From contig DAHWIK010000022.1 in the NCBI GenBank assembly GCA_027345185.1, positions 1 to 43,586 on the forward strand: a stretch of 43,586 bases of DNA, read 5' to 3'. How positions within the stretch are numbered: the stretch's first letter is position 1; each line of letters opens with the position of its first letter. The notes beneath the pieces are model-generated. The model was not told the DNA's origin. It was given only the letters and a program-made list of their open reading frames with translations, and searched no databases. A program made the position numbers and the translations under genes. Positions 1 through 43,586 of the stretch are shown here, piece by piece. The DNA is from Candidatus Micrarchaeota archaeon (GTDB taxonomy: Archaea > Micrarchaeota > Micrarchaeia > Micrarchaeales > CABMGC01).

Positions 1-863
1 AATGGGGAGCAGATAGAACCGTGGACGACAAACCTAGAAGTGGTAAACCATCAAAACTGACACCAGAAGATGACAAAGAAATCAAAGACCTTATAGACAA
101 CAAGAAACCCAAAGATTTCGGGATAAACGCTGCAACTTGGACGACCAGGGAACTGCGAGAATATTTTCTGAAGTCCCATAATAAGGATATTGCTGAAGAA
201 ACCATCAGAGTGCACCTTCGCAAGACAGGTGCAAAGTATGTTAAATCGCAGTTAAGATACAAAGAGGCAGACATGAATAAACAGGTGAAATTTGCCCAAA
301 ATTTTCTCACTCTCTCAACAGAATCCGATTTCACCAAAATAGTATTTATCGACGAGATGTCTGTATCTACATCTGCACATAACGGTTATGGATGGACGTA
401 CAATCAGAGACTTGTGGTTGATGCGCCTCAAAAAGGGGTAGAAAGGGCAAACTACTTCGGCGCGGTGGAGGTCTCAGAAGGCGAGATAATCGAGACTGTA
501 AGGAAGAGCGCAAAGACGCCGTCATTCCTCTTGCTACTTCATAAAATAGACGATAGATATCCTAACGACAAAGTGCTTATATTGATGGATAACAGCGCAG
601 TCCATCACGATAAACGAGTAGCACGGTTCTTCGGTAAAAAGGATCATATGAAACCTCTGTTCCTACCTCCGTATTCACCAGAAATCAATCCAGAGGAATA
701 TGTCCATAATTATTTGAGGAACAAAACACTGAACAACTGCAATTTTATGAGCATAAAACAGATAGGTATAGTGATTGCAAACTTTATCAGGCGGATGGAC
801 CAGAAAATGATAAAGAGTATTGCGCCATTGGCACCTATTGAGGCATTACTTTCGGTCAAATGA
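1..863 (+). CDS. IS630-family transposase (5' end outside window)
   Basis: The frame is open to the window start (WGADRTVDDKPRSGKP). It has a wHTH region (WTTRELREY) and the DDE triad VFIDEMS / MDNSAVHH / LPPYSPEINPEE. Confidence 0.92.
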   Translation, partial: WGADRTVDDKPRSGKPSKLTPEDDKEIKDLIDNKKPKDFGINAATWTTRELREYFLKSHNKDIAEETIRVHLRKTGAKYVKSQLRYKEADMNKQVKFAQNFLTLSTESDFTKIVFIDEMSVSTSAHNGYGWTYNQRLVVDAPQKGVERANYFGAVEVSEGEIIETVRKSAKTPSFLLLLHKIDDRYPNDKVLILMDNSAVHHDKRVARFFGKKDHMKPLFLPPYSPEINPEEYVHNYLRNKTLNNCNFMSIKQIGIVIANFIRRMDQKMIKSIAPLAPIEALLSVK

Positions 864-890
864 CTGTTGTGGGACTTTCAAGGAAAGCTA
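1..890 (+). mobile_element. IS630 element, right end at about 890 followed by TA target
   Basis: The transposase stops at 863, then ...ctttcaaggaaagcta|TA|atg. IS630 elements insert at TA, and ankyrin-coding sequence starts right after. The left end is not visible, so the TIR cannot be confirmed. Confidence 0.6.
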
Positions 891-1135
891 TAATGTTCGT
901 GGCAAGGTACGGATTTGAGCCTATTGCAACCATGCTCCTTGATTATGGCGCCGACCCTTTCGCAAGAAGCAATTACGGACTGGCTGCCAACGACTTTGCA
1001 AAGGTCGCAGGCCATAGCAGCCTGCTTGGGATAATCCCAAGCGACGATGCCTTTAGGAAGGAATTGCAGCGCGGCTCTGAGGCAATTTCAAGGCTGAGAA
1101 GAGGGATTCATGAACAGCGCATAAAGGTGTTTTGA
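891..1135 (+). pseudogene. 3' remnant of ankyrin-repeat gene interrupted by IS630
   Basis: MFVARYGFEPIATMLLDYGADPFARSNYGLAANDFA is an ankyrin repeat lacking its GxTPL start. The first ~11 codons of ORF 860-1135 lie in IS sequence. Confidence 0.65.
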
Positions 1136-1148
1136 TGGAGGATAACTA

Positions 1149-1508
1149 ATGCGGGCTGCAATGCATGGAAATCTTGAAACCGTTGTGTTCTTTGTAGAAA
1201 AAGGCGCAAACATTAATGCCAGGGATAATTTTTCCTGGACGCCGCTCATGAATGCCGCAAGCGTTAATGACACTCCCGAACGGCTTGAAATGGTGAAGTT
1301 TCTTGTGGGAAAAGGTGCAGATATAAACGTAATAAACCGCAATGGAATGACCGCATATGAATTGGCGAAGAAGTTGAAGAATGAGAATATTGCAGTATTC
1401 CTATCTTGCGCTGAAACGTCGGTAATGGTGATGGCCGATGCAAGGGTCGCGCTGGGGAGATTGCGGAGAGGGTCTGCTGAAAATGGTGCAAGGAGGATCA
1501 CGGTCTAA
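1149..1508 (+). CDS. Ankyrin-repeat protein with basic C-terminal tail
   Basis: AAMHGNLETVVFFVEKGANINARDNFSWTPLMNAA and FLVGKGADINVINRNGMTAYELA; a GGAGG SD-like motif lies upstream. Confidence 0.88.
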   Translation: MRAAMHGNLETVVFFVEKGANINARDNFSWTPLMNAASVNDTPERLEMVKFLVGKGADINVINRNGMTAYELAKKLKNENIAVFLSCAETSVMVMADARVALGRLRRGSAENGARRITV

Positions 1509-1608
1509 ACAGCCACTGAATAATGCGTGGATATACTGCGGTGCGAAATCATTTATCAGAATATATAATAAATTATAGCCTTTCAATTAATAGAGTATAT
1601 GGGATTAC

Positions 1609-3198
1609 ATGAATCATAAGTTAGAAACCAGCATACTTAGATTCCTCATCGTATCATGCATGCTGATTGGTATTTCATACGCCTCCTCGTTCCAGTTAAG
1701 TTCTGTTTATCTGAACAACACAGCAAATCCAGGGCATACCCTGCAGCCCAACCAGCCAGAAGCCCAGGGAGTCTGGTCATTTAACGTATCGTTCAACAGC
1801 ACTGGGCAGAACATAAACGCAAGCATAGGGTCAGGAGCAATTAATTATACCGACTCTGCAGGTAGGCAGATAACAGCTTCTTACCCTCTGCGGATATATG
1901 GCACTCTGAGCCAACAGAAGACCTCGTATTACACAGTCAATACGTTCAGGCTTGTGCCGATACAGACAATGTCTTCTTATTATACGGTTGGCACTGTTAC
2001 TCAGAGCGGAATATACCAGAACGCCACTCCTGCCCCGCAGTGCTATCCTACTGGGCTTTACTCGGAGTGGGATCTATACTTAAGCGTTCAGCCGAGCTTC
2101 GGCAGCATAGTAAATAATGTTCCTGTAGGGCGGGTATGCATATACAATGAGACTGTGGGATGGGCAGAGGTGCTTCCTGTGTCCCCTATAGTCCGGCTCT
2201 TTGCGAACATATCACTTTATGCAAACGGTCAGCATGAGGTACTGCAGTTGCCTTATAATAATACACCGGCTATCTCTAGTGACAGGCTTGCAGAGGCATG
2301 GTGGATAAACCAGACAGGCATAGCGCTTGGAGGAACAGCAGCGCCAAATGGCACAGATTATGTAGCACTCAATGACTCTAAGGGGCATTGGTATCTTCAG
2401 AATGCTGGCACATACATGAGGTGGTACACGCAGTATTACAAATTCACTCAGAGCAAAATACCAAACTTCAATCAGCATTTCAATCCGACCAGCCTAGGCA
2501 TAGTTTCCAGTTCGTGCGTTGTTGTATCTGCTACACAACTTACCAACCAGTCAGTCAAAAATGCAGTTAACTGCATGAATACAACAGCTTCAGTTTACTA
2601 TTCGTTGTCGAATCTTCAGGCTGCAGCGCTTATGTATTCGGTGCAGAACCTGTCTGGATATCAATATGAGATAACCAATTTTGACGGAAGCCCTGCATTT
2701 GCAATAAACCTCCCTGCAAGATTCACACCCAATCCTAGGATAAGGTTCGCTCTGAATGGTCAGTTCCTAGGGTTTTCACTTCCTGCAGGAGCCCCGCAGA
2801 TACTCATAGTAAATGCATCTCCTGTCAGCATATCAGGGACAGGAACCTTGACAATGCTCGTTGAGAATTATGGAACAACCCAGGGGCTTTTCAAAGTCTC
2901 GATAAACGACTGCTCTGGAGTATCGGCTGAGCCGGGAGTGAGCTATACTGTTGGATCCGGCCAGGTAGCAAACATAACAACATCATTCACAGCTCCTAAT
3001 GCAAACCTTACCCTGAACGAGCAGTGCGAAGTGCAGATAATGGGGGCAAATGGCGGAGGGAATACAAAGACAGTCGCTCTGGTCTCCCAGACCCCTAATG
3101 AATATCTGCATAATGAACTAGAAGGGGCGCAAAGCGCTTTGTGCGATAGCGACGGGATATTCACAGAATTCCTATGCCAGTATGTAGGGATAGGATAA
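1609..3198 (+). CDS. Secreted/cell-surface glycoprotein, unknown function
   Basis: N-terminal signal peptide (RFLIVSCMLIGISYA), many N-x-S/T sequons, several Cys, and an Ig/CARDB-like C-terminal beta region (GTLTMLVENYG). Confidence 0.75.
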   Translation: MNHKLETSILRFLIVSCMLIGISYASSFQLSSVYLNNTANPGHTLQPNQPEAQGVWSFNVSFNSTGQNINASIGSGAINYTDSAGRQITASYPLRIYGTLSQQKTSYYTVNTFRLVPIQTMSSYYTVGTVTQSGIYQNATPAPQCYPTGLYSEWDLYLSVQPSFGSIVNNVPVGRVCIYNETVGWAEVLPVSPIVRLFANISLYANGQHEVLQLPYNNTPAISSDRLAEAWWINQTGIALGGTAAPNGTDYVALNDSKGHWYLQNAGTYMRWYTQYYKFTQSKIPNFNQHFNPTSLGIVSSSCVVVSATQLTNQSVKNAVNCMNTTASVYYSLSNLQAAALMYSVQNLSGYQYEITNFDGSPAFAINLPARFTPNPRIRFALNGQFLGFSLPAGAPQILIVNASPVSISGTGTLTMLVENYGTTQGLFKVSINDCSGVSAEPGVSYTVGSGQVANITTSFTAPNANLTLNEQCEVQIMGANGGGNTKTVALVSQTPNEYLHNELEGAQSALCDSDGIFTEFLCQYVGIG

Positions 3199-3203
3199 AG
3201 GAA

Positions 3204-4331
3204 TCAACCAATCTTGTTCTCGAGTCCCTCATTTACGAATTGGCTTATCTTAGCACTGTCTGTTATGAGCGGCGTTGATTTAAGCATCTCCTGGTAGGTC
3301 CACTGTGGACCGAATATTACCCTTAGGTCATTTATTGTGAATCCGGGATTCCTCTCCCTGCACAGCTCCAATATGTCATTCACTAATATGTCCGGGGGCG
3401 TAGGGCCCTTTGGCGCACCTGATTCAATCATGTCTCCGTTCAATGCAGTCCTGAGCACCCATATTCCCCTGTTGTCAGTGCTGTATTCGGATTCGGAGTC
3501 TATGAACTCTAAATCAAGGCATTGGCCTCCTTCGAAGATTAGCCTCATGCGCTTCCGCTCATGCTGTATCTTAAGTCCCAACCCTACACGTATGTCTGCC
3601 ATTGCTCCTTCCTTGAAGAATGCACCTGATATCTTGACCCGCGCGTGAACCCCTGTCGGATCGCCGACAACATATGCCGGATTTGCAACATACGGATGCA
3701 TCTCCTTTAGCTCGAATCTCTCAGCAATAGCACCCTTGTAATAAGTCTCGAAGGGGTGTATTAGGTCCATGAACACCCCTCCGTTCTTCATCTGGAATAG
3801 CCACAGCCTCCTTCTGTCAACGTTGGGGTGTTCGGGCTCAAAGAACGTGAACGATGTGGCGACTATCTTGCCGTACTCTTTTGTCATCCTCTTGAGCATC
3901 TCGACAAGCCCGATGGTAAGCAGCTTGTGTGCATAGTGAAGATGAAGGTACGATTTGTTCTGCAGGCCGTTCTTCTCTATGTAATCAAGAACGCCCTCAA
4001 ACTCCTGCTTGTTGCCTCCGAAGGTCTTCTCTGTCAGCACTATCTTCCCCTTTGAAAGGGATTGCATAGTCTGCTGCGCGTGGAACTCGTTTGGATCAGA
4101 GACATGCACTATGTCCAGCCCCTCAAAGAATCCTTCGGGAATAGTCGTATTGCCATTTATCTGGTAGTAATTCGACTCTGGAACGTTTAGGTTGGCAAGC
4201 CTATCCTTTTTTGATTCAACGGCGCTAGCCCCTGCAACCTTGAGCAGCTTTATCTCGTTGGTCTTGACCATTCCGGCGTACAGCCTCTCGAACCAATGCC
4301 CCATACCTATAACTCCGAGATTATATGCCAT
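3204..4331 (-). CDS. Gfo/Idh/MocA-family NAD(P)-dependent oxidoreductase
   Basis: LGVIGMGHW Rossmann motif, DIVHVSDPNEFH, VLTEK and GGVFMDLIH; overlaps the gnd stop. Confidence 0.8.
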   Translation of the reverse strand: MAYNLGVIGMGHWFERLYAGMVKTNEIKLLKVAGASAVESKKDRLANLNVPESNYYQINGNTTIPEGFFEGLDIVHVSDPNEFHAQQTMQSLSKGKIVLTEKTFGGNKQEFEGVLDYIEKNGLQNKSYLHLHYAHKLLTIGLVEMLKRMTKEYGKIVATSFTFFEPEHPNVDRRRLWLFQMKNGGVFMDLIHPFETYYKGAIAERFELKEMHPYVANPAYVVGDPTGVHARVKISGAFFKEGAMADIRVGLGLKIQHERKRMRLIFEGGQCLDLEFIDSESEYSTDNRGIWVLRTALNGDMIESGAPKGPTPPDILVNDILELCRERNPGFTINDLRVIFGPQWTYQEMLKSTPLITDSAKISQFVNEGLENKIG

Positions 4332-5244
4332 GCAGTCTCTCCTTCTTCACTTCGTGTCCTCCAAATTCGTGCCTCAAAGACGCAATGACCCTCTTGCTGA
4401 ACTTCTTTGCGTCACGGGATTCGAAACGTTCGTACAGAGATGTGGTTATTGCACTGAAAGGTATATTGTAATCTACAGCCTCCTTGACCGACCACTTGCC
4501 CTCTCCTGTGTCTTCAACATACGGGGCTATCGAATCAAGATGAGGGTCTAGCTCCAGAGCTTTTGATGCGAGCTCAATTAGGTATCCGCGTATCACGGAT
4601 CCGTTGTTCCACAACTCGGTGAGTTTCTTGAGATTTATGTTCTTATATGGACCGTTCTCAACAAGGTCAAGACCCTCAGCTATAGACTGCATCATCCCGT
4701 ACTCTATGGCATTGTGAACCATCTTAGTGAAGTGACCTGTCCCGCTCTCTCCTGTGTAAAGGTATCCTTTGGGAACGCTTAAGTCCTTGAATATATGCTC
4801 TGACCTATTGAACGCATTCTTGTCTCCTCCGATCATTATCGACATTCCGTTCAGCGCGCCGCTAGGCCCTCCGCTGCACCCAGCGTCCAGATATGATATT
4901 CCCATCTTTGCAAGCTCTGCGTTTAGTATTACTGCGTCTTTGTAGTAAGAGTTTGAGCCATCTATTATCGTATCACCTTTCTTGCAATGTGAAGCAAGCT
5001 CACGTATTATGCTTACGGTGATATCCCCTGATGTCAGCATGACCCAAACGGTCCTTGGTCCCTTCAAGTATGCAGCAAGTTCCTTGACTGACTTGGCCTT
5101 CCTTGCGCCTTTTGAGGCAACATCGTTTAGAGGCCCCGTGGATCTGTTGTACGCAGTAACAGAATAGCCCTTACTTAGCATCTGCAAAGCAATATTCTTC
5201 CCCATCTTTCCTAGGCCGACGATCCCTATCTCTTTTCCTGCCAC
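4321..5244 (-). CDS. gnd: 6-phosphogluconate dehydrogenase, decarboxylating (short YqeC type)
   Basis: GIVGLGKMG, IIDGSNS, SGGPSGA, GHFTKMVHNAIEYGMMQ, DTGEGKW and LRHEFGGH; GTG start at 5244 is likely. Confidence 0.95.
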   Translation of the reverse strand: MAGKEIGIVGLGKMGKNIALQMLSKGYSVTAYNRSTGPLNDVASKGARKAKSVKELAAYLKGPRTVWVMLTSGDITVSIIRELASHCKKGDTIIDGSNSYYKDAVILNAELAKMGISYLDAGCSGGPSGALNGMSIMIGGDKNAFNRSEHIFKDLSVPKGYLYTGESGTGHFTKMVHNAIEYGMMQSIAEGLDLVENGPYKNINLKKLTELWNNGSVIRGYLIELASKALELDPHLDSIAPYVEDTGEGKWSVKEAVDYNIPFSAITTSLYERFESRDAKKFSKRVIASLRHEFGGHEVKKERLHGI

Positions 5245-5313
5245 TAAATCCCCAGTACAGGATTGTATCATGGATTAAAAGTTATAAATATGTGATCTTT
5301 CATCTTTTATGAC

Positions 5314-5874
5314 ATGCTAAAATCAGCGCCAAAAAAGTATGGGCCTGCAAATGAACCAGAATTGATGGGCTATCTGGCCGGTGAGCTTACCGAAAAGGCG
5401 ATTAGCATGAAGCTTTCTGCTATTTTAGGCTGCAGGTATACGCTGATTAATGGGCATGCGCCTTTCACCGCACCCAACTTCGGAGAATACAGAGGTATGA
5501 CCCCTAAGAATCTGGACGTAGTCCAAATAGATGCCAGGACTGGCAATGTGGCTGCCATATATGAGGTTAAGAGCACGACAACAGATAAGGTAGAGTTTAA
5601 TGTGAACGGCCAGTCTGGTATATTCATGGCCCATGCCGCAGAGCTGGGAATACCTACATTCCTTGTTGTGGTGCGGATGGACCGCAGTATCAGCGAGGAT
5701 GTTCTGAGAAAGGAGCTATCAACAGGCAAAGTGGTTATAAACCCAGAAGCATATCTGTCAGAAGTCAACCATCTGTTGAAAACTTCACGTGTAGAGCTAT
5801 ATGACTCGGCTCGGTTTATGGTTGAAGGCGGAAAGTTTCTGGTTTCTGGAGTCCCGAAGTCATTGGAGTCCTGA
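5314..5874 (+). CDS. PD-(D/E)XK nuclease-fold protein
   Basis: GELTEK...NLDVVQID...IYEVKST matches the E/D/ExK catalytic arrangement. Confidence 0.6.
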   Translation: MLKSAPKKYGPANEPELMGYLAGELTEKAISMKLSAILGCRYTLINGHAPFTAPNFGEYRGMTPKNLDVVQIDARTGNVAAIYEVKSTTTDKVEFNVNGQSGIFMAHAAELGIPTFLVVVRMDRSISEDVLRKELSTGKVVINPEAYLSEVNHLLKTSRVELYDSARFMVEGGKFLVSGVPKSLES

Positions 5875-5876
5875 CA

Positions 5877-6305
5877 TTATTGAACTATCTCTACATTTCC
5901 GTCAATTAAATGAGCAAGCATAAATCCTGAGTCAGGAGTGCAAGAAAGAACCTGCCGCTGTATCTGGTCTCTGCAGTTGCTTAATATTTTTATCTTGGTT
6001 TTCCTGTTTTTAAGGATATTATTCTGTTCGGACAGGTTTGCATGATAAATAATGCCAAATTCCGATGAGCGGTCTTTTATCTGAACTGCTCCGCTGGCAT
6101 CCACTCCGTTAGTTATAAGTAATTTCAACAGCTCTTCTTCTGATGCAAGTTCATTCTGGCTGCTGATCCTCTCAGAACCGGTAGCTTCGGCCGACTTTAT
6201 CGTTATCTTTGGAACATTGATTCGTATTCTCTTTGCAAATATCAGGAATCCAATGGCAAATAGTATCTCTGGCACACTAACTAGGAGCTGGTATGCGAAG
6301 TTCAT
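5877..6305 (-). CDS. Hypothetical protein with N-terminal TM helix (last gene of ATPase cluster)
   Basis: Hydrophobic N-terminus (LLVSVPEILFAIGFLIFAKR); ATGA overlap with the upstream gene. Confidence 0.65.
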   Translation of the reverse strand: MNFAYQLLVSVPEILFAIGFLIFAKRIRINVPKITIKSAEATGSERISSQNELASEEELLKLLITNGVDASGAVQIKDRSSEFGIIYHANLSEQNNILKNRKTKIKILSNCRDQIQRQVLSCTPDSGFMLAHLIDGNVEIVQ

Positions 6306-6976
6306 GCCCTCACTATCTCAAGATTCCCGTTCCTCAAGCTTATGAACCTGTATCCCCTGCTTCTCAGCTCGTTTATTGCCTCTGCAATGGTCTCTTGGGT
6401 CACTCCAAGCTCCCTTGATATCGCTGTATGGTCGAACCCGTTGCCATATTTGCAGAGCATTAGGGTTGAAACAGTAGAAATAAGTCTTGACTTGAGCTCA
6501 TTTGAGTATTTTTCAAGCCTATTCCTCTGTCCAAGTAGTTCTATGACGCGTTTTGAAAGTATGATATCGGCTCTGCGGTTGAAATTGCTGGCCCTGTTCT
6601 CGTGAATTAATATATCGCTGTTTGAAAGGAGATACGTCAGGTATGGAAGCAGGCCCCGTAAATCTATCTCATAGTCCTCTGACAATGCAATGGAAACGCT
6701 CATCAGCCTGAGCACCGATTCTTTCATGAAATATGTTGGTGAAGATGTTGAATTGGTGGTCATTGTTATCCTGTCCTTCTCCAATTCAAGCACATGGAAC
6801 CTGTCGGCCTGCGTTTCATACCCTATAAGGTAAGTTATCCTGGTCCCTGTGGCCACTTGCTTGATGGCTGGATAGCAGGATATCCTTGATTTTACACTTG
6901 GCATGCTGGTTTTAATTCTTGCCTCAAGTCTTATCCTGCTTGAGAAATAGATCTTTCCCTTGTTTTTCGTATTCAT
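6302..6976 (-). CDS. Hypothetical protein with coiled coil and C-terminal winged HTH
   Basis: DHTAISRELGVTQETIAEAINELRSRGYRF is wHTH-like; translationally coupled on both sides. Confidence 0.65.
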   Translation of the reverse strand: MNTKNKGKIYFSSRIRLEARIKTSMPSVKSRISCYPAIKQVATGTRITYLIGYETQADRFHVLELEKDRITMTTNSTSSPTYFMKESVLRLMSVSIALSEDYEIDLRGLLPYLTYLLSNSDILIHENRASNFNRRADIILSKRVIELLGQRNRLEKYSNELKSRLISTVSTLMLCKYGNGFDHTAISRELGVTQETIAEAINELRSRGYRFISLRNGNLEIVRA

Positions 6977-8070
6977 GCACCAATATTGCTTATTGCTATG
7001 GAGAAGGCGTCGGCTATGCTTGAGTTGCTGAATCCGATTTTCTGTAGTCTCAGCAGTATGCCGCGCCTGTCTGCACCGTTTTCAATCAGTTTCGCCACTA
7101 GGTCAGGTAGAGTTATGCAGTTTTCCTTGACCTTATCCTTTACATGAACCAATTTACCCCTTCCGCACAGTGAAGCAACCATTTCGTCGAATTCTGTCAC
7201 GCTTATTCCAATCTCCATTCCAGCACCTGTTCTAATTCTTATCGTATTGGTGTCCCGTATCCCTATAACTTTGCGTATGGTGAATGCTGACCTTACACCG
7301 GATTTGTGAAGCTGAATTACAAAGCAGCTGCCAAGGTCAAGATCTTGTATGCTTTTGAGCTCCTTCTCCGACAGGTTGAAGTTTTTTGACAGAGTCTCAA
7401 GGCTTTTGATGTTTGTTGTCTTGAATATGAAGATCGTGGCCATGTTTGATAGGATGTTTGCGCTTGTGTCGTGCAGGAGCTGGGATGACGTTATCAGGCC
7501 AACGCCATATTTTCTGCCCTCCCTTATGATTGTCTCGAGCCCCTTGTTCTTTTCTATGAGCTTCCATGCCTCGTCGATCAGTATCATCAGCCTGTTCCTC
7601 TGCTTGTAGCCTCTCTTTCTCATCAGTTCTGCGGCCTTGTCGAAAATCTCTGATGCCTTTGCCACCTTTTCACTTTCTGATAGCCCATGCAGGTCTATGT
7701 GCATCACGCCTTGGCCCTCTCCAAAAAGCCCTTCCAGACCTGGTGAATTTATGACCTGAAGGCTTGATGCGGCTTCAAGGTATTCTCCTGTAAAATCGAT
7801 AAGCAGCACGTTTGAGCTTGAAAACATGTACATGCGTGCGAAAAGGCTTTTTGCAAGATAGGTCTTTCCTCCACCGGTCATTCCACATATCAATATGTGC
7901 GGATTCAGCAGGTTTCTGAAATCTATGAATGCGGGCATGTTTAAATGGCTGGTATTTCCCAGCAGGGTCCCATCTTCAGAGCTTCTGGCGCTGGTTTCCA
8001 GGTCCGGCTCTGGAGATATTGGCATATATATCAAATTGGCAACGCTTTCTGAGCTTATCAGGTCTAGCAA
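6973..8070 (-). CDS. HerA/VirB4/FtsK-superfamily ATPase (DUF87-like)
   Basis: Walker A HILICGMTGGGKT, LIDFTGEY, Walker B ILIDEAW, REGRKYGVGLITSSQ. Confidence 0.9.
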   Translation of the reverse strand: MLDLISSESVANLIYMPISPEPDLETSARSSEDGTLLGNTSHLNMPAFIDFRNLLNPHILICGMTGGGKTYLAKSLFARMYMFSSSNVLLIDFTGEYLEAASSLQVINSPGLEGLFGEGQGVMHIDLHGLSESEKVAKASEIFDKAAELMRKRGYKQRNRLMILIDEAWKLIEKNKGLETIIREGRKYGVGLITSSQLLHDTSANILSNMATIFIFKTTNIKSLETLSKNFNLSEKELKSIQDLDLGSCFVIQLHKSGVRSAFTIRKVIGIRDTNTIRIRTGAGMEIGISVTEFDEMVASLCGRGKLVHVKDKVKENCITLPDLVAKLIENGADRRGILLRLQKIGFSNSSIADAFSIAISNIGA

Positions 8071-8793
8071 TCAAACACCGCTATAGTCCAGGAGAGCCTC
8101 CCCCCTAAGGATATCGTAATCGAGCCCAAGGGACGCTGAGAACTTGTTGGCGAGTATCTCTATGTTTTTGGCTGAATAGGCTTCAGCATCGTTCTGGTCA
8201 TCCGAGGTGCTTATGGACTTTATCCTTATTACGAATTGGAAGGATTTGCCAGAGGATGCAAGGCTTGATATATCGCCGTTTATTAGGTCTATCTGGCGCT
8301 TCAGGAAGCTCGCTTTGTCATAGGACTTCTCCCCTATCCTTGAGAGGGCTATTTCCTTCATCCTCAGCTTCGCCCTGAGATTATCCAATATCTTTGTCTT
8401 GTCTGCCTCTGACAGCTCAACCGAGAACTCGAAACGCTCGTTCAGGCTGTCGAGAAGATCCTTCAATGAGTGGCTCTTCACCTCGGAGCCGGCCCTTGGC
8501 TTCAGCAGCGCTATGGATATTGCCCTGAATAATTCGCCCTCCTTGCGCGATATTGAAACCAGATTCGTGCTTATCCTGTAATTTCCGGAGAGCATGACTA
8601 TCTTTGATCTTTTAATCAGGAGATTATTGATTATGTGACCTGAATGCAGCATAATGACGGCAAAAAGCAGGAGCAGGGCTGAGGCAAGCAGTATTGCAGG
8701 ATTGGAAAGGATAAGAGCGGTGATAAAAATCGCCGCAGATAGCGCATATGCCATGTAGAAATTGTTCTTGTTGTCTTGATTTGCGGTTTGCAT
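8071..8793 (-). CDS. Membrane protein (2 TM) with soluble domain resembling a VirB4 N-terminal part
   Basis: Two N-terminal TM helices, then a coiled coil and an alpha/beta C-terminus; abuts the ATPase start. Confidence 0.55.
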   Translation of the reverse strand: MQTANQDNKNNFYMAYALSAAIFITALILSNPAILLASALLLLFAVIMLHSGHIINNLLIKRSKIVMLSGNYRISTNLVSISRKEGELFRAISIALLKPRAGSEVKSHSLKDLLDSLNERFEFSVELSEADKTKILDNLRAKLRMKEIALSRIGEKSYDKASFLKRQIDLINGDISSLASSGKSFQFVIRIKSISTSDDQNDAEAYSAKNIEILANKFSASLGLDYDILRGEALLDYSGV

Positions 8794-8794
8794 G

Positions 8795-9823
8795 CTAAAT
8801 CATCTCGAATATGTTGAATGTCATCTCTGAGCCCAGCAAGGCTGCTGTCTCCTTTATGGATATTGATGTTATGACGACGCTGAATGCTGGGAGTATAAAG
8901 GCCGCCATGATGAAGTATGAGATGTAGTCCATTATGGCGCTGATCAGGTTGGATACCTGCCCGGAGATTGATGAAAGTAAGGAGGAGATTCCAGACATTA
9001 TTGAACCGGTGTCATTTGAATTGGGATCCAAGCCTACGACATATGAGTTCAGTCCGGAAGCGGAGCTCGACAGGCTGACTATCGTCGAGTTGCTCAGGCT
9101 TGCCTGGTATGAGCTTATTATCGAGGCGTTCAGCACGTATGTCAGCGGAAACACCACATAAAGTCCGACGACTGACCCGAGCAGAAACCCTCCAATCTGC
9201 CTGGTCGGATAAAATGTCCTGAGTATGAGCCCAAGAGGCAGTATGACCGTGGTTGCTGAGGCGGCTATTGCCGTGAGTATGGATGACTGCACAAGCACGC
9301 TTATCGATACTGTCGTGAGTGTCTTTATGAAGAACTGTATCTGGTTCAGGACAGGCTGGAGGACCTGAGTCAGTGAAAAACTTACTACAATGATACTTAT
9401 CTTCAGGGAGGAGAGAAGGCCCAGTACAGTATTCAGCGATAGCAAGCTTATTATCAGGCCGGTTGACTGGGACAGGATCGATGCATGTTGCACCCCATCC
9501 AGGAAATAGCCTCCTCCGGAAAGGTAGCCGCTCGCAAAGCAGATCGCAGCGTTTGAACTGAGATATGTTGGGCATTGCACGGATGTACTATTGAATGTGG
9601 CGGAATTTATTATCGATGTTATTATTCCTGATGGCAGGAAGAGCGCTGCCATTCCGCCAATCAGCAGCCCGTTGACCAGGCACTGGTTAAGCTCATCCCT
9701 TCCAAACTCCTTCAGCCTCCTGTTGCTTGTTGCATAGCCGATGCCTACCGAAATACCTCCTATCGAGATCATTATTGCAAGGACGCTGACCGCAATGGAG
9801 AATCCGTATCCGCCTGAGAGCAT
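8795..9823 (-). CDS. Polytopic membrane protein, VirB6/CedA-like
   Basis: About 6-7 hydrophobic segments, LPLGLILRTFYPTRQIGGFLLG, and a Ser-rich external loop with a Cys pair. Confidence 0.6.
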   Translation of the reverse strand: MLSGGYGFSIAVSVLAIMISIGGISVGIGYATSNRRLKEFGRDELNQCLVNGLLIGGMAALFLPSGIITSIINSATFNSTSVQCPTYLSSNAAICFASGYLSGGGYFLDGVQHASILSQSTGLIISLLSLNTVLGLLSSLKISIIVVSFSLTQVLQPVLNQIQFFIKTLTTVSISVLVQSSILTAIAASATTVILPLGLILRTFYPTRQIGGFLLGSVVGLYVVFPLTYVLNASIISSYQASLSNSTIVSLSSSASGLNSYVVGLDPNSNDTGSIMSGISSLLSSISGQVSNLISAIMDYISYFIMAAFILPAFSVVITSISIKETAALLGSEMTFNIFEMI

Positions 9824-9829
9824 TTTAGA

Positions 9830-10210
9830 TCACGTTACGTTTGCTGGTGTGCTATTTGACAGCAGGTGTGTCGATGCCAGTGCAAAGCTGTTCGCTGTAA
9901 CTGAGAGGACTGCTACAACCACAGCGCCCATTATCATGTCACCCGCAGTTGTATGGAAGCTCGCGCGCTGATGCGCAGGGAAGAGTTGACCTATCGCGTA
10001 AAGCAGGCCTGCTATTATGAACAGTATTGCACTCAGTATGGGACCTATGTGGGTCAGGAGGTCCTGTACGTAGGTTAGGGTCGAGATTATGTCGAGTGTT
10101 GCGAAACTCTGGGCGCCTACAAGCCTAGGCAGCAATATGGCAGCAGCACAGATTGACAGTATCGTTTTCATCTTGGAGTAGTCGTATTTTCCCAGATCCA
10201 TTCGTATCAT
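9830..10210 (-). CDS. TrbC/VirB2-like pilin
   Basis: Signal peptide (...LLPRLVGA-Q), an amphipathic helix, then two TM helices (IGPILSAILFIIAGLLYAIG; MIMGAVVVAVL) separated by a short polar loop. Confidence 0.6.
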   Translation of the reverse strand: MIRMDLGKYDYSKMKTILSICAAAILLPRLVGAQSFATLDIISTLTYVQDLLTHIGPILSAILFIIAGLLYAIGQLFPAHQRASFHTTAGDMIMGAVVVAVLSVTANSFALASTHLLSNSTPANVT

Positions 10211-10459
10211 CTTTTACTTAAGTATATGATTATATACTTAGATAAATATTTAAGGCTTGCTGTTTGGATAAGCATGCGGTTTGTGCTGGTTTTGGCCTGG
10301 CAAGCACCAGTATATTGGCCTTTATAGCAGATCTAGAAAGCAATACAACACATTGTCGAGTAAGAAGTGTAGTATTATAATCCTGTCTTGCTATAATCAT
10401 CAATCGTAGCTTTGTTAGATTCGACATCTACTTGCTACGGAAATGAAGACAAGAAAGCC

Positions 10460-10467
10460 TTTTAAAA
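10460..10467 (+). promoter_or_regulatory. TATA box of 5S rRNA gene
   Basis: TTTTAAAA preceded by purine-rich AAGAAAG (BRE-like), about 25 nt upstream of the 5S start. Confidence 0.55.
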
Positions 10468-10487
10468 CTATTAGTGCCATATACTTA

Positions 10488-10604
10488 TGTCAAACGGCCA
10501 TAGGAGCGGGGAAACGCCCGAACTCATTCCGAACTCGGAAGCTAAGACCGCTTACGATATGAAATACTGCGCTTATGCGTGGGAAAGCATATTGCTGTTT
10601 GGCA
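10488..10604 (+). rRNA. rrf: 5S rRNA
   Basis: Helix I tgtcaaacggc/gctgtttggca; conserved GGCCATAG, GAAAC-CCCG-ACTCATTCCGAACTCGGAAG-TAAG and TGGGAAA; about 117 nt followed by a T-tract. Confidence 0.93.
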
Positions 10605-11627
10605 TTATTTTTTCCTGTTGTACAACTGCCCTATCGCAGAGAGCATTGTTTCGGTATACTCATTGTCAGGTATGACCCCTCCGTAAGTGGTTATCGCTTC
10701 CTTGGCCTTGTTTGAGTAGTCCTCTGCTATTGACCTTGCGTAGTCTATTCCGCCGTACTTGTCTACAAGTTCGACCAGGAAGTTTATCTCGTCTTGTGTC
10801 TTCTGTTCCCTCCTCTTTGAATATATTGAGTCGACCTTTGCCTTTTCATCCGCAGTGGCACTTGAATAGGAGTGCAACATTATCAGGGTAAGCTTGCCCT
10901 CATACAGGTCTCCGTACCTCTTCTTACCAAACTCCTTATCGTCTGCAGTCATGTCCAGTATATCATCCACTATCTGAAACGACATTCCTGCAGGCTCACC
11001 TATAGTCTTCATCAGGTTGACTGTGCCTCCATCCCTCCCTGAGATCATCACGCCGATCTGCATGGGCCCGTATACTGAATAATAGCATGTCTTACCGTGC
11101 ACTATCCTGAAATAGAGGTCCTCTGTGGCCTTGGAGAGATTCCTGACGTTGAACATGAAGTTGGTCTCAAGATACTGTCCCTCAACCGTGTATTCAAGCA
11201 TCTCATAGAACTTCTCATATATCCTGTTTCCCTGGTCAATACCCATCTTGATGAGGTTGTCCTTTAGCATCCTCCACATTGCAATGTGTGCGGCGTCTCC
11301 AGCGTTTATGGCTATCTCGTTCCCATAGATCTTCTGTAACGCAGGCTTTCCTCGCCTAAGGTCAGAGTTGTCCTCTACGTCATCATGGATTAGTATCCAG
11401 TCCTCTGACAGCTGCATTGCTGCAGCAGGAAGCAATAATTTTTCTCTTGTTGCACCGAACATCTCCCCTGCAAGGAGGAGAAGCCCTGGTCTCCTGTAGT
11501 TTCCCTTCCTTTCGCTGTACTCCCTGACTATCTTGTAATGCTCTGAAGGCTCCTTGATTGGAAGATACTCCATTATCTTTGCATATATGTCGTCCCTGTA
11601 TCCGTCTACGTACTCCTTGAAGTCCAT
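10605..11627 (-). CDS. idsA: Polyprenyl (geranylgeranyl) diphosphate synthase
   Basis: LIHDDVEDNSDLRRG, AINAGD, GKT and FQIVDDILD; start at MDFKEY (11627). Confidence 0.92.
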   Translation of the reverse strand: MDFKEYVDGYRDDIYAKIMEYLPIKEPSEHYKIVREYSERKGNYRRPGLLLLAGEMFGATREKLLLPAAAMQLSEDWILIHDDVEDNSDLRRGKPALQKIYGNEIAINAGDAAHIAMWRMLKDNLIKMGIDQGNRIYEKFYEMLEYTVEGQYLETNFMFNVRNLSKATEDLYFRIVHGKTCYYSVYGPMQIGVMISGRDGGTVNLMKTIGEPAGMSFQIVDDILDMTADDKEFGKKRYGDLYEGKLTLIMLHSYSSATADEKAKVDSIYSKRREQKTQDEINFLVELVDKYGGIDYARSIAEDYSNKAKEAITTYGGVIPDNEYTETMLSAIGQLYNRKK

Positions 11628-11631
11628 TGGA

Positions 11632-12294
11632 TTACCTTGCAGTTTTGCTGTAGTACCTGCAATATGATTTAACCGGACATTCATTACATAAAGGTTTTGT
11701 TTTGCAGTATGCTTTCCCAAGCTCTACGAACTGGGCATGGAAATCCTTGTAGAGTTCAAGGTCGTCTGGTATGGTTCCGGATATGTCGAATCTAAGCTCG
11801 TCGTACTCTATATCCGGATCGCTTCCGTATATTCTGCTCGCTATCCTCTTAGTATAAGAGTCTATTACGAACATCGGCTTGCCTGCAGCGTAAAGTATTA
11901 TTGAGTCGGCAGTCTCCTTGCCTATCCCTTTTATCGAGAGCAGCTCCTCCCTCAGCTCGCCTGTGTCATTTGATAGCATCTGGTCAAGGGACGAGTAGTT
12001 TGAGAATATGTACCTTGCAAAACCCTTGAGCCTTGCAGCCTTCTGCTTGTAGAATCCTGAAGGCCGTATGAAACGCTCGAGCGAATTTACGTTAATCGTG
12101 CTGATCTTCTTCAGATTCAGGCATTTTGCTGACCTGAGGTTTGATATTGCCTTCTCTACGTTCTTCCATGAGGCCTGCTGCGTGAGTATAGCTCCAATTA
12201 TTATCTCGTCCCTGGTTTCCCCTGGCCACCAGTCTAGATAGCCAAAGCGTTCCCTAAGCTTTGCATACAGTACTGGAATTGGGAGTGCTTTCAT
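11632..12294 (-). CDS. Endonuclease III-related HhH-GPD DNA glycosylase with [4Fe-4S]
   Basis: GAILTQQASWKNV, LLSIKGIGKETADSI, FVIDSY and a Cx6Cx2Cx5C motif. Confidence 0.92.
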   Translation of the reverse strand: MKALPIPVLYAKLRERFGYLDWWPGETRDEIIIGAILTQQASWKNVEKAISNLRSAKCLNLKKISTINVNSLERFIRPSGFYKQKAARLKGFARYIFSNYSSLDQMLSNDTGELREELLSIKGIGKETADSIILYAAGKPMFVIDSYTKRIASRIYGSDPDIEYDELRFDISGTIPDDLELYKDFHAQFVELGKAYCKTKPLCNECPVKSYCRYYSKTAR

Positions 12295-12307
12295 CCAAGC
12301 ACCATGA

Positions 12308-12775
12308 TCACACCTTAAGCTCTCCGCTGTTTATCTTTGCTATCGTCTCCCTTGCGCTTACACCGTCGCATGTTATGTTCATGCTCTTGCAGGTTCCCAA
12401 TACCTGCTTCACCCTTGAAGATAGAGTATTTCCATAAAGCGAGGCCTTCTTTGCCTCTGCTATTTTCTTTACTTGATCAAGCGTTATGTTTCCAGCTATC
12501 TCTTCCTTTACTTTTCCTCCCTTCTCGAGCCCGAGCTCCTTGAGTATGAGAGCGCTTGTGGTAGGCGATCCGACCTCCACCTTGAACTCCTTTGTCTCCT
12601 TTGTCACTGTGACCTTTACGGGGATCTTTATCCCGGCGAATGCCTTGGTCTTCTCGTTTATCTCTGCGACTATGTTTGCAGTATTAACTCCGAGTGGCCC
12701 TAGCGCAGGACCGAACGGTGGCCCAGATGTTGCCTTTCCCCCTTCTATGAGTCCATTAACTACTACTTCTGTCAT
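12308..12775 (-). CDS. rpl11: Ribosomal protein uL11
   Basis: GGKATSGPPFGPALGPLGVN and VLGTCKSM. Confidence 0.97.
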   Translation of the reverse strand: MTEVVVNGLIEGGKATSGPPFGPALGPLGVNTANIVAEINEKTKAFAGIKIPVKVTVTKETKEFKVEVGSPTTSALILKELGLEKGGKVKEEIAGNITLDQVKKIAEAKKASLYGNTLSSRVKQVLGTCKSMNITCDGVSARETIAKINSGELKV

Positions 12776-12779
12776 TATT

Positions 12780-13229
12780 TCATCCCTTTTCTGCTTTTTG
12801 AATTATCCTTGCCATGTTGGCCTTTGTTGTCACTGGTATTGGAACTGCAACATCCATAAGCTCTACGGTTATCTCGTCCTTTCCGCTGTCTATCTTTATG
12901 ACCTTAGCCTTATATCCCTTGAACGGGCCTGCGAAGAACTCTATTGTGTCGCTGACCGATATCTCCTGTGTGCTCTGCTTGGAGGCAAGAACCTTGTCTA
13001 GATCAGCTTCGTCAAGAGGTTTTGCGAGCATACCTTTGACGTGGGGTTCGTTGAGTATGAGATCCCTGCACGCGATCTCGCTTGCAGCCTCGACTATCAG
13101 ATATCCGCGCATGCCGAAGGGCATTATTATTGAATGGATATCGGTGTTTCCCTTTGAGACCTTGTTTTGGAGTATGTCTGCGGTAATCTTCTCCTGGCTT
13201 GCGGTTACTCTTACGATGAAGTATACCAA
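12780..13229 (-). CDS. spt5: Transcription elongation factor Spt5 (NusG)
   Basis: NGN domain (GYLIVEA) plus KOW (GPFKGYKAKV, VPIPVT). Confidence 0.95.
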   Translation of the reverse strand: MVYFIVRVTASQEKITADILQNKVSKGNTDIHSIIMPFGMRGYLIVEAASEIACRDLILNEPHVKGMLAKPLDEADLDKVLASKQSTQEISVSDTIEFFAGPFKGYKAKVIKIDSGKDEITVELMDVAVPIPVTTKANMARIIQKAEKG

Positions 13230-13266
13230 TTTATCACTTTTTATGCTTTTTTGTCAATATCAGTCT

Positions 13267-14292
13267 ATGCTTGGAGTCAGGGTGCGCAAAGCCGGCGCGG
13301 AAAAGATAAAAAAGTACCTCGCAAGGCAGAAACTAATGGATATTAATTACAGATTAATTAGTTCTAACGAATTTATATACTTTCCCATCAGCAACCCAGA
13401 CTCTCGGAACAGGCGCTTTCTGTCGATCCAAAAGGCGGAAATTGTAGATATGAAATTCGATAAAACTTCCGTGCAGCCAAGCTACAGGGAGAGACTCAGG
13501 AAGGCGCTTGGGAAGGGGTACGATGATACAGTAAAGAGCTATGATGTTATTGGGGATATGGCGTTGATAGACGCTAATAATGCAGTAACCGCGAGGAAGA
13601 CGGCCAAGGTCATAATGGGCCTGAACAAGAATGTGAAGACAGTGCTGTCAAAAGGAGGACCTGTAAGCGGAAGATACAGGATAAGGAAATACAAGTATGT
13701 TGCAGGGAAGAGGAAGTACGACACCGTTTACAATGAGAATGGATGTTCATTCAAGATTGATGTACGCAAGTCATTCATATCTACAAGGCTTGCTTATGAG
13801 AGGAATAGGGTGTCAGAACTCGCCAAGGACGGCGAAAATGTGGCAGTAATGTTCGCCGGAGCCGGACCGTTTGCAATAGAGATCGCCAAGAGGCATAAAA
13901 ATGCAAGGGTTCTTGCAATTGAGCTCAACAGGCAGGCCTACAAGTACATGCTTGAGAACATAAAACTGAACAGGGAGAAGAACGTCGATGCGCAGCTGGG
14001 GGATGTGAATATGCTTGCACCAAAGTATCCGAAATTTGCTGACAGGATAATCATGCCACTTCCAAAGAGCTCTTATGAATTCCTTGGTTCTGTGCTGAAG
14101 ATGGCAAAAAACGGATGCATGGTGCATTATTACGCGTTTGGAAAGAGCGACTCGGCGTTTGAGGATATAATATCTGAGCTGAAGGGGTTCTTCAGGAAGA
14201 ATGGCAGGAGGATAAAGATAATCTTCAAGAGGGTTGTCAAGACATACTCGGCCGGCGAGATAGAAGTAGTTATAGACTTCAGGATTCACTGA
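13267..14292 (+). CDS. Trm5/Tyw2-family SAM-dependent tRNA modification enzyme
   Basis: SYDVIGDMA, ENGCSFKID, MFAGAGPFAI, ENIKLN and DRIIMPLP; true start probably MLGVRV at 13267. Confidence 0.9.
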   Translation: MLGVRVRKAGAEKIKKYLARQKLMDINYRLISSNEFIYFPISNPDSRNRRFLSIQKAEIVDMKFDKTSVQPSYRERLRKALGKGYDDTVKSYDVIGDMALIDANNAVTARKTAKVIMGLNKNVKTVLSKGGPVSGRYRIRKYKYVAGKRKYDTVYNENGCSFKIDVRKSFISTRLAYERNRVSELAKDGENVAVMFAGAGPFAIEIAKRHKNARVLAIELNRQAYKYMLENIKLNREKNVDAQLGDVNMLAPKYPKFADRIIMPLPKSSYEFLGSVLKMAKNGCMVHYYAFGKSDSAFEDIISELKGFFRKNGRRIKIIFKRVVKTYSAGEIEVVIDFRIH

Positions 14293-14305
14293 CTAATTCA
14301 GAAGA

Positions 14306-14662
14306 TTATTTGTATATCGAGTGGTACACATTGTTAGTGTCGTCCGTTATGACTATGCACTCTCCTTCGCATTCGACAAGGCATGCTTGGCAGAGTATGC
14401 ATGATGGACCGTTGACTGCCACGGACAGACCTCCACTTCCAGCTTCGTGCTTCTCGGCGAAGTGCTTGTGGCCGTCCTGCACGTTTGCCCATTTTGCAGT
14501 GGTCTCAGGAGTGTGCATACCCTTCCATTTGAATTCTTCTGGCGCATGGTCGTTGTTTACATCAGGCGAATTGAGGTCCTTCATTTCGAATACTGCTACT
14601 GGGCAGACATCGAAGCAGTGTGAGCACCCTGTGCATTTTGTTTTTTCTACATACACATCCAT
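14306..14662 (-). CDS. 2[4Fe-4S] ferredoxin with His-rich insertion
   Basis: CTGCSHCFDVCP and CILCQACLVEC motifs separated by about 70 aa. Confidence 0.88.
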   Translation of the reverse strand: MDVYVEKTKCTGCSHCFDVCPVAVFEMKDLNSPDVNNDHAPEEFKWKGMHTPETTAKWANVQDGHKHFAEKHEAGSGGLSVAVNGPSCILCQACLVECEGECIVITDDTNNVYHSIYK

Positions 14663-14735
14663 TATCAGCACCAGACTACTATTCTTTAGGATATTATATA
14701 AATATTGCTGTGGCTTTTGGCGATCCGCGATTAGT

Positions 14736-15582
14736 TTATACTATGAAATCAATGGTTTCCCCGTGTTTCGTCTTTTCAAGAGTCTTTGAAAGGGTCTCGC
14801 GCTCCTGCCCGTTCTTGAAATATCTGCCCGCACCCGCATATGCGTTTAGCGATGGCAGGAGCCGTTCCAGGCCACACCAGGCATTATGCCATATCTTATG
14901 AGTGTCTGTGACGTGGGGATGCTGAAGGACATATTCTGGTTGTGCCTCTCTTATTAGCTCCTTGAAATCCGACTTGATGCCCCTGCGCCACTCTCCTGCC
15001 CTTTCAAAGCCGCGATTGTTGAATATGTTCAGGTCATGGCATCCGAGTATCGCCACTTTGCCGAAATCCGAGTCAAGGAAGTGCGAGCTTAGATCTGAGA
15101 CCCTTGTCAGCGAGCCTTCCTGACCAGAAGTAGGATAGGATTTTCCAGTCCGGCGGTATTCACCAGTGGATAGATCCACGAATGCGACCAATTCTGTATG
15201 CGCCTGTGAGATGTGGGTCTGGGACGTGGACACCTGTGATTTCGATTAATCCGCTCCGAATGAGATGTAGGTCGTGTGCTGCCTCAATGCCCTGACTAAA
15301 TCGTCAGTTAGAAGATTGTCCACTGCACATGCGGCAACGCTTATCAGATCTTTCATTGTCTTTGCATGTAGATCCTTGTTCTCCTTAGGCCCCATTGCAG
15401 CGAATCTTTCAGGCATATCGAAGGCGACAAAGCCTCCGCAGGTTATAAGAAATTTTGTCCTCACATCTCTTGGATAGCTTTCGGCTGCAGAATAAAGGAC
15501 ATCCCTAGCTGCACCAATATCGCCGCTCCAAGGTCTGCATATGATTATCCTTCCTATTGGGGTTTATCATCATATCTGACAT
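14736..15582 (-). pseudogene. Disrupted carbon-nitrogen hydrolase-like gene
   Basis: ORFs 15246-15464 and 14736-15233 share a frame and are separated by one TAA. The 5' part needs a one-base correction in a C4 run at about 15560. ILGCHDL resembles the nitrilase catalytic Cys motif. Confidence 0.6.
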
Positions 15583-15691
15583 AGACGCCAGACCCACTGG
15601 AATTAATTTTAGTGTTTTGTTTCTGCGTCAGGGACTTGCCACGTATCAAATAGGTATTTTACTAAAATGGCCCCATATTTAAAGACTAACC

Positions 15692-16699
15692 TTAGTTGCG
15701 CCTGAGCAGGCCTTTATGCAACCTTGAGAGTGCATCCCTTCCTCTTATTATCGCTTCGGAAGGATCCTTTCTGTCTATCTTCTCCTCAAGTTCAGCTATT
15801 TTTGACCCTGCAGCATTATCATTTGAAAGAATGTAGCGCCTGTCCTGCGCGTATGGATCGTTTATTCTTACCTTCCTCCAATCCATATACAGATTCTGCA
15901 CTGATTTTACCTTTTCGATCAGTTCCTTTGCCCAATCCTTGGCTCCGGCCTTCTCCAACTCCTGTGCAGCTACAAATAAGTACGTTGCAGCCCTATCGAA
16001 CCTGCCTTGATCTCCCTGCAGCACCAGCAGAAGACCCTTTAATTCGCGGTCTAATATCACCTTGAGCGCGTGATCGTCTATCTTTGGTGTCGAAAACCTT
16101 GATATGTGGGAATCTATGTAGTTGTTTACCTGCTCTATGTCAGAGGTGCTTAGGCTTGACAGGCCTCTAATCAGCCTTGCGTCCTCCTTCAGTTCGAAAT
16201 GGATGTCTCCATTACCGCCATAGGTGCTCTTCATTATGGCATAGCTCTCCTCGGCCTTCTTTATGAGCGCATTTGCCCACTTGATATTCTGCGTGTTTAG
16301 CTCTCTTGAGAATAGAACTGAATCGGCTGCACCTACATACCAATGCCGCTGCATACCTGACCTGTTGAGATTTTCGAAGTACGACGCAAATGTCAGGTGC
16401 CATATAACGTTAACCATGGACCTTTCGTCTGTGAAGTCGACCCTATGGCTATAGAATGCCTTCCTTGCATATACTTTGGCTGCAGACGCTGCCGCTATTC
16501 TCCTTTCTTCTGGAACGTCTGGGATGTTCCATGGCTGGCGGCTCCTGTATGCGTCGTCTATCTCCTTGAGTGCGCTATCTATTACCTTTTCGATGACTAG
16601 CCTTGGGACTGTTATTGGCTTAGTAGAGGGATATGGGCATACGGTGGCCTTGAGCAAAGCTGCTGATGTCGCTGATGCATTTGCTTTTTGCATTGACAT
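15692..16699 (-). CDS. Hypothetical alpha-helical protein with basic C-terminal motif
   Basis: 335-aa ORF downstream of rpl12 with no recognised domain; ends RGRDALSRLHKGLLRRN. Confidence 0.75.
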   Translation of the reverse strand: MSMQKANASATSAALLKATVCPYPSTKPITVPRLVIEKVIDSALKEIDDAYRSRQPWNIPDVPEERRIAAASAAKVYARKAFYSHRVDFTDERSMVNVIWHLTFASYFENLNRSGMQRHWYVGAADSVLFSRELNTQNIKWANALIKKAEESYAIMKSTYGGNGDIHFELKEDARLIRGLSSLSTSDIEQVNNYIDSHISRFSTPKIDDHALKVILDRELKGLLLVLQGDQGRFDRAATYLFVAAQELEKAGAKDWAKELIEKVKSVQNLYMDWRKVRINDPYAQDRRYILSNDNAAGSKIAELEEKIDRKDPSEAIIRGRDALSRLHKGLLRRN

Positions 16700-16747
16700 G
16701 AGACTACCTAGCAGTAGCTACGGGCTTTGCGCGCCGGATATGCGCGT

Positions 16748-17047
16748 TTAGCCGAATAGGCTTGCTAATCCTCCTGCTGCCTGCTCTTCGCTTACCTTCT
16801 CTTCTACAGCTTCCTGCTTCTTGGCTGCTGGGGCTGCGCCTGCCGCTTGGGCCGGTGCAGCTACCTGGACATTCTGGGCGTTCTTTATAACGTCCTTTAT
16901 GTTTACCTCCTTGAGCGAGTTTGCCACTGTCTTTGCCATCGCCTCGTCAGGCGCAAGGCCTGCTGCCTTCACAACGTCTGCAAGGCTCTTCTCGCTTATC
17001 TCTTTTCCTGCCGCGTCCAAGAGAAGTGCTGCGTATATGTACTCCAT
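16748..17047 (-). CDS. rpl12: Ribosomal stalk protein P1/L12
   Basis: MEYIYAALLL, Ala-rich hinge, GLASLFG end. Confidence 0.97.
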   Translation of the reverse strand: MEYIYAALLLDAAGKEISEKSLADVVKAAGLAPDEAMAKTVANSLKEVNIKDVIKNAQNVQVAAPAQAAGAAPAAKKQEAVEEKVSEEQAAGGLASLFG

Positions 17048-17073
17048 CGTTTCACCATTTATTCAGTATGATT

Positions 17074-17961
17074 TTACTTTGCCTGTTCCTCAGCCTTAGG
17101 CTCCTCTGCCTTTGACGCCCCGAGCCTGACCATTCCGTTAAGGCTTAGCGCCTCCCTGACCGCCCTTGCTATGAGCTTATCCGTTATGCCTGGCTCGTAT
17201 ATCTCCGCTTCTAATCCTAGACCAAGCGCTGAGAGGTATGCCCTCCTTATGAATGTGCCAGCATTATACCTTGTCACTAATCCGATCTGCGTCGCAAGCG
17301 CATTTGCCTGCAGGAAATTGCGCGTTGCCTCGTTTGTCACGAACTGCGTATCCACTGCTAGAGTCACCTCGTTGAAAAGCAGGTCTCCTTGAACCACTGC
17401 CTTGAGCTTAGTGCCTGCCTCGAATGGCATCACATCTAGCATCTTTAGCGCCTTTGATATGGCAGTGCTTATCTTCTCACCCTTCTTGACAAGCGTCTTG
17501 CTCTTCGATATCACGACCTTTCCCTTGACGATCTGCACGTCTATTCCAGCGGCCTTCATGTCGGTGACTGCCTGACCTGGGGCGATGCTGGTCTCCCCTG
17601 ACTCTATATCTATGTCGCTGGGCGAGACCTGGTTCGGCTTTGCTATTAGCCTCATCTTGTTTGCCGATATTATTGCGTTGAGCTCGCTAGGCTCCTTGTT
17701 TGACAGGAGAATTGCGAAGTTTCCGGTAGTGTACGGCGCAAGCTTTGCAAGCCTTGGATCACTCTCAAGCAACCTTGTTGCAAGGCTTCTCCTCATTACA
17801 AGGAACTTGACCTCTGGTTTCATCTTGTTCCTTACTCGCTGCACCAAGGTGTCAGGCACCGATTCAAGAGACATTACGCCTACTGTCTTGTAGCTCTTGA
17901 GCTCCTTGGCAATCTTCTTGACGTACTCTACCTTTTCGGCTTTTAACATCATGAATATCAC
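17074..17961 (-). CDS. rpl10: Ribosomal protein uL10 (P0)
   Basis: GETSIAPG and GEKISTAISKALKMLDVMP; located between rpl1 and rpl12. Confidence 0.95.
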   Translation of the reverse strand: MIFMMLKAEKVEYVKKIAKELKSYKTVGVMSLESVPDTLVQRVRNKMKPEVKFLVMRRSLATRLLESDPRLAKLAPYTTGNFAILLSNKEPSELNAIISANKMRLIAKPNQVSPSDIDIESGETSIAPGQAVTDMKAAGIDVQIVKGKVVISKSKTLVKKGEKISTAISKALKMLDVMPFEAGTKLKAVVQGDLLFNEVTLAVDTQFVTNEATRNFLQANALATQIGLVTRYNAGTFIRRAYLSALGLGLEAEIYEPGITDKLIARAVREALSLNGMVRLGASKAEEPKAEEQAK

Positions 17962-18593
17962 ACTACCCTGAGCGGCTTGCTCATTGTAAGCTTAACATAA
18001 GCGGACCTTATGTGGCTCCCCCCAACCTTCTTCGTGACGGTGTTCAGCACTTCCCTTACATTATCATATATCTTAGCTGGCTCCATCTCCTCATTGCCGA
18101 CTATGCAGTGGACTGTTGGGAGGTTCTTTCCCCTGTTCTTTATGCTAATCCTCTTGTTGAGCTCAATTGCAAGGTTAGCCATGCTTGCGTTGCTTCCAAC
18201 GAGCGGCTTTGGCATCTTGTTCCTTGGACCTAGAAATTGGCCCAGATTCTTTGCAACGAGCGGCATTAGATTAGGCTGGGCCATCAGTTCGTAATCAAGC
18301 AGCGAGTTGAGCCTTGCCGGATCCTTTGATATCTTCTCTATCTCAGCGCCGTCTATGACCTCTACGCCATTCTTCCTAGCCTCCTCAAGCACGGCGCGGT
18401 CTGTTGCGAAAACACCTATCTTCATGGTCTTTCCCTTTCCGTTCGGCAGTATTATCTCGATATTGACCCTGTTGTCCTGCTTGGAGAAGTCTATGCCCTT
18501 GAAATTTATAGCAAGTTCCACAGTCTGCTTGAACTTCCTCTGGCCCTTATTCTCGGCTATGAACTTGTTGAATGCCTCTAAGTCTTCTACCAT
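17958..18593 (-). CDS. rpl1: Ribosomal protein uL1
   Basis: RKFKQTVELAINFK, LGQFLGPRNKMP and YVKLTMSKP. Confidence 0.97.
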   Translation of the reverse strand: MVEDLEAFNKFIAENKGQRKFKQTVELAINFKGIDFSKQDNRVNIEIILPNGKGKTMKIGVFATDRAVLEEARKNGVEVIDGAEIEKISKDPARLNSLLDYELMAQPNLMPLVAKNLGQFLGPRNKMPKPLVGSNASMANLAIELNKRISIKNRGKNLPTVHCIVGNEEMEPAKIYDNVREVLNTVTKKVGGSHIRSAYVKLTMSKPLRVV

Positions 18594-18595
18594 AA

Positions 18596-18631
18596 TTATC
18601 CCTCCTGCATAATGCAGTAGTTGCGGGAAAA
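18596..18631 (-). promoter_or_regulatory. Putative L1-binding autoregulatory leader overlapping the rpl1 SD
   Basis: The mRNA UCCC-GCAACUA-CUGCA-UUA-UGCAG-GA-GGGA forms two stems around an asymmetric loop and sequesters GGAGG. Confidence 0.55.
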
Positions 18632-18727
18632 TACGCTGTGATTTACATTATTCCTTATCAATATAAAAGCTTTCCTGTTCACATTGCCAACTTTTTAATA
18701 TGATTGCGGTTGTATTACAGTGATTCA

Positions 18728-19291
18728 ATGTCAAATCATGCCGGACTGGCAACTAGGGTAAAGGACGTGGAGGCACTGAGAGATCTTGATGTTTTAGTCA
18801 GATCCGCGGTTGTGGGAAACGATCTCTATATCAGGCATATTAATCCGGTTGGAACATATGGCGGATTTGTGGCCAAGACTGCAAAAGTCACTGCGGATTC
18901 CTTTGTTGGGATACGGGCCTTGGTTCTTGGCAGGGCTGTCGTAATAGAAGGCTCTAACCTCACTGGAAAATCAACTGTGAAAGACTACGCAAAGGTGATA
19001 AATTCAACTCTTGCTGGAAGTCCTGAGGTCAAGGAGGACGCCAAGGTGATAAAGTCGCAGGTGTTGATGGAATGCGTTGTTGCTGGAAATTCGGTAGTAG
19101 TGGATTCAACAATATCCTTCAATGCATATGTCGCCGGATCGCTGGTTGAGAAGTCGCATATAGGAGAAGGCCGTTTCCTTGTGGATATTTCTGTGAAGAA
19201 TAACATATTTGAAGGATACGTAAGGAAAGGATCTGGTGGAAAATCCTTGGTATATGGAGACTTGTGGACGCCGCTCAGGAGAATTGAGTGA
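18728..19291 (+). CDS. Left-handed beta-helix (hexapeptide-like repeat) protein
   Basis: GGFVAKTAKV then repeats like STVKDYAKVINS, PEVKEDAKVIKS and VVAGNSVVVDS. Confidence 0.7.
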   Translation: MSNHAGLATRVKDVEALRDLDVLVRSAVVGNDLYIRHINPVGTYGGFVAKTAKVTADSFVGIRALVLGRAVVIEGSNLTGKSTVKDYAKVINSTLAGSPEVKEDAKVIKSQVLMECVVAGNSVVVDSTISFNAYVAGSLVEKSHIGEGRFLVDISVKNNIFEGYVRKGSGGKSLVYGDLWTPLRRIE

Positions 19292-19456
19292 GAAACCCAG
19301 GCTCTTGCAGGTATTCTGGATGTTATTTTTGTCTGGGCAGGGATTTGCCAAATTATATACGATTTTCGTAATTGATTTGCGTTTCGCACAGAATATTTAA
19401 ATATAACTACAAACGAGATATTTTCTATTACCGTGGTGTGATCTGGGGATTTGAGG

Positions 19457-21637
19457 ATGGTAGATGTTAAGATGGTTACTGCAAGAAGGGATGTGGTTGC
19501 TGCTGAAAGGTCGGTAGTCAACGGACCGCCAGCCACTAGAAGCGAGGATGCAAGCATGGTGATGCACGGTACTGTCGTGAAGGATCCTTACAGATGGTTG
19601 AATAATTCTGATAGCCCTGAAGTCAGGAGATGGGTGGTTGAGCAGAACAATAACTCGCGCAGATACTTTGACAGCTCTGAAGTGAGAGACCACATACACA
19701 GAAGGCTGGAGGAGCTTGAGAGCGGCCCTGAAGTCGGAACGCCGATACCCATGGCCACAAAACTACCTTCTGGAAAACTCAGGTATTTCATGTTCAGGCG
19801 GCTTGAAGGAGACGAATACAAGGTTTTGTATTATATGGATGGCCTTGACGGAAAGCCCAAGGTGGCAATAGACCCGAGCAAGCTTAGCAGGGATGGCAAG
19901 GACTCCATGATAGACTGGTTCCCGTACGATGATGGAAGCAAGATTGCATTTACAGTATCGCATCGCGGAAGCGACGTGACGACCATCAAGGTAATTGACC
20001 TTGGAACTGGAAAGATCCTAAAGGATAAGATAGAGAAGGTCACTTTTGCGTCGGTTGAGTGGACTAATGATGGTGATGGATTCTATTACAGCCTGTGGCC
20101 AGACCTAAAGAACTATCCTGATGCAAAGAGGTTCAACCACGTCTACTACCATAAACTGGGAACCTCGCAGGAAAGAGACAAGGGCATATTCGGCAAGGGA
20201 CTGGGCGCTGACAAGAGCTGCTATGTAGATATGGATGCAGCAGGAAGGAACCTATTCATCTACGTATCGGACAATGTGAATAACGATCTCTATTACAAAA
20301 AACTCAGCAAGAATGCAAATCCTGAAATAAGAGTGCTCATAAAAGACAAGGAGGCGTCGTTCTCAGTAGTTGACATAGTAGGCAATACTGCGTACGTGCT
20401 GACAAATTATGATGCCCAGAACTATAGAGTCATAAGCTTTAACCTTGACAGCCCAGCTGAAAAGAACTGGAAGACTGTAATAAAGGAGTCAGACATGCCA
20501 ATTGAGAGCCTGATAAGTCATGGAAGCAGGATTACTGTAAAATACCTTAGGGACGGATACTCTGAGATAAGTGTCTTCTCCTTGACAGGAAGGCGGCTAG
20601 CCGATATCGATCTCCCTATAGAAGGCTCGGCGACACTGCCCTTTGCAGGTTGGGGCAATACAGGCTATTTTCACATGGGATCGCTGGTTTCTTCAGAGGC
20701 AGATTACAAGTTGAATTACGCCCATTACACTATAGAGAAATTACAACGGTCTAACATCATTGAGCCAAACAGGATAGACATGAGCAAGTACGAGATGAAG
20801 CAGGTGTGGTGCAAATCTAAGGACGGGACAGATTTTCCAATGTTCATGGTCAGTAAAAAAGGGGTCAAGAGGAACGGCAACAACCCAGTTCTGCTCTATG
20901 GATACGGAGGATTCAACCTTGCCAGCGAGCCGGACTTCAATCGTTCGATAATACCCTTTCTCGAGGACGGCGGAGTCTATGTCATAGCGAACATCAGGGG
21001 AGGCGGGGAGTATGGGACGGGTTGGTACGAGGCTGGAATTGGCAAGAACAAGCAGAACTCCTATGACGATTTCATATCTGCGGCTGAATGGCTAATAAAA
21101 AACAACTACACAAACAGCAACAGGCTCGGTATAACTGGTCGAAGCAACGGCGGTCTCCTTACTGCTGCAGTAGTGGCGCAGAGGCCTGACCTATTCAAAG
21201 CAGTGGTGTCAGAGATGCCCTTGACAGACATTATCAGTGCAGACAGGTTCGACATAGGACCGCTCTGCAAAAAGGAGTACGGAGACCCGGCTATTCCAGA
21301 GGAATTTGTGTATATGATAAAATATTCTCCGTATCACAACATAAAGCCAGGAATCCAGTATCCTTCTGTTTTGGTGATCGGAGGCGAGAACGACACGCGA
21401 TGCGATCCGTTGCACGCTAGAAAGTTCGCTGCGATAGTGCAGAATTCCACTACATCCAGCAATCCGGTGCTTCTTCTCATGCAGAGAGACATAGGCCACG
21501 GCGGATCCACAATGCCTGTGAGAAAGAGCCAGCAGCTTGAATGGACCACAGACTGGCTCACCTTCATATACGAGGAACTGGGAATGGTAGCAGAAGTGAA
21601 TAAAAGACAGTTAGAGGAGCTTAAGCGCGCCGGTTAG
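19457..21637 (+). CDS. Prolyl oligopeptidase (S9A)
   Basis: DPYRWL, LYGYGGF, NIRGGGEYG, catalytic GRSNGG, DTRCDP and IGHGG. Confidence 0.95.
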   Translation: MVDVKMVTARRDVVAAERSVVNGPPATRSEDASMVMHGTVVKDPYRWLNNSDSPEVRRWVVEQNNNSRRYFDSSEVRDHIHRRLEELESGPEVGTPIPMATKLPSGKLRYFMFRRLEGDEYKVLYYMDGLDGKPKVAIDPSKLSRDGKDSMIDWFPYDDGSKIAFTVSHRGSDVTTIKVIDLGTGKILKDKIEKVTFASVEWTNDGDGFYYSLWPDLKNYPDAKRFNHVYYHKLGTSQERDKGIFGKGLGADKSCYVDMDAAGRNLFIYVSDNVNNDLYYKKLSKNANPEIRVLIKDKEASFSVVDIVGNTAYVLTNYDAQNYRVISFNLDSPAEKNWKTVIKESDMPIESLISHGSRITVKYLRDGYSEISVFSLTGRRLADIDLPIEGSATLPFAGWGNTGYFHMGSLVSSEADYKLNYAHYTIEKLQRSNIIEPNRIDMSKYEMKQVWCKSKDGTDFPMFMVSKKGVKRNGNNPVLLYGYGGFNLASEPDFNRSIIPFLEDGGVYVIANIRGGGEYGTGWYEAGIGKNKQNSYDDFISAAEWLIKNNYTNSNRLGITGRSNGGLLTAAVVAQRPDLFKAVVSEMPLTDIISADRFDIGPLCKKEYGDPAIPEEFVYMIKYSPYHNIKPGIQYPSVLVIGGENDTRCDPLHARKFAAIVQNSTTSSNPVLLLMQRDIGHGGSTMPVRKSQQLEWTTDWLTFIYEELGMVAEVNKRQLEELKRAG

Positions 21638-21976
21638 AATATCCAGATCCTTTCCCTTCCACGGACCTATGCCTAATGCAGTCATGGTCCCTCTGGGGAG
21701 CTGTGTCAACCCGGCATCAGAGACAAGGGCGCAGGGAATTCCCTTGTACTTGAAGGCTTCTGCAAGCCGCTTCATCTTCTCCTCGTCGTCTATCTTAAGG
21801 ATTATCTTCTTCTCACCTTCTTTGATCCACCGTTCAGCTACATCCTTGTGCACCTTCACTGTCTCTAGATAGCTCATGAGCGATGCGTGAGCTCCCTGGG
21901 CTACTGTCTTTCCAGTGCCCATGTCAAGGTCCTTCCTTATTATTATCACTTGCTTGAGTTCTTCTTCGTCCATCAT
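21611..21976 (-). CDS. pth2: Peptidyl-tRNA hydrolase Pth2
   Basis: KQVIIIRKDLDMGTGKTVAQGAHA, DAGLTQL, ALGIGP and LKLL. Confidence 0.95.
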   Translation of the reverse strand: MMDEEELKQVIIIRKDLDMGTGKTVAQGAHASLMSYLETVKVHKDVAERWIKEGEKKIILKIDDEEKMKRLAEAFKYKGIPCALVSDAGLTQLPRGTMTALGIGPWKGKDLDILTGALKLL

Positions 21977-22098
21977 GACACCTTTGCCGCGGTTCTCGGA
22001 ATTCCGCGCATAAGCTTGCATAGCAGTGGTGCATTTTCATTTATTATCCTTCTTGCAATATCTTCAGGATCTATGAGTCTAGAATGCAACACTTTCAT
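21973..22098 (-). CDS. Small 41-aa protein (not in ORF track)
   Basis: MKVLHSRLIDPEDIARRIINENAPLLCKLMRGIPRTAAKVS; ATGA overlaps with both neighbours. Confidence 0.55.
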   Translation of the reverse strand: MKVLHSRLIDPEDIARRIINENAPLLCKLMRGIPRTAAKVS

Positions 22099-22337
22099 AT
22101 CATCTTGAGCTTCTGCTTCGCGCGCTCTATCTCCTTCTGGGCCTTGTGCATATGCTCTGCTACTATGTCGAGGTTCTCCAGAAGGCCATCCTCTAGGTCT
22201 GTCTTTGCCTTCCTTGCAATCCTCTTAGCTACAACGCCGCGCAGTGTCTTCTCATGCGTCTTGAGCTGCCTTGAAATAGTCTCCAGCATGTGATAGTCCT
22301 TCAGGACTTCTCCGCTTCCGGTTCTCTTTTTCGTCAT
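22095..22337 (-). CDS. Small basic coiled-coil hypothetical protein
   Basis: 80-aa ORF with an AT-rich promoter-like region upstream; first gene of the unit containing pth2. Confidence 0.65.
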   Translation of the reverse strand: MTKKRTGSGEVLKDYHMLETISRQLKTHEKTLRGVVAKRIARKAKTDLEDGLLENLDIVAEHMHKAQKEIERAKQKLKMI

Positions 22338-22426
22338 TCAAATCAACTTTTCAGGAGGTTTTGGACATAAATATATCTCCTGCAAGCTATTTATTGGTTA
22401 CATGGCCTAATAGATAAGGGGCTAGC

Positions 22427-23629
22427 ATGTCATCTCCTAATGCGGACAATGGAGCCGGCCTTGTAAACGGTTTGATTTCTGGTTTTTACAAAACAGCCAC
22501 TGGACTTGCACCGGACAGGATAGCTGAGCGTGAGTTCGGAGTGGGTAATTTTGACGTTAAGATCTCTCAGAGGCACATGTCCTTCAGGAACGAGCACGAC
22601 CTCAGGGGCTACCTATCGGCAAACGCCATACCTTATGTATCGTCTTCATCTGCATACTACAAATTCCCCACAGGAAGGCCCATGGAGAGGAAGGGCTGGA
22701 TGGGGTCTGAACTCGTTTTTGACCTTGACGTTACAGACATGGATTTGCCATGCCAGATCAAGCATGGAAAGTCGTGGGTGTGCAGCGTCTGTCTTGAAGA
22801 GATAAAGAAGGAAACGATAAAGCTTGTATATGATTTCCTTGTGGCTGATTTCGGGTTCTCTGAAAAGGAGATCGACGTGAATTTCAGCGGAAACCGTGGG
22901 TATCACGTCCATGTGAAGAACAAGGACGTGCTTATGCTTGATGCTGCAGCAAGGAAACAGGTAACAGAATACATATCGGGCGTGGGAATAGACTTTGACA
23001 AGTTCTTCATGCAGACCAGCAATATCTGGGACAAGGAAACCTACAATATGAAGAAGATGAAAATGGTAACCGGCCCAAATCCCAAGGAGAAGGGGTGGGG
23101 AGGGAAGATAGCCAGAAACTTCATCTCTAGTCTGGATGCAGGCCCTAGCGCGCTTGAGCGGATGGACATTGACGCAGAAACTGCGAAGAAGCTCTACAGG
23201 AACAAGATCCTGATAGAAAGGGGCATCGGCGCAGGAAGCTGGGATTTCGGGCGTGGAATCAGCGTGAAGAAGATGGTGGAGATGTGCCGTAAGATGGTGC
23301 AGAACCAGGCGATAGTGCAGAGCGACAGGATAGATCGGAACGTCACAAACGACCCGACGCACCTCCTAAGGCTGCCAAACTCGATACATGGAGGTACGGG
23401 CCTGATCGCTAGGAAGCTTGCAGCCCCCAAGGAGCTATACAGGTTCGATCCGCTGAGTGAAGGCATAGCATTCAGGAAGGGATTCGTTAAGATAAATGCC
23501 AATACTGGCTATGAGCTCAGGATGGCAGGGCAGAAGTTCGGTCCGTACGCAGGTGAGATAAAGGTGCCCACATACGTTGGAGTATACCTTTATCTGCGCG
23601 GACTTGCCAAGATAATAAACTTTATTTAG
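22427..23629 (+). CDS. priS: DNA primase small (catalytic) subunit
   Basis: REFG, ELVFDLD, FSGNRGYHVH and IDRNVTNDPTHLLRLPNSIHG. Confidence 0.95.
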   Translation: MSSPNADNGAGLVNGLISGFYKTATGLAPDRIAEREFGVGNFDVKISQRHMSFRNEHDLRGYLSANAIPYVSSSSAYYKFPTGRPMERKGWMGSELVFDLDVTDMDLPCQIKHGKSWVCSVCLEEIKKETIKLVYDFLVADFGFSEKEIDVNFSGNRGYHVHVKNKDVLMLDAAARKQVTEYISGVGIDFDKFFMQTSNIWDKETYNMKKMKMVTGPNPKEKGWGGKIARNFISSLDAGPSALERMDIDAETAKKLYRNKILIERGIGAGSWDFGRGISVKKMVEMCRKMVQNQAIVQSDRIDRNVTNDPTHLLRLPNSIHGGTGLIARKLAAPKELYRFDPLSEGIAFRKGFVKINANTGYELRMAGQKFGPYAGEIKVPTYVGVYLYLRGLAKIINFI

Positions 23630-23675
23630 TTTTGCTTTGAATATAATGTTACAATGATTTATTCATGGTGAATTT

Positions 23676-24194
23676 ATGGGCGCTTACAAGCAGATAAACG
23701 AGACATTGCAAAAGGAATACAAGGAACGAGGCGTAGTACTGAAGTCGAGGCTCGTCGACTGGAGATCGGCTCCGCCAATAGTCAGGGTTAACCGTCCCAC
23801 AAACCTAGCGAGGGCAAGGGAGCTTGGATACAAGGCGAAACAGGGAGTGATATTGGCAAGAATAAGGATAAACAAGGGACTCAGCAAGAGGGAGAAGGCA
23901 AGGAAGGGAAGGAAGCCCTCAAAGAACGGAAGGTTCTTCGCCATGACAAAATCATTGCAGGCAATAGCAGAGGAGAGGGCTTCAAGGAAGTTCATAAACT
24001 GCGAGGTAGTAAACTCATACTACGTGGGGGAGGACGGATCGCACAAGTTCTTCGAGGCCATACTTGTTGACAAGGAGCATCCTGTGATAAAGAGCGACAG
24101 GCTCTACTCTGACGTAATCAGCAGAAAGTCAAGGGCATTTCGGGGACTGACTAGGGCCGGAAGGGAGCACCGGGACGCCATACAGGGAAGATAA
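23676..24194 (+). CDS. rpl15e: Ribosomal protein eL15
   Basis: RPTNLARARELGYKAKQG, NSYYVGEDG and RAFRGLT. Confidence 0.97.
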   Translation: MGAYKQINETLQKEYKERGVVLKSRLVDWRSAPPIVRVNRPTNLARARELGYKAKQGVILARIRINKGLSKREKARKGRKPSKNGRFFAMTKSLQAIAEERASRKFINCEVVNSYYVGEDGSHKFFEAILVDKEHPVIKSDRLYSDVISRKSRAFRGLTRAGREHRDAIQGR

Positions 24195-24197
24195 GGT

Positions 24198-24431
24198 GTG
24201 CAGTTGCCAAAATCAGAAATATACATAGAGCTAGACGGCCCAAAGGACTATTTAGAGATACTCGATGGGGAGAAGTTTAGGAACAGCAAGGTGCAGATAA
24301 ATGTCGATGGAAAGAAGCTCAGGATAAAGATAGACTCCGAAAACCCTAAGGCTCTCATATCGGCAATCGGAAACGTGGCAAAACAGATACGTATAATAGA
24401 GCAGACTGCAGAACTTTTCAAGGATAAATAG
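24198..24431 (+). CDS. KEOPS complex subunit Pcc1-like
   Basis: 77 aa; RNSKVQI...LRIKIDS...ALISAIGN pattern; follows rpl15e as in many archaea. Confidence 0.6.
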   Translation: MQLPKSEIYIELDGPKDYLEILDGEKFRNSKVQINVDGKKLRIKIDSENPKALISAIGNVAKQIRIIEQTAELFKDK

Positions 24432-24496
24432 CTAGCTGTTGCTCTGGCTTATGTCTGATTTTTTAACTTTCTTGTCTATCCTTTAATTGTGTAAGA

Positions 24497-25516
24497 ATGC
24501 GCATAATAAGATTGAACGGAGTTACCAACTTCCTGAAACTTGAGCCGGACAACATAGACGACCTCTACCTTCTTGCAATGATAATATCGAAGAATGACGT
24601 GGTCGAGGCGCACAGCACCCGCAGGTTCAGGGCCCACGAAGGCGACAAGGGAGAGCAGAAGGACGTTACCATAAGGGTGAATGTTGAGAGGAGCGAGATA
24701 GACAAAAATGCAGGCATGCTGAGGGTTTCTGGAAAGATAGTATACGGGCACCCTGAGGAATATGTGACTATGGGGAGCTACCACACGCTCAACATAGCCG
24801 CAAGGGACATAATAGATGTACAGAAGCCCGAGTGGAAGGGCTATATAATTAAGCGGCTAAAGCAGGCAGTTGCCGATTCTAAGAAGCCGAGGCTGGGAGT
24901 CATAGTGCTTGATGATGAGAAGGCGCTTGTCTCCTACATAAAAGGCTATGGGATTGAGCCCGTGTCAGAGCTTTACAGCCGGCTGAGCAAGAGGATGAAG
25001 ATGAAGGACTTTGAGGCCAGGAAGGAGGAGTACTTCGGGGAGGTTGTAGCTGCTGTGGCGAATATGTCAGTTGATATAGTTGTTATAGCTGGACCGGGCT
25101 TTACAAAGGACGACATAAAGAAGTACATAGAAGATAAGGGAAAGGAGATAAAGAAGCAACTAGTCTACGCCTCAGCAAGCGATGCGGAAAGGTCTGGAAT
25201 ACGAGAGGTCATGCAGAGCACTGCAGTCACAAAGGTCCTGGAAAACGAACATGTCAAGAGGGAATTCGGATACATAAACAGGCTGCTGCTCGAGGTGCGC
25301 GCCGGAGTGGCTTCCTATGGTACGGATAGGCTGCTCGACTCGCTGGACAGGAAGGCAGTTTCCGCAGTGCTTGTCAATGACGACATAATAAACGATGAAA
25401 GGGTCAAGCTGGTGCTCGACAAGGCGGACAAGATGGGCATAAAGATAGAGATATTCAATTCGGATGACGATGCAGGACGGCAGCTGAAGAACTTCTCAGG
25501 CATAGCCGCAGTATAA
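24497..25516 (+). CDS. pelA: Pelota/Dom34 ribosome rescue factor
   Basis: PDNIDDLYLL, LRVSGKI, GSYHTL, IAGPGFTK and GRQLKNFSGIAA. Confidence 0.95.
   Translation: MRIIRLNGVTNFLKLEPDNIDDLYLLAMIISKNDVVEAHSTRRFRAHEGDKGEQKDVTIRVNVERSEIDKNAGMLRVSGKIVYGHPEEYVTMGSYHTLNIAARDIIDVQKPEWKGYIIKRLKQAVADSKKPRLGVIVLDDEKALVSYIKGYGIEPVSELYSRLSKRMKMKDFEARKEEYFGEVVAAVANMSVDIVVIAGPGFTKDDIKKYIEDKGKEIKKQLVYASASDAERSGIREVMQSTAVTKVLENEHVKREFGYINRLLLEVRAGVASYGTDRLLDSLDRKAVSAVLVNDDIINDERVKLVLDKADKMGIKIEIFNSDDDAGRQLKNFSGIAAV
25310..25516 (+). repeat. Direct repeat copy 1 (pelota 3' end, 207 bp)
   Basis: Aligns without gaps to 26968-27174; the last 90 bp are identical. Confidence 0.95.
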
Positions 25517-25610
25517 CTTTGCAGGGATAGACGTTGGGAGATTTGCAGTAAATTGCTACCAATATTTTGATACCGTTTGTGGGATTTTGTATCTTTACAT
25601 TTATATAGCC

Positions 25611-26789
25611 CTACTGCTTCAAAGTAGATATCAGCTCGGAGATGTCCGTAAACTTTATGATGCAACTGCCGACTTTTATCCTTGATTTTAATCCTTCATT
25701 GAATACCACAAAGCCGCGCTTTGGGGCATATGTCGCTATGAACGAGTGCATGCTCCTCTCAACCTGACTTCCGTTTGCCTTTACTTTCACTTCGATAGGT
25801 ATTATTTCACTTCCTTTCTGGACTACGAAATCTACCTCGGCCCTGCCCTTTGTCTGCCAGTATCTTACATTCGCTCCTGATTTTATCAGCTCTGTGAGGA
25901 CATAGTTCTCAAACAGCTTCCCTTTTATTTCAGGGCTTATACTGAATTCGTTGGCTATGGCATTCCTCAATCCGGTGTCAATAAAATAAATTTTGGGCTG
26001 TTTCAAAACCTCTTTGAGCTTATTCCTGTAAAATGGTTGTATGCGAACTATCAAATAACTCTTTTCCATTGCATCCATGTATTTTTTAACTGATTGGAAA
26101 GACATTCCTAGATCATTGCATATATTGCCGTATATAACAACATTGCCGATGTAATGTGAAAGGTATGCGGATAATCTTTCCAGTGAACTTATGTCTTCTA
26201 TTTGGAAAGTCCTGGCCATATCTTTAAGTGTAATTGTTTCGGCAAGGCCCCTTAGAAGAAGTTCCTTGTCCTGTCTTTCTGGTTCAAGGACAACTTTTGG
26301 ATATCCCCCATATACCATATGCTCCTCAACGGCTCTAAGTTGTATTTTTTCTGTAACCTCTCTGATATTTTTTGTTGCAAGGAACTCTCCTAATGAAAAT
26401 GGGTAGATTCTTATTACCTCGGCCCTACCTACAAGCCATGAAAGAACCTCTTTACCCAGAGTCAATTGCGATGAGGACGTTACCCAGAGCCTCTTGCCAG
26501 AGTCAGCCAAATACTTTAGCTTCATTCCAGGATCTTTACCGTATTGGACTTCATCCAGTATGGTAACCGCTTCTCCACGAACATATTGATTCTCAAATCC
26601 CTTTATGTCTCTATCGAAAAGATCCTTTACATCTGGATCGTCAAAGGAAATGTACTGCGCTCCTACCTTTTTTGATTGCTCCTTTAGGAAAGTGGTCTTT
26701 CCGGCCTGTCGAGGCCCTACCACCACCACTATATTATTAAGCCTTGCAGCAGAATTGAATTGCTTGGTTATATCGCGGCTTATGTACAT
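25611..26789 (-). CDS. AAA+ ATPase with DUF4143 (wHTH + PD-(D/E)XK) C-terminus
   Basis: GPRQAGKTT, ILDEVQ, GGYP, PKIYFIDTGL, LFENYV and EVDFV...IPIEVK; AT-richer than its flanks. Confidence 0.92.
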   Translation of the reverse strand: MYISRDITKQFNSAARLNNIVVVVGPRQAGKTTFLKEQSKKVGAQYISFDDPDVKDLFDRDIKGFENQYVRGEAVTILDEVQYGKDPGMKLKYLADSGKRLWVTSSSQLTLGKEVLSWLVGRAEVIRIYPFSLGEFLATKNIREVTEKIQLRAVEEHMVYGGYPKVVLEPERQDKELLLRGLAETITLKDMARTFQIEDISSLERLSAYLSHYIGNVVIYGNICNDLGMSFQSVKKYMDAMEKSYLIVRIQPFYRNKLKEVLKQPKIYFIDTGLRNAIANEFSISPEIKGKLFENYVLTELIKSGANVRYWQTKGRAEVDFVVQKGSEIIPIEVKVKANGSQVERSMHSFIATYAPKRGFVVFNEGLKSRIKVGSCIIKFTDISELISTLKQ

Positions 26790-26967
26790 AATTCTAATTG
26801 TGGTTCTATATTTATATACTTTTCTACTTTTATTAACTTATAATTTAAGATTAGTACAACTAAAATTAACTTCAAATTTAGAATTAGTTTGGTATGTCTG
26901 TGCTTCTACTCTGTTGCACCAATTCCGATTATGGCGTCAGACGCGGCTCGGGAACGGCTAGGAGACA

Positions 26968-27174
26968 GCTTCCTACGGAACCGAAATGCTGCTCGCATCG
27001 TTGGACAGGAAGGCAGTTTCCGCAGTGCTTGTCAATGATGACATAATAAACGATGAACGAGTCAAGCATGTGCTCGACAAGGCAGACAAGATGGGCATAA
27101 AGATAGAGATATTCAATTCGGATGACGATGCAGGACGGCAGCTGAAGAACTTCTCAGGCATAGCCGCAGTATAA
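26968..27174 (+). pseudogene. Duplicated pelota 3' fragment (direct repeat copy 2)
   Basis: Encodes ASYGTEMLLASLDRKAV...NFSGIAAV, nearly identical to the pelota C-terminus. Confidence 0.92.
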
Positions 27175-27176
27175 GG

Positions 27177-30100
27177 TCAGGCTACAGATCCGAAGCTTAC
27201 TGAAGGCATTATCCCGCTTGGCGGGTAGTCGCGGGTGAGAAGCCACTGGAGATTTGCTATTGTAGATGCTGCTGTGGATGAATATATGTAGAAACCTAAA
27301 TATCCAGAAGTTAATGCTGTTGTTGAAACAGTTTCGGTAGTTCCGTCAAATGTTGCCGATAATCCACTTGGAGTTTGAATAAAACTATCAATTGAGGTAT
27401 ATTGAGATACATAGTTTAAATTACCATCAGCAATTGTTGTGCTACCTTCAATAATGCCTGGAGCTTCATTAGCAAGATTAAGTATTCTTGCCCAATAATT
27501 TGTTCCGACACCTCCCGTATTTTGGCTTGTTGATGTGCTGCTATCCAAGACTAAGCCCCATTGCTCGTTACTATTTGTGTCTGTGCTGACGCCATAATAA
27601 GTTTCGTCAGCTTCAAGTATTACAGGGGATGAAGTCTGTGAGGTTGTAAGGATATAAAAAGGTGTGCCTGTTGTGGTTGCTGCTACGCTTAATCCATTAT
27701 TTTGTGTAAGTGTCACTCCAGATATAGTAGAAATACGGCTATCTAATGTAGTTCCAGCAAAATTATAATAATTACTGAACACGCTCGCACCGTTGTCGTA
27801 TTCTGCATATGTTGAGCTGAGCTGCGGGGCTTCGCCAGTAGGACCAGAAGCAGACATCACGCTTGATGACATGAAGTTCATGTACAACGTAAGTGTGTTG
27901 CTTCCATAAGTGCCAGATATGCTTACCGGTATGCTAAGCCATACATTTGTAGTAGTAGATGCGTTGTACGCGCCGCTCTCGATCCATGCCTGGACAGGCA
28001 CCCCGCCCTGATATGCTGGAGAGCCTATTGTGAATTCAATGTTTGACCACTGAGAATTTATATAGGCAGCATAAGTGCTGGTAGGTACGGTAATCAGCTC
28101 CTGAAAGCCAGAAGGCAGTTGATTCTGAGTTGGATTGGTTATTGTTATGGGGACATATGCTTGTCCAAGCGGCGGATTAAGTGGTGGTGGAGGAGTATAG
28201 GTATTGCTGCCTGTGCCGAAGCTCACTGAAGGCATCACCCCGTTTGGAGGGTAGGCGCGGGTGCGGACGTATTGGAAGGTAGTAGAACCTGCAATATCAT
28301 CAATAAATAAGTCTATATATGCACTTCCGATTGTTGGCTGGGTGCTGGTGCCTCCCTGTTGAGTAGTTATATAATTCCAAAATGCTTCGTTGCTTCCAGT
28401 AGCTTGCCAACTTCCGCTCACTATTCCGGGGGTTGTTATTGCTGTACCCACATAGCCGGTGGGTACACCGTTGCTGATAGTTCTTATCTTTAATTTGCCA
28501 CCATTATAACCAAATCCAACGGTATTGATATTGCCCCATCCATCAGAACCCGATGTGCCTAATGATACTGCCCACTGAATATTCTGGTCTGCGCCTCCAC
28601 CTGATGTAGTTTGCAATGCTTCTACTATCTGCCCAACAGGATTATAGGTAGAGGTTGAATAGACGTGTTCATAGTAGCCTGCACCTCCTGTTGTTATAGT
28701 TAGGGTTATGCCATTTGAAACGGTGTAGGAGCCACCTGTGCCAGCAAGTTGATTGTTAAATGTCGAGGGCAATGTTGTTCCAGCGAAGCTCCAGTACTTC
28801 GTAAATACGCTCGCCCCGTTGTCATACTGGGCGTATGTGCTGCTGAGCTGCGGAGCCTCTCCTGTGGGGCCTGATGCAGACATGACGTTTGCAGCCATCA
28901 TGTCCATGTATATCGTGAGGCTGCCCTGCGCAGGCAGGCCGTTAGGGAGGTTGACCCAGACATTGGTCGCTGAAGCAGTATTGCTGGGGTTGCTCTCCAC
29001 CCAAGCCTGCAGTATTGTTCCAGTTGCCGACTTTCCAGTTGTAAATTCCACATTTGACCATTGTGAGTTTATGTACTGCGAGTATGTGCTGGATGGCACT
29101 GTTATGAGCTGCTGGAAGGGCGCAGGAGTGGCGCTTGCCTGCGAGTTGGTCAGCGTTATCGGCACATAGTAAAGTACCATCGTGTTGGTTGGGGTGAGAG
29201 CGCCCACTGTAGATGTCGTTTGGGCGTATGCCCTAGCGCGCATCCAGTTTATGTTTTCGTTCCACGGATAGCTTGATAAAGTGTCGCCAATCAAACCGAG
29301 ATACAAGTTTGTGGATGAGGAGAGGGGATTGACAGAGGGAGTGCCAGAATATCCTCCCGAGTATAGCTGCGGAGATATGTATCCAGTGTATGATGAAGCA
29401 TCACTGCCAAAATAAGTAGTGCTGCCATAATTCCAATTTGTGTTTGCAGTACCCTGCGGATTAAGATTGACACTGTGAGTTCCTCCTGAAAGATAGTCAT
29501 TAGTGAAATAGGTGGAGCCGAAACCCATATCTACAGATTGGGCATTGGTAATGCTGGTCGCTGTCGGATTGTTTACAATAGAAACATAACCCATATCCGA
29601 AGGGTTGTTCAAGTTCTGTGCATTGGTTTCTGCAATAATGGCCTCATTGGGCATTGCAGTAGCAAAAGACATTCCGTACCAAGAAACTGAACCGTATCCT
29701 GCAATGTTTATCGCAGATACGGTGCCAGACGCCGAACCAGGATAGGGAACACCTGTTGATTGTGATATTGTTATCCCGGAAGGTGCATTAAAGTTTGATA
29801 GGGAGGTGTCCCCATTGAAGTAAGATAAAAATACCAACGCGCCGTTGTCGTATTGGCCGTACGTTGGGCTGAGCTGCGGGGCCTCACCCGTATAGCTTGT
29901 GGTTGAAGACATAATGTTTGATGGCATAAAGTTCATGTACACAGTTACCGAACTGCTTGCAGGTATGGCTTTGGTCAGTTTGAGCCATACTACGGTAGAT
30001 GTGGCGGTGTTGGATGCGCCGCTCTCAACCCAAGCGTATATAGGGGTGCCTCCCGAGTATGCCGGTGAGTTGTAGGTGAACTCAACGTTCTGCCAACCGG

Positions 30101-30812
30101 AGTTTATCTCGTTTGCGCCATCATATGAAAAGCTCGGTATTGTTACCATAGCCTGGTACGGCGTTGGTGTCGGCGAGGTTCCGGAATTTGATATTGTTAT
30201 AGGAACGTAGTATGCAGGTACTGTTGTGGTTGACATGGAAGTCGGCGGAGGGCTTGCCGAGACTGTTGTTGCTGGCTGCTGGTTTGCATATATTATGAAT
30301 GTGCCCGTATAGTGCTCGGTCAGGAAACCACACTGGGCTGAAAATTTGCTTACTCCTGAGTTGCATGACTGAACGAATACGACGAATTGCCCCACGACCT
30401 CCTTCCCCACATGCACTGCGCCGTTGGGTATTGCTGCAGAGCATAGGGTGTTTCCCCCGGGGAAGACTATTGTATTTCCTGCAGGATAGGCGGTGTCATT
30501 GGTGCATGTGCCGTAGATCGGCGGACCGCTTACACCGCTTATAATCACATTCACACCGATCACATTGGCTGGCGAGCTTCCTGAATTTGACAGGTATATG
30601 AAGACGTTTGCGGTGTTGGTAATGGTGTTGGAATAGTATTGTATGTTGTAGCAGTCTATGCTTCCGTATGCGTTGCATGTAGATGGCTCTATCTGGGATG
30701 TCGGGGTGGCGAAATAGAATATTGTGATAAGCACTATTGCAGCCAAGGCTATCATGAATCCATAAGTGGTAAGCATCTCGAGCGCTGATTGAAGCCTTTT
30801 ATTGCTATTCAT
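27177..30812 (-). CDS. Large pilin-type (class III signal peptide) surface adhesin with three DUF2341-like repeats
   Basis: MNSNKRLQSALEMLTTYG plus a hydrophobic helix; three units YVPIT...W.N.EFT...AW.ES...GEAPQLS.TY..YDNGA.VF...R.Y; Ser/Thr rich. Confidence 0.85.
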   Translation of the reverse strand: MNSNKRLQSALEMLTTYGFMIALAAIVLITIFYFATPTSQIEPSTCNAYGSIDCYNIQYYSNTITNTANVFIYLSNSGSSPANVIGVNVIISGVSGPPIYGTCTNDTAYPAGNTIVFPGGNTLCSAAIPNGAVHVGKEVVGQFVVFVQSCNSGVSKFSAQCGFLTEHYTGTFIIYANQQPATTVSASPPPTSMSTTTVPAYYVPITISNSGTSPTPTPYQAMVTIPSFSYDGANEINSGWQNVEFTYNSPAYSGGTPIYAWVESGASNTATSTVVWLKLTKAIPASSSVTVYMNFMPSNIMSSTTSYTGEAPQLSPTYGQYDNGALVFLSYFNGDTSLSNFNAPSGITISQSTGVPYPGSASGTVSAINIAGYGSVSWYGMSFATAMPNEAIIAETNAQNLNNPSDMGYVSIVNNPTATSITNAQSVDMGFGSTYFTNDYLSGGTHSVNLNPQGTANTNWNYGSTTYFGSDASSYTGYISPQLYSGGYSGTPSVNPLSSSTNLYLGLIGDTLSSYPWNENINWMRARAYAQTTSTVGALTPTNTMVLYYVPITLTNSQASATPAPFQQLITVPSSTYSQYINSQWSNVEFTTGKSATGTILQAWVESNPSNTASATNVWVNLPNGLPAQGSLTIYMDMMAANVMSASGPTGEAPQLSSTYAQYDNGASVFTKYWSFAGTTLPSTFNNQLAGTGGSYTVSNGITLTITTGGAGYYEHVYSTSTYNPVGQIVEALQTTSGGGADQNIQWAVSLGTSGSDGWGNINTVGFGYNGGKLKIRTISNGVPTGYVGTAITTPGIVSGSWQATGSNEAFWNYITTQQGGTSTQPTIGSAYIDLFIDDIAGSTTFQYVRTRAYPPNGVMPSVSFGTGSNTYTPPPPLNPPLGQAYVPITITNPTQNQLPSGFQELITVPTSTYAAYINSQWSNIEFTIGSPAYQGGVPVQAWIESGAYNASTTTNVWLSIPVSISGTYGSNTLTLYMNFMSSSVMSASGPTGEAPQLSSTYAEYDNGASVFSNYYNFAGTTLDSRISTISGVTLTQNNGLSVAATTTGTPFYILTTSQTSSPVILEADETYYGVSTDTNSNEQWGLVLDSSTSTSQNTGGVGTNYWARILNLANEAPGIIEGSTTIADGNLNYVSQYTSIDSFIQTPSGLSATFDGTTETVSTTALTSGYLGFYIYSSTAASTIANLQWLLTRDYPPSGIMPSVSFGSVA

Positions 30813-30863
30813 CCAATTAGCCACTATATAATGGACGGGATTAAATTTAATTAAGTTGCGTGT

Positions 30864-31664
30864 ATGTACAACTTTGTCGGATTGCGAAGCAAAAAGAGGC
30901 TTGGTCAGGTATTCCTTGTTAACGAAAAGGTGGCGAGCATTGAGGCAGCACACGCCACTGGAAAGACTGTCCTTGAGATAGGACCTGGACCTGGAATCCT
31001 TACACGCGCGCTGTGCAATGAGGCAAGGAAGGTCATTGCAGTTGAAAAGGACTTCAGGATCTACAGCATGCTTAAGCATGAACGGATAGCAAGGAACCTT
31101 GTGCTTATAAACAAGGACTTCCTTGATGCCACAGACTCTGAGATAGGCCTGAACAAGATAGACATAGTCATAGCGAACATACCGTATTACCTGTCAAGCA
31201 GCGTCATAGGATGGCTTTCAGAGAAGCACATGCAGGCCGTGCTATGCCTGCAGAAGGAGTTCGTCGAGCATATGCTTGCACCTCCCAACACGCGCAGCTA
31301 CTCAAAGCTTAGCGTTATCACGGCCCTGCTTTTCAGGGTCACAAAGATAATAAGCGTGCCTAAGGGAAACTTCAGGCCCATGCCCAAAGTCGACTCTGTA
31401 GTAATATATATTAAGCCCATAAGGGAACCGCTGGCTGAAAGGGAAGCAGAGCTTATAGGGCTGATCATGCAGCACAAAAAGAAGACTGTCAGGAACGCCA
31501 TAATTGACTCCAGGTCTCGATTTAATTTTGGCAGGGATGAGCTGGCCAGGATTGCGGAGAAGGTATCGCATAGCGAGCAGCGGGTGTTCAAGCTGGAGCC
31601 TGCGGAGATATTCAAGATCGCAAAAGAGCTTGAATCATTTCTAGATAACTACAATAAATATTAG
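30864..31664 (+). CDS. rsmA: 16S rRNA adenine dimethyltransferase KsgA/Dim1
   Basis: LGQVFL, VLEIGPGPG, IANIPYYLSS, QKEF and FRPMPKVDS. Confidence 0.96.
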   Translation: MYNFVGLRSKKRLGQVFLVNEKVASIEAAHATGKTVLEIGPGPGILTRALCNEARKVIAVEKDFRIYSMLKHERIARNLVLINKDFLDATDSEIGLNKIDIVIANIPYYLSSSVIGWLSEKHMQAVLCLQKEFVEHMLAPPNTRSYSKLSVITALLFRVTKIISVPKGNFRPMPKVDSVVIYIKPIREPLAEREAELIGLIMQHKKKTVRNAIIDSRSRFNFGRDELARIAEKVSHSEQRVFKLEPAEIFKIAKELESFLDNYNKY

Positions 31665-31672
31665 TCCTAGTT

Positions 31673-32437
31673 TCAAGATTGCTTGATTGCACCTATCACA
31701 TATTCCCCTATTGCTTTAAAATCAGGTACGGTCTTCATCAGGACCGATAATTCGCTGTCCCACACATCTTTCAGCGATTTGACATTTCTTACGAATTCGG
31801 ACTTCGAGAATTTTTTATTATGATATTCCAGCTTTTTATTTATATATTCGGCATTGATTGATGCGCCCTTATGCAAGAGAAAGTAGAGGTCATACAGGTC
31901 TCTTGCCTTTTGCCTAGTAAGAATGGTGCGCATTTTCTCGGCAAGCATCTCGTCAAGGGACATGACGTTTGAAAAATACGGACTTATGTCTTTGAATATT
32001 GGGGTGATGAGCAAAACGTCCGGCTTCTTGATTATTTCCTCCCTGGTGCTTATCTCAACCAGTATTGTTTGTGTGGATTGGGGCCTCACGAATAGAGGGC
32101 CTTCGATTTTGAGCTTGTACGTTACGCAGATGTCCTTTATCTCTTTTTTATATTCAGACCTGTAGAAACTATTTATACCATTAAGACCACGCTCTATGCG
32201 TTCAAATACGCCGCTGCCGGCCTCCTTAATCTGATCTGAATTGGCGGTAAAGTCCAAGTCCTCTGAGAATCTGTTCAGAGCGTATGCCTTCTGGAGAGCA
32301 GTACCTCCCTTGAAAACAAGTTCGCTTGATACATTGGCATATATTTGGAACAAAACTATGTGCTGCAGGTAGTCCTTCTCTACCTGATATCTGTTGTACT
32401 GACCCACATACTCCAATATCTCGTCTCTTCTAAGCAT
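31673..32437 (-). CDS. AbiEii-family nucleotidyltransferase toxin
   Basis: EKDY, FKGGTAL, RFSEDLDF, AEK and RDLYDL. Confidence 0.92.
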   Translation of the reverse strand: MLRRDEILEYVGQYNRYQVEKDYLQHIVLFQIYANVSSELVFKGGTALQKAYALNRFSEDLDFTANSDQIKEAGSGVFERIERGLNGINSFYRSEYKKEIKDICVTYKLKIEGPLFVRPQSTQTILVEISTREEIIKKPDVLLITPIFKDISPYFSNVMSLDEMLAEKMRTILTRQKARDLYDLYFLLHKGASINAEYINKKLEYHNKKFSKSEFVRNVKSLKDVWDSELSVLMKTVPDFKAIGEYVIGAIKQS

Positions 32438-33101
32438 GTTTTACCCTCCATTTTGTATTTATTTTTTTTCCTGGTGAAATAACTGCGTATCGCGATGACC
32501 GGTGTGTGATGAGGCTACTTGCATCAAAGCCGGAAGATTCAAGCAAAAAACCAAGCTTGTTTATCAGGATCTTGGAATCCATGTTTATAGCATAGCTCTT
32601 AAGCTTTTCGATATCTGCATCTTCGATATTCTTGAAAGCCTCGGCAACATAAGAGTAATCCAAACCTTCATACAAGGAGTCTATGATGGCCTTCTCTGGG
32701 CATGCTACGTTGGCGCCATCGTCATTTTTATAACCGAAAACACGGTTCCTAGAAAATTTTATGAATTTTATTGAATATCCGTCAAAATTGATCACTTTGT
32801 GCTGCCTCGTGGCTACCACGTATACGACATTGGGCATCTGCGTGACAAGGTTATAATAACGGAGTGCGGATAGAAGACTTACGTATGACGGGTATATTAT
32901 ATTTGATGCAATGACGTAGATGCTTGCCTCCTTGAGGCAGTACTTGCCGCGCTCTATGCGCTTAAACATCTTATTTTTTGATAATAACAGGGAGAGGTAT
33001 TTTCTTGGTTTGCCAGTAATTTTGGCAATATCTTTTAGAGTGAACACGCTTTTGTTATAATTTTGCAGTATCTCTGCAATTTCCAAGCCCCTCATGAACA
33101 T
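32430..33101 (-). CDS. AbiEi-family antitoxin / transcriptional regulator
   Basis: N-terminal wHTH (RIERGKY), SYVSLLSALRYY and PEKAIIDSL; overlaps the toxin start. Confidence 0.88.
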   Translation of the reverse strand: MFMRGLEIAEILQNYNKSVFTLKDIAKITGKPRKYLSLLLSKNKMFKRIERGKYCLKEASIYVIASNIIYPSYVSLLSALRYYNLVTQMPNVVYVVATRQHKVINFDGYSIKFIKFSRNRVFGYKNDDGANVACPEKAIIDSLYEGLDYSYVAEAFKNIEDADIEKLKSYAINMDSKILINKLGFLLESSGFDASSLITHRSSRYAVISPGKKINTKWRVKHA

Positions 33102-33115
33102 ATTTGTAACAAATA

Positions 33116-33153
33116 TATATTTAAATCTATACTCTTATATAGATTTAAATATA
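33116..33153. promoter_or_regulatory. Perfect 16-bp inverted repeat, probable AbiEi operator
   Basis: tatatttaaatctata-N6-tatagatttaaatata directly upstream of abiEi. Confidence 0.7.
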
Positions 33154-33242
33154 CAAAAGTATAAATTAAGCAACAGCTGGCCTGGATGTGCGCTTGTCTG
33201 GATTGGACCGGACAAAAATTTCAAATGGCGTTTGGGATCAAT

Positions 33243-33902
33243 TTACTGAAATGAGTACTTGGGTTCGCCAGCCTCCTTGAGGATTATGCCGTTCTTGACG
33301 TTTTTCAGGAATTTCTCCTCGGCCTCCTTTGATCCCTCCTTTCCAAGAAGCGCCCTGTAGTGCATTGGCGCGATCTTCTCTGCCTTAATTGATTTTGACG
33401 CAGATATAACTTCGTCAACGTCCATAACGTACGTGCCTCCCATTGGAAGTAGGGCAAGGCCCGTAACTATTTTGCCCATCTCTTTTATAAGGTCGGTGTC
33501 GCCTGCATGATATACCTTAGTGCCATTTATGTCAAGCACATAGCCCACCCACCCGTTCTCCTTTGGATGATAGTGTATCCTGTTCTCCACGATATTGTAT
33601 GCTGGGACGGTATCGAAATCGACTCCGTTGAAGGAATAGTGCTTGTTCGGTTCGACGCCCACAATATCACCAACAGGAACTTTGTCAACGCTGTCTTTTG
33701 GGACGAATATCCTTGTCTTTTGCCCTGCTATTAGCTTTATATCTACGGCGCTGAGATGGTCGAAATGCGGGTGCGTTATCAGTATGACGTCTGCATGTTC
33801 CTTTGTGTCTCTTACATTGAATGGATCTATGTAGACGTTCTTTCCATTGAGAGTAAGGAGAAAGCTTGCGTGACCTAGCCATTTTACAAAACTCAAATCC
33901 AT
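33243..33902 (-). CDS. Metallo-beta-lactamase-fold hydrolase
   Basis: WLGHASF, THPHFDH, YHAGDT and PMHY. Confidence 0.92.
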   Translation of the reverse strand: MDLSFVKWLGHASFLLTLNGKNVYIDPFNVRDTKEHADVILITHPHFDHLSAVDIKLIAGQKTRIFVPKDSVDKVPVGDIVGVEPNKHYSFNGVDFDTVPAYNIVENRIHYHPKENGWVGYVLDINGTKVYHAGDTDLIKEMGKIVTGLALLPMGGTYVMDVDEVISASKSIKAEKIAPMHYRALLGKEGSKEAEEKFLKNVKNGIILKEAGEPKYSFQ

Positions 33903-33927
33903 AGTTATGAATTGGCATTATGTCTTT

Positions 33928-36348
33928 TTATCCTTTTCCAGTTTTTGGTTTTATCTTTGTTATGGCGGCTTTTCCAAGGCTGACCTTTAAGACATCGCAT
34001 ATTATGAAGAATACAAATGCTGTTGCCAATATGAAAGCTATGAGGCCAGGATTTACTGCGTGTGTGAGGATTCCGAGATATGATATCGTAAGCGCAACTA
34101 TAACGCTTGCAGTAGAAGAAACAATTAATGGCAGGCTTGGCGCAGATTTAAAGAACCAGCTTTTTTCCCTGGCACTGAACACGGTAAACTGTTCGCTCAC
34201 ATTCAGCATTAGGAACCCTGCAGTCTCCAACTCCGGCACAGTTGCGTGGAAGATCCCAAGACCTACTGGAACAAGCAATACGGCTTCCACAACCAAAGGC
34301 ATGGCGAATACCGCTGCTGATTTGAATATTCCTCTTATGTTCCATAAGTCGGGATTTATCGAATAGTGGGCGTTGTCTGTTGCAATGGCAAGATTGACTA
34401 TGTCGTTGGTAAAGATAAGCATTATCAGAAGCAGAGCGGTTATTGGTATGAACCCGTATGCTATGAAAATTATAAATATAAATGAGAGTATCTGCATTAC
34501 CCTTGCGACCTTGACTGTAGTGTATGTAAGCATTCTCTGGAAAATCATCCTGCTTTCCTTTACCGCGTCGACTATCACCCGTATTCCGCTCTGAGTAAGC
34601 ACCATCGTTGCCGAATTTTTTGCTACGTCTGTGGCATTTTCTACAGCTATTCCAACCTCTGCCTGCTTCAGCGCCGGTGCATCATTCACGCCGTCGCCGG
34701 TCATTCCGACAACATAGCCATTATCCTGAAGCGCCTTTACAAGGTTGTACTTGTCTTCTGGGTATACTCCTGCGAATCCGTCTGCAGCAATGGCCTCTTT
34801 TATGCCTTCCTTACCGTTGACTAGGTTTATTTTGCCCATATCAACTATCTTGCTTCCGATGCCAACCTCTTTGGCTATTTCGGTTGCAACTGGAACATTG
34901 TCACCGGTTATCATCTTTATTGATATTCCAAGACTGAGCAGATCGCTTATAAGGCTTGCAGAGTCTTTTCTTGGCCGGTCATAAAGAGCTATTATACCTT
35001 TTACTTCCCATTTTCCTTTCTGGTTGGTCGCAGCAACTGCCAGTGTCCTATATCCGTTTTTGGAGAACCTCGATACTGATGTGTTTAGTTTCCTTAGCTC
35101 CTCGCTGCTCGGATGACATATGCCAAATATGACTGCTGGTGCACCTTTGGCCACTTTGTAAGTGGATTTTCCTTGCATGATAACTGCCTCTGTCCTTTTT
35201 ATGGAAGGATCAAATGGCGTAAAGCGCACCTGCGCGCCTAAGCCAATGTGCATTGACTTGGCATGGTCAAGTATCGCATTGTCTATGGGGTCATTGTCCT
35301 CATGCCTTGACGCCTCGGCGGCGTATCTGATTACATCATTGGCTTTGCATCCAGTTCCCAGAATATCCTTGACGGTTATGTTGTTCTCCGTTATAGTGCC
35401 AGTCTTGTCCATGCACAATAGATCCATTATGGCAATCTCTTCTATTGCAGAAAGTTTTGTTACAAGCACGAATTTTTTGGCGAGCTTTTCAGTGCCCAGG
35501 GCAAACGATACTGTAAATGCTGCTGGAAGGGCCACTGGAACTGATGCAACGAACACCACAAGGAGAAAGACGACCAGGTTGCCCAAAGGCATGTGGATCG
35601 ATGCAATTCCGTATAGGAAGAGCGCGATTATTACTGCAATGTCAATGCCTATCAGATACTTTACAACACCGAATATCTCAGACTGGAGATGGGATTTCGA
35701 CTTTGCATACTGCACGAGCTTTGCGGTCTTGCCGTACAGGGAGCTGTATCCTGTTGCATATACAAGACAGGTAGCCTCGCCTTTCCTTATTATCGTGCCG
35801 CTGTATATGACGTCTCCGATTTTCTTTATGGACGGAAGTGACTCTCCGGTAACAACTGATTGATCTGCTTCGATCTCACTTCCAGATATTACCTTTGAAT
35901 CTGCAGGGACTATGTCTCCTGCGCGAACCCGTATTATATCACCTCGGACCAGCATCCTTGAGGGGATTAGCTTCCACTCGGATGACCTGAGCACCTTGGA
36001 ATTGATTGAAAGCCGACTCTTCAACAGCTCAATTGATCTGTCAGCCTTGTACTCCTCTGCAAAGCTCACTATGGCATTGAAAACAAGGAGGGCGGATATT
36101 ACATACATATCCTGAAGATTGCCAATCAGGTAAGTTATGATTATTATAAGCCACAATATCATCGGTATAGGACCATAGAACTTGCTGATGAACTTCAGGA
36201 TATTGCTCTTCTTTCTTTCCTTTATCTCATTATTTCCGTATTTGCTTATTCGCCTTGCGGCTTCTGCTTCGGATATTCCAGATAGTGATGACTCAGTATG
36301 CTTGAGGGCGTATTCTATTGTATAATCTTCAAACGGGTCCTTAGGCAT
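33928..36348 (-). CDS. P-type (P3A) proton-efflux ATPase
   Basis: TGES, VPVALPA, DKTGT, KGAP, MITGD and GDGVNDAPALK; conserved ND in TM6 (IFTNDI). Confidence 0.9.
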   Translation of the reverse strand: MPKDPFEDYTIEYALKHTESSLSGISEAEAARRISKYGNNEIKERKKSNILKFISKFYGPIPMILWLIIIITYLIGNLQDMYVISALLVFNAIVSFAEEYKADRSIELLKSRLSINSKVLRSSEWKLIPSRMLVRGDIIRVRAGDIVPADSKVISGSEIEADQSVVTGESLPSIKKIGDVIYSGTIIRKGEATCLVYATGYSSLYGKTAKLVQYAKSKSHLQSEIFGVVKYLIGIDIAVIIALFLYGIASIHMPLGNLVVFLLVVFVASVPVALPAAFTVSFALGTEKLAKKFVLVTKLSAIEEIAIMDLLCMDKTGTITENNITVKDILGTGCKANDVIRYAAEASRHEDNDPIDNAILDHAKSMHIGLGAQVRFTPFDPSIKRTEAVIMQGKSTYKVAKGAPAVIFGICHPSSEELRKLNTSVSRFSKNGYRTLAVAATNQKGKWEVKGIIALYDRPRKDSASLISDLLSLGISIKMITGDNVPVATEIAKEVGIGSKIVDMGKINLVNGKEGIKEAIAADGFAGVYPEDKYNLVKALQDNGYVVGMTGDGVNDAPALKQAEVGIAVENATDVAKNSATMVLTQSGIRVIVDAVKESRMIFQRMLTYTTVKVARVMQILSFIFIIFIAYGFIPITALLLIMLIFTNDIVNLAIATDNAHYSINPDLWNIRGIFKSAAVFAMPLVVEAVLLVPVGLGIFHATVPELETAGFLMLNVSEQFTVFSAREKSWFFKSAPSLPLIVSSTASVIVALTISYLGILTHAVNPGLIAFILATAFVFFIICDVLKVSLGKAAITKIKPKTGKG

Positions 36349-36464
36349 TCAAAACTCCCCAGTATGAGTTTATATATTGGGCCGAATTGCTTTATATACT
36401 GTGTATGAAGATTAGGTGGCTTGATTGCTTAATGGTATTTAAACTTTAATGGATAGAGTAATCC

Positions 36465-37352
36465 ATGTTCATTTTGGGAGGTACGGCAAGCAATGGAATA
36501 GACATCCATATAGCTAGGTCACTTGGAGCGGATCTGGGCAAAGTCGAGACAACAAAATTTCCTGATGGTGAGATAAAGGTCAGGGTGCCGGAGATAAATG
36601 ACAACAGGATAGCGATTGTACAATCGACATACTATCCGCAGGAGAAGAATCTCTTCGAGCTCCTGTTGGCTGCATACGCGCTGAAGGAGAAGAATGCGCA
36701 GGTGACTGCAGTAATACCGTATCTGGCATATGCGAGGCAGAACAGGAGCTTCTATCCTGGTGAAGCGACAAGCGTGAACCTAGTACTTGATATGCTAAGA
36801 TGCGCAGGGGTAAGCTCGCTTGTAACTGTGAATCCCCACAGGAGCGGGCCGTTGATGTATTTTGGCGGAAAGATAGGCATAACAAATGCTGAGATCACAT
36901 TGGCTGGCTGGGTAAAGGAACATCTCTCCAGCCCGCTGGTGCTTGCACCTGACAAGGGAAGTCTGGATATGGCCAAGGGCGCGTCATCGGTAATGAAATG
37001 CGACTACACATACATTGAAAAGCACAGAGACACTTATGGCACTGTAAGCATAGAGAAGGCTCATGGAGGAGACTTCAGGGGAAAGGACGTGGTCATATTC
37101 GATGACATAATAAGCACCGGAAGCACCATAGAGCAGGCCACAAGATACGCCTATTCAGAGGGTGCGGCTACAGTCTCAGCAGCCGGAATACACCTGGTCA
37201 TGGCTGGAGGGGCAGTTGAGAAGCTTAAGAATGCAGGGGTGCAAAGGATATTCGGCACAAATACCATACCATGCGAAAAGGCGGAGATAGTGGACGTCTC
37301 TGAGGACATAGCAGAGAGCATACGTAAGCTTTCAAGAGAGATTGGCTCCTGA
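36465..37352 (+). CDS. prs: Ribose-phosphate pyrophosphokinase
   Basis: FPDGE, PYLAYARQ, LAPDKG and DDIISTGST. Confidence 0.96.
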   Translation: MFILGGTASNGIDIHIARSLGADLGKVETTKFPDGEIKVRVPEINDNRIAIVQSTYYPQEKNLFELLLAAYALKEKNAQVTAVIPYLAYARQNRSFYPGEATSVNLVLDMLRCAGVSSLVTVNPHRSGPLMYFGGKIGITNAEITLAGWVKEHLSSPLVLAPDKGSLDMAKGASSVMKCDYTYIEKHRDTYGTVSIEKAHGGDFRGKDVVIFDDIISTGSTIEQATRYAYSEGAATVSAAGIHLVMAGGAVEKLKNAGVQRIFGTNTIPCEKAEIVDVSEDIAESIRKLSREIGS

Positions 37353-37360
37353 GCTGCTAT

Positions 37361-39088
37361 TCACTTCTGCGTGAATATGAACTCTTTCTGCTCTTTTTTA
37401 TCCAGTATGCAATATCCGAAGCGTTCGAACTGGATTATTTCGTGCTCGTTTAGCTTGTTAACGTAGTCTTCGGCATACCCTTTCACTGTCTTGAGGCTGT
37501 CGTGATTGAACTGGCCCTTGTCGTCAACAGGGTTCTCTGGGATGAGTACAGTGCATTCTGTGTAGTTTGCTGCTGGCACCCATTGGATGACCTTGTTCCT
37601 GGAGGATCCTTCGGATTTATACGATGTTATAGCTTCGGATTTCTTAGATGCTATTTTTATGTCCATTAAGTCCTTCAGCCTGATTGTTTCCTCCTCATTC
37701 ATGCTCTGCGCATCATCTTTTGCTATGAAGAATGTGTCACTCACAGAGTATTCCCTGAATCCGAAGTCCTTTGATGGATGCAGCCTGATCTTGACATCTG
37801 CTGGATCTGCGCCCTTTACTGTAACTTTCACCGGATCGCTTACGAAGAAGAGGTGCTTTGATGCTGGATCTATGATCTTCTTGTTCTCGGCAAGGAGCGC
37901 GTCTATGCTTACAATTCCGTCAGTCTTTGTCATGCCTAACTTGAGCACGAAATTTCTTATCGCATCCGGGGTTATGCCCCTCTTGCGCAGCGCTACTATA
38001 GTCACGAGCCTTGGATCGTCGAAACCCTTTATATTTCCCTCCTTTATCAGGGCATTCAACTCCCTTTTGTGAGTGATGTTGTCCTTTATCACCAGTCTCG
38101 AGAATGAATGTATTCTTGGTACGCGGAGGTTGAGTTTTTCAAGTATGATCTTTCCGAGGTCGTCACGAAGTTCAAACTCCTTGCTGCGCAGAACATCGGT
38201 GACTCCGTGGATTGAATCCATTATCGGGGTGTTTAGGTCGTATGTTGGCCATACCCTGTATTTTTTTCCCTGCCTGTAATGGGCTGCATCTTTCACCCTG
38301 AGAAGCGTAGGATCCCTTAGCGCCGTGTTGTCAGCTGACATGTCCCCCTTGAAGCGTATTATTATCTCATTTTCCCCATATCTTCCATTCAGCATCTCGC
38401 CGAACTCCTTTGCGTTTGAACTGGGATCGGCATACCTGTGTTCGCACTCCCTCTTGTTGAACCTGTCCTCCTTTATCTTTTCCGCTGTGCATTTGCATGC
38501 ATAGGCGTCACCGTTCAGCAGCAGGACCCTTGCACAATCATATATCTTGTCCATGTAGTCGCTTGCGTAGTATTCTTCGTCGAATTTTATGCGGAGCCAC
38601 TTAAGTACGTCGTGGAATTTGTCGACGAACTCCTGCTTGTCTTTCTCCGGATTCGTATCGTCGAAATAAAGGAACAGCTTGCCACTGTACTTTTCCGCGA
38701 ATTTGCTTTCCAGGAAGACAGCCTTCGCATGGCCTATGTGCATGTATCCATTTGGAGCCGGAGGATACCTTGTGACAAAGCCTCCTGCAGCAGCTCCCTC
38801 AAGCTCCATATTAGGCTTTGCTGTCTTCTCAAGCTTTATCCTCTGCTCGCTCTCGAATTCGGAGGCGTATTTAGAGTATTCTGATTGCATTGCCCCCTTT
38901 TCTAGGGAATTGACCTCTGCTACTATCTTCGCCACTTCGCGCGCGAGCAATTTTATGTCAGATTTGTGCTCGGGGTAGAGAGATATTACTTTGTTTAGTA
39001 CAGCACCTTCGTGTGCCTTGCCGTAATCTACAGCGTTTTTGAGCGCATACTTCCTTATGGCACCGATTACTTCGCTGTTTATTGACAT
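37361..39088 (-). CDS. gltX: Glutamyl-tRNA synthetase (archaeal type)
   Basis: TRYPPAPNGYMHIGH, FDDTNP, WPTYD, DDPRL and QFERFGY. Confidence 0.95.
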   Translation of the reverse strand: MSINSEVIGAIRKYALKNAVDYGKAHEGAVLNKVISLYPEHKSDIKLLAREVAKIVAEVNSLEKGAMQSEYSKYASEFESEQRIKLEKTAKPNMELEGAAAGGFVTRYPPAPNGYMHIGHAKAVFLESKFAEKYSGKLFLYFDDTNPEKDKQEFVDKFHDVLKWLRIKFDEEYYASDYMDKIYDCARVLLLNGDAYACKCTAEKIKEDRFNKRECEHRYADPSSNAKEFGEMLNGRYGENEIIIRFKGDMSADNTALRDPTLLRVKDAAHYRQGKKYRVWPTYDLNTPIMDSIHGVTDVLRSKEFELRDDLGKIILEKLNLRVPRIHSFSRLVIKDNITHKRELNALIKEGNIKGFDDPRLVTIVALRKRGITPDAIRNFVLKLGMTKTDGIVSIDALLAENKKIIDPASKHLFFVSDPVKVTVKGADPADVKIRLHPSKDFGFREYSVSDTFFIAKDDAQSMNEEETIRLKDLMDIKIASKKSEAITSYKSEGSSRNKVIQWVPAANYTECTVLIPENPVDDKGQFNHDSLKTVKGYAEDYVNKLNEHEIIQFERFGYCILDKKEQKEFIFTQK

Positions 39089-39093
39089 ATGAT

Positions 39094-39702
39094 CTACTTT
39101 ACCACTACGATGTTGATTGGCCCATACACAGTCTCATTTGCGGTGATCAGCGTTGATAGCTTAACCCTAACTGGCTTGCCTACCGTATAATTAATCGGCA
39201 ATAATATTGAGGCATTGCTGTCAACCTTGGGCACCTGCACGCCCACCTTCTGAGTCCCTACCGTCAGGTTGATTATGCCTGGAAGCTTGACAAGGATTGT
39301 TGCCAGCACGGAGGTGCAGTTGTATATTGTCGAATTAAGCTTGCTGCTTACGAATGAGTATACCTGGTATGCACTCATGTTGCCAGGTTCCACTGATATG
39401 TCCCTACCAGAGCTGTAGAAGTTGAATACGGAGTTGTTGTTTTCAAGAACAGTCAGGTTCTCCGAAATCGCGTTGTTTGCAAGGCTCCTTATTGCAGGGC
39501 TCTTGCATGTGAGATTGAAGTAGAGCGAGGATCCGTATCCCACAACCTTTGCCTCTGCAAAACCCTGCGCGAAGTAGGTTGATGGTATTGTCGTGGTTGC
39601 AGACTGCTGTGAATTGTAGTTTGTCAGTGATATGTAGGAGCTTATGAATATCAGGCCTATGAAGAATGCAAGAGCAAGTTGTGCGAGCGCCTTTTTTTCC
39701 AT
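39094..39702 (-). CDS. Membrane-anchored hypothetical protein
   Basis: N-terminal TM (LALAFFIGLIFISSYI), sequon-rich; 5 bp upstream of gltX. Confidence 0.75.
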   Translation of the reverse strand: MEKKALAQLALAFFIGLIFISSYISLTNYNSQQSATTTIPSTYFAQGFAEAKVVGYGSSLYFNLTCKSPAIRSLANNAISENLTVLENNNSVFNFYSSGRDISVEPGNMSAYQVYSFVSSKLNSTIYNCTSVLATILVKLPGIINLTVGTQKVGVQVPKVDSNASILLPINYTVGKPVRVKLSTLITANETVYGPINIVVVK

Positions 39703-39728
39703 GGTAATCACAAGCTTTTTAACGATTA

Positions 39729-41123
39729 GTGACATCCCCCAACGACTGAAGGTCGTTGGCTTCCAATGGTGCTTTTTGATTGGTCATCTTGAAACACCAA
39801 GTGTAGTTCCTGATTCAACGATCCTGCTTGCAGACTCCTTTTGAGGCGCAGAGGCAGAATCTCCGGAGGCGTGACTTCCCCCTTGTCCAGAGGTAGCTCT
39901 TTTGAGTATGTTCTTTGAGGCATTCAAGTCCCTGTCAATATTCAATCCGCATTTTCCGCAGTTGAATGTCCTTTCTGACAAAGGCATTTCCTGAACGTTT
40001 CCGCATTCACTGCACGTCTTCGACGTATTCTGGGGGTTCACTCCCACTGCCACGCAACCAGCACTCTCAGCCTTGTATTGCAGCATTTGGGCGAAATTTC
40101 CCCAAGAGGATTCGCTGATGGACTTCGCAAGATGGCGATTCCTCACCATGTTTGCGATCCTGAGTTCCTCGTATGCAATGAATGAGTATGAATGGACAAG
40201 ATAGTATGAGAGTTTATGCAGATTGTCTTCCCTGATTCGTGAAATATGCTCCGAATATCTGGCGAACCTGAATGCTGACTTCTTTCGATTCTTTGAGCCT
40301 TTTTTCCTCCTTGAAATCGACTTCTGTAATCTACGGAGTGTTTTGCGTTCTTTATTTGAGACGTCCTTATTTTGAAGGACTTTGCCGTCAGAAAGAGCTG
40401 CGTAGTTTGTGATCCCCAAGTCTATTCCAACGGCTTCCTTTCCGTTCGTGAATGGGACTATGTCTTCCTTTTCAACTGAGATTGTGACATACCATTCCCC
40501 TGATTTGGTCTTCTTTACAGAGAGGGTTTTTATTTTCCCTTCAATTTCCCTGTGGTTCACGAAGTTTATCATGCCTACTTTTGATAGGCCAATTCTCTTC
40601 CTCTCTATTTTGAAGCCTGACTGGGGATATGTCAATGACGATACGAAATTCCTGAAACGCGGGAATCCGACTTTTACTTTCTTTCCCCCGCGTTTTTCCT
40701 TTGCCCTCCTGAAAAAGTTTTTGTACGCTTTTGAGAGCCTGTCAGGAACATTCTGCAATACCTGAGAATAGACTCCATTGTATTCTGAATGTTCTTTCTT
40801 GAATTTTGTAACCCATTTAACCATGTCATATTTTGTGAAGGTCTTTCCAGTATCCCTGAAATGCTCCTTTGCCTTTTCGAGGAGATGATTGTAGAGTTCT
40901 TTGCAGAGAAGCATCTGTCGGTTTAGAATAGCCTTTTGCTCCTTTGAAGGATATGCCCTGAATTTATATGTCTTTTTCAAGATGACCATTTTTATTACGC
41001 CGTTAAAATTTATATGTATTTTGTTGTCGCATTCGCTTTCGTCTATAAGAACTCGTCCGTAAAGACGAGTTCTCATACCAACATCCCACCTCTGAAGGAG
41101 GCGGGTTTTCCCGCTATGATTTT
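39729..41123 (-). mobile_element. Non-autonomous IS200/IS605 (tnpB-only) element
   Basis: Right end GAAG-CCAACGAC-CTTCA-GTCGTTGG-GGGATGTCAC; left end AAAA-CCCGCCTC-CTTCA-GAGGTGGG preceded by target TTAT; no tnpA. Confidence 0.85.
39784..40989 (-). CDS. tnpB: RNA-guided endonuclease TnpB
   Basis: YKFRAYP HTH, GFPRF, RuvC GIDLG / YEEL / DRDLNA, zinc finger CSECG...CGKCG. Confidence 0.95.
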   Translation of the reverse strand: MVILKKTYKFRAYPSKEQKAILNRQMLLCKELYNHLLEKAKEHFRDTGKTFTKYDMVKWVTKFKKEHSEYNGVYSQVLQNVPDRLSKAYKNFFRRAKEKRGGKKVKVGFPRFRNFVSSLTYPQSGFKIERKRIGLSKVGMINFVNHREIEGKIKTLSVKKTKSGEWYVTISVEKEDIVPFTNGKEAVGIDLGITNYAALSDGKVLQNKDVSNKERKTLRRLQKSISRRKKGSKNRKKSAFRFARYSEHISRIREDNLHKLSYYLVHSYSFIAYEELRIANMVRNRHLAKSISESSWGNFAQMLQYKAESAGCVAVGVNPQNTSKTCSECGNVQEMPLSERTFNCGKCGLNIDRDLNASKNILKRATSGQGGSHASGDSASAPQKESASRIVESGTTLGVSR

Positions 41124-41158
41124 ATAAATATGCATATAAATTATTATTATGTGATGCC

Positions 41159-41869
41159 ATGAGCTTTAATGATGGAGATTTTGTCAAGGTGGAGTATACT
41201 GCGCGGAGAGCTTCGGACAATTCGCTTGTATTCACGACAGTCGAGAAGGTTGCGAAGGACGAGAATGCCTACAACAGCGAGACAAAGTATGGCCCGCAGC
41301 TGGTAGTAATTGGGAAGCAGAGCGCGCTCAGGGGAGTGGAGAGTGCTGTGAAGGGCATGAATGTTGGAGAGAGCAAGAAAGCCACATTGACACCTGCAGA
41401 CGCCTTTGGTGACAGGAACGAGCAGCTGGTCAACGTCATGAGGATATCAGAATTCAGGGAGAAGGACATAAACCCCTATCCTGGAATGCAGGTGAACATA
41501 GACGGCAGTATTGCCACGGTAAAGAGCGTTAATTCTGGGAGGGTCGTAGTAGACCTGAACCACCCGCTCGCAGGAGAGACCCTTCTGTATGACATAAAGG
41601 TTACAGAGAAGCTTGAGAGCGATTCGGACAAGGTAAAGGCACTTGCGGACCATTATTCTCTGAAGCCTGATTCTGTTGCAGTAACTGCAGGAGTAGCTCG
41701 AGTTGGCTTCGGCGAGAAGGTTGAGAAGAACACAGAGTACCTTGTAAACAAGGCAGCATTCGCTGAAGGGGTGTTGAAGTACCTAGACAGGGTGCAGAAA
41801 GTCGTATTCGAAGAAGAATATGTAAGAAAGGCCGAAAAAGCCGATAAGGAAGCTGTGGAGAAGGCTTAA
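41159..41869 (+). CDS. slyD: FKBP-type peptidyl-prolyl isomerase (long archaeal SlyD type)
   Basis: GDFVKVEYT, PADAFG and GRVVVDLNHPLAG. Confidence 0.93.
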   Translation: MSFNDGDFVKVEYTARRASDNSLVFTTVEKVAKDENAYNSETKYGPQLVVIGKQSALRGVESAVKGMNVGESKKATLTPADAFGDRNEQLVNVMRISEFREKDINPYPGMQVNIDGSIATVKSVNSGRVVVDLNHPLAGETLLYDIKVTEKLESDSDKVKALADHYSLKPDSVAVTAGVARVGFGEKVEKNTEYLVNKAAFAEGVLKYLDRVQKVVFEEEYVRKAEKADKEAVEKA

Positions 41870-42066
41870 TCGTTTATGTTAAGTGCGTAGACACCATTAA
41901 CTTTTATTCCCAGCTTCTTTGCAACGTCTGATTTCTCGACGTTGAGCACCACTACCTGACCAAGCCATTTGGTGGTAAGATTCTGCTGGCCGCAAAGCGG
42001 GCATGTGTTTCCCTGTGCTATTATCAGTTTATCGGTTCTGCACGCGTATTCTGCCATCCATATCAT
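41866..42066 (-). CDS. spt4: Spt4 / RpoE2
   Basis: ACRTDK...CPLCG, W.G.VVV and SDVAKKLGI...G.YAL. Confidence 0.93.
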   Translation of the reverse strand: MIWMAEYACRTDKLIIAQGNTCPLCGQQNLTTKWLGQVVVLNVEKSDVAKKLGIKVNGVYALNIND

Positions 42067-42666
42067 CTATTTCCTTTGCTTCGGCCTTGGTCTTCCTTCG
42101 CCGCGCTTGTACTCTCTCTTTGGCTCCTTTGTCCATTCTGGCTTGCCAAGACCGTCAGGTCTCATTGTAAGCGCTATCTTTGCATCCTTTATGCCTCCCT
42201 TGAGGCTTATCGAAGAGACCTTTGCAAAGACCTTGTCCCCCTTCTTCAGGCTTCTTCCAGTGTTCTTCGATACGAACGCACTTGATTTCTTGTCATAGCT
42301 TATGAAGTCACTTGTTATCTGTGACAGATGCACTAGGCCGTCAAGCGGTCCCAACCTTACGAAGCATCCGAAGTCCGCAAGCTCTGATACCTCTCCGGCA
42401 ACTATTTCGTCTATGTCAAGGTTGAATACGAGGGCGTCGAACTTTGCCTCGTGCCTTGTTGATGGGTCTCCAGGCATTATCATTCCGTCGCTTACGTCCC
42501 TTACGTTGAATACTGCCACGATTATGCCCAGCTCCTTGTCAAGGGTTCTCTCGTACTTCTTCCTCAGAGCCTCTAACGCCGTCTTATTGACATCCTGGCC
42601 GAAGTTTGCAGGCGATATGCTTATCGTGTCCTCTATAGTGTGTATATAGTACAAATTGTGCACCAC
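42067..42666 (-). CDS. rpoE1: RNA polymerase subunit Rpo7 (RpoE1)
   Basis: S1 domain FGCFVRLGPLDGLVHLSQI and KIALTMRPDGLGKPEW; the start may be TTG at 42654. Confidence 0.95.
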   Translation of the reverse strand: MVHNLYYIHTIEDTISISPANFGQDVNKTALEALRKKYERTLDKELGIIVAVFNVRDVSDGMIMPGDPSTRHEAKFDALVFNLDIDEIVAGEVSELADFGCFVRLGPLDGLVHLSQITSDFISYDKKSSAFVSKNTGRSLKKGDKVFAKVSSISLKGGIKDAKIALTMRPDGLGKPEWTKEPKREYKRGEGRPRPKQRK

Positions 42667-42855
42667 TAAGAATATTAGATAAAATTATTATCAAAAGCAA
42701 GATATATTAGCATTTCTGTTTAGCGACACCTGTAGTCCGTTGAAAATGTTTTCCATTCCTCGTCAGACGTATCCTAAAATTCCACAAATATGAAAGACAT
42801 GTAAATTCTGAGATTTATTGCCTACTGAAGCGTGTAACCCCAATAGGCGACAACC

Positions 42856-43302
42856 GTGAATATAATAAAGAAGATAAGGAATAAAATTGGTGAGGTTTGG
42901 GCCGCGGCAAGTTTGATTGCGTGCGGACTGGGACATAAATACGAAAACGGTAGATTGGTGGGCAGACAGATTACAGCAATTTCGATTGAAAACCTTCTTG
43001 GTTGTAGCGACAAAGAATTACCAGATAGACTAGAAGATAATGGACTACTGCAGAATTTAGGATACAAAAAGAAACCAGAATCATCAATTTTCTCTCGTGT
43101 GAGGAAAGATGTAGGTTCCGCCGCAATAATGGAAGTGAATCAATTCATTATTCAACGGCTGTACAGGAACAGGACGGTGCGACTCCTTGCAATTGATAGC
43201 AAGTTCATACAAACAGTCTCAAAGGAGGATTTGCAGGCACTATTTGGATATTTTACCACTCCGAAAAGAGACCAGACAAAAGACATAGAATTGCGCTGGT
43301 AA
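42856..43302 (+). pseudogene. Truncated DDE transposase (IS4/IS5-like)
   Basis: PESSIFSRVR followed by LLAIDSK (first catalytic Asp), then an early stop; AT-rich surroundings. Confidence 0.6.
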
Positions 43303-43369
43303 AATCCTTTTGGCGGATTGATTCAGAGAAGAGGGTTAGAATGAAATATCATTTTGGCGGAGTTAAGAT

Positions 43370-43585
43370 CTAAATATCAGATTTTCCATCTGTGTCTCCG
43401 GAGGGAAGCGTGCGTGAATGAGCTTCGTTTCTGGTATTCCCTGCACCTATCCTCCTTTTGATCTGCTGATTCTTCCTCCTTCTTTTTGTTTCCCTGTACA
43501 GGATGTACAGCAGTATGAGCAGCAACAGCAAAAGCAGAAGTATTGGCCATATGCCGTGAGATACTGCAGCTGAAACTAGCCCGGA
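43370..43585 (-). CDS. C-terminus of a membrane-anchored protein (extends beyond window)
   Basis: Frame reads ...GIWPILLLLLLLLILLYILYRETKRRRK...SDI*, a TM anchor plus basic tail. Confidence 0.7.
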   Translation of the reverse strand, partial: SGLVSAAVSHGIWPILLLLLLLLILLYILYRETKRRRKNQQIKRRIGAGNTRNEAHSRTLPSGDTDGKSDI

Positions 43586-43586
43586 C

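Follow-up and report, generated by a model that had tools for sequence, protein, structure and literature searches.

The means by which DPANN archaea draw material from their hosts have yet to be settled, and the Micrarchaeota are without an assigned dedicated transfer apparatus. The window, by which we mean the whole 43,586-nucleotide stretch of a Micrarchaeota contig analysed here, carries on its minus strand six tightly packed open reading frames (A to F, together 5877-10210), and the question raised by this locus is whether they encode one chromosomally fixed machine of conjugation type and, if so, what it would carry. A first-pass annotation had described six tightly coupled genes with no relaxase or integrase nearby, and this description held: the reading frames were confirmed at these coordinates, the intergenic gaps from A to F are 6, 1, 0, -4 and -4 bases, a hydropathy scan returned the topologies that had been proposed, neither a relaxase (PF03432) nor a coupling protein (PF02534) was matched in the genome, which is 83% complete, and none of the genome's six tyrosine-integrase matches lies on the operon's contig. 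The DPANN-type origin that the annotation had guessed agrees with the organism names under which homologues are recorded. The lack of a relaxase is weak evidence, since the genome is only 83% complete and archaeal conjugative plasmids, to our knowledge, also lack canonical relaxases.

The surroundings are of a housekeeping kind, with genes for a 6-phosphogluconate-dehydrogenase-like protein, a polyprenyl synthase, a HhH-GPD glycosylase, ribosomal protein L11, Spt5/NusG, Trm5 and L10, and with a 5S rRNA at 10490-10603. An AT-rich, TATA-box-like stretch read from the sequence at 10221..10251 on the minus strand, which precedes the start codon of A by 11-41 bases, would likely be the promoter of the operon. 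The GC content of the operon resembles that of its surroundings, no tRNA was found in the window, no meaningful repeats flank the operon, and family searches returned no recombination or DNA-processing gene inside it. Matches to plasmid proteins were weak and partial (16 records, coverage at most 42%). Elsewhere in the genome, another contig holds a second, expanded paralogous system, a six-channel paralogue, and contig C17 carries a further VirB4-like ATPase at a distance of about 3 kb from a tyrosine-integrase match.

For gene order we used 17 foreign loci, chosen across the order among 33 genomes with a strong match to B. The order A-B-C-D and its strand were kept in 17/17 of them, and both were also kept in 4 of the 12 loci examined outside the order but within the class; a synteny check had been proposed for this cluster, and a gene order so conserved in relatives indicates that the cluster is more than chance. 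Sequence identity tracks kinship: loci of the same genus share 51-76%, those of the family 40-51% and those of the order 25-42%, and the same genes flank the operon within the genus only. Of 70 genomes sampled in the order, 60 hold an orthologue-level match to B (E<=1e-60), and the B family occurs in 135 of the 151 genomes of a phylum sample. The remaining 10 of the 70, which are 88-97% complete, held only paralogue-level matches, so that the compact operon is not universal. With housekeeping flanks, conservation across the order, a genome (83% complete) in which neither relaxase nor coupling protein was matched and a contig free of integrase matches, the locus has the marks of a chromosomal, host-fixed system, and the earlier reading of a domesticated chromosomal transport system is borne out in these respects.

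The first gene, A (9830..10210, minus strand, 126 aa), was assigned from Pfam families and a family alignment as the precursor of a VirB2/TrbC-type, that is conjugative-type, pilin. It has an N-terminal hydrophobic signal-like segment followed by two hydrophobic helices in the hydropathy scan, and in the family alignment a conserved basic loop joins these helices; the signal peptide would be cleaved at a site of the V-G-A|Q-S type. The window's own copy scored 24.3 bits on Pfam TrbC (E 3.6e-5) and did not reach the cut-off of 27.9, while in the family PF18895 (T4SS_pilin) was matched by 11 of 25 members (best 3.3e-7) and PF04956 (TrbC) by 8 of 25. When the A profile was compared to the PDB, the best match was TrwL/VirB2, at an E-value of only 0.51, and the closest Atlas clusters carry the automatic name TrbC/VirB2 (0.91). 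A C-terminal N-x-S/T sequon falls within the last 16 residues of all 25 family members. The pilin-like character suggested for the 126-aa protein is thus found at the level of sequence families, and A is a two-helix pilin gene of the VirB2/TrbC type.

Gene B (8795..9823, minus strand, 342 aa) encodes a polytopic membrane protein with about six or seven hydrophobic stretches, characterized through a structure model and Foldseek. It belongs to a large family (2386 representatives at E<=1e-3) that matched no Pfam or NCBIfam family, and no sequence link to VirB6, TrbL or CedA was found. In a Foldseek search of 350,542 PDB chains with the model (pLDDT 88.1, pTM 0.83), the best five matches were all TrwI/VirB6 of R388, the first of them at E 0.055, probability 0.94 and TM 0.32/0.38, which is below the usual thresholds. 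Superposition by VIA aligned 241 of the 261 TrwI residues (Z 8.3, rmsd 5.4), a Z score tied with those of unrelated helical bundles such as IncA (8.4). The expectation that the 342-aa protein would be VirB6-like therefore agrees with its best structural matches at modest scores, and B is probably, as judged from the model, a platform or channel subunit of the VirB6/CedA/TedA kind.

The third and fourth genes appear to share out what is one protein in other systems. Gene D (6973..8070, minus strand, 365 aa, TTG start) was placed by Pfam and NCBIfam in the HerA/VirB4/CedB superfamily of P-loop ATPases, as its description as a HerA/VirB4-type ATPase had anticipated. It has a Walker A motif at residues 63-70, a Walker B motif at D166-E167 and then a small C-terminal helical domain (about 270-365), with no hydrophobic membrane segments in the hydropathy scan; both Walker motifs (18 of 18 members) and an arginine-rich motif are invariant in its family. 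D scored above the cut-offs of Pfam DUF87 (51.9 bits), AAA_10 (45.4) and TrwB_AAD_bind (31.4), and all of its NCBIfam matches fell far under theirs, the best being CedB (NF041017; 52.7 bits against an equivalog cut-off of 700), with CedD (NF053655; 45.3 against 600) and the HerA models (39.8 against 800, and 27.5 against 970) also matched. Within the family of 18, CedB and TraC were matched by all members, CedD by 17 and repair HerA by 13, and in the PDB the D profile scored higher on HerA-family chains (81, 78 and 74 bits) than on a VirB4 C-terminal domain (54 bits). D is therefore an ATPase of the VirB4/CedB type with intact Walker motifs. At 52.7/700 and 45.3/600 bits, we reject it as an orthologue of CedB or CedD. 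Whether it would group with the NurA-associated HerA had been put forward as a check; the low HerA scores, the lack of a NurA match in the 83%-complete genome and the membrane proteins that are its operon partners do not fit a HerA-NurA end-resection helicase.

Gene C (8071..8793, minus strand, 240 aa), for which no sequence family was found, was characterized through its structure model (pLDDT 81.7) and Foldseek. Two N-terminal hydrophobic helices were seen in the hydropathy scan, and these may be VirB3-like by position. The best 12 matches listed by Foldseek were all TrwK/VirB4 (probability 0.84-1.00, best E 7.5e-4), and the next protein that was not VirB4 had a probability of 0.12. Residues 70-239 of C superposed by VIA on residues 221-370 of TrwK (Z 9.8, rmsd 4.2, 146 residues), so that the cytoplasmic domain of C covers the second half only of the VirB4 N-terminal domain. 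A membrane-attached domain of VirB4 N-terminal type is thus present here on a separate protein. The first-pass annotation had taken C for a two-helix membrane protein with a soluble part, and while that topology stood, the notion of an additional component did not: C would be the front half of the motor, split off as a protein of its own. The structure model supports this view of C as an anchor with a VirB4 N-terminal domain, and the resulting division of the motor between two genes is what is new relative to that annotation.

Since C is of the VirB4 N-terminal type and D is an ATPase, the two together can be read as a split VirB4/CedB-like motor. A VirB4-like model of 752 positions aligns with residues 33-104 of D over its positions 392-463, and the CedB model, of 590 positions, aligns with residues 29-96 over positions 248-315, which, with the position of C on TrwK, makes C and D colinear with one VirB4/CedB chain. 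The prediction of a C-D complex scored 0.71, against 0.13 for the best of three controls, with at least 72% of contacts agreeing among runs and a partner pLDDT of at least 75. Of 80 solved complexes 58 attained that mark, as did 2 of 110 mismatched pairs, although these figures apply only approximately since the alignments used here were custom-made. The prediction supports binding of C to D, with the qualification that the score may stem from likeness to solved VirB4 structures and not from binding of these particular copies. The two are separate reading frames in 22/22 loci, lying in different frames in 17 of the 22, and no fused form of about 600 aa was found among 129 homologues of D.

Gene E (6302..6976, minus strand, 224 aa) encodes a cytoplasmic protein with a conserved N-terminal domain, a helical middle and a C-terminal HTH, and has no hydrophobic segments in the hydropathy scan. 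Its HTH matches (residues 182-216) are weak and under the cut-off, the E profile against a DeoR HTH gave an E-value of 0.0058, and Atlas offered only leads, of at most 0.84. By its sequence, E could be either a regulator or a DNA-binding accessory. A winged HTH in this position had been taken to fit DNA uptake; an HTH is indeed indicated, below the cut-off, but the argument for a DNA cargo is a weak one, the match being poor and the last 16-20 residues of E being absent from a sister family. In profile searches E directly follows D in 13 of the 17 foreign loci. Gene F (5877..6305, minus strand, 142 aa) encodes a small protein with one N-terminal membrane helix (hydrophobic segment at residues 6-24) and no family in Pfam or NCBIfam; it follows E in 7 of the 17 foreign loci, all of them from the window's own family, and is a lineage-restricted accessory.

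Taken as a whole, we consider it probable that A to F are a single operon encoding a chromosomally fixed machine derived from a conjugation or type IV secretion apparatus. This reading is based on the families or folds to which A, C and D were assigned, on the conserved gene order and on the absent mobile-element genes. The identity of the machine, with minimal parts as in Ced and Ted, is judged here from genes and models, and we hold it with considerable confidence; pilus formation, stoichiometry, direction and cargo we infer. It can be hypothesized that A is exported, that signal peptidase I cleaves it and the membrane then holds it in reserve as a two-helix pilin of VirB2 type, that B provides the membrane platform or channel where the pilin polymerises, and that C fixes the motor to the membrane and contributes the VirB4-type N-terminal domain while D contributes the ATPase ring. 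C and D would then act as one motor driving pilus assembly and the passage of substrate through the single membrane and the S-layer, with E (HTH) and F (membrane-anchored) as lineage-specific accessories, and the machine would have been inherited vertically.

Two of the closest described systems are archaeal. In the Ted system of the Thermoproteales, as described by Beltran et al. (2023, PMC9905601), TedC is the pilin, TedA is VirB6-like and TedB is VirB4-like; by description, the Micrarchaeota operon shares with it a chromosomal minimal set of a VirB2-like pilin, a VirB6-like membrane protein and a VirB4-like ATPase, and A is apparently processed by signal peptidase I, as is proposed there for TedC. 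Unlike Ted, the Micrarchaeota system has its motor split into C and D, keeps all its parts in one tight operon along with E and F, has no ParA, Rad50 or HerA genes linked to it, and belongs to a DPANN archaeon whose genome measures about 0.9 Mb. The Ced system of the Sulfolobales comprises CedA, CedA1, CedA2 and CedB, plus CedD and CedE, and CedB and CedD are described as having both an ATPase of the HerA clade and a VirB4-like N-terminal domain (PMC11868833). Going by that account, both systems run from a membrane part through a VirB4-like N-terminal domain to a HerA-clade ATPase, and in both the VirB4 N-terminal function is divided between two polypeptides, but CedB and CedD are two full paralogous ATPases, whereas here the anchor and N-terminal domain are apart from the ATPase; the Ced pilins are also reported as unprocessed (PMC11868833), in contrast to the cleavage predicted for A. 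The Micrarchaeota parts have no recognisable sequence similarity to those of Ced, and the same is reported between Ced and Ted (PMC9905601).

As a structural reference we used the inner-membrane complex of the R388 T4SS (TrwL/VirB2, TrwI/VirB6, TrwM/VirB3, TrwK/VirB4; PDB 7o3v, 7o41-7o43, 8rt9, 8rtb, 8rtd), taking TrwL for A, TrwI for B and TrwK 221-370 for C; sequence identity in the structural alignments was 8-15%. Unlike R388, the Micrarchaeota system lacks VirB5, VirB7-VirB11, VirD4 and a relaxase and serves a single-membrane cell. A T4SS of the kind borne by conjugative plasmids and ICEs (the MPF classes) was considered and set aside, neither relaxase nor coupling protein nor carriage by a mobile element having been found in the 83%-complete genome. 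The T4SS of Patescibacteria are described as mostly without a relaxase, apparently co-opted, and essential for the epibiotic growth of Saccharimonadia (PMC12102498). Those CPR systems resemble the present one, so far as described, in their ultra-small host-dependent cells, their lack of a relaxase, their lineage-wide spread and their chromosomal VirB4, which is accompanied by VirB2-like pilins and VirB6-like parts. The VirB4 of Patescibacteria is given as one full-length protein that falls inside the MPF-FATA class (PMC12102498), in contrast to the split motor here, and the Micrarchaeota ATPase domain, unlike the bacterial one, looks HerA/CedB-like. The likeness is one of description and need not mean a common origin.

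What the machine carries is a separate matter. By analogy with Ced and Ted, we tentatively suggest, at rather less than an even chance, that it would serve contact-dependent uptake or exchange of nucleic acids with neighbouring cells, host or kin; that it delivers some other material in the direction of the host, which is what has been proposed for Patescibacteria, would be nearly as likely. A related possibility, which we rate as somewhat unlikely, is that the same machine does not serve DNA exchange and is an organelle of host interaction, a pilus or conduit for attachment that moves proteins, lipids or metabolites. It is in keeping with this that, throughout the phylum sample, the genomes bearing the system measure about 0.6-1.5 Mb, that pili-like connections between ARMAN cells and wall-less cells have been described (PMC5498576), that the Patescibacteria furnish the precedent of co-option and epibiotic growth cited above, and that the operon, with the HTH of E weak and no gene for recombination or DNA processing, holds nothing clearly DNA-binding. 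On the other hand, among archaeal relatives only Ced, together with its newly described parts, has had its function tested, and by the accounts in PMC11868833 and PMC9905601 it imports or exports DNA; no effector-like gene is linked to the operon, and an attachment organelle that is indispensable would hardly lack an orthologue in 10 of 70 genomes of the order.

It could also be argued that no relative of T4SS is involved, and that a HerA-type pumping ATPase has unrelated membrane partners, in a membrane DNA pump for segregation or repair or in a lineage-specific envelope complex, the likenesses to pilin and VirB6 being convergent traits that small hydrophobic proteins share. The preference of the D profile for HerA-family chains, the fold match of B, which is not significant alone, and the sub-cut-off score of the window's own A would be expected on that account, but four independent parts concur (A with VirB2, B with VirB6, C with the VirB4 N-terminal domain and D with models of CedB/VirB4 type), the gene order is typical of T4SS-type systems, NurA was not matched in the 83%-complete genome, and the same mixture of HerA-clade ATPase and VirB4-like N-terminal domain is described for CedB and CedD (PMC11868833), which makes convergence very improbable. 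Least probable of all is an integrated conjugative element or plasmid, as a remnant or a live module. In its favour, the components are of the conjugation kind, neighbouring genes are shared within the genus only, the genome has six tyrosine-integrase matches, one of them near the VirB4-like ATPase on C17, and 'potential conjugative elements' are mentioned on genomic islands of a cultured relative (PMC5498576). Against it, the contig shows no integrase match, the window contains no tRNA and the operon no flanking repeat, the GC content resembles that of the surroundings, housekeeping genes lie on both sides, identity decays with kinship, the A-B-C-D order is kept in 17/17 loci, plasmid matches are weak and partial, and relaxase and coupling protein were not found in the 83%-complete genome.

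We therefore return to the chromosomally fixed, conjugation-derived machine as the preferred reading, and the first-pass annotation is supported, with the two corrections given above for C and E. A full-text literature search found no earlier description of the operon, and it goes unnamed in the main texts of the papers that describe two cultured Micrarchaeota. A bolder and, to our mind, doubtful extension would see in it a third, ancient archaeal lineage of domesticated conjugation machinery with a uniquely split motor, which together with the six-channel paralogue would be a physical conduit taking DNA or other macromolecules from wall-less hosts, the archaeal counterpart of the Patescibacteria T4SS needed for epibiotic life. 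If the relationship proposed here is true, host chromosomes took over conjugation machinery in a third archaeal lineage, extending Ced and Ted, and the split motor, like CedB/CedD, would suggest that the VirB4 N-terminal domain can act as a separate polypeptide. The operon is a concrete candidate for the exchange of DNA or other material between a tiny host-dependent archaeon and its neighbours, and it offers named, testable parts, namely a pilin, a channel-like protein and a two-piece motor, in a group for which co-cultures of related organisms exist.

The operon at 5877-10210 consists of six head-to-tail ORFs on the minus strand, gene A (126 aa, 9830-10210), B (342 aa, 8795-9823), C (240 aa, 8071-8793), D (365 aa with a TTG start, 6973-8070), E (224 aa, 6302-6976) and F (142 aa, 5877-6305), with spacings of 6, 1, 0, -4 and -4 bases between successive genes and a TATA-like, AT-rich stretch 11-41 bases upstream of A. 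The chief addition that we make to the first-pass annotation, which had described C as a protein with two transmembrane segments and a soluble part, is that C and D are a single motor in two pieces. C carries two hydrophobic helices at its N-terminus and belongs to no sequence family, and its profile gave nothing meaningful against PDB sequences. With the structural model of C (pLDDT 81.7), the top 12 rows listed by Foldseek were all TrwK, the VirB4 of the R388 conjugative T4SS (best E 7.5e-4), with a probability of 1.00 in seven TrwK/VirB4 rows and of 0.12 for the next different protein. VIA-align placed residues 70-239 of the model on TrwK 221-370 (146 residues, Z 9.8, rmsd 4.2), the portion of the N-terminal domain directly before the ATPase; a search against PDB cluster representatives listed helical-hairpin matches only (residues 127-185) and no VirB4. 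The match of D to a 752-position VirB4-like model pairs residues 33-104 with positions 392-463, and that to the CedB model, of 590 positions, pairs residues 29-96 with positions 248-315. As placed by these alignments, D starts where the VirB4 region matched by C ends.

When D was modelled together with C residues 62-240, the complex scored 0.71 and the best of three controls 0.13, with at least 72% contact agreement between runs and a partner pLDDT of at least 75. Of 80 solved complexes, 58 attain this mark, as do 2 of 110 mismatched pairs, counts that are only a rough guide here since the prediction used custom alignments. Because VirB4 structures have already been solved, this predicted score may reflect likeness rather than binding. 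The C/D split is old: the two are separate ORFs in 22/22 loci, and the 129 homologues of D at E<=1e-10 are nearly all 355-385 aa in length, with no fused form of ~600 aa among them. At the junction in the window (8068-8073, minus strand), the TGA stop of C is followed at once and in the same frame by the TTG start of D, and two other loci share this zero-gap, in-frame arrangement. A C-D fusion made by readthrough of the lone in-frame TGA would fit that junction, but it was rejected as the rule because the frames differ in 17 of the 22 loci.

The two-piece motor has an ATPase part in which the Walker A, Walker B and arginine-rich motifs are invariant. The CedB and F-type TraC models were each matched by 18/18 D members, CedD, a VirB4-like conjugation model (CD1110 family) and an anti-phage HerA model by 17/18, and the repair HerA models by 13/18, all of these matches being far under the equivalog cut-offs. 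Against the PDB, HerA-family chains (81, 78 and 74 bits) scored above the VirB4 C-terminal domain (54 bits), and NurA had no match in the 83%-complete genome. The combination seen here is also the one reported for CedB and CedD, whose N-terminal domain is VirB4-like and whose ATPase is of the HerA clade (PMC11868833). Since a separate ORF of ~100-160 aa matching the C-terminal helical part of D follows an ATPase of ~500 aa in three loci from other orders of the class (L121, L122 and L123), that part seems to be a separable module. The genome also encodes a further three ATPases of HerA/VirB4/CedB-like type (536, 732 and 575 aa; contigs C45, C4 and C17; loci L033, L034 and L037). The 536-aa protein adjoins an endonuclease IV gene. 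A possible sign of an integrated element is the tyrosine integrase match at C17:6553-7077, ~3 kb away from the 575-aa protein.

Judged from sequence, gene A encodes a pilin of the conjugative type. The window copy scores 24.3 bits against the Pfam TrbC/VirB2 family, slightly under the cut-off; when 25 members of the A family were scanned singly, 11 matched PF18895 (T4SS_pilin; best E 3.3e-7) and 8 matched PF04956. The best match of the A profile among PDB sequences was TrwL, the VirB2 of R388, at an E of only 0.51. In the alignment, the N-terminal signal peptide is variable and the mature part, a hydrophobic helix, a basic loop and a second hydrophobic helix, is strongly conserved. A small-x-small cleavage site common to close relatives directly precedes the mature part, and the signal peptide is probably processed there. 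An N-x-S/T sequon within the last 16 residues of all 25 members suggests that the C-terminus is external and would be glycosylated. The protein Atlas entry for A begins at residue 4, so that other pipelines take the second ATG as the start; the signal peptide is intact with either start.

Gene B probably encodes the VirB6/CedA-like part. It belongs to no Pfam or NCBIfam family, ten distant relatives are likewise without a Pfam family, and the B profile found nothing meaningful among PDB sequences. At E<=1e-3 the family has 2386 representatives among 1.84 billion cluster representatives; among ten looked up from the best 150 of the 2386, every named one was a Micrarchaeota hypothetical protein. 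A confident model built from 72 sequences (pLDDT 88.1, pTM 0.83) gave TrwI, the VirB6 of R388, as all five top Foldseek chains in the PDB (at best E 0.055, probability 0.94 and TM 0.32/0.38). VIA-align covered 241 of 261 TrwI residues (rmsd 5.4) at a Z of 8.3, and it also listed DotA of the Dot/Icm system (Z 7.8). Helical bundles with no relation to VirB6, IncA (8.4) among them, score at the same level, so that the fold evidence by itself is moderate. The VirB6-like reading of B gains weight from the position of the gene between VirB2-like and VirB4-like genes.

With B as the query, 36 of 41 related genomes gave a match, 33 of them strong and full length, and identity dropped with kinship from 51-76% through 40-51% to 25-42%. 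We fetched 17 of those 33 loci, picked to span genus, family and order, and A-B-C-D had the same order and strand in 17/17, while the flanking genes were common to loci of the genus only. In a phylum sample the B family was found in 135/151 genomes; these tallies become 35/40 and 134/150 without one unpublished genome (G038), on which nothing else here depends. Orthologue-level matches (E<=1e-60) were present in 60 of 70 genomes of the order, and the other ten (88-97% complete) had paralogue-level matches only. Twelve loci from other orders comprised four with A-B-C-D, four with A-B only, three with B only and one array of six B paralogues. With the pilin, a DNA-pattern search turned up 93 relatives and 80 loci were retained, almost every one from a MAG named Micrarchaeota. 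The names under which homologues are filed assign the genome itself to Micrarchaeota (Microcaldota), a phylum of the DPANN.

The operon is very unlikely to be a mobile element. Neither a relaxase (PF03432) nor a coupling protein (PF02534) was matched in the genome (923 kb in 49 contigs), an absence that is no proof because the assembly is 83% complete. Tyrosine integrases had six matches in the genome and none on this contig, the window has no tRNA, and no meaningful repeats flank the operon; a 20-nt repeat pair with one copy within gene B was judged to be chance. tblastn of D against 72,556 plasmid records returned 16 matches, all weak and partial. The GC content is unremarkable against the surroundings, and the neighbors are housekeeping genes. 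One flank has polyprenyl synthase, HhH-GPD glycosylase, ribosomal L11, Spt5/NusG, Trm5 and L10, and the opposite flank has a 6-phosphogluconate-dehydrogenase-like gene. The only rRNA gene of the window, a stand-alone 5S (10490-10603, plus strand, 71.9 bits), separates the polyprenyl synthase gene from the putative promoter region of the operon. An ORF of 186 aa (5314-5874, plus strand) is convergent with the operon end; it has no Pfam family, its one NCBIfam match is far under the cut-off, and it was not found at the corresponding position of L023, the locus of the closest relative. The largest ORF of the window encodes 1300 aa (27177-31079, minus strand).

Bases 186-18421 of contig C47 of the same genome (loci L135, L025 and L031) hold another system with the same kinds of parts, in expanded form. 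It runs from a pilin paralogue (136 aa) through a protein of 636 aa (~13 hydrophobic segments), a tandem run of six B-like paralogues (417, 402, 564, 406, 374 and 365 aa), a protein of 755 aa and a pair of C-like paralogues (280 and 273 aa) to a D-like ATPase (501 aa; Pfam TraG P-loop, DUF87 and AAA_10), after which comes an ORF of 98 aa that matches D in its C-terminal part. Tandem B paralogues were also seen in other Micrarchaeia genomes (L130, and many B matches per genome).

The last two genes of the operon are less widely shared. Among the 17 foreign loci, profiles placed E directly 3' of D in 13 and recovered F in seven, each of the seven from the family to which the window belongs. The N-terminal domain of E is conserved and of unknown fold; at its C-terminus E has an HTH, with sub-cutoff Pfam HTH matches and a profile match to the DeoR HTH (E 0.0058). 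The Atlas scores for E, of 0.84 or less, are leads only. Since E of the sister family is missing its last 16-20 residues, the HTH lends weak support to a DNA cargo.

In literature on Micrarchaeota or DPANN with T4SS, VirB4, VirB6, CedA1, conjugation or pilin, we found no published description of this operon. Term searches gave no mention of DPANN in the Ced/Ted paper (PMC9905601), and the operon is not named in the main texts of two cultured-Micrarchaeota papers, whose supplements may list these genes; one of the two (PMC5498576) does bring up type IV pili, along with 'potential conjugative elements'. Taken together, A as the pilin, B as the platform and C and D as the motor would form a minimal T4SS-like assembly. 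The tested archaeal relatives, of the Ced type, are reported to move DNA (PMC11868833, PMC9905601), and by analogy the machine could, tentatively, serve nucleic-acid exchange. Another host-directed transfer is only a little less likely as its use, for which the analogue would be a system in Patescibacteria, described as lacking a relaxase and as tied to epibiotic growth (PMC12102498).
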